Shown: positions 1 to 64,000, counted from the first letter of the stretch. The stretch is 64,000 nt of DNA from Thalia democratica (GCA_965202585.1 OZ241830.1:49290001-49354000), one strand, 5' to 3'. Made by a program: numbers and translations. Notes: generated from the letters alone by a model not told the origin.

Positions 1-54
1 TTACTTAAATACCTATCTGACTATATACATGTGCTATGTTTTAAAATACATAAG

Positions 55-1293
55 CAGGGTTGCCACAGATCAAGCTGAGAAAAATTTCATGACTTTTCCT
101 GCATTTTTACTAAAATTTTCCTGAGTTTTCTAAATCAAACTCTTAAATTAAACTTATTCTAAAATACATAATTTAACATTTAAAACTATATAAAGCTTTC
201 AATCTAATTTTAATATAGTTCAAAACAACAGTTTTTTGCTGAATTCAATCATCAAACTTCCAGTACATTACTTAAACCATCTGTGTATGATTGACATATT
301 AGCAATAAATAGCTCTATCAGCAAAATACTTGTATTATTACCTTATAAACACAGCTTGTATGAAAAAAGACATATTTTTTTTAGTATTTACTAACATAAA
401 TGTATCTAAATAAACGAAACAACATATAAGGAGCTTTTACAATTAAAAGTTCAATTACTAACAAACTTTCACAACTAAATCCTTTAAACAATAACAAACT
501 TTTACAATTAAAAACTCAAAAGAATAAAGAAGTTAATCAAACACTGTTTTTTAACTATATGTACTAAAATTTATTTTCTCCGTTTTTTATTAGCACTTCA
601 ACCTCTTCATCTAATAAAGACATGGTCTGCTTCATCTGGTCTGCATCCCACTTCATTTTTTTTACAATTAAAACTATTTGCCTCATTTTATTTAAATCAT
701 TCTCATCTGCTGTCCTTACACTTGTCAAAGAGAATTTTTTCTCTAAATCTAGCCACAATTTGTGAGCTTTATGTCTTTTCTTTTTGCACTCATATATATT
801 TACCTTTAATTTTGCTGCCTCAATTATTTAATTAAACAAAAAACACTTTGATTTTAAAATTATGCCAGATAAACCTTTATATATCACAGTTTGAGTTTCA
901 CTATGGAAGTGTCCTTGCTACAGATCATCAATACTAAAAAGCTTACAAAACTGATGTTGATAAAAAAAATTTGCAGTTTTTTAAGGATATTTAATAATCA
1001 AACTAGATGAAGGCATTGGAAATTAACAATTCTGTAAATTTCTAGGAAAATTTTGCAATTTTAACCAGACTTTAAAGGATTTTTGATTATTTTTTTATCA
1101 TTTGAAAGCTTTGGAAAATAAGGAATTTTGTAAATTTAAACTAACAAATTTGAAAATTTTTTTTTAATATTGTGAATTTTCCTGACTTTTTTTTTCAAAA
1201 ACCCCACATTTTTTTATGACTTTTGTCTTTTTTTTTTATTTTTTACTGACTTTTCCTTATTTTCTGACTTTTCCTGACTTTGTGGAAACCCTG
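55..1293 (-). mobile_element. Non-autonomous hAT-like DNA transposon with 6-bp TSD (family H6, copy 1)
   Basis: Termini CAGGGTTGCCAC (55) and GTGGAAACCCTG (1293); subterminal AAGTCAGGAAA-type repeats; flanks CATAAG/CATAAA (5/6 match). Homologous in opposite orientation to 17958-18950. Confidence 0.8.
564..960 (-). pseudogene. Probable decayed transposase C-terminal remnant inside H6 copy 1
   Basis: ORF 564-758 (LWLDLEKKFSLTSVRTADEND...) plus broken protein-like frames upstream, inside the TIR element. No diagnostic motif recognised. Confidence 0.4.
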
Positions 1294-2522
1294 CATAAAC
1301 CTAGTTTACCTTTCAAATAGCTTTTCGACCCATCACAAAGCAGAGTAAGGGAGTTAATTACAAGTACAAAACATCACTTTTTTTTGTACAACAAATGGTA
1401 AAGCAAAATACATATATATATATATATACAATTACTTCTAGCTTGTTATTACTTTCTAAAATGACTTACAATTATACACATTTTAACATTCTCCATACTT
1501 TAGGAAAAACACCTTGCTATTTTAAACTATAACCAACAACGAGCTCTAAAATTTTTACGGATTTCAAAGGTTATGGTTATATATTTTAAAATATCTTAAT
1601 TAAAATTTAAGAGTTTAAGCTTTTTGTTGTCTTTGATTTACTTTACTTTTTTTTTTTTTTGGTTTAAAACTATAGACAACAATAAGCTTTATTGTTTCTA
1701 ATGGTTTTCAAAGTTTTCAAGTTACAGATTGCAAAACAAAATCTATACACATTCCACTTACAGTTAGATATAAAAAATGTTGTTCAAACTATAAATTTCA
1801 ATTATAAATTTTATATTTACTATTCCATACTATTCTTAAAAACTTTACTACCTTTTTTTTTGTTCTTTCATTTATTTTTCTACTTGTTTGCTGACAAAAC
1901 ATTAAAAGTCCTTAAGCAATAATAAGGAGTTAATAAAAAAGCTTTGGAATTTTTTGAACTTAAAAATTTTTTTTGTTTTTAGTAATATTAAGATCAGGAC
2001 AAAAAAATCACAAATAACAATTGACATACCAGAATGACAATTTGAGAAACTTGGTTTTAAAGTTCTAATACTATCACTACTGTACCTTATTTTGTAATTT
2101 TTATGTTAAAATATAATATGTAAGTGTTTTATAAATGTAGTACCACCAAAATTATTGACTTTATTTTTTTTAATTTAAAATTGTTCAATGTTAACATGTA
2201 AGAAGCAAGTAAAATTACAAATGATGTAACTAACTAGCCTAAGTTAGAAAAACTTTTTAAGATTAATTAAATAAGGTAGCAAACTGTTTTTTTTTAATTC
2301 CACATTTTCCGAATTTATTCCAAGATTTTAAAAGTAATACTTTTTTGATTGTATGTTTAGTTTATAATTAAGTTTAAGGTAAAATACTGTGTTAATTCGT
2401 ATAACTACATTGAAAAGATACTTTAAAGCTATTTAAAATGCTTTTTTTTAATATTGACAAATGACTTTAATCTACATGATATATTTTTTCTTTCAAATCA
2501 AAATTTTACTACTTAATATGAT

Positions 2523-2620
2523 AAAATTGTTTAAAATTTCAGGTTTGGTAGTGATTTTTGTTCAAAATTACAGGTTTTTTTAGCCTAAATTGTCTAATTC
2601 CAGGTTTTTTGGCCACCCTG
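2523..2620 (+). mobile_element. Isolated right terminus of a CAGGGTGGCC-type DNA transposon
   Basis: Repeated CAGGTTT subterminal motifs ending in GGCCACCCTG; partner end not found. Confidence 0.5.
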
Positions 2621-5600
2621 TATAAGGTTTGAGTGAAACTAACATGTTTTTACCTTTATAACAAAAAAGAAAACTATAAACATTGTTGGCAGTGGCACTC
2701 TTTGAAGCAAAAAATATTTTAATTTTTTTGGATATTGTTATAGATTTCATCAATTAAGTTTCACAAACCAACCATTCTTTTACTTTTAAATTACTGTTGA
2801 TTATCAAGTATGTTCCATGATAAACTTATTTTTTTAATTTATAACCTTTTAACAGAAATCACAACAGTATACATAATAATAAAATGTAACTCAAAGTTTG
2901 TATGAGATAAAAATCATGCATTTATGATAGAATATAAATAAACACAAAAGTTTTTGTTTTCACTCTATTCATATTTCAAGAGCATATAAAGTTTGTTGTT
3001 ATTTCTCTGTATGCATCTTTATAATTGCGAAAATTGATTATCTAAATAAATATGTAATATACTTAGTTTTTTTTAATTAAATACTATCGAGTTCTACATT
3101 TTAAATGTTTGTTTGAAGTCAATCTAAATCTGAAACTTCAATTGTTAACAGTAAAATTTTAAACGGAAGTAGTTTGATTAAATTAAAACATATATAATAT
3201 GTTATAGAAAAAAAAAAAGTCATTTTTAAGCAGTTTCAAAAGAAATGTAAAATATATATCTTACTGTGATCTTCTTGTTAAAGACGCACTATAATCTTAT
3301 TAAAACAATTTTTACCTAAAAACCAATATGCTTAAGGTAAATTTTATAATACTTAAATTTTTTGTTTTAAAAATAATAATTATAAAGATTAACAATAAGA
3401 AAACATTTGCATTTTAAAAGTTTTATTTAATTAAAGTTAAGAAGAATATTAATAAAAAAGAAGTGTATAAACGTACTTGAAAAATGAGAACATATATATA
3501 ATGATTTAAGGAGAATAAAGTATATTACAGATTAAGTATATAAAGTGAACCATTAATAGTAATGGGCTACGAGGAATAAATGATGATTAATATAACTTTT
3601 TTATAGTTTTAGAAAGTTGCCCATGAAAAAAATCTATAATGTCTATAATTTTCTAAAAAAACTTAAAATTAGCTACCAAAGTAGATATTTAAACAAGATC
3701 TAGTCAAACTTGGGAAATAAAAGTATCAACAATTTTTTTTTAATTTAAACTACTATTCAAAAAGTTAAATATCTTTACAGCTTAAATAAGTTTACTTAAA
3801 ATTATGTTTATTTTTAACTTTAAGTGACTGTAGATCGATTCATAACATTAGTTAACTTTAACATACTCGAGTAAACCATAAAGTATAAAATTGTATTTTT
3901 TGAGTTTCTGTCGAGGACTATGCTGTTTTGGTTAGTATGCAAAGTTATACTTTGTACTAAATTTTCATCTTTTGAATTAAGAAAGTTTTATCTAAAACCT
4001 TAACAAACTGAAACTTAACAGCAACAGCGTACTGCACTAATATTAAAAAACATTTTTTTACTTCAATATGTTTGTAAATATTTTTTTGTAAAACAGAACT
4101 ATGTACAGTAAAAGTTTGTAAAAATCTGTTTACCATATTAAAAACTAAAAAATTCTATTAATCAAAAAACAAATTCCTCATATTTTGATACTAGTAATAA
4201 TCACTTGACCACTACTCTGCTCAAGTAAAAGAAATTATAACAGTTTTAATTAAAATATATCGCTACAGCTTTTTATTTTATCGGACAGTAAAACACGGTA
4301 AAAAAGTATTTATAGTTGTATTGTTCACTGTGTAACAACTAACAAGCATGACATAAAAGTCTAAAATTAACTTTTAAAATTTAAATCTTTTACTTAAAAA
4401 TATTAGCAAAAGATTTAAAAAAATAAAATATCAAACTGTTTAAAATAAAAATGCAAAACTGAAAAGAAGAACTTATATATTTATCCCGCTAATGGCGACT
4501 TTTTGAACAATTATTACATTACATACTTTTAAATTTTAAGTCATTTTGTAGTTGACGAGTAGTTTCGAAAAGTAAAAGAAAAATGTTTTTTTGATTAAAA
4601 ATTTAGAACATTTGGAGAAGCTTGTTCAACTTTTATTACAGGTTGTAATTTTTTAACAATATAATTCTCATATTTAAAGAAACAGAGTGCATATAATTTT
4701 TTCAATGTGTCGTTTAAAAAAATGCTCACAAATTTGTGGAGCTTTATATGATATAATCATTAATCATATTTAATCAAGTGAGACTTTTATAAAAGAATCG
4801 TCCGATAACTCTATATTAGAATCTAATCTTTAGATCCAATATATACAAGGGGAATATTTGAATAATGCTGCATTCTTGAAATGCTGCATTGAAATGTTGT
4901 TTTGTTATTGTACATTTGGTTTGTATAATGTTATTATGTTCATTCTAGCATACAGAAAAAGTTTTGTTTCCAAAGAAGCTTATTACAAATGCAAAGTAAT
5001 TGCACTGTACAGTACAGTATATTAATTAAAAAAATTTTTAGTGTTTAATACCTATTTAAAATGTTTTTGAACAATCCTATAATAAAAGTAATTAAGGCCA
5101 TAAAGGTGGGGTCATGAAGTTATTCCACAAAAAATAAATTTGTTTATATAGATGGCTTAAATCTTAAACTATAAGTCAGTTTTATATTGTGTGTGATTGT
5201 GAGTTCACACTCACATATAGTTAATGCTGAGTTCACACTGGTAGCAGTGACCACACAATTAAGTTGTTGATGTATTTTTTTGTTTTAGCATCAGCAGTTA
5301 CTTGCTTGGGGATTTGAGCTTGATGATTTTACTACACTTTGTGGTTTTTAGTGTTGAAATTTTAACCTTTTTAGTGTTTGCCAAACTATGTGTCAAAAAG
5401 GTTAGTTTTCAATTAAGGGTTAGGATTAGTTTTTATTTTTATTTTGGTAAGTTAAAAATAAAATTTATGTTTAACCAAATAAAGTGTTTACCAAATGAAG
5501 TGTAACCAAGGGATAATTTTTGGTTTTCTACAAATTAATGGACGCACAAATTTAACTTGTTCAAATTTTTAATAAAATAAATTGAAATGAGCAATGTACC

Positions 5601-5739
5601 ATCTTTGCAGTATTTTTATGTTATCAATTTTTTTTTGTCCCAAGTTTTATAACTATTAAAACAAACAAAAATGTTTTGTTTTTAAAAACATGAAAAAAAT
5701 AAGAAAACCTAAAATGAAATTTCTAAAAAATAAAATTGG

Positions 5740-7053
5740 CTACAGCTTTACCTTGGAAATGAAATGTAAAAATTAAGATGGACTCCCAATAGCCTTAAGG
5801 ATTAGTTTTAAAACTGGGTGTTTTTAAAAGAATTTCAATATAAATCACAATTAATTTGTATTTTATAGCACAATATTATTCCAAAAAAAATCTTTTAAAA
5901 TTCTTGATAAATATTTTTTACTACATTAGGCTCTTTTTTTGCTATTTTTAAAAGTTTAGCACAGAGAAATGTGTGTCAATTTCAATCAATATTCAAAAGA
6001 AGTAGATTGGCTTTTAAAATGTTTTGACCTTGAAACAAAACAAAGACGGAGAGAAATTATAAAAGCTATTTTGTTCCCCAAAAATTTCTCTGCTCATCCA
6101 AGTGAGGAGGAATTCATATAGGCTGATGAAAAATCACTGCCAAGTTTCTGCTTCCAAATGTAACTGAACTTATAAAGCCAAAGGATCAAGGTATGCTTGA
6201 GTCTATTTAAAGGGTCTACAAAAAGTGGATTCTAAGAAATTCTTTATTGCAGTCAACCTTCAGCATACAGTACTTAAACAAAAGAGAATCAAGATTGTGA
6301 AAATAACTTCTGAAATAAGAAACTCATCAAAGAAATTGATGCCATTACCCAGCTCTTCCATACAAAACAGTGCCCCTTTGAAAGAAACTGGAAATAGTGG
6401 GTTTATCCAGCAATTTTAAAAGTTAAATATCACAATTACAGACAATAATATACACAACTAGATGAGTTGTGATGATCATAGGTATGAACACATGGAAGAG
6501 CAAGGAATTGTTGCACTGATTTCTGAAGACAACCAAAAAAAGGCTGATGAGGGTGTTGAAGATAAATATGATATTCCCCAAACATCTAAGTGTCTGTTTT
6601 CTTCTGCTGAAGCCATGCAAAAAATGGATGATTACTTAGTTCAATAATGTTGTCAACCAGAAGCCACACCAGAAAGTGTGTAGAACTCTTCCAATTCTAT
6701 GATTTTTCTGCTAAGAAAGGAGAAAGCTCTGTCAAACAAACCTCCATTTACTTTTTTAGAAAGAGTTCCAATATTAGTTAGGCGTAAATTATGTCAATTT
6801 GAAACTTAATTAAAGTATTGTTTCTTTTATTCTTTGTCTGTTTTGATAGTTTGTTTTGTTGAAAATAATGAAAATAAAGTAAACTAATTAAAAATTTAAT
6901 ATTTTTTTCATTGTATGCCTTGCATAATAGTTTATTTGCATATTAATTTATTAAAAAAAATACACTACTTGTAGTTATTCGGCCAAAGGCTTATCTGATC
7001 AAAGTTAAAAAACAAAACTTGCACATCATGGCCGGATAAGTGAGGAGGAACTG
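5740..7053 (+). mobile_element. 5'-truncated pogo/Tigger element with decayed DDE_1 transposase
   Basis: Broken frames read ...NFSAHPSEEE..DEK...FLLPNVTELIKPKDQGMLESI.RVYKK.., CDDHRYEHMEE, SSAEAM, KQTSI. These match Tigger motifs (DNAPSHP, FLPPNTTSLIQPMDQG). Right TIR CCGGATAAGTGAGGAGGAACTG is followed by TA at 7054. Confidence 0.75.
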
Positions 7054-7651
7054 TACTAGAACTAGACATTTAAACCTAAAAAAACTTCAAATAGATAAAG
7101 TAGATAAGACTAAATCTCTAAACAAGAAAAGCAAAATGCTAAATATATGTATATATAATTTTTTTAGCAAAACTAAACCAAATTAAGATCAAAGTAAATT
7201 TAAGCTGTGAACACACGCAGTTTTAAAACATTTTCCAATATCATTTTTCCCATTCTGTATTTAACAAAATCTTTTGTAGGAATTACTAAAACGTTTTCAA
7301 AATGTACAAGTTCTTTAATTAATGACAAAAGAAAAGGAACCCTTATTAATACTCAACTTACTATTCAAAAATGTTTGACATCATTACTACATCACAATAT
7401 TTATAACATTTGTAAATTATATAAAACATTTAAATTCACGTTTAATAAGGTTTTTTAATGATTTTTTTATATATGAAATAAAATGTCTCATATATAAAAC
7501 AGTCATGAAAAAACTGTGTTTTAGTATATAAGTAAATGATTAGCCTCATTTTTTTTTGTTAGCACTATTGACCCAAACTTAAAAACAAAACTATAAATAT
7601 TAAAATATATACTTCACAATGTATTTAAAAAAATCATTTATGAATGTCTCT

Positions 7652-7975
7652 CAGGAATTGCCACATGCTCAAGATAACTCAGGATATTTTGAATTTGTTT
7701 TTCAAACTCAGGTTGACTCAGGATAGAGTTGTTTTATTTTTTAAAAACTAAGCATAGTTTTAAATTTTTAAAACCTAAGGCCTTTTTTTCTATATTTTGA
7801 AAGGGATTTTTTTTTGTTTAGTTTTAACATTTTGTTGTTTTAATACAAATTTTGTTTAAAAAACTTGTTTTTTGTTGATTTTAAAAAGTTTTTTGTTTTT
7901 TAAGGGTTTGAAAAATGACTCAGGACTGTTTCAGGTCACTCAGGATAGTTTTTGACTCAAAGAGTGGTAATCCTG
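7652..7975 (+). mobile_element. MITE with CAGG..TTGCCAC / GTGGTAATCCTG ends and ACTCAGGA subterminal motifs
   Basis: Degenerate TIRs; same family as 33340-33699 and the end fragment at 11580-11660. Confidence 0.65.
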
Positions 7976-8105
7976 TGTCTTGTGTCTTGAATTTTTGTAA
8001 GTTTAAATATTTTTGTATATTAGTCTATTATATACTAATATGTGTATATATAAGATTTAACGTTAAAAGGCGTTAAATCCTGATAAAGCTAAGCTTATCG
8101 GAAAA

Positions 8106-8336
8106 ATACCACATATGTTCTTGTGCTAAAACTTTATTTCAACTAACGGCGTTTCACTGCTCTCAAATAAATTTAAGAACAGATCTACGGAGTCTCAAAA
8201 AGCTCTAAGAATAGGATTTTGTCATATATATTCTTAGAGCTTTTTGAGACTCCGTAGATCTGTTCTTAAATTTATTTGAGAGCAGTGAAACGCCGTTAGT
8301 TGAAATAAAGTTTTATCACAAGAACATCTGTGGTAT
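8106..8336. repeat. Near-perfect 108-bp inverted repeat (hairpin) with 15-nt loop
   Basis: 8106-8213 is the reverse complement of 8229-8336 with about 2 mismatches. Confidence 0.95.
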
Positions 8337-8890
8337 GTGTATATATATTTATCTAATTATATAAAAACTATAATTTAAACAGCTGATTCACACATTGAAA
8401 TGTAAAATTTCATGTGATTGTCTGTAAGTTACAGTTTATTATAATAGTGAACAGAAATTTTGATTTTAAAATTTTTATAATAATTGTAAAGTAGTAATGT
8501 TACAGTTTATTGTGCGACTAGCTGAATTTGAAATAATATGCTGTGAATGTTATTTTTTGCTTTTTAGGAACGTTTAAAAAGGTTATTTTGGAAAAATGTT
8601 TTAGGCTATTAGAAAAATTTTTTTATACTGTTGGGAAAAATGTTATAAAGTACTCGTGTTTGCCGCTTTGATTTTATTTTGTTTTAATATTTAGTTGGTT
8701 TTAATTTTGTTAAAAGAGTAAATTTTTGATAATGGATGCATATGTTTTCTTTTGCTTTTCTTGTTTAGTGTTACACTCTTATCTGATTTTTCGATTTCTA
8801 TTTTTTCTAAGTTACAAAGTTTGCAGCCGAATTTAGTATTGAGTTTTAATTTTGTCCTGTTTAATATTTCCCATTTAATTTTGTAGTCTA

Positions 8891-9703
8891 ATAATAACTC
8901 CGACCAAGACTAATAAAACTATCTAATAACAAATAATCCTTCAACAATGTAAAAAATGAATACCAAAAAGCATTAAATTCGGCCAATTATAAAAACACCT
9001 TAAAGTACGATAAGACCACTTTACCAAAAAGAAATAAAAAACAAAGAGAGAAAGAGACATAATATATTTCAACCTACCATTCAGTCTAAATATAAGTTCC
9101 AAAATAGGCAAACAGTTCTTAAACCTGATTACTACATCATTTGACAAAAACCACCCATTCCATAAAATATTCAACCGAAACACAATTAAAATATCTTACA
9201 GTTGCACAAGTAATTTCAGAAGTAAAATAATAGCTCACAACAACAAAATATTAAACAAAAGCAATATTGACGATAAAAGCACCATAAAAGATAAACTTTG
9301 TAATTGCCGTAAAGAACCTTGCCCTTTAAATAACAAATGCCTAGTGTCAAATATAATTTATAAAGCAACAGTAACATCAAATAAAACAACACAGCAATAT
9401 ATAGGATCTACAGAATATACCTTTAAACATAGATACAGAAACCACAAATCATCATTCAACAATATTAACAAAAGACACACAACAGAACTAGCAAATTACA
9501 TATGGAACTTAAAAGATAACAATACAGACTACAAAATTAAATGGGAAATATTAAACAGGACAAAATTAAAATTCAATACTAAATTCGGCTGCAAACTTTG
9601 TAACTTAGAAAAAATAGAAATCGAAAAATCAGATAAGAACGTAACACTAAACAAGAAAAGCGAAATAAAACGTATGCATCCATTATCAAAAATACTCTTT
9701 TAA
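8891..9703 (+). pseudogene. PLE RT-thumb/linker plus GIY-YIG endonuclease remnant (Naiad/Neptune-like Cys linker)
   Basis: Reads ...IFNRNTIKISYSC...CNCRKEPCPLNNKCLVSNIIYKAT...QYIGSTEYTFKHRYRNHKSSF..TELANYIWNLK..CKLCNLEK. There is an in-frame TAA near 8933 and a frameshift near 9665 before the terminal CxH motif. Confidence 0.88.
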
Positions 9704-9976
9704 CAAAATTAAAACCAACTAAATATTAAAACAAAATAAAATCAAAGCGGCAAACACGAGTATTTTATAACATTTTTCCCAACAGTCTAAAAAATTTTTT
9801 CTAATAGCGTAAAACATTTTTCCAAAATAACCTTTTTAAACGTTACTAAAAAGCATAAAATAACATTCAAAGCGTATTATTTCAAATTCAGCTAGTCGCA
9901 CAATAATCTGTAACATTACTACTTCACAATTATTATAAACATTTTAAAATCAAAATTTCTGTTCACTATTATAATA

Positions 9977-10047
9977 AACTGTAACTTACTGACAATCACA
10001 TGAAATTTTACATTTCAATGTGTGAAACAGCTGTTTAAATTATAGTT
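9977..10047 (+). ncRNA. Type I hammerhead ribozyme relic in PLE pLTR
   Basis: Stem I AACTGTAACTTA/TAAATTATAGTT (11 of 12 pairs), core CTGACAA, stem II CACAT..ATGTG, GAAAC, palindromic stem III AACAGCTGTT, cleavage triplet GTT. An antisense copy at 8366-8436 is more degraded. Confidence 0.7.
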
Positions 10048-10146
10048 TTTATATAATTAGATAAATATTTAGCTCCTATTTAGTTTGTGGAGCACTATCG
10101 ATTAGAACTTTTTATAAAACCTTTAATATATATTTATATATATATA

Positions 10147-10530
10147 TAAAATAAGGTTAATATTCAAACTTGAACACCTTCTACTGAGCCCGCTTGAAGA
10201 GCTTTAAAATAATTTATAGAAATGTCGATTTTAAAAATACTGGAACATATGTTTGATAAAGACAAAAAAGATTAAAGACAATCTTTTTTGTTTTTATCAA
10301 ACATATGTTCCAGTATTTTTAAAATTGACATTTCATTAAACTATTTATTTATATACATATATATTACAGTTTATTAGAAAAATATGATTTTAAAATACTA
10401 GTACATATGTACCATAAAGCTAAACACTTTAATCATCAGCTAGAGCCCTTTATTCATAAATCTTTAACCATAAAGCCCTTTAAGTGGGCTGTGTAGAAGG
10501 TGTTCAAGTTTAAATAACCCCCTAATTTTA
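10147..10530. mobile_element. MITE with ~60-bp TIRs and an internal 55-bp hairpin
   Basis: AAACTTGAACACCTTCTAC..GCCCGCTTGAAG is mirrored at 10471-10530. Inner arms 10219-10273 and 10280-10334 enclose a 6-nt loop. Confidence 0.75.
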
Positions 10531-11123
10531 TAATATATATATTTTGTTCATTTATTATAATTGTAATTGTCTTTTTTAAGAAAAATTAACATGGCCAATT
10601 TTGGCTGATAGTACGATTTTTAATTAAAAACTAATTATTTAAAAGTTAAATAGGTGAGTTGCTAATTTCTTAGACTAATTTAGATTAGTTTGTGTAAAAG
10701 TCTAGGTTTTTTAATTAAAGCTTTACATTGCATATACCATTCAACAAGTTAAAGTTTGTTAAACTTAATTTTGATGCTTTTTTATGCATAGCTGAACAGT
10801 TTTTTATAAGTATTGGGACAGGTTTATTAGCATAAACGTTTGCAGTCCTTAATAGTTCGGAAGAACAGGTTATAATAATCTATTAGTTTCTTTCACTTAA
10901 ATAGTCTTTTGTTCAGTTCTGGCAAAAGTGTGTGCAACTAAGTATAAGTTTTACAACTAATTTTACGAAACTTCAAAAATATCTTTTTTGCTTTGAGACA
11001 AATATGTTCCTATACATTTCTTCTAGGTAATGAGTAAAAACTGTTTTAACTTATATATGAAACAATTTTATCTTGTGAAAATTTCCTTAAAATAGTTGAA
11101 AATTACTTAACAGTTAGTAATGA

Positions 11124-11310
11124 ATGGTAATTAATACAGCTGTAATGAGATTTTATACATGTTTATGCAATCAGAGTTTGGCTACAAGCAGATACTACTC
11201 TGTTCACAGAAAAACAAGTAAACCATCAACAGTAAAGTTACAAAAGTTAATAGAGGAATACAGTCAATTTTCACCAAGCCCAATTTCTTTGAGGCAATTT
11301 ATTGACTTTG
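11124..11310 (+). CDS. PDK: PDK coding exon 1 (transit peptide to FIDF)
   Basis: [11 protein letters not shown]...[19 protein letters not shown]; donor GTTAGT; upstream acceptor TAACAG at 11113 suggests a spliced 5' UTR. An alternative ATG is present a few codons downstream. Confidence 0.9.
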
Positions 11311-14300
11311 GTTAGTATATTTACATTATATAGTCATAAAAGTATACAAGTCTTTGTTAAATTTTTTTATCAAATTATGAAGTTATGTAATTTTATTGAG
11401 AAACTAAAAATTAATTAGTTTAAAATAAAATATTTTAAATATTTCTACAAAGAAAAATTTTGTAGATATTAATAAAGTGTTGATTCTAAAGTTAAAATTA
11501 TACAAATAGTTTATCTATCTAAAAAAGTTTGAAAAAAAAATCTTTTGATTTGTTTCTGAGTTATATAAAAAAGGATGACTTAGTATATTTTAAAGTTATT
11601 TAGGTCAGTTTTTTGTCACTCAGGATAGGTTTTTTTTTGACCTAAAGAGTGGCAACCTTGTACTTATGTATAGTTTGGATTTTTATTATTTTTTTGAACT
11701 ACAGTAACCTCTCGCATCTTTACGCACTTGTGACGTTACGCATTCTCGTTTAGTTACACACTTTAGAATTCTAAAAAATTCAAAAAATTGAATTTTTTTT
11801 TTCTAACATTGCCCAAATTAGGTTTATTGTATATTTTTTATTTAAATTATGTTTTATAAATGCTAACTCACCTTTCTATATCTTTAGACTTAGTATTTAG
11901 TACTTAAACAATTTTTATTAAACATTTTTCTTAAATTTTGTACGTTTTTGTTCAAAAGAAGAAATCCATTACACACCAAATGCATATTTTTGTAAAAGGC
12001 TATAGAAACAAATTTTAATATAAACACCACATCATTTCTTAGCTGTAATAAAATGCTTAATTATAAATTGAATTTGCTAAGTAGAACAGAATATAAATGT
12101 TAAGTATCAAATAAGTCACATAGAAATAAAGATAAAATCTACTTATTATTAAAGTTAGTAAAACTTTTATGCAAGTATTATTATTTTATGTAAATATAAA
12201 TCTTTTTTTTTGATATATGTACAGTTCTATCTTTTGTTTTCATATTTACAAATAAAGAAAATAAGTTGTTAAAATTGGGAAAGTTTCTGTCTGCTTTTAA
12301 CTAGTAGTAATATCAAAAAACAGCCATTATAATAAGTATATTTGTAACCTCTCGCATCTTTACAATCTCTCGTATCTTAACGAATTTTTTCTGTGGACAC
12401 ACTGTGCGTAAATAAGTGAGAGGTTACTGTATACTGTAAATGCTTACAAATTGATATAGTTTTTTTAATCTGCTTTCGAAGTTACAAAAGTGTATAAAAG
12501 AAATCTGAACATAAATGTTTAGCATTAAAAGAATGGGTCAATAAAAGCATGTTAAATAATTCATGATATTTAGCTTCCTTTTTTAATTCTTTTATATATT
12601 TTATATTGTACTGTTTTTAACTTATATGAATACTAGTACTTCTAAATCTATATATATATATATATATTTCGTGTATTACTGTCAACATTGTATAACAGTG
12701 GTGGCAGTTTTTTATAAGTTAAGGGCTAGATTAGAAATAGTTGTTTTATTACCTAATGTTTTTTTAGGTTTTTCTTGTGTGTATATTTATGTATTCGATG
12801 ACTTAGATAACAATTGTATATTGATTAATTGTTTTATGTAACTAATTTTGTATGTAATTATGGTATTGTTGTTATGTTTAAAATAATTAGCAGTTTTTCT
12901 TGAAATTTATTAAAAAAACCTTGTTTTATACTTGAAAGGTAGCTTAACTTTTCTATCTTTAATTTTTATCATTTTTATTTAATATAACTAAAATATCAGC
13001 ATATATTTTAGTTTGTTTAAATAACATAAACTTATTGTATAAGTATTTACCTAGTTTAACTATGTTTTGTATTACAGACTTTATCATTCTTGTAATTAGT
13101 TTGTGAATAAACTCAACCAAGAAAGATATATTTATTTATGATAAAGTCAAGCTGAATTGAATCAACAATGCCTGTGATTAAATGCCCTCTTGAGAGTTGC
13201 ACAAAAGAAACACCAGACGTCGATGCTTCTGTAGTTGCCTCTTTGCTTATCATTCACAACAATGTTCACATTAATGCAAATTCTTCAAAACCAAAGCCTC
13301 CAAAGATGGAACGTCCTCGAATAAGGACAGACTGCAATGAAGAGAGTTGGAACATATTTGTACAAAAGTGGACTATTTTTAAAGATAGCATAGAGATGAC
13401 AGATGTAGAAAAACGCCGTCAACTGTACCAGTGCTGTGAGGAAGAATTAGGGGATGCTATTCTGAAGGGACATGAAGATATAGTAAATTCAAGTGAGCAA
13501 GAGCTTTTAAGGATTATCAAACAGCTTGCAGTTATTCCTGTTTCAGTTGTTGTACAAGACTTTCTTAGTACAAGACAGGATTTGACTGAAAACACTAGAT
13601 CATTTGCTGCCTGTTTAAAGGAAAAAGCCAGTACATGCTCGTACACATGTAAATGCCTAAAGGATGGTTGCAATCAAATGATAGATTTTACAGACATAAT
13701 CCTGAAAGATGTCATGGTAACAGGTTTTGTGGATGAGGATATCCGTAAAGAAGTGCTAGGATGGGAAAATCTAGATGAAAGAAATGTCAATAAGAAAATT
13801 GGTTTTATTGAAGGAAAAGAGATGGCACGCGATGCAATGTGGAAACCTGCTGTTACAGCCTAAGTTTTCTCATACAAATCCTCAAAGAAAACCACACAAA
13901 AACCAAATGGTAAAATAACCTGTGACATATGTAATAAATCGACTGATAAATTTGTTTGGAGCAGTAAAAATATTAGGTATATTGAGTGTTCTGCCTGTAA
14001 ACAATGCTGGATAAAGTCCTGTAAAAAAGTTTATCAAAGTCACCAAAATTATGCCAATGAATCAAATGCACTTGTAGTTGGTGGTTTGTATACACCAAAT
14101 GTATTAAAATCCTTAAAGAAAACCACACAAAAACCAAGTGGTAAAACAACTTGTGGCATATGTAATAAATCAACTGATAAATTTGTTTGGAGCAGTAAAA
14201 ATATGAGGTATATTGAGTGTTTTGACTGCAAACAATGCTGGATAAAGTCCCGTAAAAAAGTTTTCAACATCACCAAAATTATGCTGATGAGTCAAATGCA

Positions 14301-17300
14301 CTTCTAGTTGGTGGATTGTATACACAAAACTTTGATAATTTTTGCAGCCAAGGTCGTAGGAAAAATATGTTCGAGCGTTGAAACGTCAAGAAGAAAAAGG
14401 AGGTACAGGGACAGAAAAATGTATTTCTACACACCGGATGGTGACAAAAACCGCAAAAATCCCAAAGTAATCCTCACCTACCTCAAAATTATAAGAAGTC
14501 ATTACCTTCCGTCAGAAAAAATGTTATGACTTACAATAACCCGCAAATCTAAAAAGTGTGGCGTGACATTTGGAATAAAAAGAAAGAATCTCTCAGTATT
14601 TGTTTTGTTAAGTCTCTGGAAAATGTAAGTGAGAACACAAAATCTTTGCCACCTTTGAATTGCAGTGGTCATGTCGTAATACTAAATCAAACAAGTAACT
14701 TTCCTAGCAAGTGGGGGAAAAGTGGAGTGGTGGTGGAAGTGAAGGACTGTCATCAATGTGTTGTCAAAGTTGATGGATCAGGTTGCTTAACTGTTCAAAA
14801 TCGTAAGTTTCTAAGAAGATTTACCCATCCTGTTTGCAAATCTCTAAGTAGTATCCCTTATCTGAGAAAAGCAAACATACCACTGTAAAAGTTTGTCTTT
14901 TCTAGTAAAGTTGAGAAAAAAGATGTCAAGAAAAACTTTGATGTTATGTGTTTCCAGAAGGAAGATTCTTTTTGAATAAGCATTGTGTAATTTCCCTCTG
15001 TACTAATGACTTTCTTCAAAATTGATGTTGAACCGGAATGGCTCGGATTAGCTTTGATCTATATTTTCTTGACTTATATTTTATACAGAAAAGCAAACAG
15101 ACCACCAAAGTTTACTTGCAAACAATAATGTGTCCGGGATGAATGTGTGAAATTATCGGATTATTTGCAGCCTTTCCGTGTAAGACTTTATGATGCTTTT
15201 CAAAAGCTTCGTGACACCAATGTTGCTGATATTCATTTATTGTCAAGTTGTAATGGTCACTGTAAATTAATGTTTTATGGTCTAACTAATGAATGAGTTT
15301 CAGTCTAATGGTGACGTCATAAAGTTTGTAGTTGACTTTGTCTAACAGCCATCTGTTCAAAGTAATCTTGGATTAGGACGCAGGGATTGACTTTCAAAAA
15401 TTCGAACTATTAGTTGGTATCGAGTATTTGGAAAATAAGTGTAGCAGTATTTCCTCAGTGTTTAATGCCATCAGTAATGCACATTCTACTTTGTTTGCAG
15501 TCGAAATTACAATAAAGATGTTTATCGGCAAATTAAGTGAAGTTTCAAGTTAATTAGATGAGTGGCGTGTGGTTTCGTTCTTCAAAGCTGAAAAGTTCAA
15601 ATCGGTGAAGCAATTAAGTTTTTGAATGCTTGTATTCAGCAAAGTGAAGAAAAGTAAAGATTAAGTCTCAAATTTTTGTTACAGTTTGTTTGTTTAAGTT
15701 GTAGTTTGTTTTAACAAATCATTTAATAGTGAACTAAGTTAATCGTAATTTTTCAAATGTTTTTGTCTTTTTGAGTTTAGTTTCGTTGAATTTTAGACCT
15801 GAGAAATGTGTTTAAGTTGTAACAAATTGTTTTAAAATAATTTTGTTTCGCTAGGTAAATTTATCATTTTATCTCCTTTGTAGATAAAATCTGGGGGGAG
15901 ATGTATAAGTATTTACCTAGTTTAACTATGTTTTGTATTACAGACTTTATCATTCTTGTAATTAGTTTGTGAATAAACTCAACCAAGAAAGATATATTTA
16001 TTTACTTATAATATTTTTTTCTATTTAATAATAAGTCATAATTTGTTCAGTATAAGTTAGTCATTGTTGAGTCATAAATTACAGATTAGTATAATTTAAA
16101 AAAGTAAATGAATAAGACTTTTTAACATTTAGTTATTATTAAAGTATCAATACTAAGGTGAATTGTCTTAATTTTTATAAAATAATGTCTAATTATTAAA
16201 TTAAAGGGAGACAAAGTACAAAAATTAACTTCAACTTTAAAATAGATTTTTTTTCTTAATTATAATATTTATCTTAACACAGTTTTTGTAAATCTAATAA
16301 GTTTAAGTTTTGTTGATACTATTTTTACATAAGTTTTGTTTAAACAAAAATCAACAGCGCAAAGAGATGGAGATGAAAAAAGATCTTATTTATTCTTAAG
16401 ACAAGAAATCCCAACAAGACTTGCAAACATGGTGAAGGTAAGTCTTTGCTTTTATTTACTGTAAAAGTTGAAGTAAAGTTTAGATTGTGTTTTTTAAACA
16501 AACTTTAGCTACCAAGCAATTTTTTTTTAGTTTATCTCTATTTATAAATTAACATTTAGTTAGCAATTGTTTTTGCTCTTTAAAAAGTAAAATCTCTTGA
16601 ATTTAAATGGAAGCTCAATAAATTTTTATATAAGTTGCCAACTAACCAGACAAAAGTTAACAAACAATTGTGGTAAAAATTTTTGCTAACATTCTATCTC
16701 TTCATACAGCGTTTTAGCAATTGTTTTTAAACTTTCTCTGAGTAATCTTTAACAGACTACATAAATGTTATTTGGAAAAACATATTAAATCTATTTTAAA
16801 CTAGTTTTTTATTTTCAAAAAAAAAGTGTATACTACATGTTTATTTTTTTTAGTTTTATTGTTTAAAATGTTAACAACAAGTTGTTTCTAATATAGAAAT
16901 GAATACTTTCTAAAAATTTCAAGTAAGTTGTTTTAAAACTATAAGAGTAGAAAGATTTTTGTTATTAAAAAAAAATCACAACAAAAAATTGCAATTAAAA
17001 GTTTCTTTTCATTAAGTATGTATATACAACTTGTAACAAAACTGATTATAATTCAAAAGTTAGTCAATTTTTTCAATTTCATAAAAAGTATGTTTTGTAA
17101 TGTTGTTACATGAAGATTAATTTTTTAACTTAACTTAAAGCCTTGTTATACTTATGCATTTTAACGTAAATTGAAAGTACATTTTTTTTAGCCAAATTGT
17201 GTTTGTTAAATTATTGGTAAAATTGTATTGAGTCAATATTTTACAAAATTAACTTGTCTTGCATACTTATACTTAAATATTTGTATCAGAAATGTTTATA

Positions 17301-20300
17301 AGTTAACTTTTAAAATCATCTGAAATTATTGTTTGCTTTTGAATAACTTAAAAATATTAGTTCAACAGTTTTTTTGAAATAAAGTTGTATAAAATAAAAT
17401 TTATTATAGAATTAACAGTTATAGCTTTATTGAACTTTTAAGGAAATGATAAGACTACCATCCTCATTATTGAAAATGCCATCTACAAAGTTAGTTACTT
17501 CATGGTATGAAACTTCTTTTGATGAAGTTATAAAGTTTCAGCGCACTAAACCTGATCATAGCACATTGATTAAGTTAGTAAATTATTGATTATTAAACAA
17601 AAATATATAAAATATAATAATTAAATACTAAATAAATATGTATCTACTAGGATGATTTATATTTACTTATAACTAACTATAAGTTATTTTACATAATCGC
17701 ATCTGACACGAATCCATTTGGATACATTTTATGAATGATAAAGCTGATTTAGCTGTAGAGAAACTGTTGACCCTTCACCTTCAAGTAAGTATTGTGTATA
17801 AGAAAAACATTATGTAAAGCATCCTGTATTTGATATCATTGTTATATTGAGATTCCTGCAAACACTTTAAATAGTTTGACTAATGCATGGAATGGGTTTC
17901 ATTCTGTACCACTTCAACCCAAAGATCATCATCTTACAACATTTCTTACTCCATGTGCAGGGTTGTTACTCGGTCAGGAAATCAGGAAAAGTCAGGAAAA
18001 ATTTAAAAAAAATACAAAAGTCAGGAAAAGTCAGGAAAAAATGGGGGGTTTTGAAAAAAAGTCAAGAAAAGTCAGGAAATTTGATAAAATTAAAAAAAAA
18101 AGTCAGATTTTTATCAGTTTAAATTTACAAAATTCTTTGTTTTCCGAAGCCTTTAAATGTTAAAAATTAATCAAAAGTCCTTTAAATTCAAAAAAAAAAA
18201 TTCCAACATTTTCCTAGAAATTTACAAAAATATTTAATTTTATTTCACATGCTATCACCTGGTATAAATTAGTAAAATATCCTTTGTAACACTGCAAAAA
18301 TTTTCTATTAAAATATTGAACAAGTACCCTACTTAAACAAGCAGATTTTGTAAGCTTTTTAGTATTGATGATTTGTAGCAAGGACACTTCCATAGTGAAA
18401 CTGTGATATATACACAAAAGTTTATCTAGCATAATTTTAGAATCAAAGTGTTTTTGTTTAAATAATTGAGTTCTTTATAACTAAGCAGTTAGTTTAGTAT
18501 TTTGTGTAACAAGTTAATGTGTATACTTTACCTCTTTATAATTTTTTCAAAGTTGTTAAAATTTATAAATTAATATATAAGAGAGGTATATGCCAAGATT
18601 AAGTTTACTTATTGTTTGTATTTTTTGTAGAGTAACTTAAGTTTTTAAACCAAATAAAAAGAGTATATTTATTTATTACAAATTTTATACTAAATGAAAA
18701 AAGGAAATATTTTATACAACAGATATATAGTTAACTTTTTTATGTCTTTTTTTTTTACAGTTACCTAAGTATATTCTTTTTTAATTGAATTTTAATTTAA
18801 GGATTTTATATTAAATAGTTTTGGTAGTATTTTATTAAACTAAGTGAACAATTTATATAAGTAAAACTGATTTAGAAAAGTCAGGAAAATTTTGGTAAAA
18901 AGTCAGTAAAAGTCAGGAAAATTTTCTCAGCTTGATCAGTGGCAACCATGCATGTGGTATCTACTACAAAATGGAACCACAAGGTTGTTTAGCTAGTAAG
19001 GATGCATATACGCGCGTGTATTATGTAACTATAATTAAAATTCATCTAGATTATTATTTCTCAAACTTTTTTTTTTAAAGCCCCTCCCCTTTAGAGAAAT
19101 AAAATAAACAAGGCCCCTTGGACAAGATTTCTCAAAAAACTTACCTTATATACACCTAAGAATGTCGTTTTAGTTTGCGCCTCCCATAAGGATCCTATTG
19201 CTGCCTCCGACTTTGACCGTATATATCTCTAAAATTATTTTGAATTATTATAATCTGTAAAAAGCAACTTGCAGCTTAGTAAAAACTATATAGAATAAGA
19301 TCGAATTTTGAAAAAATGGTTTTTACTATCCCCTGCACACATCCATTTGAACCAAAATTTAAAGGTTTCATTACTTTACCTCATAAAGAGTGTTATTGCT
19401 TAAAATAACCCACAGATTCTACTTTTTAACGTTATGCATGGAGTAAAAGGTTGAAGCTCTAAGGTCTTGTTATGTATATTTACCCAAAAATTGATTTAGC
19501 ACATTAAACCAATGCTACCATTCAATTGTGGTCATCAGGTTATGATACAAATAAAAAAAACATTTATTGATAAATTATGTTGAAAAACTTTTAATCTGTT
19601 GTCAAAGTTAATGAGACAGGTTGTTTAACAATGCAAAATCATAGTTTTTAACAAAAATTTAACTTTCTTCACTGCAAATCTCTAACCAGTACCTCTCATC
19701 TAATAAAAGCAAACATACCGTTGCAGAAATATGTTTTTTTTGTAATGAATAAAAAAGAGATTTCCAGGAAATTGTTGCTGATCCGTGCTCCCAGTAGATT
19801 GTTTAAGTATTTACCTAGCTTTCATTAAGTTTTGTATTACAGACTCTATCATTCTTGTAATTAGTTTGTGAATAAACTCAACCAAGAAATATATATATAT
19901 ATTTATGATAAAGTCTAGCTGAATTGAATCAACAATGCCTGTGATTAAATGCCCTATTGAGAGTTGCACATATGAAACCGACGTCGATGCTTCTGTAGCT
20001 GCCTCTTTGCTTATCATTTACAACAATGTTCACATTAATGCAAATTCTTCAAAACCAAAACCTCCAAAGATGGACGGTCCTCGAATAGGGAGAGACTGCA
20101 ATGAAGAGGGTTTAAACATATATGTGCAAAAGTGGACTATTTTTAAAGGCAGCTTGGAGATGACAGAGGTAGAAAAACCTCGTCAACTGTACCAAAGCTG
20201 TGAGGAAGATCTAGGCGATGCTATTCTGAAGGGACATGAAGATATAGTAAATTCAAGTGAGCAAGAGCTTTTAAGGATTATCAAACAGCTTGCAGTTATT

Positions 20301-23300
20301 CCTGTTTCAGTTGTTGTACAAGACTTTCTTAGTACAAGACAGGATTTGACTGAAAACACTAGATCATTTGCTGCCTGTTTAAAGGAAAAAGCCAGTACAT
20401 GCTCGTACACATGTAAATGCCCAAAGGATGGTTGCAATCAAATGATAGATTTTACAGACATAATCTTAAAAAATGTCATGGTGACTGGTCAAGCAGATGA
20501 AGTTATACCTAAAAAGGTGCTAGGATGGGAAAGTCTAGATGAGAAAATTGTCAATGAGACAATCGGTTTTATTGAAGGAAAAGAGATGGCATGTGATGCA
20601 ATGTCAAAACCCGCTGTTACGGCCTCAGTTTTCTCATACAAATCCTTAAAGAAAACTACACAAAAACCAAGTGGTAAAATAACTTGTAGCATATGTAATA
20701 AATCAACTAATAAATTTTTTTGGAGCAGTAAAAATATGAGGTATATTGAGTGTTCTGCTTGTAAACAATGCTGGATAAAGTCCTGTAAAAAAGTTTATCA
20801 AAGTCACCAAAATTATGCCGATGCGTCAAATGCACTTCTAGTTAGTGGATTGCATACACAAAACTTTGATAGCTTTTGTAGCCAAGGTCATAGGAAATAT
20901 ATGTTCGAGCGGAAAAACGTGAAGAATAAAAAGGAGGTACAGGGACAGAAAAAGTACTTCTACACACTGGATGGTGACAAAAACCGCACAAATCCCAAAG
21001 CAATAATCGCCTACCTCCAAATGAACTATTGATTCCAAAAATTCCCCTTGATACGATTGTTTGTGATTATTTTTATTTTAGAGGGTGGTATTATTTTGTA
21101 GCTGCAGACAGACTTACAGGTTGGACAGAACATAAAAGAATAAAATTAGGTACACATGAGTCTGGTTCAAAAGGACTATGTAAAGCTTTGCGTTGTATTT
21201 TTGTTACTTTTGGTGTTCCAGTTGAAATATCTTCAAATAAAGTTCGAGAGCTTTCAGTAAAAGTTACCAAGGATTTTCTAAAACAATGGGGAATACACCA
21301 TCGTATGTCATCTGCATATCATCTTATTTCGAACGGTAGAGCAGAACAAGCAGTAAAGGCCACTAAGCGATTGTTAATGGAAAGCGTTGGTCTAAATCAG
21401 GGTTTCCCAAACTTTTTTGCAAATGGCCCCCTTTAATAAAATTGAAAAGGCAATGGCCCCCTTCAACAAGATTACTCTACTATTAATACGATAAAAAACA
21501 CCAAAGACCTTTTTTTTTCTTCATCTGCAACTCAAGAATATCTAGTATAAATTTATAAACTACCATAAAATACACATAAGACCTTTTTTTTGCTCTTCAT
21601 CTCCAACTCAAGAATATCTAGTGTAAGTTTCAAGTTATGGCCTCATGAACCCCCTTTTGCTCCTTTACTGCTCATGGCCCCCCTCTTCCCCCTTTGCTGC
21701 TCGTTGCCCCCTGAGTATCTTTCATGGCCCCCTGGGGGCCACTTTGCCCACTTTGGGAAACCCTGGTCTAAATGGTGAACTAAATAACGACAGAATGGTA
21801 CAAGCTTTACTTTCGCAGAGAAATACGCCTGATCCAGGATGCAAACTATCCCCTGCACAGATCCTTTTGGGACGAAATTTAAAGAAGTCATTACCTTACG
21901 TCACAAAGAGTGTTATGACTTACAATAACCCGCAGATCTCAAAAATGTGGCGTGAAGTATGGAGTTAAAAGGAAGAATCTCTTAGTATTTGTTATGTTAA
22001 GTCTCTGGAAAATATAAGTGAGAACACAAAACTGTTGCCACTACTGAATTGCGGTGATCCTGTCGTAATACTAAATGAAACAGGTAAGTTTCCTAGCAAG
22101 CGGGGGAAAAGTGGCGTGGTGGTGGAAGTGAAGGACTGCCACCAATGTGTTGTCAAGGTTGATGGATCAGGTCGCTTAACTGTTCGAAATCGTAAGTTTC
22201 TGCGAAGATTTACCCCTCCTGTTAACAAATCTCTAAGTATCTGAGAAAAGCAAACATACCACTGTAGAAATTTGTCTTTTCTGGTAAAGTTGAAAAGAAA
22301 TATTTTAAGAAAAGTTTTGGTGTTCTGTACTCCCAAAAGGAAGATTCTATTTGAATAAGACTTTATCATAAACATATATATCTTTCTTTGTTGAGTTTAT
22401 TCAGAAACTAATTACAAGAATGATAAAGTCTGTAATACAAAACATAATGAAAGCTAGGTAAATACTTATACATAGGTGATAAATACCAAAGCTGGAGATA
22501 ACTATAGCAGTATTAGCAACGCTACCTGCCTTTCACCTGAAGACTCAAGTTATATTGGTGAAGACCAATCCTCTTTAAAGCAGAAGAATGTTATATTGTT
22601 TCGTTTGGTTCCATATATTAAACATTGGTTTTCTTAAAACTATTGTTTTAGCGATGGAGTTTACCAGAAGATGAGCTGTGTTGTTCTTGTCGTAAAAGTA
22701 CCAAAAGAAGATAAATGATGCCACAAGTGGTACCCATAGATTTATTAGTTAAGCTTTAGTTAAAATAGTAGTGTTGTTTGAAACTTTGTCGCAGTTTAAG
22801 CGTGTCTTTGCTTTGTAGTTAGTCCTGTTTTAAAAATTGGAAACACAATATTAAACTAAATAGATTATTGAATTTCAGTTTTTTTTTTGTGCTTTTTTAA
22901 TTGCGTTAGTTGATTTTCATATCTGAAATTTCTATTCAAGTCTACAATATTTTTTTGCTGACTTGATAAATCGTTTTATCTCTCTTGTAGATCAAATCTG
23001 TGGGAGATGTATAAGTAAAGACAATATTAGGGAATTTAAATATAAAATGTGTAAATAGTTAATTACTTAGTAGAACTTTGATTGACTTGATTCGAGTTTT
23101 ATGTTTGAAACATGAACTAAATTTATAAAAATTTAAGATTATGTAAAATTTTTAGTTTAAAAAGCAAATGTTAGGAACTTCATAAAAATATTATTTTTTT
23201 TTTTAAATTAAGTTTGTTTGTTAATTTACTTATTAGATATTTGTCTTTAATATATAAAAATGTTTTCAGCTATTGCTTTTCATCTAAATTTATAGATGCT

Positions 23301-26300
23301 TGTTTTACAGAATAACATTTGTTAATAGATTTCATGATACAATGGGAATAATTGTTAGAAGACACAGAAACGTAGTAGAAACGATGGCTGCAGGAATATT
23401 GGAATGGCGCGAAAATAACGATCAAGTCGAAAAGCACAGAGATAAAGTTCAGTATTTCCTAGATAGGTTTTACACAAGCAGGATTGGTATCAGAATACTT
23501 ATCAATCAGCACGGTATGTTTTATTTTCAACAATATGTTTTTAAACATTTTTGTTATGTTTATATTTTGCTTTGTTTCACTTGGTTTAGTAGTTTTAATT
23601 AGATTTATAAAAAAAAAGTTCAATTTAAGTTTTATAATTGTAATAATTTTGTTAACTGAACTTTCTGTTGTAAAGGTTGCCATGAAATGACTAAGTTATT
23701 TTAATAAGTTCTCGTTTTTTAGAAAAGATTAATAGATTTTGTAATGATAAAAAAGTAAATAATTTATATTACAACACTAATAAAATCGATTATTGATTGG
23801 TCAAATCTAGTTAGTTAATTTTTTATATTAATGTAGTCAAACATTTTTTTAAATTAAAAATATATATTGTGTTACTTCTTTATACTTCTTTAAAAAACAT
23901 AGTTTTAGTGAATAAAGAGTTTTTGAAATACAAAACTCAACAGTGTATAGTATTTCGAAAGGGTGAATATAATTTTTCAATGTTCATCTATAAAAATGCT
24001 GTTTAACACTGTAATGCTAAACAGTTATTAAAAGAACTAGATGTATTTTAAATAATTTAACATAGTTTTAACTTTAAATATACATATATTTTAGTTTTAC
24101 ATATAAATTAGTGAACTACTGGATACAAAAAGTAGAAGACCTAATTTTGTAGACAACTAAATTTACCTTTGTAAAAATAGTAAATGCTAAATTAAATTCT
24201 TAACATAATTTTATATTTGTCTTTCACCTAATGTTATGTTCTAAATTTTAGCTAAGTGAATAAAATAAATAATTTCGGTTATAAGAATTTTTAGTTCGAT
24301 CAAATATTATACAGATAATAGAATATACTATGCAAAGGTTAAACAACTTAAAATAGTAAAATTAAAATAAAAAAAGAACATAAACTAAAAAGTAAGAGTT
24401 AGTTTGATATTAAAAGAAAGAAGAAAAATAATTATAAATCAATCAACATGCTTTTATTGATAAAGTTAAGGAAAACATATGCCTATAAGGTGCAAGTTAA
24501 ACATTTTACTGTAAATTATTCGTCAAACTTTTTAAGGTAAAAAGTAACGAGAAAACATTGATAAGTGATTGTAAACTATCACACAATAAATCAGTAAGTA
24601 CTTTTAGAAGTTAAGTACTGTAACTTTTTTGTGCTTTATAGTTTACTTAGAGCTATTGTTTTTCAGACGTGTTTTGTTATAAATTCAGTGTGATTCTATT
24701 TTAAAATTTTTAGATGTTTTGTTTTTAGATAACTTTAGCTCAATACTCTTTACATTTAATTGGATCCGTACCTTGTATAGAGTTTAGTAGCATTGGAACT
24801 TGTTTTTTGATCATTATCTGATAGATCACTAATAATTAGACTTATCTCTTACTGGACACTAATATGAATCACTAACATCATTCATATCGCTAATATATTA
24901 CTAGTAGAAAACTAATAAAAATAAATCATTTCAACTGTTAAATGTTTTCTAATGCGGTTTTAGTAATTAGTTTTCATCAGTTTGTTTAAAAAAAAAGTAT
25001 TGAAAATAACATAAATATAGTAATACTCCAAATGAGTGTGCACTTATGAGCTTAAAGGTTTTTGCTCAAAATGCAACCTTTTTTTACTTTAACTTAAAAA
25101 AATTCACCTTGTAATGAAACACATACTTAATTAAAACAAACACAAAGTGAAAAAAAAACACTTAAAAGTACGCACACAGTATATTCCTTAATTATTTTAC
25201 AGAAATAACGAACAGCGCAATTGACATTTACTTAAAACTAAATAGCATTTAATTAACACTAGTTATTATTTGTAATGTGTGTTATAATACCTAGTCGTTT
25301 TGGTTTAACAGACACTTTTTGTTACTGGAAAAAAAATTCAAAATAGCTTGAAACCTATTCAAAGAAGATTGTAGCTTTCCAAAGTTGTTACAGACAAAAG
25401 CTTTCGCGTCTGCAGAAAACAACTTTCTTTCTAGAATGGCAGAGGTTACCTAGTCGTTATCAACATTTTAATTAGCTTGTAACCCTCGACTAGTTGTTTT
25501 AGTGTCTGTTTTGTCGGAAAAAGATTTTATATGGTGAACTAATAAAGCTGTTTTATTTCTAGACGTACAGGGTTTGATAATCTCGCATAAAGCTTAACGC
25601 CCACAGCTGATGAGTGGAAAGCATGCAATAACAGCATAAAAATGAAAGTTCACATAAAAGTTTCCTTCTTGTTAGTGTGAATAGTTTAACTTTACGTATG
25701 CCTTGTGTTACGTCTCTTCTCTCTAAAGTTTACCTAAAGTATCATGTAGGAGATTAACAGGACTTGCATTGAAGGAGTAAGCGCTGGAATGCCATAGTTT
25801 TCTGGTGCTTTCCAATGATCTACTTCAGATATAGCTTTACTCAATTGTTTAGTAATTATTTCGCTAATTAAATATTACTTAGTTAGCATAGTATCCATGC
25901 GGTAAAGTGCTTCGTTAGTAATAATATTCTACTCAGGATATAGAAGAGAAAAGTGTTGAACCAATCTAACTTGCTGCTTACCTTTGTAGGATTTTCCCGG
26001 TAGCAAATTCCAGAAGTGATGTTATTTTTTTGTAGGTCTAGTTGTTTTTAAATTACACCGTACAATGACTTGATGTCGCATCTATCAGTAACTGCTTGAA
26101 TATTAGCACTTTTTTTAACCAGAAATCATTAGCATACTTCCTAGTAGTTCTTCCAAATATTTTTACGATTTTATGTACTCAATATATACTATGTATAACT
26201 TATTTTTTTGTTTTGAAAAGTTAAAGCTACTTATAGGCTACAAAATAAACGATAGCTTTTTATTGCAAAAGCAATAACTATAGTAAGGATCAGAGGCGTA

Positions 26301-29300
26301 GTAAAGGGAAGGGACACTGGCGTATGCATGCCTCCTAAAAAAATAAATAAAAAAAGAATGTAAAATCTTTATCCTTTAATAATTTATTGCTCTGCTTAAT
26401 TTGTTTTATTTTTAACCATGTTTATGAAGTATTTTGAAAGTTAAACAAATTTTTGATTTGAATACCAAATGTACAGATATGGTACGTAAATATCATTGTG
26501 TACCGGCTTTGATGAAAAACTTCATAAGGATTTTTTTAAAGTTTAAAAACTATTAACTAAAATTCAAAAAATGCTCACTGGTGTTTGTGAACCGTGGTAG
26601 TATAACAGCTATGAAAGATTTTTTTACAAGGAAAAATGCTACATTTTAAATACAACCCTCATGCTAAACCTATGGTTCAAAAATAAACAAACTTTCATAA
26701 AAAAGTAAAATATAACTAATAAAAAAAAAAATTTAATATGAAAAGTACTAATAATAAATAATAACGATGCTATTAAAGTTAAATGAAAAAAAAAAGAAGA
26801 ATTTTATTAGTTTTAACATAAAATAGTGATAAATAAATAGTGAATTCAATGTTAACTTCACTATGAAGTCAGCAGATACTGATGGCTCAGTATCTGCAAG
26901 ACCCGTTAACTTATTTTTTTGTCTTAAGCCCTTCTTAGTCTTAATCATTCTAATGGTATAGTAATCACTTAAATAGTAGTTTAAATTAAAAACAACCGGT
27001 TATAAGTTACACAGCACAGTTTAATAAACAATATTTAATAACAAATGTGATTTAAAAAATACGTATTAACTCAAGTAAAATTATACAAAAATTTGATATG
27101 GACCATGGTAGAGTGTGCTAAGTTTCCGCTTATTTTGTCTCCTAAGCCAAACCCATTCGCATTCGAAAATCCCTGGTTCATAGTATGATTTATTATTGTG
27201 GCGCTTAAATTGCCTACCGATTTTAGCCATCATATTCAAAAATACTTTAGTTTCTAGAGTGTTGGGTGTGGTAATAACGTCAGTACCCTCAATTTTGTCG
27301 AACATTACTCTCCCCGAGAGATTCTGGGCCGTCGCGATAGCATATTGAGCTGGGGTATAAGGTGAACCTTCAACGAAGGTATTGTTTAAAGCTGTCGTTA
27401 TCAGAGGCAAATGCAAAGCCCAATTTGTCTTATCAGATAACGCGCGAAGTGCAACATTGATAGTCTTATGTTGCCTCTCAATGAAACCGTTAGATTGAGG
27501 GCTGTATGGGGATACCAAACGATGATCTATTCCTAACTGCTCGAATGCTTCGGTTAACGCGGTATTAACAAACTCACGGCCGTTATCGGAAACAACTACT
27601 TGAGGGACCCCAAATGGACCTACCCAGCATTGAAAAAAAGCATTCCTGACAGTCAAAGCTTTCTTATCTGTGATCGGCATAGTTACAAGAAACCCTGTGG
27701 CTCGGTCTTTGGCAGTTAAAATATACTTATTATTACAAGATGACTCATTTAAAGGACCGACAAGATCTATGTGAACGAACTGGAATCGTTCCGTATTGTC
27801 TGGAAAAAAACCAATTTTTTGACGATTATATCTTGTTACTTTGGTCGCTTGACATACCACACAGCTTTTGACCCAATGAGTCACATCTTTTATCAATGTA
27901 GGCCAGTAATAGTCTTTTGCAATAGACTCGATTGTTTTATCAATACCCAGGTGCAACCTATCATGGGCCACATTAAATGCTGTTAGGCGCATAGATTCGG
28001 GCAGAATGATGCGCTTATTATTTTCGTCTACCACTACCGCTAAATTTTCTGGTTGTAAATATTCGACCGTTTTCTTCATATTACGTGCGGTATCTACTAG
28101 CCCCGGTTCATTACATTGCAAGACCGCAATAACTTCCCTATTTATCATATTAAAGCTAGTCGTATTTTCCCCGATCACTTCATTTAAATCACCGTAATCA
28201 TCTACCTAAAATTTCCTCTTCATCGTCTAAATCACCGTAATCAGACTCGCTGTCTTCAGCCTCTGACTCAGACGTATAAACAAAGTCAGAATCCTGGTTA
28301 TACGCACGAATATGCATTGCCGACTGTGGGGGTCGGCTTAAACTATCTGCTACTACATTATCATGGCCATCTATATGCCTTACTATTGGATTAAATTCCT
28401 TGATTGCGCATATCCAACGTTGTTCCGCTGGAGATTGATTACCCATTTCGTTTTTAATGGCCCTTTCTACTGATTTACTATCAGTACGTATAATTAAGGA
28501 TCTCCCCAATATTCTGCTTTGAAAGTGCTTAAGAGACAAATACACCCCGCGAAGTTCCTTATAAAAAGTAGAACGTACTTGCTTAAATGGAGGGAGCTTC
28601 TTTGAAAAAAACGCAAGCGGTTGCATTCCCCCATTTCTCCCTTCTTGTTCCAGAACTGCGCCAACATGGCTGTCAGAAGCGTCCGTGAAGAGAACTAGGG
28701 GTTTTGTGTGGTCTTCATAGCTTATTGTTGCTGCTTTAACTAACAGAGCTATTGTGTCATGATAAGCTTTGATTTGACCATCAGTAAGTTTAATAATTGC
28801 CCTATTGCTTGCCTTAAATCCCCCCGAAATTTCATTAAGCGGTGCCATTACTTCGGCCAAGTTTGGTATTAATCGATGATTGTAATTAATCATACCAATT
28901 ACCCTTTTTAACTCTTTGCGCGTGTTTGGTAAGGGTAATTTTTTTATAGCTTCTACCTTAGATTCCATAACATCAACCCCGTCAACACCTACTGTATGAC
29001 CTAAAAAATCTACCTTAGTTCTAGCAAAAGAAAATTTTGCTTTATTTAAAAATAAACCGTTTGTCGATAATGTTTTTAAAACCTGTTTTAAATGTGATAT
29101 GTGACTGTCCGCGGAATCTGAAAACACAAGAATATCATCTAAATCAGGGTTTCCCAAAGTGGGCCAAGTGGCCCCCTAGGGGGCCATGACAGATACTCAG
29201 GGGGCCATGAGCAGCAAAGGGGGAAGAGGGGGGCCATAGCAGTAAAGGAGCCACAGGGGGGCCATAAGGCCATAACTTGAAACTTACACTAGATATTCTT

Positions 29301-32300
29301 GAGTTGCAGATGAAGAGCAAAAAAAAAAAGGTCTTATGTGTATTTTATGGTAGTTTAGAAACTTACACTCGATATTCTTGAGTTGCAGATGAAGAGCAAA
29401 AAAAAAGGTCTTATGTGTATTTTATGGTAGTTTAACTCACACTAGATATTCTTGAGTTGCAGATATGAGCAAAAAAAAAGTAATATGTGTATTTTATGGT
29501 AGTTTAGAAACTTACACTAGATATTCTTGAGTTGCAGATGAAGAGAAAAAAAAAAAAAAAGAAAAAAAAAAGGTTATATGTGTATAATGTTATATGTAGT
29601 TTATGAGTTACCTATATATTGAAGGGGGCCATTGCTTTTTCAAACTCTTTAAAGGGGGCCATTTGCAAAAGAGTTTGGGAAACCCTGATCTAAATATACA
29701 AAAGTGAAAGCCCCTCAAGAGGACAAGATACTGTCCATAAACTGCTGAAAACGTGTTGGCGCATTCCGCAACCCGAAAGAAGTCACCTTAGGGACGAATA
29801 CCCCGGAATTAGTTATGATAGCAGCATATTTTCGTGAGTTTGGATGAAGAGGTAAGCTATAGTAAGCTTCTTTAAGATCTAACGTGCTGAAAAATACGGG
29901 TACCTCCCGGAATTCTTTCCGTGAGCGTATCTATGCGCGGTAGCGGGTATGAAAATAGGCGTGTGTGGGCATTCAAAACTGTATAATCAACACAAATACG
30001 CAAATCACCATCTTTTTTGGGCACTACCGTGATTGGTGATGCACACATGTTGGCATCCCCCTTTACAACAGCATCTCTCGCAATTAGGTCTGAATAATTT
30101 TTATCTACCTTTTGTTGACAAGTTAAATTACATCTTCGCGCCTTAATCGTTCGCGGTTTATAATTGTCAACTATAATTTATAGAAAGTGGTTGTGTTTTC
30201 TTGGAGCAGTATAGTCAGGAGTTTTTGTAAGCTCAGGGTAATTCAACAGTAGTGTTTCACACTTGGTCTCTAACGTAGTTATGTTATTACTATCCCTAAC
30301 TTCCCCCGTATTAATTGACACAACTACCGACGCAGGCAAATCAGCGGCCCTAAACAGTTTAGTCGTTTTGTTAGACAATTGATGCGTCAATTCTAACGTG
30401 AAAGGGCATATTATCAGTTTGTTTGACATTAAAATGTCCATACCTAAAATGCCATAACTCCTATACTCTTGAGTAACCCAAAAATTATGTTTAATGGTTT
30501 TTAAATTACCTAGCTTAAGGTCAACGCAAGCACTCCCTATGAGGTGGATTTCATTGTCGCCAATACCCTTTATAGTTCTACTGACGGCTTAAAGTAGTGG
30601 TTTATGCCATTTGTTAGATTCTTAGGCAATATAGAAACTTCACATCCAGAGTCAATTAAGAAAAGAACGTTTGTAACATTGTCCTTTGCAAATAATAGAC
30701 TTTGAGGCAAAGTTTTCGGATTTATAGACGATTTATTTGAAATAGCAAACGACCAATTAGTTTTTACAGTTGGTTTTGTCGTGATATCATTACGCAATTG
30801 AGAGTGAGAGTTTGTTTCAGGTGATGGCTTTTTAGGCTGCCATGGTTTGGCAGAGGGACGAATTGGTACGGCTTCTACAGGCTTATTAAGAGGAACTCTG
30901 TTCCCATCCTCATGTCCTCTCATTGTTTTGAAGATGGGAAATCGTTTTTTTGATCGTGTTGTTGCCGTAACGGGGACATAGGGCAAGTTGCAACTGCAGC
31001 ACAATAGTCTGCCCTATCTCCAAACTTTGCATGTTTGTGACAAAGCGCGTTCTGTTCGTAATTCGTGCGCTTGTTATACCCTTCCCCTAAATACCCCTGA
31101 CTACGAGTGTGTTCATAGCTGCGGAAATGTTCCTTTTTTTGTGGGATGTTCTCATGCCATTTTTGTTTGTAAGAGTATCTCTTATTGTGCTTGAATCGCT
31201 GAGGTTCGTATGAAAAGTTTTTAGCATTTTCAAAGACCCTCTGTTGTTCAATATCGCATATAAACTCCGTGCGCCTAATAAACTCATTATATTCGAGCCC
31301 AAAACATTCCTTAATTTTGTTTTTTAAATTATTAGGAGCATGTCTGTGCATAAAGTATTTAATTCTGTCTTCCTCTTTAGACTTTGCCCATTGCTTAGCT
31401 GCCAAAAACAAGTCCTGGAATTGAACTGGCTCTGGCCATGATGGGCTTGCACCTAATATACGAGGCAATTTGTTACCTTTGCCTTGTAAAAAGTTAACAA
31501 GACTGTTAAACGTTCTGTCTTCGTCATGTGTTTCAACGAAGTCAATTATATCTGAACGGGGCCAAATTCTCTGGAGAATTTCAAACTTCTCCATTTCAGA
31601 TGTTATACCATAAGCCGTACACCGGTCTGCAAAAAAACGTAACTCCACAGCCGGATCGCGTACGGCATCAATTTTTTGAAAAAGCTTACAATTTTCAAGA
31701 GTTTTTTTCTTGAAACTTATTTGTGTTGACATTTCGCCTAAAGCGTGCGAGGTGTGATTGTTAAGGGTGAGGCCGCTGTCATTTATGGTCTTATTTGTAT
31801 CTAATCTCCTATAAATTGCTTTTAGTTCATTTTTTAGTTTATTTTTTTCTCTAAAACCTTAGCTTGCTCTAATAAGTGAGCTAAATCCTCAACGTCTAAG
31901 TCAACTTCATCTAAAGCATTAAAATCTACAATTTCATTATTTTCCCTAGTCTGCGCGCTTACTTTTGTATCATGAGCGCTGTTTATGGTCGCTTGAATAT
32001 TGCTGGGAGATTGTGAGTTCGATATCAAGTCAGAGTCGCCATTGAAGTCAGCAGATACTGATGGCTCAGTATCTGCAAGACCCGTTAACTTATTTTTTTG
32101 TCTTAAGCCCTTCTTAGTCTTAATCATTCTAATGGTATAGTAATCACTTAAATAGTAGTTTAAATTAAAAACAACCGGTTATAAGTTACACAGCACAGTT
32201 TAATAAACAATATTTAATAACAAATGTGATTTAAAAAATACGTATTAACTCAAGTAAAATTATACAAAAATTTGATAAAGCTAAAGAATAATTCAATAAT

Positions 32301-35300
32301 TTCTTTAATAAGCAACAAAGTTTAATCTATAATTTGGTACTTCTTTTAAAGCAACAAATTTACAAAAGTTCAAACACTCAACTGCAATCCACTCAGAGTT
32401 CCAATTCAATAAGGTAAATTCGCTGTCATCCACCAGAGTTCATCAATAACTGACAGTTGCTACAACAAGAATAGCATTTTGTATTAAAAATTCGTCGTTA
32501 AGCAAACGTCATAGTGCTTTAATAAATTTAAACTTGTCAGTGTTTACAACTAGTTATTTTGTAAACTTATTAACTATTATCACAACTAGGGACACATAGC
32601 GATTACAACTATACAAAAAGACGAAGGTAAATCCCAAAAAAATTAAAACTTTTAGTAAAAATAGTTTCTTGTTCCTTGAGAAGTGTACAAATCAAAATGT
32701 GTAATTCTATCAACCAGTTTAGTTGAAAAGTTCATCAATTTTTCTAGCAAATTAGTTTACTAATTTTTTTCACTTATATTTTTAGAAATATTTCTTAAGA
32801 CTCTCAATTTCTATCAATTAGTTTATTTTCGTTTCATTTAGTTATGTATTAAAAAACTAGATAAAGTTAAAACATTTTGTTGGTTGCTACAGGACAAAAA
32901 TTTTAGTAAGTTTGAGCTATTTTTTTTATTAATTAAATAAGTATTGGGATTTTAAAATCTGCTGTTACTAAAGAAGGATCTCTGAATTCTGTTTAAAAAA
33001 TATGTATTAAAATTATATAAAATTAAAGTTGAGTAAAAATTAAATTTTAAACAACTTGTAGGAAACGGATTTTAAATTTTTTATCAAGTAGTTTTCATCT
33101 AAAAAAAGATTAATTTTAATTTAGGTCATAAAATTTCAAAATGTTCTTTATAAAAGTTTGCTTTCTGAAATCTGTTTTTGATATTATAATACTGTTGTCT
33201 AATTTAAAAATAAAAAATAAATAAAGTAAAAACTGTTTTTTTTTTTGTACATTTTAGAAATTCTAAAAAAATGAAGTTTTAAGAATTATTTTTTATACAC
33301 TTGTTAAGTAGCATAACTTTTCTAAAGCTGGTCATTTATCAGGGTTGCCACACATTCAAGATTCTCAGGACACTCAGGATAAATTGAAGTTTTAAAAAAT
33401 GTAAGTATGACTTAGTACAGCTCAGGATAACTCAGGGTATTTATTTTTTTTAACTCAGGCTGACTCAGGATAGTTTTGTTTTATATAAAAAACTCTTAGT
33501 TTTAATATAAATTTCGGGACAGTAATTTTATAGATTTTGAATGAGGTTTAGTTGATTCAGTTGTAGGTTTTGTTATTTTATGACAAATTTAGTTAGTTAA
33601 CTAAGTTTTTTAGTTTTAAAAAATAAAAATATTTTTTAAGGATTTGTAAAACCTTAAAATGATTTAGGACTGTTTTTGTCTTATAGAGTGGCAACCTTGA
33701 TATTTTTAAGTTGAAATGAATTTTTTTTTTTTTAAGTATATCGTAGTTTATGAGAATTTAAATAAAAATCATATTTGATATCGTTTGAATTTTTGATAAA
33801 ATAAATATGAAATGTAGTATTAGTGATGTTGTATAGAATGTTAAAAAAAAAGCTAACTGTCGAAGGTTAAAAAGGTCAAGTTAAAAAATAGCAGACCAAC
33901 ACAAGATGTTTCTATTACTAAAGAATGCAGTTTAAATAATATGAAATTAGTACTATAATTTTCTGTAAAATGTTATTTGTTTTTTAACTTTTTTCTACAA
34001 ACTTTTACAGATCTATATTTTAAGTAACATTAGAAAAATTAAAATAACAGTTCTCCTGTTTGGAAACGAGCGTAAAACACCTTCTAATAACTTTGGTGCT
34101 ATTGATCCCCATTGTGATGTAATAGAAGTTGTTAATGATGCTTATGAAGATGCAAAAAATTTATGTGAAAATTACTACCTCTCCTCGCCAGAAATACAAA
34201 TTAACGTTCAAAATTGTAAGTAATAAATAACTAAATTTAAGTAGAGAGTTTTTATTATTGGTAAAATTTGTATTCATTTTAAAGGAGCATTTCTATTAAC
34301 CATAAGTTTTTTTAGTTTGTAATTACTCGTTAAAAAGTATGGTAAAAGCGAAAGCAGTTTGATTTATCTATACTTTTATTTTTTATAAAAAATAATTAAA
34401 CGAGTTTTGATTATATCATATTTATCATTAGACTGAGACCCTTTTTTTTTTTGGATTATTTTTTAGTTCTGTAATTATTTCCCCATTAAGGATTACCGTT
34501 TAATTAAACAATATGTAGTAAACAAAAAAGTATTTATTTTTAAATGGTGTCGAGTTATTTAGGAAAGAGTTACAAGATTAAACAACTATTCAAAATTTAA
34601 AATTAATCATTTGCAAATAAAGATCCTAGCGAAACAAATTCACAGGAATATATAATAATTACAAATTTTAACAGTAATCTTTTTTTATTACACTAACACA
34701 TGTTTCTGTGTGTAAACAAGTTAAAACAATTCAACGGAGCTCTGTAAAAAAAAATACTGCAAGGAAAAAATAGAAGCTAAAGTAGGTGTATATTTTAGAT
34801 TGATGGTTAGGAATAGATGGGAGCCGATTATTTCTAACCGCAATCATTTCTAACCCGATCATTTCTAACCCGATCACTTCAAACCCAATCACTTCTAACC
34901 CGATCACTTCTAACCCGATCACTTCTAACCCAATCACTTGTAACCTGATAACTTCTAATCCGATCAATTCTAACCCGATCATTTTTAAGTCAATCAGTAA
35001 TTTTTATTAAAATTTTAGATTTCTTTAATCAGAGTTTATTTTAAAACAAACTAAACTTAACAAAAATGTACTTTTTTTGAAATTTTAGTTTTATGTTTAA
35101 AACAAAACTTAAGGTTTATATTGTTCTACTTAAAACATACTTTTAATATTAATTTCATTACAACTTATTATATTTTTTATTTATTTTCTTATTTTGGTTT
35201 TTTTTGATTATATAAGTTTTACTAAAGGAAATTCATTCTAAAACAAGAAAAAATTAAAGACTTCTTACTTAACAACTTTTTTCTTAATCTTAATTCACTG

Positions 35301-38300
35301 ACAAATAAAGATATTTTTGTTAAATTTAAAAAAAATTTGAGTTATTATTTTTAAGATGCTACGCAAATATGAACCACAAAAGGGTCTATAAATGTTTTTT
35401 TAGTTTCCGTAACATTAAACATAATTTATTTTTTTTTAAGATTAAAACAAATTCGTCATTGATTTTTAGATTCGTCAGTGAACTTAGACTTACAATTTTT
35501 TTTTTGACTGAGTATGAAGACCCTAAATAAAAACAAAAACTGAATAACCAAAAATGGCCAATATCTCAAAAAATATTAAGTTTATATAACAAAAACAATA
35601 CATATTAAGTATAAAACAAAAATAATGAATATTGTAGTTAATTCACTGAAAAATATTGAAAGGAAAAGTAGGAAAAATTTATATGTATTTATTTATTTTA
35701 TATGTTAGATATGCTACGAAGACTATAAAAAGCCAAAATGTTCTACTTTTTCTGTAAGTTCATTACCGACCCGATAAACCCGAAATCAAAAAAAAAACAT
35801 TATTCGTTTTAGCTGTATCAATTAACTATTAACTTTTGTAAAAATATACTTTAACAACAAAGAAACTGTTGCATGTTGAAATTTTTAAGTCTAAAAATTA
35901 TCTAAAATTTTCATTATTTTTAAATGATTGTCGTATTTAATAAACTGTTTGAAAACTTTTAAAAACTATGTTTTGTAGGATTTTCAAAACAAGCTGTTAT
36001 AACTCTATTTAAGTTTAATCTTTTTCTCAATTACATTTAACGTTAAACTTTTTTTTTCTTAAGTTAAACCTTTACAATTGTAATAGTTAAATACAAAGAT
36101 TTTTATATTATAGTCTATAACCTTTTGTAAGTCTAGCGCAAACGTTGTACAGTTGTTGAGTATTCTATTATTACATTAAAGTCAGTTAGTTTCCATTTTC
36201 AATTAATAAAACTTGCACAGACCTTTTTAGATAATGGAATTAAAACAAACATTAGGCGAACGTGAACATTTTTGTTTTATTTATTTAAAAATAAGAATTT
36301 TTAGATATAACTTTCCTAAATAAAATCTATAAAACATTTATGTCATTTGACAAACCGAAAATGCATGTAATGTTGACTGACCGTCTACCTTTTAATTCAT
36401 TAATAAATGTCTACCTAGACCTAGAGCGAAAAAAATCAATGACACTAAAACAGACTTGTTTGTTGATACTTCACGTGCCAGGATAATCAAACCTCGTCTA
36501 GTTATTCTTTTAAAACTTTAAGTTAAGTTTATATAATATATGAGAAGTATTACAATTTGTTCATTTTAATTGTTTTAAGCTCAACTAAATTAAAACTTAT
36601 GTTGATATATTTATTGTTTTGTATTAGTTATATTTAAATGACTTTAAAATACGTAAGCACAAACGAAACAACAACAAAAAAATAACTTTAAAAAAAATAA
36701 AAATACTTAAAGTTAATGTTAAAATAATCATAACTATGAGCAAAAGATCGTTGAAACTCTTTTTTATAAAGTAAATGTAATGGTAAAAAACAAAAATATC
36801 AACAATAAATACTAATTCAAGTCGTAATTAAAATATTTTGGATATTATATAAACTTAATTGAAAGTTTTAAAAAAGAATATATAGACGAGATTTGATAAT
36901 CCTTATATTTGTTACATTAATAAACAAATCTGTTAAGTGGTTTTATCTAAAAATTATGATTTTCAACTAAGTTAAACAAAATTATTCTAAATCGTTTAAA
37001 GATTGTTGTAATTCCATTATCTAAACAGATCTTTGCAAGTTGTAGAAAAATTTGTGCAAGTTTTTAAGCTGAAGTGTAAACTTGCAGACTTAAAAATGGT
37101 AATAGATAAGTAAATACCTTTACAACGCTTGCGCTAGATTTACAACAAAACTGACTGTAATATGAAAATCTTTTTATCTGAATATTACACTTGTAACGGT
37201 TTATTTTTTTTAATTTACATGAGTTAAAATAATATTCAATTTACCTAAATTACAGGAATATATAGATTAAATGTAGTTAAAACAGCTTACTTTAAGAGTT
37301 CAACAAAGCAGAATTGAAAAAAAAGACAATCTAGTAAATCTTATTTAATCAAAAAAATAATTTCGATTTAAGTAGGTTGATAAAAAGAAAAAAATTATAA
37401 TAAGGAAAAATATTTAAATTTATAAGAATAATTATTAAAAAAATATTTTAGTTAGAACTATATAAACGTTAAGCTTTGGTTAAGACAAAGTAAACTATCT
37501 TTTAATATAAGAACAATTTTGTAAACATTAGTTTGGTTTCAAAACAAACACTTATTAAATTAATTCTAAAAACAACTATTTTTTTTATTTATAGGGTTAG
37601 AAACGAACGGGCAATATATAACCGGGTTAGGTATGATCAGGTTAGAATTGATCAGGTTAGAAGGGATCGGGTTAGAACAGATTAGAAATAGTTGGGTTAG
37701 ATATGATCGGGTTAAAAATGATCGGGTTAGAAGTGATCGAGTTAGAAGTGATCGGGTTATAAGTGATCGGGTTATAAGTGATCGAGTTAGAAGTGATCGG
37801 GTTATAAGTAATCGGGTTGGAAATGATCGCGGGTTAGAAATTATAGTAAACCGTAATAGATACAATATATAATTAAATCCGACTGTTATAAAACTTCATT
37901 ATATTTTTAATGATTAAATCTAAATTATGATTAAGTAAAGTAAAATACAAAATAAAATAACAAATCAAAATATAAACCAATCACATAAAAGTTGAAGAAA
38001 TACTGCTTCGTAAGACTACACGGTCATTAACTATTCGAAAAAAAAATTAATAATTACGCCACAATATTATGCTGTAATACATTAACATAAAAAAATGATT
38101 TTCTTTGCATTGCAAAATAGATAATATATTCTTTATGTCTATAAAAACAGTCAGGCACTTTAAATAATTTTTTTTATAATTATTTTAAATACTTAATAAG
38201 TTATCTATTATAAATAAAAAGAACCAAAAATAACAAATATTATTTACTGAATTAATAAACAAATAAATAAATATAAATTGAAGTGCCACAAAATGATTAT

Positions 38301-41300
38301 CGTTTAGTTATAGTTTAAGGTAATTAAAGCTATAGAAACTTGGATTAATATATATTTATAAAATGTTTATAACTGTTAAATAAATAAAAAACTTTTTAAC
38401 CACTTACACGCAGATCCGAAAGACACCAAAGCACATAACTAAAATTGTTATTAAGCATTCAAAGCTCTGACCAATAATCAAGTTACAGCACCGTTCTTAA
38501 AGATACCACAACTTAAGCTGCGTATTAAACAAGATAGTTAATTAAAACTTTAAAAAAGAGCAGTCGGGTGTTAGAATTAATTAGATCTTATACAGATGTT
38601 TTAAATGTATGATAAATTAAGAGTTTGTGTTTATTGTGAATGTAAAAATGTAAAATAACAAGGTGGTTATGTCCTAAGCAGGGGCGTGTCTAGACTTTTT
38701 TCAAAGGGGGTTCACAATTTTTTTTTGTTCTTAATTTCCCGCTTGTGTACGCATTTCTTAGGTATGCACTGCCAGCTAAGTACGCAGTATCTAGCCGAAA
38801 AACTCTGTGTTTAAAATGCTTTTTTCTGCTTAGAAACAAAAAAAAAACATATAAGTAGTAATGGAAAAATATTATATATTTTTATTTATTATACTGTATT
38901 AAGTTTAGATAAGTTAAAACTAAAAGAGCCGGAAAAAATATATCTATAATAAAATCACTTTTTTAAGTAATTTATTTTATAAAAATTTGAATTTTACTAA
39001 AAAAATGGGTAATTACCTAGGATGATGTCGCACTAATATCAAGCTGAAACGATATTTAATTCAATGTTGTTTTTTACCATAATTATAGGCTTAGAAATAC
39101 ATATAAAAAAATTTATTTATCATAAACCAATAAAATTTAAATACTTAATTGCTTATATTTTTAAAATAAAGTAAATTATACATTAACTTATATTCATTAC
39201 TATAGTGTAAAATAAAATTAATTAAGTATTTCAGTTTATAAAAAATGAATTTAATTCTAAATATGTATTTATAAGCTTGTTTAAAACGAAGTGTAATTTT
39301 AGATCAATCATACAAGGCTTAAAATATTGATTTTAAGTATATAATTATGGTTCAAAAAGATATTAAACATAATAAAATTTCAGCTTGATATTGGTGCGAC
39401 ATCATCCTAGGTAATTACTAAAAAATGTTTAGACTTTTACAACTAAATTGAAATATCTTTAAATTATAATTAAATGTTTGCCTGATGGTGCAGGAATTCT
39501 TGTAATGATTTTAAATCTTTCTGAGTTAAAAATTTCAAAAAATCAAGAACCAACTTTGTGGCCGACAGATATATAAAAATAAAACAATTTAAATAAAAAA
39601 TATTGAAATACTACTAAATGATAAAAGAGTAAATTGCCATGTGGTGTAGTTGTCTAAAGATGATTTTGAAAACTCTCTGAATTGAATTTTTCAAGGTTTT
39701 AACCCAGTTGGTTGACACATAAACAAATAATATAAATGCTTAAGTATAAACACAACATTATCATATAACAGCTAAACACAAAAGCTTCACACAACATTAT
39801 TATATACAATAAACTAACCAAAATAAAACTTTAGTGGTTATATTGGACATTTTTTTAAGTAAAATTGTAGTTACTAGTTCAAAAACAATACTGTATGTAA
39901 AGTTATTTACGCTAAGTTATAATTTATAGTGGGAACTAAAGCATCTTAGTAAAAAGTTTACTAGAAAGAAAATGCTACTTTAAAACTTTTACCTATTATA
40001 ACGTCACAATTAAAATTTTATTTATAATCTATTTCAGCTGGGCAAAATAGAGCATTTTTTGTTAAGGAATTTTTTTAATCTTTCAGTGTTATAAGTTCAA
40101 CATTCATTATTCAAAGTTTATCAAATAACCAAAACAAAGTCAATAAACAACGTTTTTAGTGTAGTCTAAGAATCTTTTTTCTTTTCTTTTTTTTTAGTGG
40201 GTTCACAGGAAACAGGAAACCAGTCAAAACACGCTCCTGGTCCTAAGTATAAACCTGCAGTAAAAAATCCTCTTAGCGAACTATTGGGCGTAGTAGGTAA
40301 AAAAACACGGTTTCTCTGTGATTTGAGTACAGGCTTCCAATTAAACTTGGACCTTAATACATAAAGGAACATGAGAAGTATATAGTTGAGTAAGAGGTAA
40401 AAACCAGGTTGGAGATTGAAAAGTGACATGTATTAAAAAATAAAAAATAAACAAAATTTATGTATTAATTTATGATAAATTATGTAAATATATATGTTAT
40501 GAGAGTGTGTGTTTATGTAAAAGAAAAGGGACACGGTTAAATATCAATATTAAAGCAAATATTAATTCTTTTTTAATGAAGTTAAACTGTGAAAATAAAT
40601 TAGGTTTTATAATTAAAATAACTGACTACTTAACTTTAAGAAAAACAAAAAAATAATTGTATAACTACGTCAAATATGGTATTTTATTATAATTCTAGTT
40701 AAATTTTTCATACAACATAACACTCGTTTTAAATATTTAAGAACTTGAAACTAAGTAAAAAAACTTAATAGATTTACTATAATAATACTAATAACACTGA
40801 ATTTACAAACAGTAATAGTTTATTGAACTTAATAAATAATTCGACGCTCAAAAACATGGTTAAAAGACCTAATTTGTAGATTGATCTTTTGTCCATACAC
40901 ACCACTTATTGGCATTTTTTTTTAAATTGAGCTGTAGAAAATTAGCTTTTAATTAATCTTCTTTAATTTTTAATAAAGAAAGGAGAAAAGGAAAACAAAA
41001 AATTACGATTTTAGAAAACAAAACAGTATAATTACACGAAAAAAAAATCGTAAAAAGTTAAATGTTAGTATTTAAATGGCAGAAAAACTTTCTTTATTTA
41101 TACTTAGATCTAGTAAGTCTGCGTTACACATATTGCTTAACCTTAATAAAATGTTACAGAACTCTTTCAAAAAATAAAAACAAGTCTAAGCTAAGGTTTT
41201 ATCACATTTTCGATGAATTGCTATTGATCTTGAACGGCGGTAGAATATATGTTCCTTAGCTTAGGATTTTAGTTTTTTAAGGTTAATGACTAGGCCAAAA

Positions 41301-44300
41301 TCTGGTCATGATGACAAACAAATGATCAAATAGTGTATAAAAATCTTAATCGGAGTTAGCTACGAGTCAAGCATTATCAGCAAAGAGAAAATCACCTACT
41401 GTAAATCTATTTTTGTTATTGTAATTTTGTATTAGTTACTGAATTTTGTTTTCGTTAAGTTCTAACTCTTACTTGCATTTAATTAAGATAAAAAAGTTGA
41501 AGTATTAAATTATATTATTTTTAAAGCGGTCGAAAAAAGCAAAGAAGTCGATATAATATACGTGCCTAGTCATCTTCATCACATATGCTTCGAACTTTTT
41601 AAAGTTTGTTTAATCTTATTACTTATAATATCTAAGTGTTGTATTAAATTTTAACAATAATAATTTTGCATTTCTATCTTTCAATGAAGGGATTAATAAA
41701 TTAAGCGGTGTTATTTTATTTAACCTTTTAAGACGAAAATTGAAGTCATGTTATTTCTAAATGTTTGTAAAGTTTATGCGTTTAGTTAATTAGTAATTAT
41801 TACAGCATATAAACTAAAAGTTAGTACACAAAATGTTTATTTATAAAAATTTTTATAACAATATCCAATAATAATAACATTATATTAGAATAAATCATAG
41901 GGTAATACAAAAATAAAACAAAGAAAAAAAATCAATAGTTTTCGTTAGATCAATTTACTAAGTCGATTGATACCTTTGGGTTAATAAACTGTCAATAAAA
42001 AATATTCAAATGCATTTAATAAGACATAGTTAAAAAGAGTATTTATTAAATTAACATAATGTAGTAATGAAATTCATTTTACTGTCAATAATGACAAAAC
42101 AAAAAGACCAAAAAAACTCTATTTTGCTGCATGTGTTTGTAATTTGGACGAAACAGAAAACTGCCAAGTATTTAATCTAGTATGCAGTTTTCAAAAGATA
42201 CCAAATTAAATTAAGTATTTTGTTATAATGAACTATTTAAGTATAGTTATTTTTCATCTATGAAAAGTTTCATAAGTGTTCATATTTATTAAATATTTAA
42301 ATCTTCAAAAATACCTCCAAAGTGCAGTGATTGCTTGAAAACATATGATTTGCCCTTTTTTGGATAATGTCTCAATAAAGAGGTTTATAAAACTACTTTT
42401 TCATTAAAATGAGTTATATAAGTATAACGAACCCATTAGGGTATCGTTAAACGCTAGGTATAAAAAAACAACAAGACAATATTGATAGCAACACAGGATC
42501 GCATACAACTTTATTAAACAAAAACAAAAGAAATAAAACGAATAATAATTAGTCAATTTTACACAAAGTGTAACACAGTGTACCTAAATTAACTTTTATG
42601 TGTTCAATTTGTAATTTTGAAATAATGACAATAATTAAAGTAAAGCTAATAAATATAGATCGCCAAATTTTAGATTCAAATCAGCTACTATTTCTCTACA
42701 TCACATCATAAGTCAAGTTATTTTCTATTATTTATAAATGTAGTATATTTTATTATTTTTTTGTGTTTACCATTTTTTTCAATTTTTTTTTGTTATAAGG
42801 TTTTTTTTTTATTAAAAAATTTTAATAAATGTTTTTTTTTTCTGTATAAGTATTTTATTTGTATAAAGTAATATTAATACTAAATAACAGAATTCTAAAT
42901 TATTAATAACTATTAAATAAATTATTAGCTATTTAATGCTTCCTTTGGTTTGATTGTTGTTATTGAGTTCTAATTTTTAGTAGTTGTTATTATTTTTACT
43001 ATCTATTTATATTCTCAAACTTTAGAATTTTATTTTTTACATTTATCCTAATGATGTGTTCAATATAGTGAAACATTGTTGATTAAGATAAAATGAATTG
43101 GTCGATTAAAAGTTGAAAATGGAAAATAGCTTAACTCATAACATACTTAAAAAATATTTTTAGAGCATAATTATTTATTACTTTAAACGTCTTACAACTT
43201 AAAATTAAGTTGGGGCAGAATAAATTTACTTAAGGCGTCGCATACTGTCCACTACTATGTTAAATAGTACTATAGTATTTATACTAGTAGTGTTAATAAT
43301 TATAGGAGAATGACTAAAGGATTAAGCTTTTTATACTTAAAACCGACACAAAAATGTCAAATTGTGAGAAAGAGACACCCACATAAAGATAAAGTATTCA
43401 TGAAAAATGTAAGCCGTGCAATTTTACTTAGTTTTTAACAATCATTTCAGACAAATAAAACGTTGTTTAAAGTTTTCCACAACAGAATGCTATGCGAGCA
43501 TCAATGGAGGTTTCAGACAACAACGAGTTGGATGAAATTCCTAAAATAAAAGTAACAGTAACGAAAGGAGATCATGATTGTTGTATTAGAATAAGCGATA
43601 TGGGTGGTGGTGCTTCCAGGTTGTTCTATACTTTTTTAATTTAATAAAATTAAGTTTAGTTAAAAAAAAGAACATTAATTAAAAGAAAAAAAGTATTTGT
43701 TTTAAATTTTTACAGTTTTGTTTTGTAAAAATATGTAACAAAGTTTTATAAAAAATTTGTAAAACATACCTTTTGTGGGCCTGTCACTTCTACCGTGGGT
43801 CGTCCATTTTCATTTGTGGGCCAGATCCCATTTAAGTTTAAAGAACGGCTGGGGACCGGTTATTAACAATCTGCGGGCCGTACATTGCCCACCCCTATTC
43901 TAGGTTGTTTTACAATTTTTATGACAAGTCTGACTAAAGTTTACTTATTTAGAGCTTATTACTGGTAGAGAGTAAATTTATTTTTCGTATTAAGGTGTTA
44001 GGTTAGAATTATTTGTACAAAAAGATATTACTTTATGTAGTAGGTTTCGAAACTCAGACTAACCATAGTTATTTTTTTCAGATCAGTATTTCAGATCGTT
44101 TATTTAGATACATAAATGCTAGGAAATGCTAAAGAATTGTGTCTTTTTTAGACAAACTGTGTTTATAAAATAATAATACAAGTATTCTGCTGATAGAACT
44201 TTTTATTGCAAATACATCAATCATACACATATGGTTCAAGTGATGTAATGGAAGTTTGATGATTGAATTCAGCAAAAAAAACTGTTGTTTTAAACTGTAT

Positions 44301-47300
44301 TAAAATCAGATTGAGAGCTTTATATAGTTTTAAGTGTTAGATTACGTATTTTAGAATAAGTTTAAATTAAGAGTTGGATTTAGAAAAGACAGGAAAATGT
44401 TACTAAAATGTCAGGAAAAGTCAAGAAATTTTTCTCAGCTTGATCTTGGCAACCATGATTGTTGCACAACGATACTTTTGCACAAAGGGTCACTTTTGCA
44501 CGAGGAGACACTTTTGCACGGCGACATTTTTTCACGATGACAATTTTTATAGCAGCATTGTTGCACAATGATACTCTTGCACGGAGGGTCACTTTTGAAC
44601 GAGGGGACACTTTTACACGGCGTCACTTTTGCACGAGGAGACACTTTTGCACGGCGACATTTTTTCACGATGACTATTTTTTACGGCAGCATTGTTGCAT
44701 AACGTCATTTTTTTACGATGAAACTTTTGCACAGCGACATTTTGGCACGATGACTTTTTCGCATGGAACATAAATTTTGCATGCAGGTCGAAAAAAAAGT
44801 TTTTTTAGCTAGTACCAAATCTGTAACATAAAAAGAAACTGAAAACTAAAATTTTGTAACATACCTATATTAAAAGCAAAAAATGAAAGGTTTAAACTCT
44901 TAAAAAACAGTAAAGTTAATGTTAGCAACAAACAAACGAAAAGATAAGATAAAATTATTTATAAAATATTCATACCAGGGACAAAAAATTTAATTTATTT
45001 AGGAACTAGGATAAAAAAAAAAGTTTAAGTGTAAGTAAATTTTTTATAGTTTATTTTGAATTTTAATATATTAATCAACAACTATACCTTTTTATATATT
45101 TTACTATACGGTTACAAGTTTATTGTCGATATGATGAACCTAGGCATCATAACCTAGACCACTTAAACTGAAAGGCACATAAAGAAAAAAACGAAATTAA
45201 CAAAAATTGTTAATTTATTAAAACAAAGATAAAACGATTATAACTTACAATTAGAATTTAAAGACTGAAAAAACTTTTTATACTATTTTTTCGATATTTT
45301 TTTGTACACTATTTTTAAAGTGAGATTTTTTAGAAAATAACTAATACAAAATAATTTATTAAAAAGTTACAAATAAGTGTCAATTTTTATTATCAATGTT
45401 TAAAAAAATGAAATTCAATTCGTTTAAATATATAATTTTATTTATAGTACATTTTTTATATATAATAAAAAAACGCACGCAATAGATTTATGTTTTTTTC
45501 AGAACATAAATGCAAAACAATTAACTGCTAAGTAAAAATCTAAGCTTAAGATAGCACCTGCCTTTTCAGTATTGCATAACGAAAACAATTTTACAATAAT
45601 ATCTGATTATGATAAAGTCTTATTTTTGTATAAGGCCTTTACGAATTAATAAATTAATGAAAAATTTTTAAACTTATTGATGACAACAGTCTAGAAGTGC
45701 AAAATTTTTTAAAAGCAATGATGAAATAAATAAATTTATCAATTAATTGAAAGATAAAATAGTACGAACAGCAGATAATATTCCTTCGTATTTTATCAAA
45801 TGTACTACTTATTCTATATTTTTCAAATATATCACTAATCTTTAATTATTCTCTTGCAAAAACAATGAATAAGTTTAATCTTTAAAACCAATACACAAAA
45901 AAGGTAGCAATTACAACCCTCAAATAACAGAAAAACTTCTTTGAAAAATAGCTTTGGCAGAATCTTTCAACATATAATTTCTGTAAAAATACTTAATCAT
46001 CTTATTTTTTTATTCCTTAAACAAATTATTTTTCTCCCTAACTGAACGTTCTGTTTTCAATTACTAGATTGCTAACACTCTTGGTTGGTATCTTTTTTAA
46101 GCAAAATGTCTACTAAGTTATCTATACAGAGTAAAAGCTTTTGACTCTGTCTCTCCATTTGAAAAAATAAAAACATTATTGCAATACAAAATTTATAGCT
46201 GTCTGGTTAGTTAGTTAAAAAAGTCTCTAAACGATACAGCTTCAGAAGTTGATGTTAGCAGCAACATTAGCCTTTTTGCAGATGACAAAAAATTTTTACC
46301 AATCGAAGACAACTTTACAATATTCCTTAGATATAATTTACGATTAGCTTAAGTAAATCAGACTAAACTAAAACCCTAGTAAATGTAAAGTTCTAAATAT
46401 AAAAAAAACACTACTATCTCTACTTTTGTTTTTAAAATGAACAATATCAAATTGTCTTCAACTGAAGTGTTTAATGATCTTTGAATTTTTATTGCTAAAA
46501 AATTTAAATGGATAACCATATTAATTACCTTTACTGAATTGCATCAACTAAATCTTTTCAAGATTAAAAAAGCCTTTAGTCTCCGGATATAAACAGCCTT
46601 AATAAGTTTTTTATCATTTAAACTCGTCTTAAGTTAAAATATAAAACTACAATCTGTTTTACATAAAAAAAAACCATATAGAATCTGTTCAAAGAAAATA
46701 TACCATGTTGGTCTTCAACCGCTGCAATATTTTAATAATGAGGCTTGGCAGAATTCTTTTTTTTATTGGTCAGTTGCAGTGTGGAATAAGCTTCTAAATG
46801 AATTAGTTTCTCGCAAAAACTTTAAAGAATTTCGATTTAAGTTAAATTTGTTTTATCTGAATTATATTTGTGTTAGTAAAATTAATAAGTATTTTTTCAA
46901 CCGTTGATTTAATTTTAAGATTTAGCTTAGTTTATAGTTCAATTTTATTAGCAGCACCTTTACTTTATTAATGATGAGTAATTTTTCAATGTAGTTAATT
47001 ATTTGATTATTCATCTGGCCAGTCTATTGTTAGTGTCCTTGTAGCTTTTTATGTTAACCTATAAATTTTATATCAAATTATGTTTTTATCTTTGTTTTAA
47101 TAAATAAACTAGTTGTGTTAATTTTATTTTTTCTTTATATTTCTTTCAGTTTAAGTGGTCTAAGTTTTGATGCTTAGGTTCATCATATCGACAATAAACT
47201 TGTAACCGTGTAGTAAAATATATAAAAAGGCATAGTTGTTGATTGATATATTAAAATTCAAAATAAACTATAAACTATTTTTATCCTAGTTCCTAAGTAA

Positions 47301-50300
47301 ATTAAATTTTTTGTCCCTGGTATGAAACTTTTATAAATAATTTTGTTTTATCTTTTCGTTAGTTTGTTTCTAACATTAACTTTTGCTGTTTAGGATTTTA
47401 AATCTTTCATTTTTTGCCTTTAATATAGGTATGTTATAAAGTTTTAATTTTCTGTTTCTTTTTTTGTTACAGATTTGGTACTAGCTAAAAAAATTTTAAT
47501 TGGCCTGAATGCAAAATTTATGTTCCGTGCGAAAAAGTCATCGTGCCAAAATGTCGCTGTGCAAAAATTTCATGGTAAAAATATGACGTTGTGCAAAAGT
47601 ATCGTTGTGCAACAATGCTAATGTAAAAAATTGTCATAGTGAAAAAGTGTCTCCTCGTGCAAAAGTGACCCATCGTGCAAAAGTGACGCTCGTGCAAAAT
47701 TCAAATAACTTGTAGGAAGCGGATTTAAATAAAAAGCCTGATAAAAAACTTATGACAAAAACAAAATTTGTTTGTTTTTTATAAGAAAAACTTTTTTCTT
47801 ACAAAAATTAAAAATCTGTTTTCTACAAGGTTTAAAGTCTATTAAAGATAAATGGGAGAAAATTTTAAAATAGTTGCTCGAAAACTGAAGAATGAGATAG
47901 ATTTTTAGTGAAATAGTCTATTTTTGCCCTTGTAGTTTGTGCTTCCCATAAAGAACCTATTGAACTCTCTAACTTTGATCGCTTATATCTCAAAACTTAC
48001 TTCGAATTTTAACAAGAGGTAACAAGTAGCTTATCTACATATGTAAAAAAGTAAGAATAAATTCGAAAAATTAGTGTTTTCTCCCCTATGCCCTTAATAT
48101 GATAACGGTATACCCACAATTTGTTTTTTTTTTTTCTTAAATTATTAGCAGCCTGATTTATTTTATCGAGCTATCTGATATGCTGATGCATAAGAATTTT
48201 TATATTGGTACTTCTATACTTGAAAAATGTTAAAGCTCTGTTTTATTTTTTGAATAAAAATTTAGTTTAATATTACTAACAAAATTGCCACTCACTTAGT
48301 ATAACTATTTTTTTTAATATCAGAATACTTTTTAGTTTTGAGAATATTTTTATTTACTTTATTTTAGTTAATGTTTTTTGTTTATACTAAACTTTATTAC
48401 TTAGATTTTGAAAGTTTTCTAATACATTATTTAATTTAACAAAAAATGTTTTCAATTGTTAGCTACCATTAGTTTAATAAACTTTTACTTTTTTTTAAAT
48501 TTTACAATTAAACTCAGAGGTTTTTCAATGACTTAAATTTGTTTAATTTCAATAGTGGAAATCTTTAACTAAAAACTTTTATTTTGTATTTTCACCAATG
48601 AAAGAAATATAGCTTTAAATTAAATTTGTGTATTTTTACTATGGTTAGTTAAATTTTCAATTAAAATTTATAAGTACTTGTTAATGTGTAGTACTTTCTC
48701 TTCGTTATGTGTTTTCTAAGTTATTTATTCAATAAAACTAAACTATACTAGACAAGTAGTGATGAGATGGATGGAGTACTTGTATTCCACTGCACCACCC
48801 CCGTCTGCTAATAAAAGTACCAGAGTTGCACCACTTGTAAGTTATTTTTTATATTTATTCTTCTTGTTTTATCTGTATGTAGTTTCGTTTTTTATGCCTA
48901 GTCCTTTTGTTCTTCTTAAACTAGATATTATTTTTTGCTGTTTTCTGAAATTAATTAAGACAAAAACTTTAAAACAAAAGAGTGCAAACCAGACTTGGTA
49001 AAAAGCGGTGTTTTTGTTTTATACCCGGCAGTAGGATTTAAATTAACTATGCTAGAAAATACTTTAAAATAAAGAGATTAACTCCAGCGCGATCAAGCGT
49101 ACCAATTATTTTTTTCTTTTGTTTTTTTGTTTTTCTAAAGTTCTCTATATTTACTGTAAGGCTTAAATCGTGTCTAGAAACAAAACAGCTATGGTTGATG
49201 ATTTTTCATTTGTACCAAGTCGGGTGCAAACTATTTTCAAAACAATATTTTAATTATATAATCTTAAAGCTGGTCATTTTGGTGTTGGTATACTAAGTTG
49301 TAATTATAAATGGAATCAATATTACTTTTAATTTCAAATAAGGTATTATTGAAAATAATCATACAGGAGGATAAATTTGTTACAGTCTTACACATCAAAA
49401 ATAAATTTTAAAATAATTTGTTTAATTACTCTTATATCGCCAAGAATTTTTTTTGTTAAAATACATAAACTTTTTTAAACAAAATAAGTTTTATTAATCA
49501 ATGTTTTTGATTTAATATTTTTTATGATTGAAACTATGATTTATATTTAAAATAATACAATAAAATTAATCACAGGCTGGTTATGGATACGGATTACCGT
49601 TATCGCGGTTATACGCTAGATATCTTGGTGGAGATTTGAATTTACAATCGTTGGAAGGCTATGGCACTGATGCCTTTATATATCTAAAAGTAGTTTATTT
49701 TATATATTCAAGTTAAAGTATGTATCCGATTTGTTGTTGCAAATTTAATGATAGTACATTAATGTTAGTACAAAAATTATCTTAAGTATATATTTAAAGT
49801 TTATATTTAAGCAATGTATTTACATGTGGCAAATATATATGGTAAACAGACCAAAAAAAAGCAAGTTTAATTTAAAGATTAGGACTTTTGTAGTGTTTCT
49901 ATACTTTTTTTTGAGCAATTGCTAAGATGCTCCCTATGTGGGAATTTAAATAATGATGGATCTGTATTTGCTGAATGAAAATTAGTTTTAATGTTGCTAA
50001 AATAATAATGTTATAAAAAACCAATTATTTTTTTTTTGTCTACTGTAATAATTTTGACTAGTTTTATTTAAACAACGTTAGTCTTTACTGTTATAACTTT
50101 TTTTTAACCTATGGTGTTAAAAAATTTTTCAAATAATTTTCAAAATCTTTTATAAATAGGTGGGGAAATTTAAACTAAAACAACATGAATAACAGGAAGT
50201 TATTAATCAATTTTTAGTTAGTTATCACTTTTTAGTGATTATTGTTTACTTAAAACATCTAAACCTCGTGCTTTTATGTTCATTCTTGTTATAAAATAAC

Positions 50301-50805
50301 TTCTTTTTCAAAAGTTTTTTTTCATAGACTCGAACTTTACCTACTTATTTTGAAAGCAGAAGTGCAAAATTTAGGATGATAATTTTTAAAGCCTAGTTTT
50401 TTTTTCGAAATTAGTAGTACATGCTCAGTAACTAGTTTGCAACAAAGACAATTAAAAGAGGCTTAGAAAACAAAACAATAAAATAAAGATATTCTCTAGT
50501 TTTGTATTTACTAACTGCTTTTAAACTAAGTGTATACTTTATATTTGCTTTTTTGATTCCTTGACTTTAAAAAAATCTTATTTGAATAAAATTAAATAAC
50601 GATAAAATTAATTAAAAATTATACTATTTTTATATTAACATAATTTTTGCATATTTAGACGTACTCTAAAGAAGCAGTTGAAACAGTACCTGTATTCAAT
50701 GCTGCTGTAACGGAGCATTACAGTAGGCCTATGCTTGGAGACGACTGGGTAATACCCGCTAATCAATCAAGAAAAGATAACCCGTTTATCGGAAGCAAGC
50801 GGTGA
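11124..50805 (+). CDS. PDK: Mitochondrial pyruvate dehydrogenase kinase, whole gene span (10 coding exons, 434 aa)
   Basis: Exons join in frame (187+80+131+185+165+77+134+85+114+147 = 1305 nt). Motifs [75 protein letters not shown]-terminal DDW. Confidence 0.95.
11580..11660 (+). mobile_element. Right-end fragment of the ACTCAGGA MITE family
   Basis: ...CACTCAGGATAG...AGAGTGGCAACCTTG matches the ends at 7975 and 33699. Confidence 0.55.
11702..12429. mobile_element. Tigger/pogo-type MITE with TA TSD
   Basis: TA|CAGTAACCTCTCGCATCTTTACGCAC ... GTGCGTAAATAAGTGAGAGGTTACTG|TA. Confidence 0.85.
13168..14340 (+). pseudogene. gag: gag of family A copy 1 (stop at 13863; Cys-rich tail duplicated)
   Basis: [54 protein letters not shown]; highly similar to 19935-21032. 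Confidence 0.85.
14491..14888 (+). pseudogene. Integrase C-terminal (SH3-like) remnant
   Basis: [53 protein letters not shown]; same region as 21880-22244. Confidence 0.75.
15006..15657 (+). pseudogene. Decayed extra ORF between integrase and PPT, with N-terminal transmembrane anchor; function unknown
   Basis: ATG at 15006, [35 protein letters not shown]... The frame can be followed for ~215 codons through about 3 stops and 3 frameshifts. Confidence 0.6.
16358..16437 (+). CDS. PDK: PDK coding exon 2
   Basis: CAG acceptor; (A)[26 protein letters not shown]; GTAAG donor. Confidence 0.93.
17443..17573 (+). CDS. PDK: PDK coding exon 3
   Basis: [43 protein letters not shown]; phase-2 donor GTTAGT. 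Confidence 0.92.
17700..19020 (+). pseudogene. pol: Gypsy reverse transcriptase fragment split by a hAT insertion
   Basis: CRETVD.SP..KYCV..., [25 protein letters not shown] | [20 protein letters not shown]; resumes after the TSD at 18951. Confidence 0.8.
17958..18950 (+). mobile_element. Family H6 hAT-like element, copy 2, with exact 6-bp TSD CATGTG
   Basis: CATGTG|CAGGGTTGTTAC ... GTGGCAACCATG|CATGTG; homologous to 55-1293. Confidence 0.88.
19500..19790 (+). pseudogene. Older degraded integrase C-terminal fragment of family A
   Basis: Similar to 14640-14950 (CTGTTGTCAAAGTTAATG..., AAAAGCAAACATACC) but more diverged; abuts the LTR at 19800. Confidence 0.6.
19935..21032 (+). CDS. gag: gag of family A copy 2 (open, 365 aa, runs into the integrase junction)
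   Basis: ORF track; N-terminal C-x4-C...H-x3-H and C-terminal CxxC...CxxC. Confidence 0.8.
   Translation: MPVIKCPIESCTYETDVDASVAASLLIIYNNVHINANSSKPKPPKMDGPRIGRDCNEEGLNIYVQKWTIFKGSLEMTEVEKPRQLYQSCEEDLGDAILKGHEDIVNSSEQELLRIIKQLAVIPVSVVVQDFLSTRQDLTENTRSFAACLKEKASTCSYTCKCPKDGCNQMIDFTDIILKNVMVTGQADEVIPKKVLGWESLDEKIVNETIGFIEGKEMACDAMSKPAVTASVFSYKSLKKTTQKPSGKITCSICNKSTNKFFWSSKNMRYIECSACKQCWIKSCKKVYQSHQNYADASNALLVSGLHTQNFDSFCSQGHRKYMFERKNVKNKKEVQGQKKYFYTLDGDKNRTNPKAIIAYLQMNY
21029..22244 (+). pseudogene. Integrase of family A copy 2, interrupted by MITE 21398-21765
   Basis: [74 protein letters not shown]. Confidence 0.88.
21398..21765 (+). mobile_element. hAT MITE (CAGGGTTTCCCAAA ends) with 8-bp TSD GTCTAAAT
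   Basis: Exact TSD on both sides; same family as 29145-29687 in opposite orientation. Confidence 0.95.
22359..22472 (-). repeat. Inverted family A LTR plus first 10-11 nt of PBS
   Basis: Reverse complement of TGTATAAGTATTTACCTAG...GTTTA+TGATAAAGTC. Confidence 0.9.
23329..23513 (+). CDS. PDK: PDK coding exon 4
   Basis: [26 protein letters not shown]...[21 protein letters not shown]; GTATGT donor. An alternative in-frame acceptor lies at 23311. Confidence 0.93.
25561..26165 (-). mobile_element. Decayed RTE-clade LINE fragment (linker to RT N-terminus)
   Basis: Minus frames read [50 protein letters not shown]. These resemble RTE ORF segments (RCANDYWL, GKAPG.DGIPAE, GISLLS.VGK..AR). Confidence 0.7.
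27081..28200 (-). pseudogene. pol: Gypsy B integrase (HHCC and DDE intact; truncated at GPY)
   Basis: [44 protein letters not shown] then runs into the LTR. Confidence 0.9.
29145..29687 (-). mobile_element. hAT MITE with 8-bp TSD ATCTAAAT and four ~78-bp internal tandem units
   Basis: Exact TSD; CAGGGTTTCCCAAA / TTTGGGAAACCCTG termini. Confidence 0.95.
30887..30950 (-). promoter_or_regulatory. Putative -1 ribosomal frameshift signal (A AAA AAC plus pseudoknot)
   Basis: Heptamer at 30950-30944 in the gag frame; the -1 frame continues as pol; complementary stems lie downstream. Confidence 0.7.
30920..31732 (-). CDS. gag: Gypsy B gag (270 aa, open)
   Basis: DPAVELRFF...[10 protein letters not shown]; C-terminal [15 protein letters not shown].....CP zinc knuckle. 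Confidence 0.85.
   Translation of the reverse strand: MSTQISFKKKTLENCKLFQKIDAVRDPAVELRFFADRCTAYGITSEMEKFEILQRIWPRSDIIDFVETHDEDRTFNSLVNFLQGKGNKLPRILGASPSWPEPVQFQDLFLAAKQWAKSKEEDRIKYFMHRHAPNNLKNKIKECFGLEYNEFIRRTEFICDIEQQRVFENAKNFSYEPQRFKHNKRYSYKQKWHENIPQKKEHFRSYEHTRSQGYLGEGYNKRTNYEQNALCHKHAKFGDRADYCAAVATCPMSPLRQQHDQKNDFPSSKQ
31834..32127 (-). CDS. 97-aa ORF starting inside the 5' LTR and crossing the PBS
   Basis: ORF track; basic N-terminus and acidic/coiled-coil-like C-terminus ([24 protein letters not shown]). Confidence 0.5.
   Translation of the reverse strand: MIKTKKGLRQKNKLTGLADTEPSVSADFNGDSDLISNSQSPSNIQATINSAHDTKVSAQTRENNEIVDFNALDEVDLDVEDLAHLLEQAKVLEKKIN
32031..32041 (-). promoter_or_regulatory. 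Primer-binding site, tRNA-Arg(UCU)-like
   Basis: TGGCGACTCTG, one base after the LTR end; complementary to the CAGAGUCGCCA 3' end of metazoan tRNA-Arg-TCT as recalled. Confidence 0.75.
33340..33699 (+). mobile_element. ACTCAGGA-family MITE
   Basis: CAGGGTTGCCAC ... GTGGCAACCTTG; homologous to 7652-7975. Confidence 0.75.
34051..34215 (+). CDS. PDK: PDK coding exon 5
   Basis: [54 protein letters not shown]; phase 1 at both ends. Confidence 0.94.
34826..37845. mobile_element. ~3-kb foldback element with terminal arrays of 15-bp repeats
   Basis: (GATCACTTCTAACCC)n at 34826-34990 and (GGGTTAGAAGTGATC)n at 37594-37845. Diverged inverted similarity continues inward (36090-36640 vs 36740-37180). 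Confidence 0.8.
39017..39410. mobile_element. MITE with 33-bp TIR flanked by palindromic GTAATTAC
   Basis: CTAGGATGATGTCGCACTAATATCAAGCTGAAA mirrored with 1 mismatch. The TSD length is ambiguous because the flank is palindromic. Confidence 0.85.
40198..40296 (+). other. Candidate 99-nt in-frame cassette exon in PDK intron 5
   Basis: Long poly-pyrimidine tract + TAG acceptor, AG|GTAAAA donor, phase 1-1, open in the PDK frame. Confidence 0.45.
41527..41603 (+). CDS. PDK: PDK coding exon 6
   Basis: [25 protein letters not shown]; donor GTTTGT. Confidence 0.92.
43486..43619 (+). CDS. PDK: PDK coding exon 7
   Basis: [44 protein letters not shown]; weak donor GTTGTT. Confidence 0.92.
43770..43897 (+). 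mobile_element. Right end of a Charlie/Buster-like hAT MITE
   Basis: ...GCGGGCCGTACATTGCCCACCCCTA terminal motif typical of this group; partner end not found. Confidence 0.55.
44381..44457 (+). mobile_element. Right-end fragment of family H6
   Basis: ...AAATTTTTCTCAGCTTGATCTTGGCAACCATG matches 18870-18950. Confidence 0.8.
44458..47703. mobile_element. ~3.2-kb foldback element with long TIRs and 17-bp CTTTTGCACG subterminal repeats
   Basis: 44458-45245 is the reverse complement of ~47080-47600. The repeat array is longer on the left; the outermost left end is missing. Confidence 0.85.
45745..46810 (+). pseudogene. Decayed CR1/L2-like LINE reverse transcriptase inside the foldback
   Basis: Fragments [41 protein letters not shown] in the expected order. 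Confidence 0.75.
48752..48836 (+). CDS. PDK: PDK coding exon 8
   Basis: [28 protein letters not shown]; GTAAG donor. Confidence 0.93.
49576..49689 (+). CDS. PDK: PDK coding exon 9
   Basis: [38 protein letters not shown] (G2 box). Confidence 0.95.
50659..50805 (+). CDS. PDK: PDK coding exon 10 (terminal)
   Basis: [48 protein letters not shown]. Confidence 0.93.
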   Translation, partial: TYSKEAVETVPVFNAAVTEHYSRPMLGDDWVIPANQSRKDNPFIGSKR

Positions 50806-53715
50806 ATTTAATATTGAAAAATAATTTGATAATCAAGTTTCACTACTTCATTTATGCTTTATAATCCAAGTTCACTACTTTATGCTAGTTGGTATTATTC
50901 ATACTATATTTCAATATATACATATTGTTTTGATAAAAAAATCGAGCTCTGAACAATAAAATTAATAAAAATTTTGATATTTATTTACCTATGTAGTTAT
51001 CTATCAACAACTAATACTCAATAATTTCGTTTAATTATTGTTACATAAGTTTAATTATCAACAGTTTTATTTATATTTTTTTTTGTTAAGTTTTACCAGT
51101 TATTAAAGTTTTTTTTGTTAGTTGTTATAGTCTGTACTATGACATTATTTTTACTTGATCTACTGTACAACATTGTAAACCTGTAAATGGAAACCTACCT
51201 TATACTTACTTTTGAAATGCTGCAAACTGTCCGTTTAAACTGTTTTCTTTTTAGTTTAGTTTTTATTTTCTGCTCATAAATTGATCAGTAAAATTAAACG
51301 TTCAAGATTGATACTGTCCAAATTTTTTTAAACAAATGTATCTGTGTTGTACAACAGTGTCATTTTAAGGTTGTTCTAGAACTTTTTTGTTCAGTATCGT
51401 ATTTATATACTTTTGTTATTTGGCGTTATTAACAAATTTTTCAAAACCTAGTTTTTTATAACTTTAGTCCTTTTAAAGCTTGTTTATCTTCTTTTAATTT
51501 AGTTTGTAATTTTCCTCAATCTTTAAACTATACCGTTTTCTAGCAATGACTATATCAATTAAGAATGCTTTTTCACTAAATATCAATTGAATTTAAAGAT
51601 TATAATTTAATAAAACGATTTCTGTACTTTATAAATTATTTTAGTTGTCTAATTAACCGTTTTAATTGTAAATTTCTAAAATAAAGTTTAAAAGATACAA
51701 TACCGTTTTTGTTTTTCAAAATTTGTTGTTAAATAAAGTATACAAAAGTACAATCAAAAAAAGTTACTTTTTGACAATAAGTCTAAAATTATAATAGCTC
51801 TGAAAATAGGAAAATATACTATTTAAAGATACGATATGTTTTTGTCAATGAAGTAAATTGTAGATTGTTAAGCCATAGTTTTCGGTTTGTATTTACGGAT
51901 TTACAAATTTAAGGGTTAGACCTGTGAAAAGCAAGCATTTAAGCTTGGCTACTTTAATAATTAAAACAAAAAAAAATGTTTTTACGCATTTTTAGGAGTT
52001 TTAATCACTACGTTTAACTTAAACTTTAAATTTACCTAATAATTAAAAACTATTAGAAACTTCTAACTTAATTAAACCAACTTACTCTTAATTCTGCATT
52101 TACAGTTTTATAATTTTAAATATTAATTTTTTTAGACTTCTTTAACAGTAAGTTTGATAGCTTTTTCGCAAATATTTATAGTTATGCTGTTGTGATTTTT
52201 CGTAAATATACTTTATATTATCGAGTATATAGGCCCAATGTTAAATTAAGTTTTAAAACGTCAATAATATTTTTAAAGTTGTTTAATAATTTAACGCTAG
52301 TTTTTTGTGACTTGGGCCAGTTTTTATTTACTCAGACTAGCTTTTTGTTTAATAAATGGCAACCCTGCAACCAGATCAAGTAAACTTTAGAGTTCTAACT
52401 AAGTTTAGTATATAAATTCATAAAAACAGAAAAAGACAAATACAATTAAAAATAATTGTAAAACTGAAAATTATTAGAAGTTTTTGTTGACAAATAATTG
52501 TGAACACAAATAAGTTTTTAAATTAAAAAGAAGCATTCTTCGAATGGATATATAGCGGTGTTTGAATTTCGATTTTGCGCAGTTTTTAGAAATTGTTTTC
52601 TGGCTCACTAATTACGAGATATTGTGAAGCCTATTAGTTTCACTTTCATTCACAAGAAAAATATTTCTAATGAGAGATGCTGCAAAAAAATTACAAGAAG
52701 TTTGTTCGCACAAGAAGGTGTTTTGTTATTTAGAAGAAAGTAATTTAAAATCGATTGTTTAAGTGATTTGTCGCCGAGAATACCTTCGTTTACAATTTGT
52801 TCGTGGACTGTTAGATTTTTGTTATAATATTTTTATTATCGCTAACGGGGCGTTCTACTTATACAATGTTAGGGGCCTAGTTTATAACTCAACGTGCGCT
52901 TTAACTTGTATAAGAGATGTCCCAAAGATAACGAGTAAACTATAGTTGATAAATAGACTAATATGACGTACTTACTATTTACTAAAAGTTTAATAATTGA
53001 ATTACTTATACTACTGTTAAACGTAACTCGAGTCAGTGATGATCAATTGTATTTACAATGAAATTGCGAAACGAAAAGATGATACAATACTGTACAACAT
53101 AAAACTAATAAATCAAATTATCCATTCTTTTAAAAAACTAAAATACATGAATCATAGAAGCTGAAAACTGAGCGTTCATTTAAACAAAATCTATAAAACA
53201 ATAAAAAAGCGAACTAAATTTGCTTAAACAAGATTGAAACCATTCACAACTAAGTGCAGCGAAAAGCCGCAATTACTTAAAGCTTACGGCTACGTAGCCA
53301 AAACTAAAAAGCCGATTTTACGCTCGTTATTTCAATTTATAGTTAGCTTGAGAAAAAAGAAGGGAATAAATAAGATGACAGTTACCGTGAGAGCGGTATA
53401 TTTCCCCTTCATTCTTTATGAATTTATGCTTGAGTTTCAGAAAAAACATTAATATTTATTCATGAACGTAAGAATGCTTAAATATCCCTTTATAGAAAAA
53501 TGAACCTTGACTGTCGGCGACTTTTATCTGCTTAGTTTTAAAAAGTATTACTTTATTTTTAAAATTCTAAAAAATCTGTACATAAATCTGTAAAAAAATC
53601 TGTAAAAAATCTGTAAGAAAATGTACATAATTAATTAAAAGTTTGGAACAATTTACAAAATGACAAAAAAAAAACTGAAAGAAGTTCAGAAATTCTTCTT
53701 TGCTAGTACCCGCTT

Positions 53716-53847
53716 CTCCTTGTACATCTCCTCGCTCATGTTCCTTGTACATCTCATAGAACATGCTCCTTGTACATCTCCTCGAACATGCTCCTTGTAT
53801 ATCTCCTCGAACATGCTCCTTGTACATCTCCTCGTACATGCTCCTTG
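53716..53847. repeat. 25-bp tandem repeat, ~5 units
   Basis: (CTCCTCGAACATGCTCCTTGTACAT)n with substitutions. Confidence 0.9.
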
Positions 53848-55624
53848 CTGGTTGGTACGATCAGATCCATACTTCTCCTTAGCTGTCTTGTTTCTGCTTC
53901 TCGTTTCCTGGCCGTTCGTGCGGAAGTGTACTTAAGTCGTAATTTTACTCGAAACAAGTAAATATAAAAAGCTAAGATATGTGCTACTAGTTAGCAACAA
54001 CACTTTATTTGTTTTAAGCTTTAAAGTATGTTATGTTCAATAAACTTTAAAACAATTTACAGCTTCAGTTGATACGAAGTAATTCTCTACATATTTTAGC
54101 ATATTAAAATCATTTCACATTGGACACGAGTTAGTTGACAAAACAAGCAATCACATGCGTTTCAAAAGTTCAAATCTGTTTTCGTAAAATATCTAGCCGG
54201 TGAACTTTGTACTTCATTTTTTAAACTTAATGTTTTAAGAAAATTTTAAACAAAGTTGTTTTTAAAGTTTAAATACCGGATAAGATTTTTAATAACTCGA
54301 ATGGCCTCATTAAAAAATGTTTTTTAATAAGTACGCTGAAATTTACACAACAAAAACATGCCAATAAAGTTTCTTACAAGCAATTACAAAGGTTATTATA
54401 ATATAACTGTAACTATTGTAGTTTAAAGTTTGGAAATAAAACCGTTGCTCAAAATAAAAATGAAAAAAAAACTTAACAAATTTAAGACATCTTACCTTAA
54501 TAACTGATTAAACTCAAAAACAAATTTTAATAACCTCAAACAAGTATTTTTTACAAAGACAAGCGAAAAAAACAATGTTTTTACACACAGTTTAAAAAGT
54601 TTATTGTCGGTTACAGTTCAAATTTGAAATATTGTTTGAAAACAAAACAATTAAACTTTACAGTTGCTAACTTTTGTAAACTTTTAAAACTCTTTAGGAT
54701 ATTAGAAAGTTATAGCATTTAACTGTATTCTAATTTTTTATTGAACATGTTTTTTATAAAATGTTTAAAACGATGAAAAGATGAAAGAATTATATATGAG
54801 CAATGTGGAAAATGATTAAAAAATAACTAATTTATTTGACGAGACGGCGGAACAACTAGAAAACAAGACTTTTGTTTCAACTTACTCGTACAAGATTTAA
54901 AATTCATATTAAACAACACTTCAACAATGAATTACGATAATATCATACGCAACAAATACATTTTAGCTCTAACACATATCGATTAGCCTTTCCCAAACCA
55001 CTTTAACATAAAAATTCAACACAACAAAACTAATTAACATTTGCTAAAAACAACTCAAATCTCTCAAAAACTCGAATTACTTAGTTGTTTTGGCAAAAAA
55101 ACTTTTTTTATAAATTTTACAGACCTGATGACCGGTTTAAATAAAGGTACAATAATGTTTTGTTTTCTGCTTGAGTTTCTATTAAAAATGAGTAATATAA
55201 TAGGATTCTAATTGTTAATTTCTTTGTTTAGAAAGTTTTTTAGACTAGTTGTCTGCTATAATTAAATTTAAACAAATTACTCTTTTGGTGGTCTTAAGTT
55301 TCTGTTCGAGGAGTTAGTTAACCGTCAAATTCAACCAGATCGTAATTTAAACTTTCAACGTTGATAAATCGCGTTCAAAAAAATACTTAAAGTTTTACCG
55401 CGATTTTTTTCCTGACTAACGCTTATTGTAACAGTTTTTTCAATTTAAAACGTTAAAAAGGCCCTCTACTGAATATGTACCCAACTAATTCGAGGTTTTT
55501 TTAAAATGCGTTTTACGCTACTTTTTAAAGGTTTTTCGGTATTCGCAGTCGTTTCGCGTTCTAAGAGAGAAATATATTTTTTTTAAGATTTCGCAATTGG
55601 CCATAGCATTTACTTTAGTTTCGT

Positions 55625-56062
55625 CGATCTCAGATCTAATTTTATGCCTCTCTTCAGTTTCTGATCTATCTCTTGGCCTTACAGTAGCCTCTGATCTGGC
55701 TTCTGGCCCTACGATAGTCTCTGATCTGTCTGTTGACCCTACAGCATCCTCTGATCCTTCTCATAGTTTCACGTCAGTCTTTGATCTGTTTGTTAGTTTG
55801 ATCCGTCTCCTGGCCTTACCTCAGTCTCTGATCGGTCTATTGACCCTACGGCATCCTCTGATCCGTCTCCTAGTCTCACGTCAGTATCTGATCTCGTGCT
55901 TCTGTTTGTAATCGATGGGAATTACCGTATACTTGTCGATCTAACTGAAGAAGAACTGTTATCAATTTTAACCATAGACATAGATGCTTTTGGCTTGACT
56001 AAAATAGATTTGTTAAATGGTCGCGGCACCAAAACCGACCGACTTTGATTTTTATGCGCCAT
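55625..56062 (-). pseudogene. Decayed ORF with 10-aa (30-bp) repeats in element C
   Basis: ATG at 56062, TAA at 55922, then RSDTDVRLGD GSEDAVGSID RSETEVRPGD ... RSEATVRPRD RSETEERHKI. Confidence 0.6.
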
Positions 56063-56230
56063 ACTTATGACGTCATAACTCGGTATTTCGCGATTGCGTT
56101 TTACTTCCCTAGCAGCTATTCTGACATTTTAAGTCTTATCGAAATTATAAAATAGTTTTGGGTCACCATCTACAAACGTAGAAATCTTTAATGAAGGTAT
56201 CCGTGTTCAATTCCAGCTGTAACACTGGCT

Positions 56231-56243
56231 GTCGGGGTCATCA
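56231..56243 (-). promoter_or_regulatory. Primer-binding site, tRNA-Trp-like
   Basis: TGATGACCCCGAC, one mismatch from TGGTGACCCCGAC (complement of the tRNA-Trp 3' end). Confidence 0.8.
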
Positions 56244-59200
56244 TATCGCTAACGGGGTGTTCTATTTATACAATGTTAGGGGACTAGTTTATAACTCAAC
56301 GTGCGCTTTAACTTGTATAAGAGATGTCCCAAAGATAACGAGTAAACTATAGTTGATAAATAGACTAATATGACGTACTTACTATTTACTAAAAGTTTGA
56401 TAATTGAATTACTTATACTACTGTTAAACGTAACTCGAGTCAGTGATGATCAATTGTATTTACAATGAAATTGCGAAACGAAAAGATGATACAATACTGT
56501 ACAACATAAAAATAAAAAATCAAATTATCCATTCTTTTAAAAAACTAAAATACATGAATCAAAGAAGCTGAAAACTAAGCGTTCATTTAAACAAAATCTA
56601 TAAAACAATAAAAAAGCGAACTAAATTTGCTTAAACAAGATTGAAACCATTCACAACTAAGTGCAGCGAAAAGCCGCAATTACTTAAAGCTTACGGCTAC
56701 GTAGCCAAAACTAAAAAGCCGATTTTACGCTCGTTATTTCAATTTATAGTTAGCTTGAGAAAAAAGAAGGAAATAAATAAGATGACAGTTACCGTGAGAG
56801 CGGTACATTATTCTTAATATTTTATATGGACTTTACTTATAAACAGATTGGAGTGATTTATAACATTTCTTGGTAATTTGCACCTATAGTATTTTATATA
56901 TTTTCTCTACATAAAATACAAGACTAAGTATTCATCATTTGTAAATTAAAAATTTTAAGAAATCATTAAATTTTAATTTGTTGTAGTTTTTGAGTTTTAT
57001 GAATAAGCTAATAAAAATTACGTTTTAGGTTTATTACATGCAAAGTAAAAGCTATACTGAGAATATTTATTTATAATAAATGCTTCTTTGATATTAATAA
57101 AGTTTAGAAATACTATAGCTTTTGAAAATTTTAAAACACAAAACTTTTATTTAGTTCGACTACAAACATTTTATTTTTAAAACTAAGCAAAAATATAAAA
57201 GTTCAAAAAAGTATACACAAAACTTTAAGCAAAACCGTTCAGAAAGTTCTAAATGAAAATCAATCAAAGAAGGATAACTATTTAAGTTTACTGTTAATCA
57301 CAGCACTATACTAATAATATACGAAATTAAAAAAGGGGTTGATCATACTTGATACTTGTTAAGCTTGAGCTTGTCCCACGTTATACGAAATTCCAGGCTT
57401 CTGCTCTGCAAACTTTCGCCGATGTTTTTGTTGATACGAAATAAACGTATAAAAAATACAACAAACTTTATTTAGAAAACTATTAAAACTATAAGGATAA
57501 AAAATTAATAAATTGAAATCGTGTTCATCTCACAATACTTAAACTAAGTTAGTAATTCTTCTAATCGAAACTGCCCAGATAAATGAACGTCCGGATAAGT
57601 GAAATCCGAAAAAGTGAATACGCACTGCACTGTACTTTAAATAAGTGACTCTCAAAAGGTGAACGTGTATAAACTTACTTTACTACGCTAAGATAATTTT
57701 TATGAATAAAAAATGTTTTCTAAATAGCTTTACACCGTATTTTTACATTAGTAAGTTGATTTTCATAATTTTATAAAATTATAATGTATTATATGCTAAT
57801 AAGTATAATTAAAGAACTATGAAGTTTGTTGTTTATTTTTCATAATACAACAAAATGAGGCGAAAGCAAAACTAAAAAATACTGTTAAAATAAAAGTTAA
57901 CTATTATATAGTGACGTAGTTATAAACTTTGCTTAAAAGATCTAACAGTATCACAAATTTGTGGCTACTTTTTAATAATAGTTTTAATATTTACTTACAC
58001 AAGTTATAATAGGAATGTATTTATCAGTGTTCTTAAGTTTTGAAATAAAGTTTTTTTTAATAAACATATTTAGTCGTTTTTTTGTTTAATGAAGTTCTCC
58101 CGTCAGCGTTCGCTATTTTCATCTTCTCATAGGTACAGGTCATGCAGGTTCTCTTCGGATTTCTTATATCTCTGATGCGATGAAAAAAGTTCCAGTTAAT
58201 GTTTTAGTTATTATTATTATTATTATTATTTTTTTTAAATATAGTAGTTGACAATATGATCGTTGAAATTTTTAAAACAGTAAAAAAAGTAATTCATTCT
58301 AGCTTTAAGTTACAAAAACTTTGCTTATTTACAAACTTTACAAGTTTAATAATTTAAGTATGTTTATTTGTTTAAAGTTTTTAACCTTAAAATCTTATTA
58401 AGTAGCTTATACTTTTCTAACCTTAGCATAAATTCACCTGTTAATATTATAAATTTTCTAAATTAATAGTTTCAAATTATAAGTTTTATTTAGTCAGTTT
58501 TTTAAAAATAAATGCCAGTTGTATTCTAAGTGTAGCCTATTAACTTCTTGCTTGTTTATACAAAAATATTTTTTTACATATTTTATTATTTAATTGAGGA
58601 TGTTGTTTAATTAATTTTTTATAGTCTTAATTATTTTTGAATAATTGTTTTGTCAATAAAATTTTGAAAATTGAGTTGATCATTCTCTTTATTATTGAGT
58701 CGAGAACTTTTATTGTGATCTCTAAAGTAAAAAGTAAACAAAATGTTTTCATTCATAACATTATGCAAATAAGGTAAACTGAGAATACGGGAGGATATTA
58801 GGAGCATTTATATCCTTATCCTTAACGGCCTGACCTACCTTACCCAAAATTTTAATCTACAACCATATCCCTAACCCACCTTACCCAAATATATAAAGAG
58901 TAAACCGAAAGAAAAGTTTTAAAAGTTAAAATTAGAAAAAAGTAAAATATCAGTTATTCAGAAGCGATCTTACAACTGCAGCTGACGCAACAGTTTTAAT
59001 AACAAACTACATAAAAATCCCCTAAAACACCAAAAACAACATCAAAAACGTGCATATGTCTCAATAGAGCATGAACTTAGCTTGGCAGCATTTTTTAGGT
59101 TTTTAAAAAAATTGTCCAAACTTTGGACCCACTTATTTTCCTTATCTTAATAGCTAATTAAAAGATCTTTTTTTTTATCCTAAAGAACGGTCCTTTGCTC

Positions 59201-59711
59201 TGAATAAAAAAAAACATTGGATAAGGGTGTGAATTTGAGTGGGGCCCTTAGAAAAAAATGTGTTTTTTATGAGTTTTCACTTAAGTTGATTATAAAAAAA
59301 AAAGTTTTTTAATCTTCTTATTAATTCTTCAATTTCTCTTCAGTCTTTTTTGTTTTCTCATTAAAAATTTAAAAGGCTCATTCATGTTATAAAAAGCTAG
59401 CTCAGCTTTCAATTTTGTCTATCTTTTATCAGTTCTAGAATCAATTTTTTAATGCATTGTGTAGTCATTTAGTTTTTGTAGCCTTAATATAAGTGGGATG
59501 TAAAAACAAAATAAAACAAATACTCTTTAATGTCAGCTATTCATCTTTCATGATGAATCAAGTACTTAATTACTTTTTATTGGTCTTATTTTATTTAGAC
59601 AATGTGATTAAGTGAAAAGAAGTTTATTTTTACATTTAGTGTTAGCTTAAAAAATTATAATAATTTTTTATTTAATGTTATTGATACTTTTTATTTTTTA
59701 AATTTTTTAAG

Positions 59712-59893
59712 GTTAAAAACATCAGAAATAAATCTCCCGTCTGCAACGATAAACATTTTCCTAAGGTCAAGCGAACAAGTTTGAGCTCATGTGTTATTCC
59801 ACCTGAAGTTATAAGAAAATATAATTTTAGATGATTTGAAAAAACTTTCACCTTGGCACCATTCATTTTCTGAAAACCAGCCCAATGCAAACT
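59712..59893 (+). other. Exon-like segment, possibly 5' UTR of the downstream gene
   Basis: TTTTTTAAG acceptor and GTATGT donor around GC-richer sequence, but no frame stays open across it. Confidence 0.3.
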
Positions 59894-60659
59894 GTATGTA
59901 ACCCAAAAATTGTTACATTAGAGTTTTTAGCTAGAAAATGTTTTACATGTGGTAATTTTCACAAAAACTTGTTGTAGAAAAAACATTACACTTATCCTCC
60001 CCCTCTACAACAATAATTGTTTTTTGAAATTGTGCCCAGTTAAAGAAATTTTTGTGGATGAATAAATTAAAAAAAAAAGATTAAAAAAAAATTTACAAAA
60101 AAAGATAAAAGATTACATTACTTCATCTGGTTATAAGCCCAACTGGAAGCTAACAAAAAAAACTAGGGAAAATTTCATTCAAATTTGTCAAAATTAAGAA
60201 ATGTTTGTCTAGAATTAAAAAAAATTGTTTACTTATTCTACTATTATTAAAAAACTTTCTCAATGTACAAAATCTTAAATTAATAGTATTAAAGGAAATG
60301 AAGCATATATTCAATCTCAATTATCTGTACAAAAATCTTTAATATCAACAGTACTACTATGTAATAAAATTTCTAATATATATAAAGTTCTAAAATTTAA
60401 TAATTTGAAGTTTATGATAAAAAAAAGTTTCTCTGGTGATCAATTTTTTTAAAAAAACTCAAATTGTTAAACATGCAAAATTTGTGTTTTTCACATAACT
60501 AGATATAACATATATATGTATATTAGTTTAATAATACACAATTATTTTAATGGGACAAATGTTTTTCTAATTCAGTTTGTCAGTCACATTAATTGGCACT
60601 AACATTTTTGTTTGTTCATATAATTGTCTGTAAGGAAAGAAGAATTGTGAGATGTTTAT

Positions 60660-61140
60660 ATCTTGTGCCTGCTCTAAATCCAATAAGCTGCAAAAAAAAA
60701 AAAACAAGAATCTCCCATCTATGGCACATGTCTAATTGAAAATTTAATTTATAGAGTGACTATGAAATCTGAAAATGACACCAAATCTTATGTTAGCTCG
60801 ATAGGACTATCATTTAAAGACTAATACACAATACATAATTACAGTTTTGGCAACCATACAACTCTATTACAGTACATATGGATACTTAAAAATAATATAA
60901 TATTTTTAAAATGTATTAGATGTGATTAAGCGAGCATAGACTATAAACTCACAATAAGCTGACAATATCTGAGATGTTGAGCTGTGAATGATTTAGCTAT
61001 GTCATTTTTTTCAACTTTATCCAAAAAGGTCTCATCAGTACTTTGTACTGAAGCCCGCTAGGTAAAATTCCAATAGCGGTTTCTTGTGACTATGCCTGCC
61101 TGATTAATACTAACAAGGACTAAACCGGTTGTAGGTTGTC
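60660..61140 (+). mobile_element. Second, older Penelope-like GIY-YIG remnant with 3' pLTR relic
   Basis: CACSK..., SPIYGTCLIENLIYRVTMKSENDTKSYVSSIGLSFKD*YTIHNYSF..HTTLLQYIWILKNN aligns with the 9300-9530 protein. Confidence 0.75.
61094..61136 (+). ncRNA. Decayed minimal hammerhead ribozyme
   Basis: GCCTGC CTGATTA ATAC TAACAA GGAC TAAAC CG GTT GTAGGT; four substitutions from CTGATGA GTCC..GGAC GAAAC CG GTH; stem I intact. Confidence 0.6.
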
Positions 61141-62139
61141 TCTGATAATGTTGTTATTAATCGTGTGGTAAAGTTCAATAGGTATTGTAAAATTTTTTAG
61201 GAAATATTAGCAAAAACAAATACAGTTTGAAAAAAGGGTTTAAATTATGTAACAAGAAAGAATGGAAATTTGAAATAAAAAAAATGGGAAATTTTAAACC
61301 AGTGGTCCTTGATTTTATTTATTTTATCGGGTAATTTACTAGGCAGTGTTTAATTAAAAAAAGGAGATTTTGAACTTTTAGATTTTTAGATATAAAAATT
61401 AAAAAGTAAGTAAACTGAAAAAAAATACATTTAAATACCAACTTATAAATGAAAACAATAATTAACAAAAATTAAATTTACATAGCTTTTAATGAAGATA
61501 ATTTACCCCCAGATTAAGAATAACTGCTTTAAACAAATGGAAAAAATTATAAAGTGCCTGTTTGCATCACTTAAAACATTTTATTGAAATATTGTGTTTC
61601 AATATGTGAAAATAAATTCCATGTTTATTAACATGTACTACTTATGGTAACATTACATAATATATAATTTTGTTTAGTTTTGTTATTCTACTTATAAAAT
61701 TACTTTTCATTGAATAAAATGCCTGGCTTATTAAAGTATTTAGAACGCTTTTGAAACGGTTGTTTCAGGCAAAAGTTTGTTTTATAATACTAAACTTATA
61801 TTTGGCACATACGTAAAGTGGAAAGCCTCTCTTACCATCCAGAGACTTCACAAAACAAGTATATATAAGTTTATAGTACTTTTTATTTGTTATATTAAGC
61901 TTTATTTATATAATAGCTTTTAGTTCTCTTGTATACAAACATTAACTAATCTGTGTTCATTTATGCCATTAGTAATGATTACAAAAGCTACATAAAAAAA
62001 ATACTCATCTTAAATAAAGACACATGAAAATATTATATAATATTTTTAATATCAGATCTTTGTAAAACACTTCACAGTCTTGCAAATCTAAACACTTTGT
62101 GTCCACAGCAAAACTGTGTAACTAAACGAGAGGTAGCAA

Positions 62140-62645
62140 ATATAAATACTAAATTGGCTGATTTCTGATTATATAGTCTATGGAAGCTCATATCAGAGAA
62201 AATGAAAGAAATGCTTTTATGAAAGCTGATTTGAAAATGAAAAAAAATTATTGGTTATAGAATTTTTTAAAAACTCTACATTGATTTACAAAAGGACAAA
62301 GACTTAGCAATTTTATTTCAATTGATGTTTAAACAATTGCTTAATATTCAGAAATTATTTTAGGAAGTTAAAGCAGCCAACAATGATTTTGAACCCACTA
62401 ACATGTCTGAAGCTTTAAAGTTTTATCATAAAACTGATAAAGAAAGATTTTTAGAAGAAAAGAAGAGTTTAAATTGGTTTAAAACCAAAAATAATGAATA
62501 TACCATCTATTTAAACGCACAGTTATGTTATTCCATAGCTTTAGCTGGTGCTTAAGAGCACCCTGAAGAATTAAAGGCAACACGCAAAAAATTTAAACAA
62601 TTTCTGTGTAAAGCAAGTGCTACAGCAGAACAATTCAAAAAAAAA
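62140..62645 (+). pseudogene. Decayed coding relic of unknown origin (probably TE-derived)
   Basis: Protein-like broken frames (EAHIRENERNAFMKADLK..., EVKAANNDFEPTNMSEALKFYHKTDKE...) with stops and no splice signals. Confidence 0.35.
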
Positions 62646-63280
62646 AATTAAAATGAGGATTAATGAAATGTTTACTAATAAAACCAATAAGATTTGTATA
62701 ATGTTTATGCATGATTTTATTTAATATCATTGCATAATTTTGCTGAAAAAAATTCTTTTGAGCGGTTGCTTTATTCAGCAAATTCATAAGTAGTGTAGGA
62801 GTACTGTATCATATGTTTGTTTTGTGAACTTACTTATTTGTTTCAGTGTCTGAATTAAAATTGTTCTTAACTTTAAAAATTTATTGTACAATAAAGCACA
62901 ATCAAATGTTAATCCATTAGTCAAGAAAAATATTTTTAAAAAGTCTAAAGATATTGACTGGTGAGTTAGTTTATAAAATATTTTTGTATAAAAAAGCTGT
63001 GAATATTAGTAATTCAATGCATAAAATAAATTTAATTTGTACATTATTATAAGTATTTAATTTTTTTTTTGAAAATTCTTTAATATGTAACTAAACAAGA
63101 GTGTGTAAATTAGCAAGTGGTTACTGTATAGTATACAGTAACCAGTACTAGTAGACAGTTTAGCATACAAGGTATACTAAACTTTAAGCTAAATGATCTA
63201 AGGTTCAGTTTTTACTAGATTAAAATTTAACTGTTTAAATATTTGAATTATTTTCAGCTCAATAAGCTAGAAATTAAACA

Positions 63281-63396
63281 ATGAATGATACTGTAGAAAT
63301 TCCAAGTCAGTTTCAAAACTTAATAAATAGAGGTTATGTAGTAGATTATGAAGATCCATCTAAAAAACCAAACTTAACTCAGAATAACATGAATAG
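63281..63396 (+). CDS. Probable first coding exon of an unidentified gene continuing beyond the window
   Basis: Acceptor TTTTCAG at 63257, ATG at 63281, MNDTVEIPSQFQNLINRGYVVDYEDPSKKPNLTQNNMN, phase-2 donor AG|GTATGG. Confidence 0.55.
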
Positions 63397-64000
63397 GTAT
63401 GGTTATTTGTAGAATTGATATAGAAAGTATTAGATTAGTTTGAATATCTTTACATTTATATGTTTTGTGCAATCTGAAGTTTAATTACTAAAAAATATTA
63501 TTTAAAACAAAACAAAAAAAATTTCTACTCCCTATGCCATTAAAAGTTTAAAAATAGTTAAGTTTAAATTAAGTTATCATAACAATATTTTGCAAAAAAT
63601 AGGATTGAAAAAAATCAATTTATGGAAAAACAAAACAAAAACAGCAAAATTCATATGGAAATGATTGTTGTTTGTATCATAATCTTTATTGTTTCACATT
63701 TAGGACTTGAATTTTGGAAAAAAAATTACACAAGGTCTTACAATGTTAGTTTACAAGTATCCAGTTTACACTTTTTTATGTAAATAAAGTTAAAATCACT
63801 GTTTACTAGTACAGTGCTCGTAGATTGCTGGTACAAAGTTTAAACTACCTTTTTATTTAAACTAAAATTGTGACACAATACAGTATAATCTCACAATGTT
63901 TTAAATTCTAGAATTTGATAATATATATTATTTAAAAGTAACTTTATATAACTTAAATTATTGTATTTTATTTACTATGTTATTGCAAAGGTATAATTTT

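Follow-up and report, generated by a model that had tools for sequence, protein, structure and literature searches.

A clade of Ty3/Gypsy-type LTR retrotransposons, which from the sequences recovered appears to range over Cnidaria, the marine invertebrate whose DNA was analysed here and a teleost fish, very probably primes minus-strand DNA synthesis with its own RNA, in the manner of Tf1, and not with a tRNA. This reading draws on the position of a primer-binding site (PBS) next to the 5' LTR, on its complementarity to a segment of that LTR, on the covariation of both arms and on the absence of a tRNA-type site, all of which can be read directly in the DNA, together with an RNA fold that is predicted. 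The mechanism is already known; the new part is the lineage that uses it, how widely that lineage is spread and that it probably arose independently. The starting point was a window of 64,000 nucleotides (the whole stretch of DNA that was analysed, to which all positions refer), for which an earlier note had suggested that a Gypsy lineage of invertebrates, not a chromoviral one, primes itself as Tf1 does; the proposal is supported by the covariation, by the lack of a chromodomain and by outgroup relatives with TGG-type primer sites, and invertebrate hosts are indeed found, while the restriction to invertebrates does not stand, an eel also carrying the lineage.

Element 1 of the window, a member of family A, is a complete LTR element (Table 1) and a very young one, since its two LTRs are identical (100%); it is non-autonomous, retains a gag-like frame and part of the pol C-terminus, and has the 785-bp segment that is standard in the family. 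Directly after its 5' LTR, TGATAAAGTC (13139-13148), which has no TGG start, is the exact reverse complement of GACTTTATCA (13077-13086) inside the LTR, as the earlier note had claimed; the positions that it gave for TATAAG (13038) and AATAAA (13106) also hold on rereading, and of the complementary 11-mer that it described in this element the complementarity is confirmed and the length is not, the duplex being of 10 bp with the 11th PBS base, A13149, facing A13076. In the window TGATAAAGTC occurs 7 times, against 0.19 expected; no tRNA genes were found there, and an unrelated neighbouring LTR element, which serves as an internal control, has an ordinary TGG-type PBS, TGGCGACTCTGAC. In the whole genome (801 Mb) the LTR and PBS of family A have more than 1,100 candidate copies, with an identity of 97-100%, and the 785-bp segment has at least 405 (identity 91-96%), always at the same distance from the LTR. 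Among 30 family A copies that were read, the majority PBS is TGATAAAGTCA, three ending in ...GTCT; in the commonest subfamily the 11th position is mismatched.

Table 1. Features of the family A elements in the window, followed by the proposed primer segments and PBSs of related families and the sequences at the LTR border of three more distant relatives.
Feature	Position	Strand	Sequence or remark
Target-site duplication CTTAT	13031-13035 (left), 16005-16009 (right)	+	read off the sequence
5' LTR of element 1 (family A), 103 bp, TG...TA	13036-13138	+	100% identical to 15902-16004
TATAAG, possible TATA box (putative function)	13038-13043	+	upstream of the proposed transcript start
CAG, initiator-like YAG motif	13075-13077	+	transcription would start at A13076
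Proposed self-primer (A)GACTTTATCA	13076-13086	+	PBS partner 13077-13086
AATAAA polyadenylation signal	13106-13111	+	19 nt 3' of the primer segment
Proposed PBS TGATAAAGTC(A), without TGG start	13139-13149	+	abuts the LTR end
gag-like ORF, 231 aa, of the non-autonomous element	13168-13863	+	DNA 87% identical to L043 at its gag end
Remnant of the pol C-terminal (integrase) region	14485-14942	+	78% match to positions 4135-4579 of element L043
785-bp internal segment specific to family A	14981-15765	+	repeated at a fixed LTR distance
Polypurine tract GGGGGGAGA	15893-15901	+	abuts the 3' LTR
3' LTR of element 1	15902-16004	+	primer segment at 15942-15952
5' LTR of element 2	19800-19905	+	primer segment AGACTCTATCA at 19841-19851
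PBS of element 2, TGATAAAGTCT	19906-19916	+	one mismatch to AGACTCTATCA
Inverted LTR (22472->22369) and PBS (22368->22358)	22358-22472	-	inside the pol C-terminal remnant of element 2
Polypurine tract of element 2	22997-23007	+	adjoins the truncated 3' LTR
3' LTR of element 2, truncated to its first 10 nt	23008-23017	+	preceded by the polypurine tract
Family B, L043, LTR 104 bp, about 91% identical to the family A LTR			segment AGATTTTATCA; PBS TGATAAAATCT
Family C, L046, LTR 114 bp			segment AGATTTTACA; PBS TGTAAAATCT
Nematostella, L069			segment GACTTCCTCA; PBS TGAGGAAGTC
Eel, L070			segment GGCTCTTTCA; PBS TGAAAGAGCC
L071			segment AGAAATCCTCA; PBS TGAGGATTTCT
L073			segment AGCACAAACA; PBS TGTTTGTGCT
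L074			segment GTCTTCTTCA; PBS TGAAGAAGAC
L075			segment AACGATTTCGTCA; PBS TGACGAAATCGTT
L068			segment GTTTAATCA; PBS TGATTAAAC
L076, 43% RT-RNase H identity to family B			LTR AGCTTTGCAACA; after the LTR TGCTGCAAAGCT
L077, 37-39% RT-RNase H identity to family B			after the LTR TGGCGCGACAG, an ordinary tRNA site
L078, 36-38% RT-RNase H identity to family B			after the LTR TGGCGCGGTCGG, an ordinary tRNA site

The genome was searched with the RT fragment of the window. The earlier note had taken this RT as adjacent to family A and as non-chromoviral in type; the type is supported (see below), and the fragment itself, at 17882, lies in a decayed relative between elements 1 and 2. The search returned numerous elements whose frames run without interruption for as many as about 1,595 aa, and two of the families (B and C) were read. 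Family B has LTRs of about 104 bp and one gag-pol frame of about 1,590 aa (e.g. L043), and the best explanation of family A is that it is a roughly 3-kb non-autonomous derivative of such an autonomous Ty3/Gypsy-type element; compared with family A, family B has a C-to-T change in its LTR and, answering it in the PBS, a change from G to A. A great many proteins, including some from Nematostella vectensis and Synaphobranchus kaupii, are about 60% identical to the RT-RNase H region; the LTRs of the relatives were defined by self-comparison of their DNA, and 11 families were compared, drawn from this genome, marine metagenome contigs, N. vectensis and the eel S. kaupii. In all 11 the PBS lies at offset 0 from the LTR end, begins with TGA or TGT and in none with TGG, and is perfectly complementary to the LTR over 9-13 nt, the complementary segment ending 41-55 nt before the LTR end; a YAG (CA+1G-like) motif stands at or just 5' of the segment in all families read, and AATAAA, ATTAAA or AATAAG follows it by 5-19 nt in 10 of the 11 entries. 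The relatives also have 5-bp target duplications and a polypurine tract, a G-run related to GGGGGGAGA preceding the 3' LTR. A copy of the family B PBS 11-mer just 5' of the polypurine tract was considered as a second functional site; this is not supported, because GATAAAATCTGGG is kept in L068 despite a different PBS and is absent in other families.

The two arms change together. Across the 11 families, 109 of the 110 primer-PBS cells are Watson-Crick pairs and 8 of the 10 positions have compensatory double changes, and when the primer of one family is set against the PBS of another, a mean of 5.8 of 10 positions pair; the conservation of the complementarity through compensatory changes, which the earlier note had named as a check on relatives, was found in families from several animal phyla. 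The RNAalifold consensus of eight families consists of this helix alone (11 pairs, 8 with double changes, 0 broken). In the fold predicted for each single RNA the primer-PBS duplex belongs to the minimum-free-energy structure (11/11, z-scores -2.3 to -5.7), beside which two hairpins form, one at the poly(A) signal and one in U5 (GAGGAG...UUCUUC); in the consensus fold these hairpins drop out and the primer-PBS helix alone is left. At the proposed RNase H cut site a conserved CA is followed by U.

As to the proteins, Pfam finds in the full-length pol RVT_1, RT_RNaseH, Integrase_H2C2 and rve, in Gypsy order, and recognises no protease or gag family; the order of the pol domains, the LTRs, the polypurine tract and the 5-bp duplications are those of Ty3/Gypsy elements (Metaviridae). 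No Chromo match was found by Pfam in the full-length pol, no chromodomain when the final ~320 aa of three elements were searched with a cut-off as loose as E<=10, and none among the Pfam domains precomputed for 120 relatives. Among solved structures the best match is Ty3 RT (E = 9e-30). When a model predicted for RT-RNase H (pLDDT 74) was searched by Foldseek against the Swiss-Prot structures, the identities were 20-21% to Tf2, 23% to Ty3, 23-24% to 17.6, 297, gypsy and opus, and 13-15% to the sushi-derived RTL1. The region as modelled thus appears to have no special closeness to Tf1/sushi, in agreement with the non-chromoviral RT of the earlier note; indeed, these identities, which are not a phylogeny, and the tRNA-primed nearest relatives (36-39%) point away from membership of Tf1/sushi.

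The limits of self-priming in the tree were approached through more distant relatives obtained by an exhaustive search, three of which (L076, L077 and L078) were read at the DNA level. L076 is still of the self-primer type, with TGCTGCAAAGCT matching AGCTTTGCAACA at 11 of 12 positions, 9 of them contiguous. L077 and L078 (proteins P0220 and P0249) resemble the self-priming elements in their Pfam domains, in an xVDD active site and in a gag-pol that is one frame, and their RT-RNase H is 36-39% identical to that of family B; they differ in their canonical TGGCGCG... primer sites, to which a complement was sought in their own LTRs and none found. In a maximum-likelihood tree all verified self-primers and L076 form one clade (support 98/100, stem length 1.46), the tRNA-primed L077 and L078 falling outside it; the tree has an arbitrary root, contains no named reference elements and includes three examined boundary elements. 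When the host genome was searched for close relatives with a tRNA primer, nothing closer than families B and C turned up.

The mechanism that these data suggest is the following. Minus-strand DNA synthesis would begin from the RNA of the element itself, without a tRNA. The transcript would start at the YAG, with the LTR segment (A)GACUUUAUCA or immediately upstream of it, and its 5' segment, whose pairing with the PBS is read from the sequences and whose folding is predicted, would turn back over an R-U5 loop of 41-55 nt onto the PBS abutting the last LTR base; RNase H, by analogy with Tf1, would cleave behind the conserved CA with which the segment ends, and the freed 3' OH would be extended, so that copying begins with the final LTR base. 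Later in the cycle the plus-strand strong-stop DNA would copy the primer, and the PBS would be rewritten from the LTR segment each time. Such rewriting would explain why a perfect match is kept in every family while the sequence drifts, and it predicts that PBS variants track LTR variants, as they do between families A and B. The subfamily with the mismatched 11th base suggests a 10-nt primer beginning at G13077; either the primer is of this length or the PBS is not always rewritten.

Three other explanations of the complementarity have to be weighed. The LTR is short and AT-rich, and a by-product of chance or low complexity might be suspected; yet the 10-mer of family A is present in only 52 of 200,000 shuffled LTRs, the corresponding figures for the families run from 1 to 199 per 200,000 trials (5e-6 to 1e-3 per family, in at least nine independent families, including GC-richer ones), and position and geometry are conserved among the families. 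In the RNAalifold alignment 100% of the cells are paired, against 78% in shuffles, none of 500 shuffles reaching the observed value, and sliding the partner by 1-3 columns lowers pairing to 35-48%. The LTR-PBS pairing is far beyond chance, and the shuffle, RNAalifold and slid-partner results effectively refute this explanation. It is very improbable, too, that the PBS binds a tRNA fragment, by half-tRNA priming as in copia, with an incidental match in the LTR. In its favour, CAGACTTT in the LTR of family A appears to resemble the anticodon stem-loop of tRNA-Lys(UUU). A further point for it is that Ty1/copia lineages are known to use half-tRNA primers (PMC6317226). Against it, the resemblance breaks off after 8 nt, and families B and C and every other species lack it; moreover, ten different PBS sequences each fit their own LTR, for which a conserved tRNA offers no explanation. 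Searching the whole genome for tRNAs with Rfam gave 63 scored candidates, almost all of them one repeated unit, and the tRNA hypothesis is rejected because of the covariation among families and not by a comparison of family A with the host tRNA set.

A role of the helix other than priming, with a different primer for DNA synthesis, is improbable, if less so than a tRNA fragment. The helix would then be a conserved RNA structure serving to hide the 5' poly(A) signal, in packaging or in dimerisation, and it could form only at the 5' end, where the PBS exists; the AATAAA signal is enclosed in every family, which fits suppression of 5' polyadenylation, a function that could also coexist with priming. 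Against it, one arm lies exactly at the start site of the minus strand, at offset 0 in all 11 families, and an alternative PBS was sought and none found (no TGG motif); a host primer, moreover, would keep the PBS constant, whereas the PBS differs from family to family and tracks the LTR.

To our knowledge, self-priming has been demonstrated by experiment only in Tf1 of fission yeast; elsewhere it is predicted, and it is treated as a hallmark of the Tf1/sushi chromoviruses. In that group it is described as common (PMC10085805, PMC4600332). For the plant chromovirus Tcn1 and for Ty1/copia TAR elements (Houba, Osr-1) it has been predicted from a stretch of 10 bp or more inside the 5' LTR that is complementary to the bases starting 0-5 bp downstream of that LTR (PMC6317226). 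The closest known systems are Tf1 and Tf2 of Schizosaccharomyces pombe and the rest of the Tf1/sushi group (Tj1, Tosmo, Maggy, Skippy, sushi-ichi), with which the present clade shares a PBS directly after the 5' LTR and complementary to about 11 nt of the proposed start of its own mRNA, the absence of a tRNA site, additional predicted R-U5 hairpins and an LTR end that is mostly CA. Unlike that group, it has no chromodomain, an RT-RNase H no closer to Tf2 or RTL1 than to Ty3 or the Drosophila elements, RT motifs of its own (VTDAWNG(Y/F)HSVPL and CVDD), LTRs as short as about 87-104 bp with a loop of only 41-55 nt, and animal hosts, which extend from cnidarians to a teleost; the present folds do not clearly recover the 'pretzel' of three duplexes known from Tf1. 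Tcn1 and the TAR elements show the same complementarity of at least 10 bp within 0-5 bp of the LTR and belong to another superfamily or lineage and to another host kingdom; they show that more than one lineage has gained or retained self-priming, and the present clade is therefore not the first case of it outside Tf1/sushi. Steamer-like bivalve elements (Mag lineage) resemble it as Gypsy elements of marine invertebrates with a single gag-pol frame and short LTRs, and differ in their primer, a tRNA-Asn site being reported for MchSLE1 (PMC11046912). In the accessible literature that was searched, no link of self-priming to non-chromoviral Gypsy elements of cnidarians, molluscs or fishes was found.

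Taking these comparisons together, we lean slightly towards the view that self-priming arose independently of Tf1/sushi, in an ancient animal Gypsy clade that lacks a chromodomain, has tRNA-primed sister lineages and had gone unrecognised; an independent origin is likely and not proven, because the root of the tree is arbitrary and only three boundary elements bear on it. If true, a second widespread animal lineage with tRNA-primed nearest relatives would mean that tRNA-free priming evolves repeatedly. The clade further offers a natural series of compensatory primer/PBS pairs with which the choice of the RNase H cut site can be studied, and would account for PBS finders based on tRNAs assigning no primer site in genomes of marine invertebrates and fishes; the young and abundant family of this genome (identical LTRs, more than 1,100 candidate copies) is practical for mapping RNA 5' ends and cDNA intermediates.

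In element 2 of the window, the pairing of 19906-19916 with 19841-19851, with its one mismatch, is as the earlier note had given it, the start of the LTR being now placed at 19800. In the inverted copy, the PBS (22368->22358) and the LTR (22431->22421) are perfectly complementary over 11 nt, again as described; this copy, which had been counted as separate, is an insertion inside element 2, and its junction recurs at no fewer than 3-4 loci of the genome. That the inverted LTR and PBS (22358-22472) are a fossil of plus-strand strong-stop DNA was considered and rejected, because the insertion extends beyond them, by about 15 nt of leader at one end and about 14 nt at the other, and because several copies inherit the same junction.

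RNA data were available as Logan contigs of marine metatranscriptomes. One contig of 691 nt from an RNA library begins exactly at 13077 and is not counted as support; others start at 13061 or, in several cases, carry genomic flank upstream of the LTR, and the libraries therefore contain read-through transcripts or DNA. The TATAAG of the LTR lies 33-38 nt before the proposed transcript start, slightly far for a metazoan TATA box.

The inverted 5' end found in element 2, the second family-A copy of the window, is inserted in a remnant of the C-terminal part of pol (see table), and its junction is found again at three to four loci at least, including G000:C2:26569061, C9:6310988 and C9:29644747 of the host genome; since the same junction of the inverted LTR and PBS is common to all of these loci, a subfamily transposes carrying the inverted insertion, and the RNA of this subfamily would contain a long stretch complementary to the 5' end of the same molecule. 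The left junction (14980) is common to the inverted-insertion copies and to element 1, the first family-A copy, in which the sequence beyond it differs. The remains of a decayed related element, whose RT piece includes the 10-letter RT motif, stop directly at the 5' LTR of element 2, at about the same pol position as that of the inverted LTR insertion.

Coordinates of the features in the window
Feature	Position	Strand	Details
Decayed related element	16005-19799		Collinear pieces: RT piece 17736-17955; 18956-19035; 19325-19475; 19593-19739
Inverted 5' end in element 2	22343-22486 (core 22358-22472)		LTR, PBS and ~15 nt of family-C-like leader
3' LTR of element 2	23008-23017		First 10 bases only, then unrelated sequence
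Unrelated LTR element	26864-32277	minus	Identical 235-bp LTRs, 26864-27098 and 32043-32277

Throughout the clade of Gypsy families whose PBS pairs with their own LTR, for which self-priming has been proposed, the RT active site reads CVDD instead of the usual YxDD (at about residue 710 of the polyprotein of L043, the autonomous family-B locus, and in the RT alignment); VVDD, VMDD or IVDD is found in the tRNA-primed relatives.

Family B has a further copy of its 11-nt PBS, TGATAAAATCT, directly 5' of the polypurine tract (L043 6838-6848), and the corresponding place in family A (window 15883-15892) reads GATAAAATCT; in the related family L068, which has a different PBS, this motif has not changed along with the PBS, and it is absent in other families.

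An internal control is provided by the unrelated LTR element, with frames for gag, RT/RNase H and integrase, where a canonical tRNA-type PBS, TGGCGACTCTGAC, directly follows the 5' LTR; between its RT and gag frames (29243-29555) lies a unit of 75-85 bp repeated four times in tandem, each unit ending in an A-run. Elsewhere in the host genome, about 60 identical weak matches to the tRNA model extend over 1.4 Mb (G000:C6:22746503-24124559), mostly spaced by ~16,030 bp and with a strand flip near 23.33 Mb; the pattern could come from a large tandem array with a repeat unit of ~16 kb, which may be DNA of mitochondrial origin or an artefact of the assembly.
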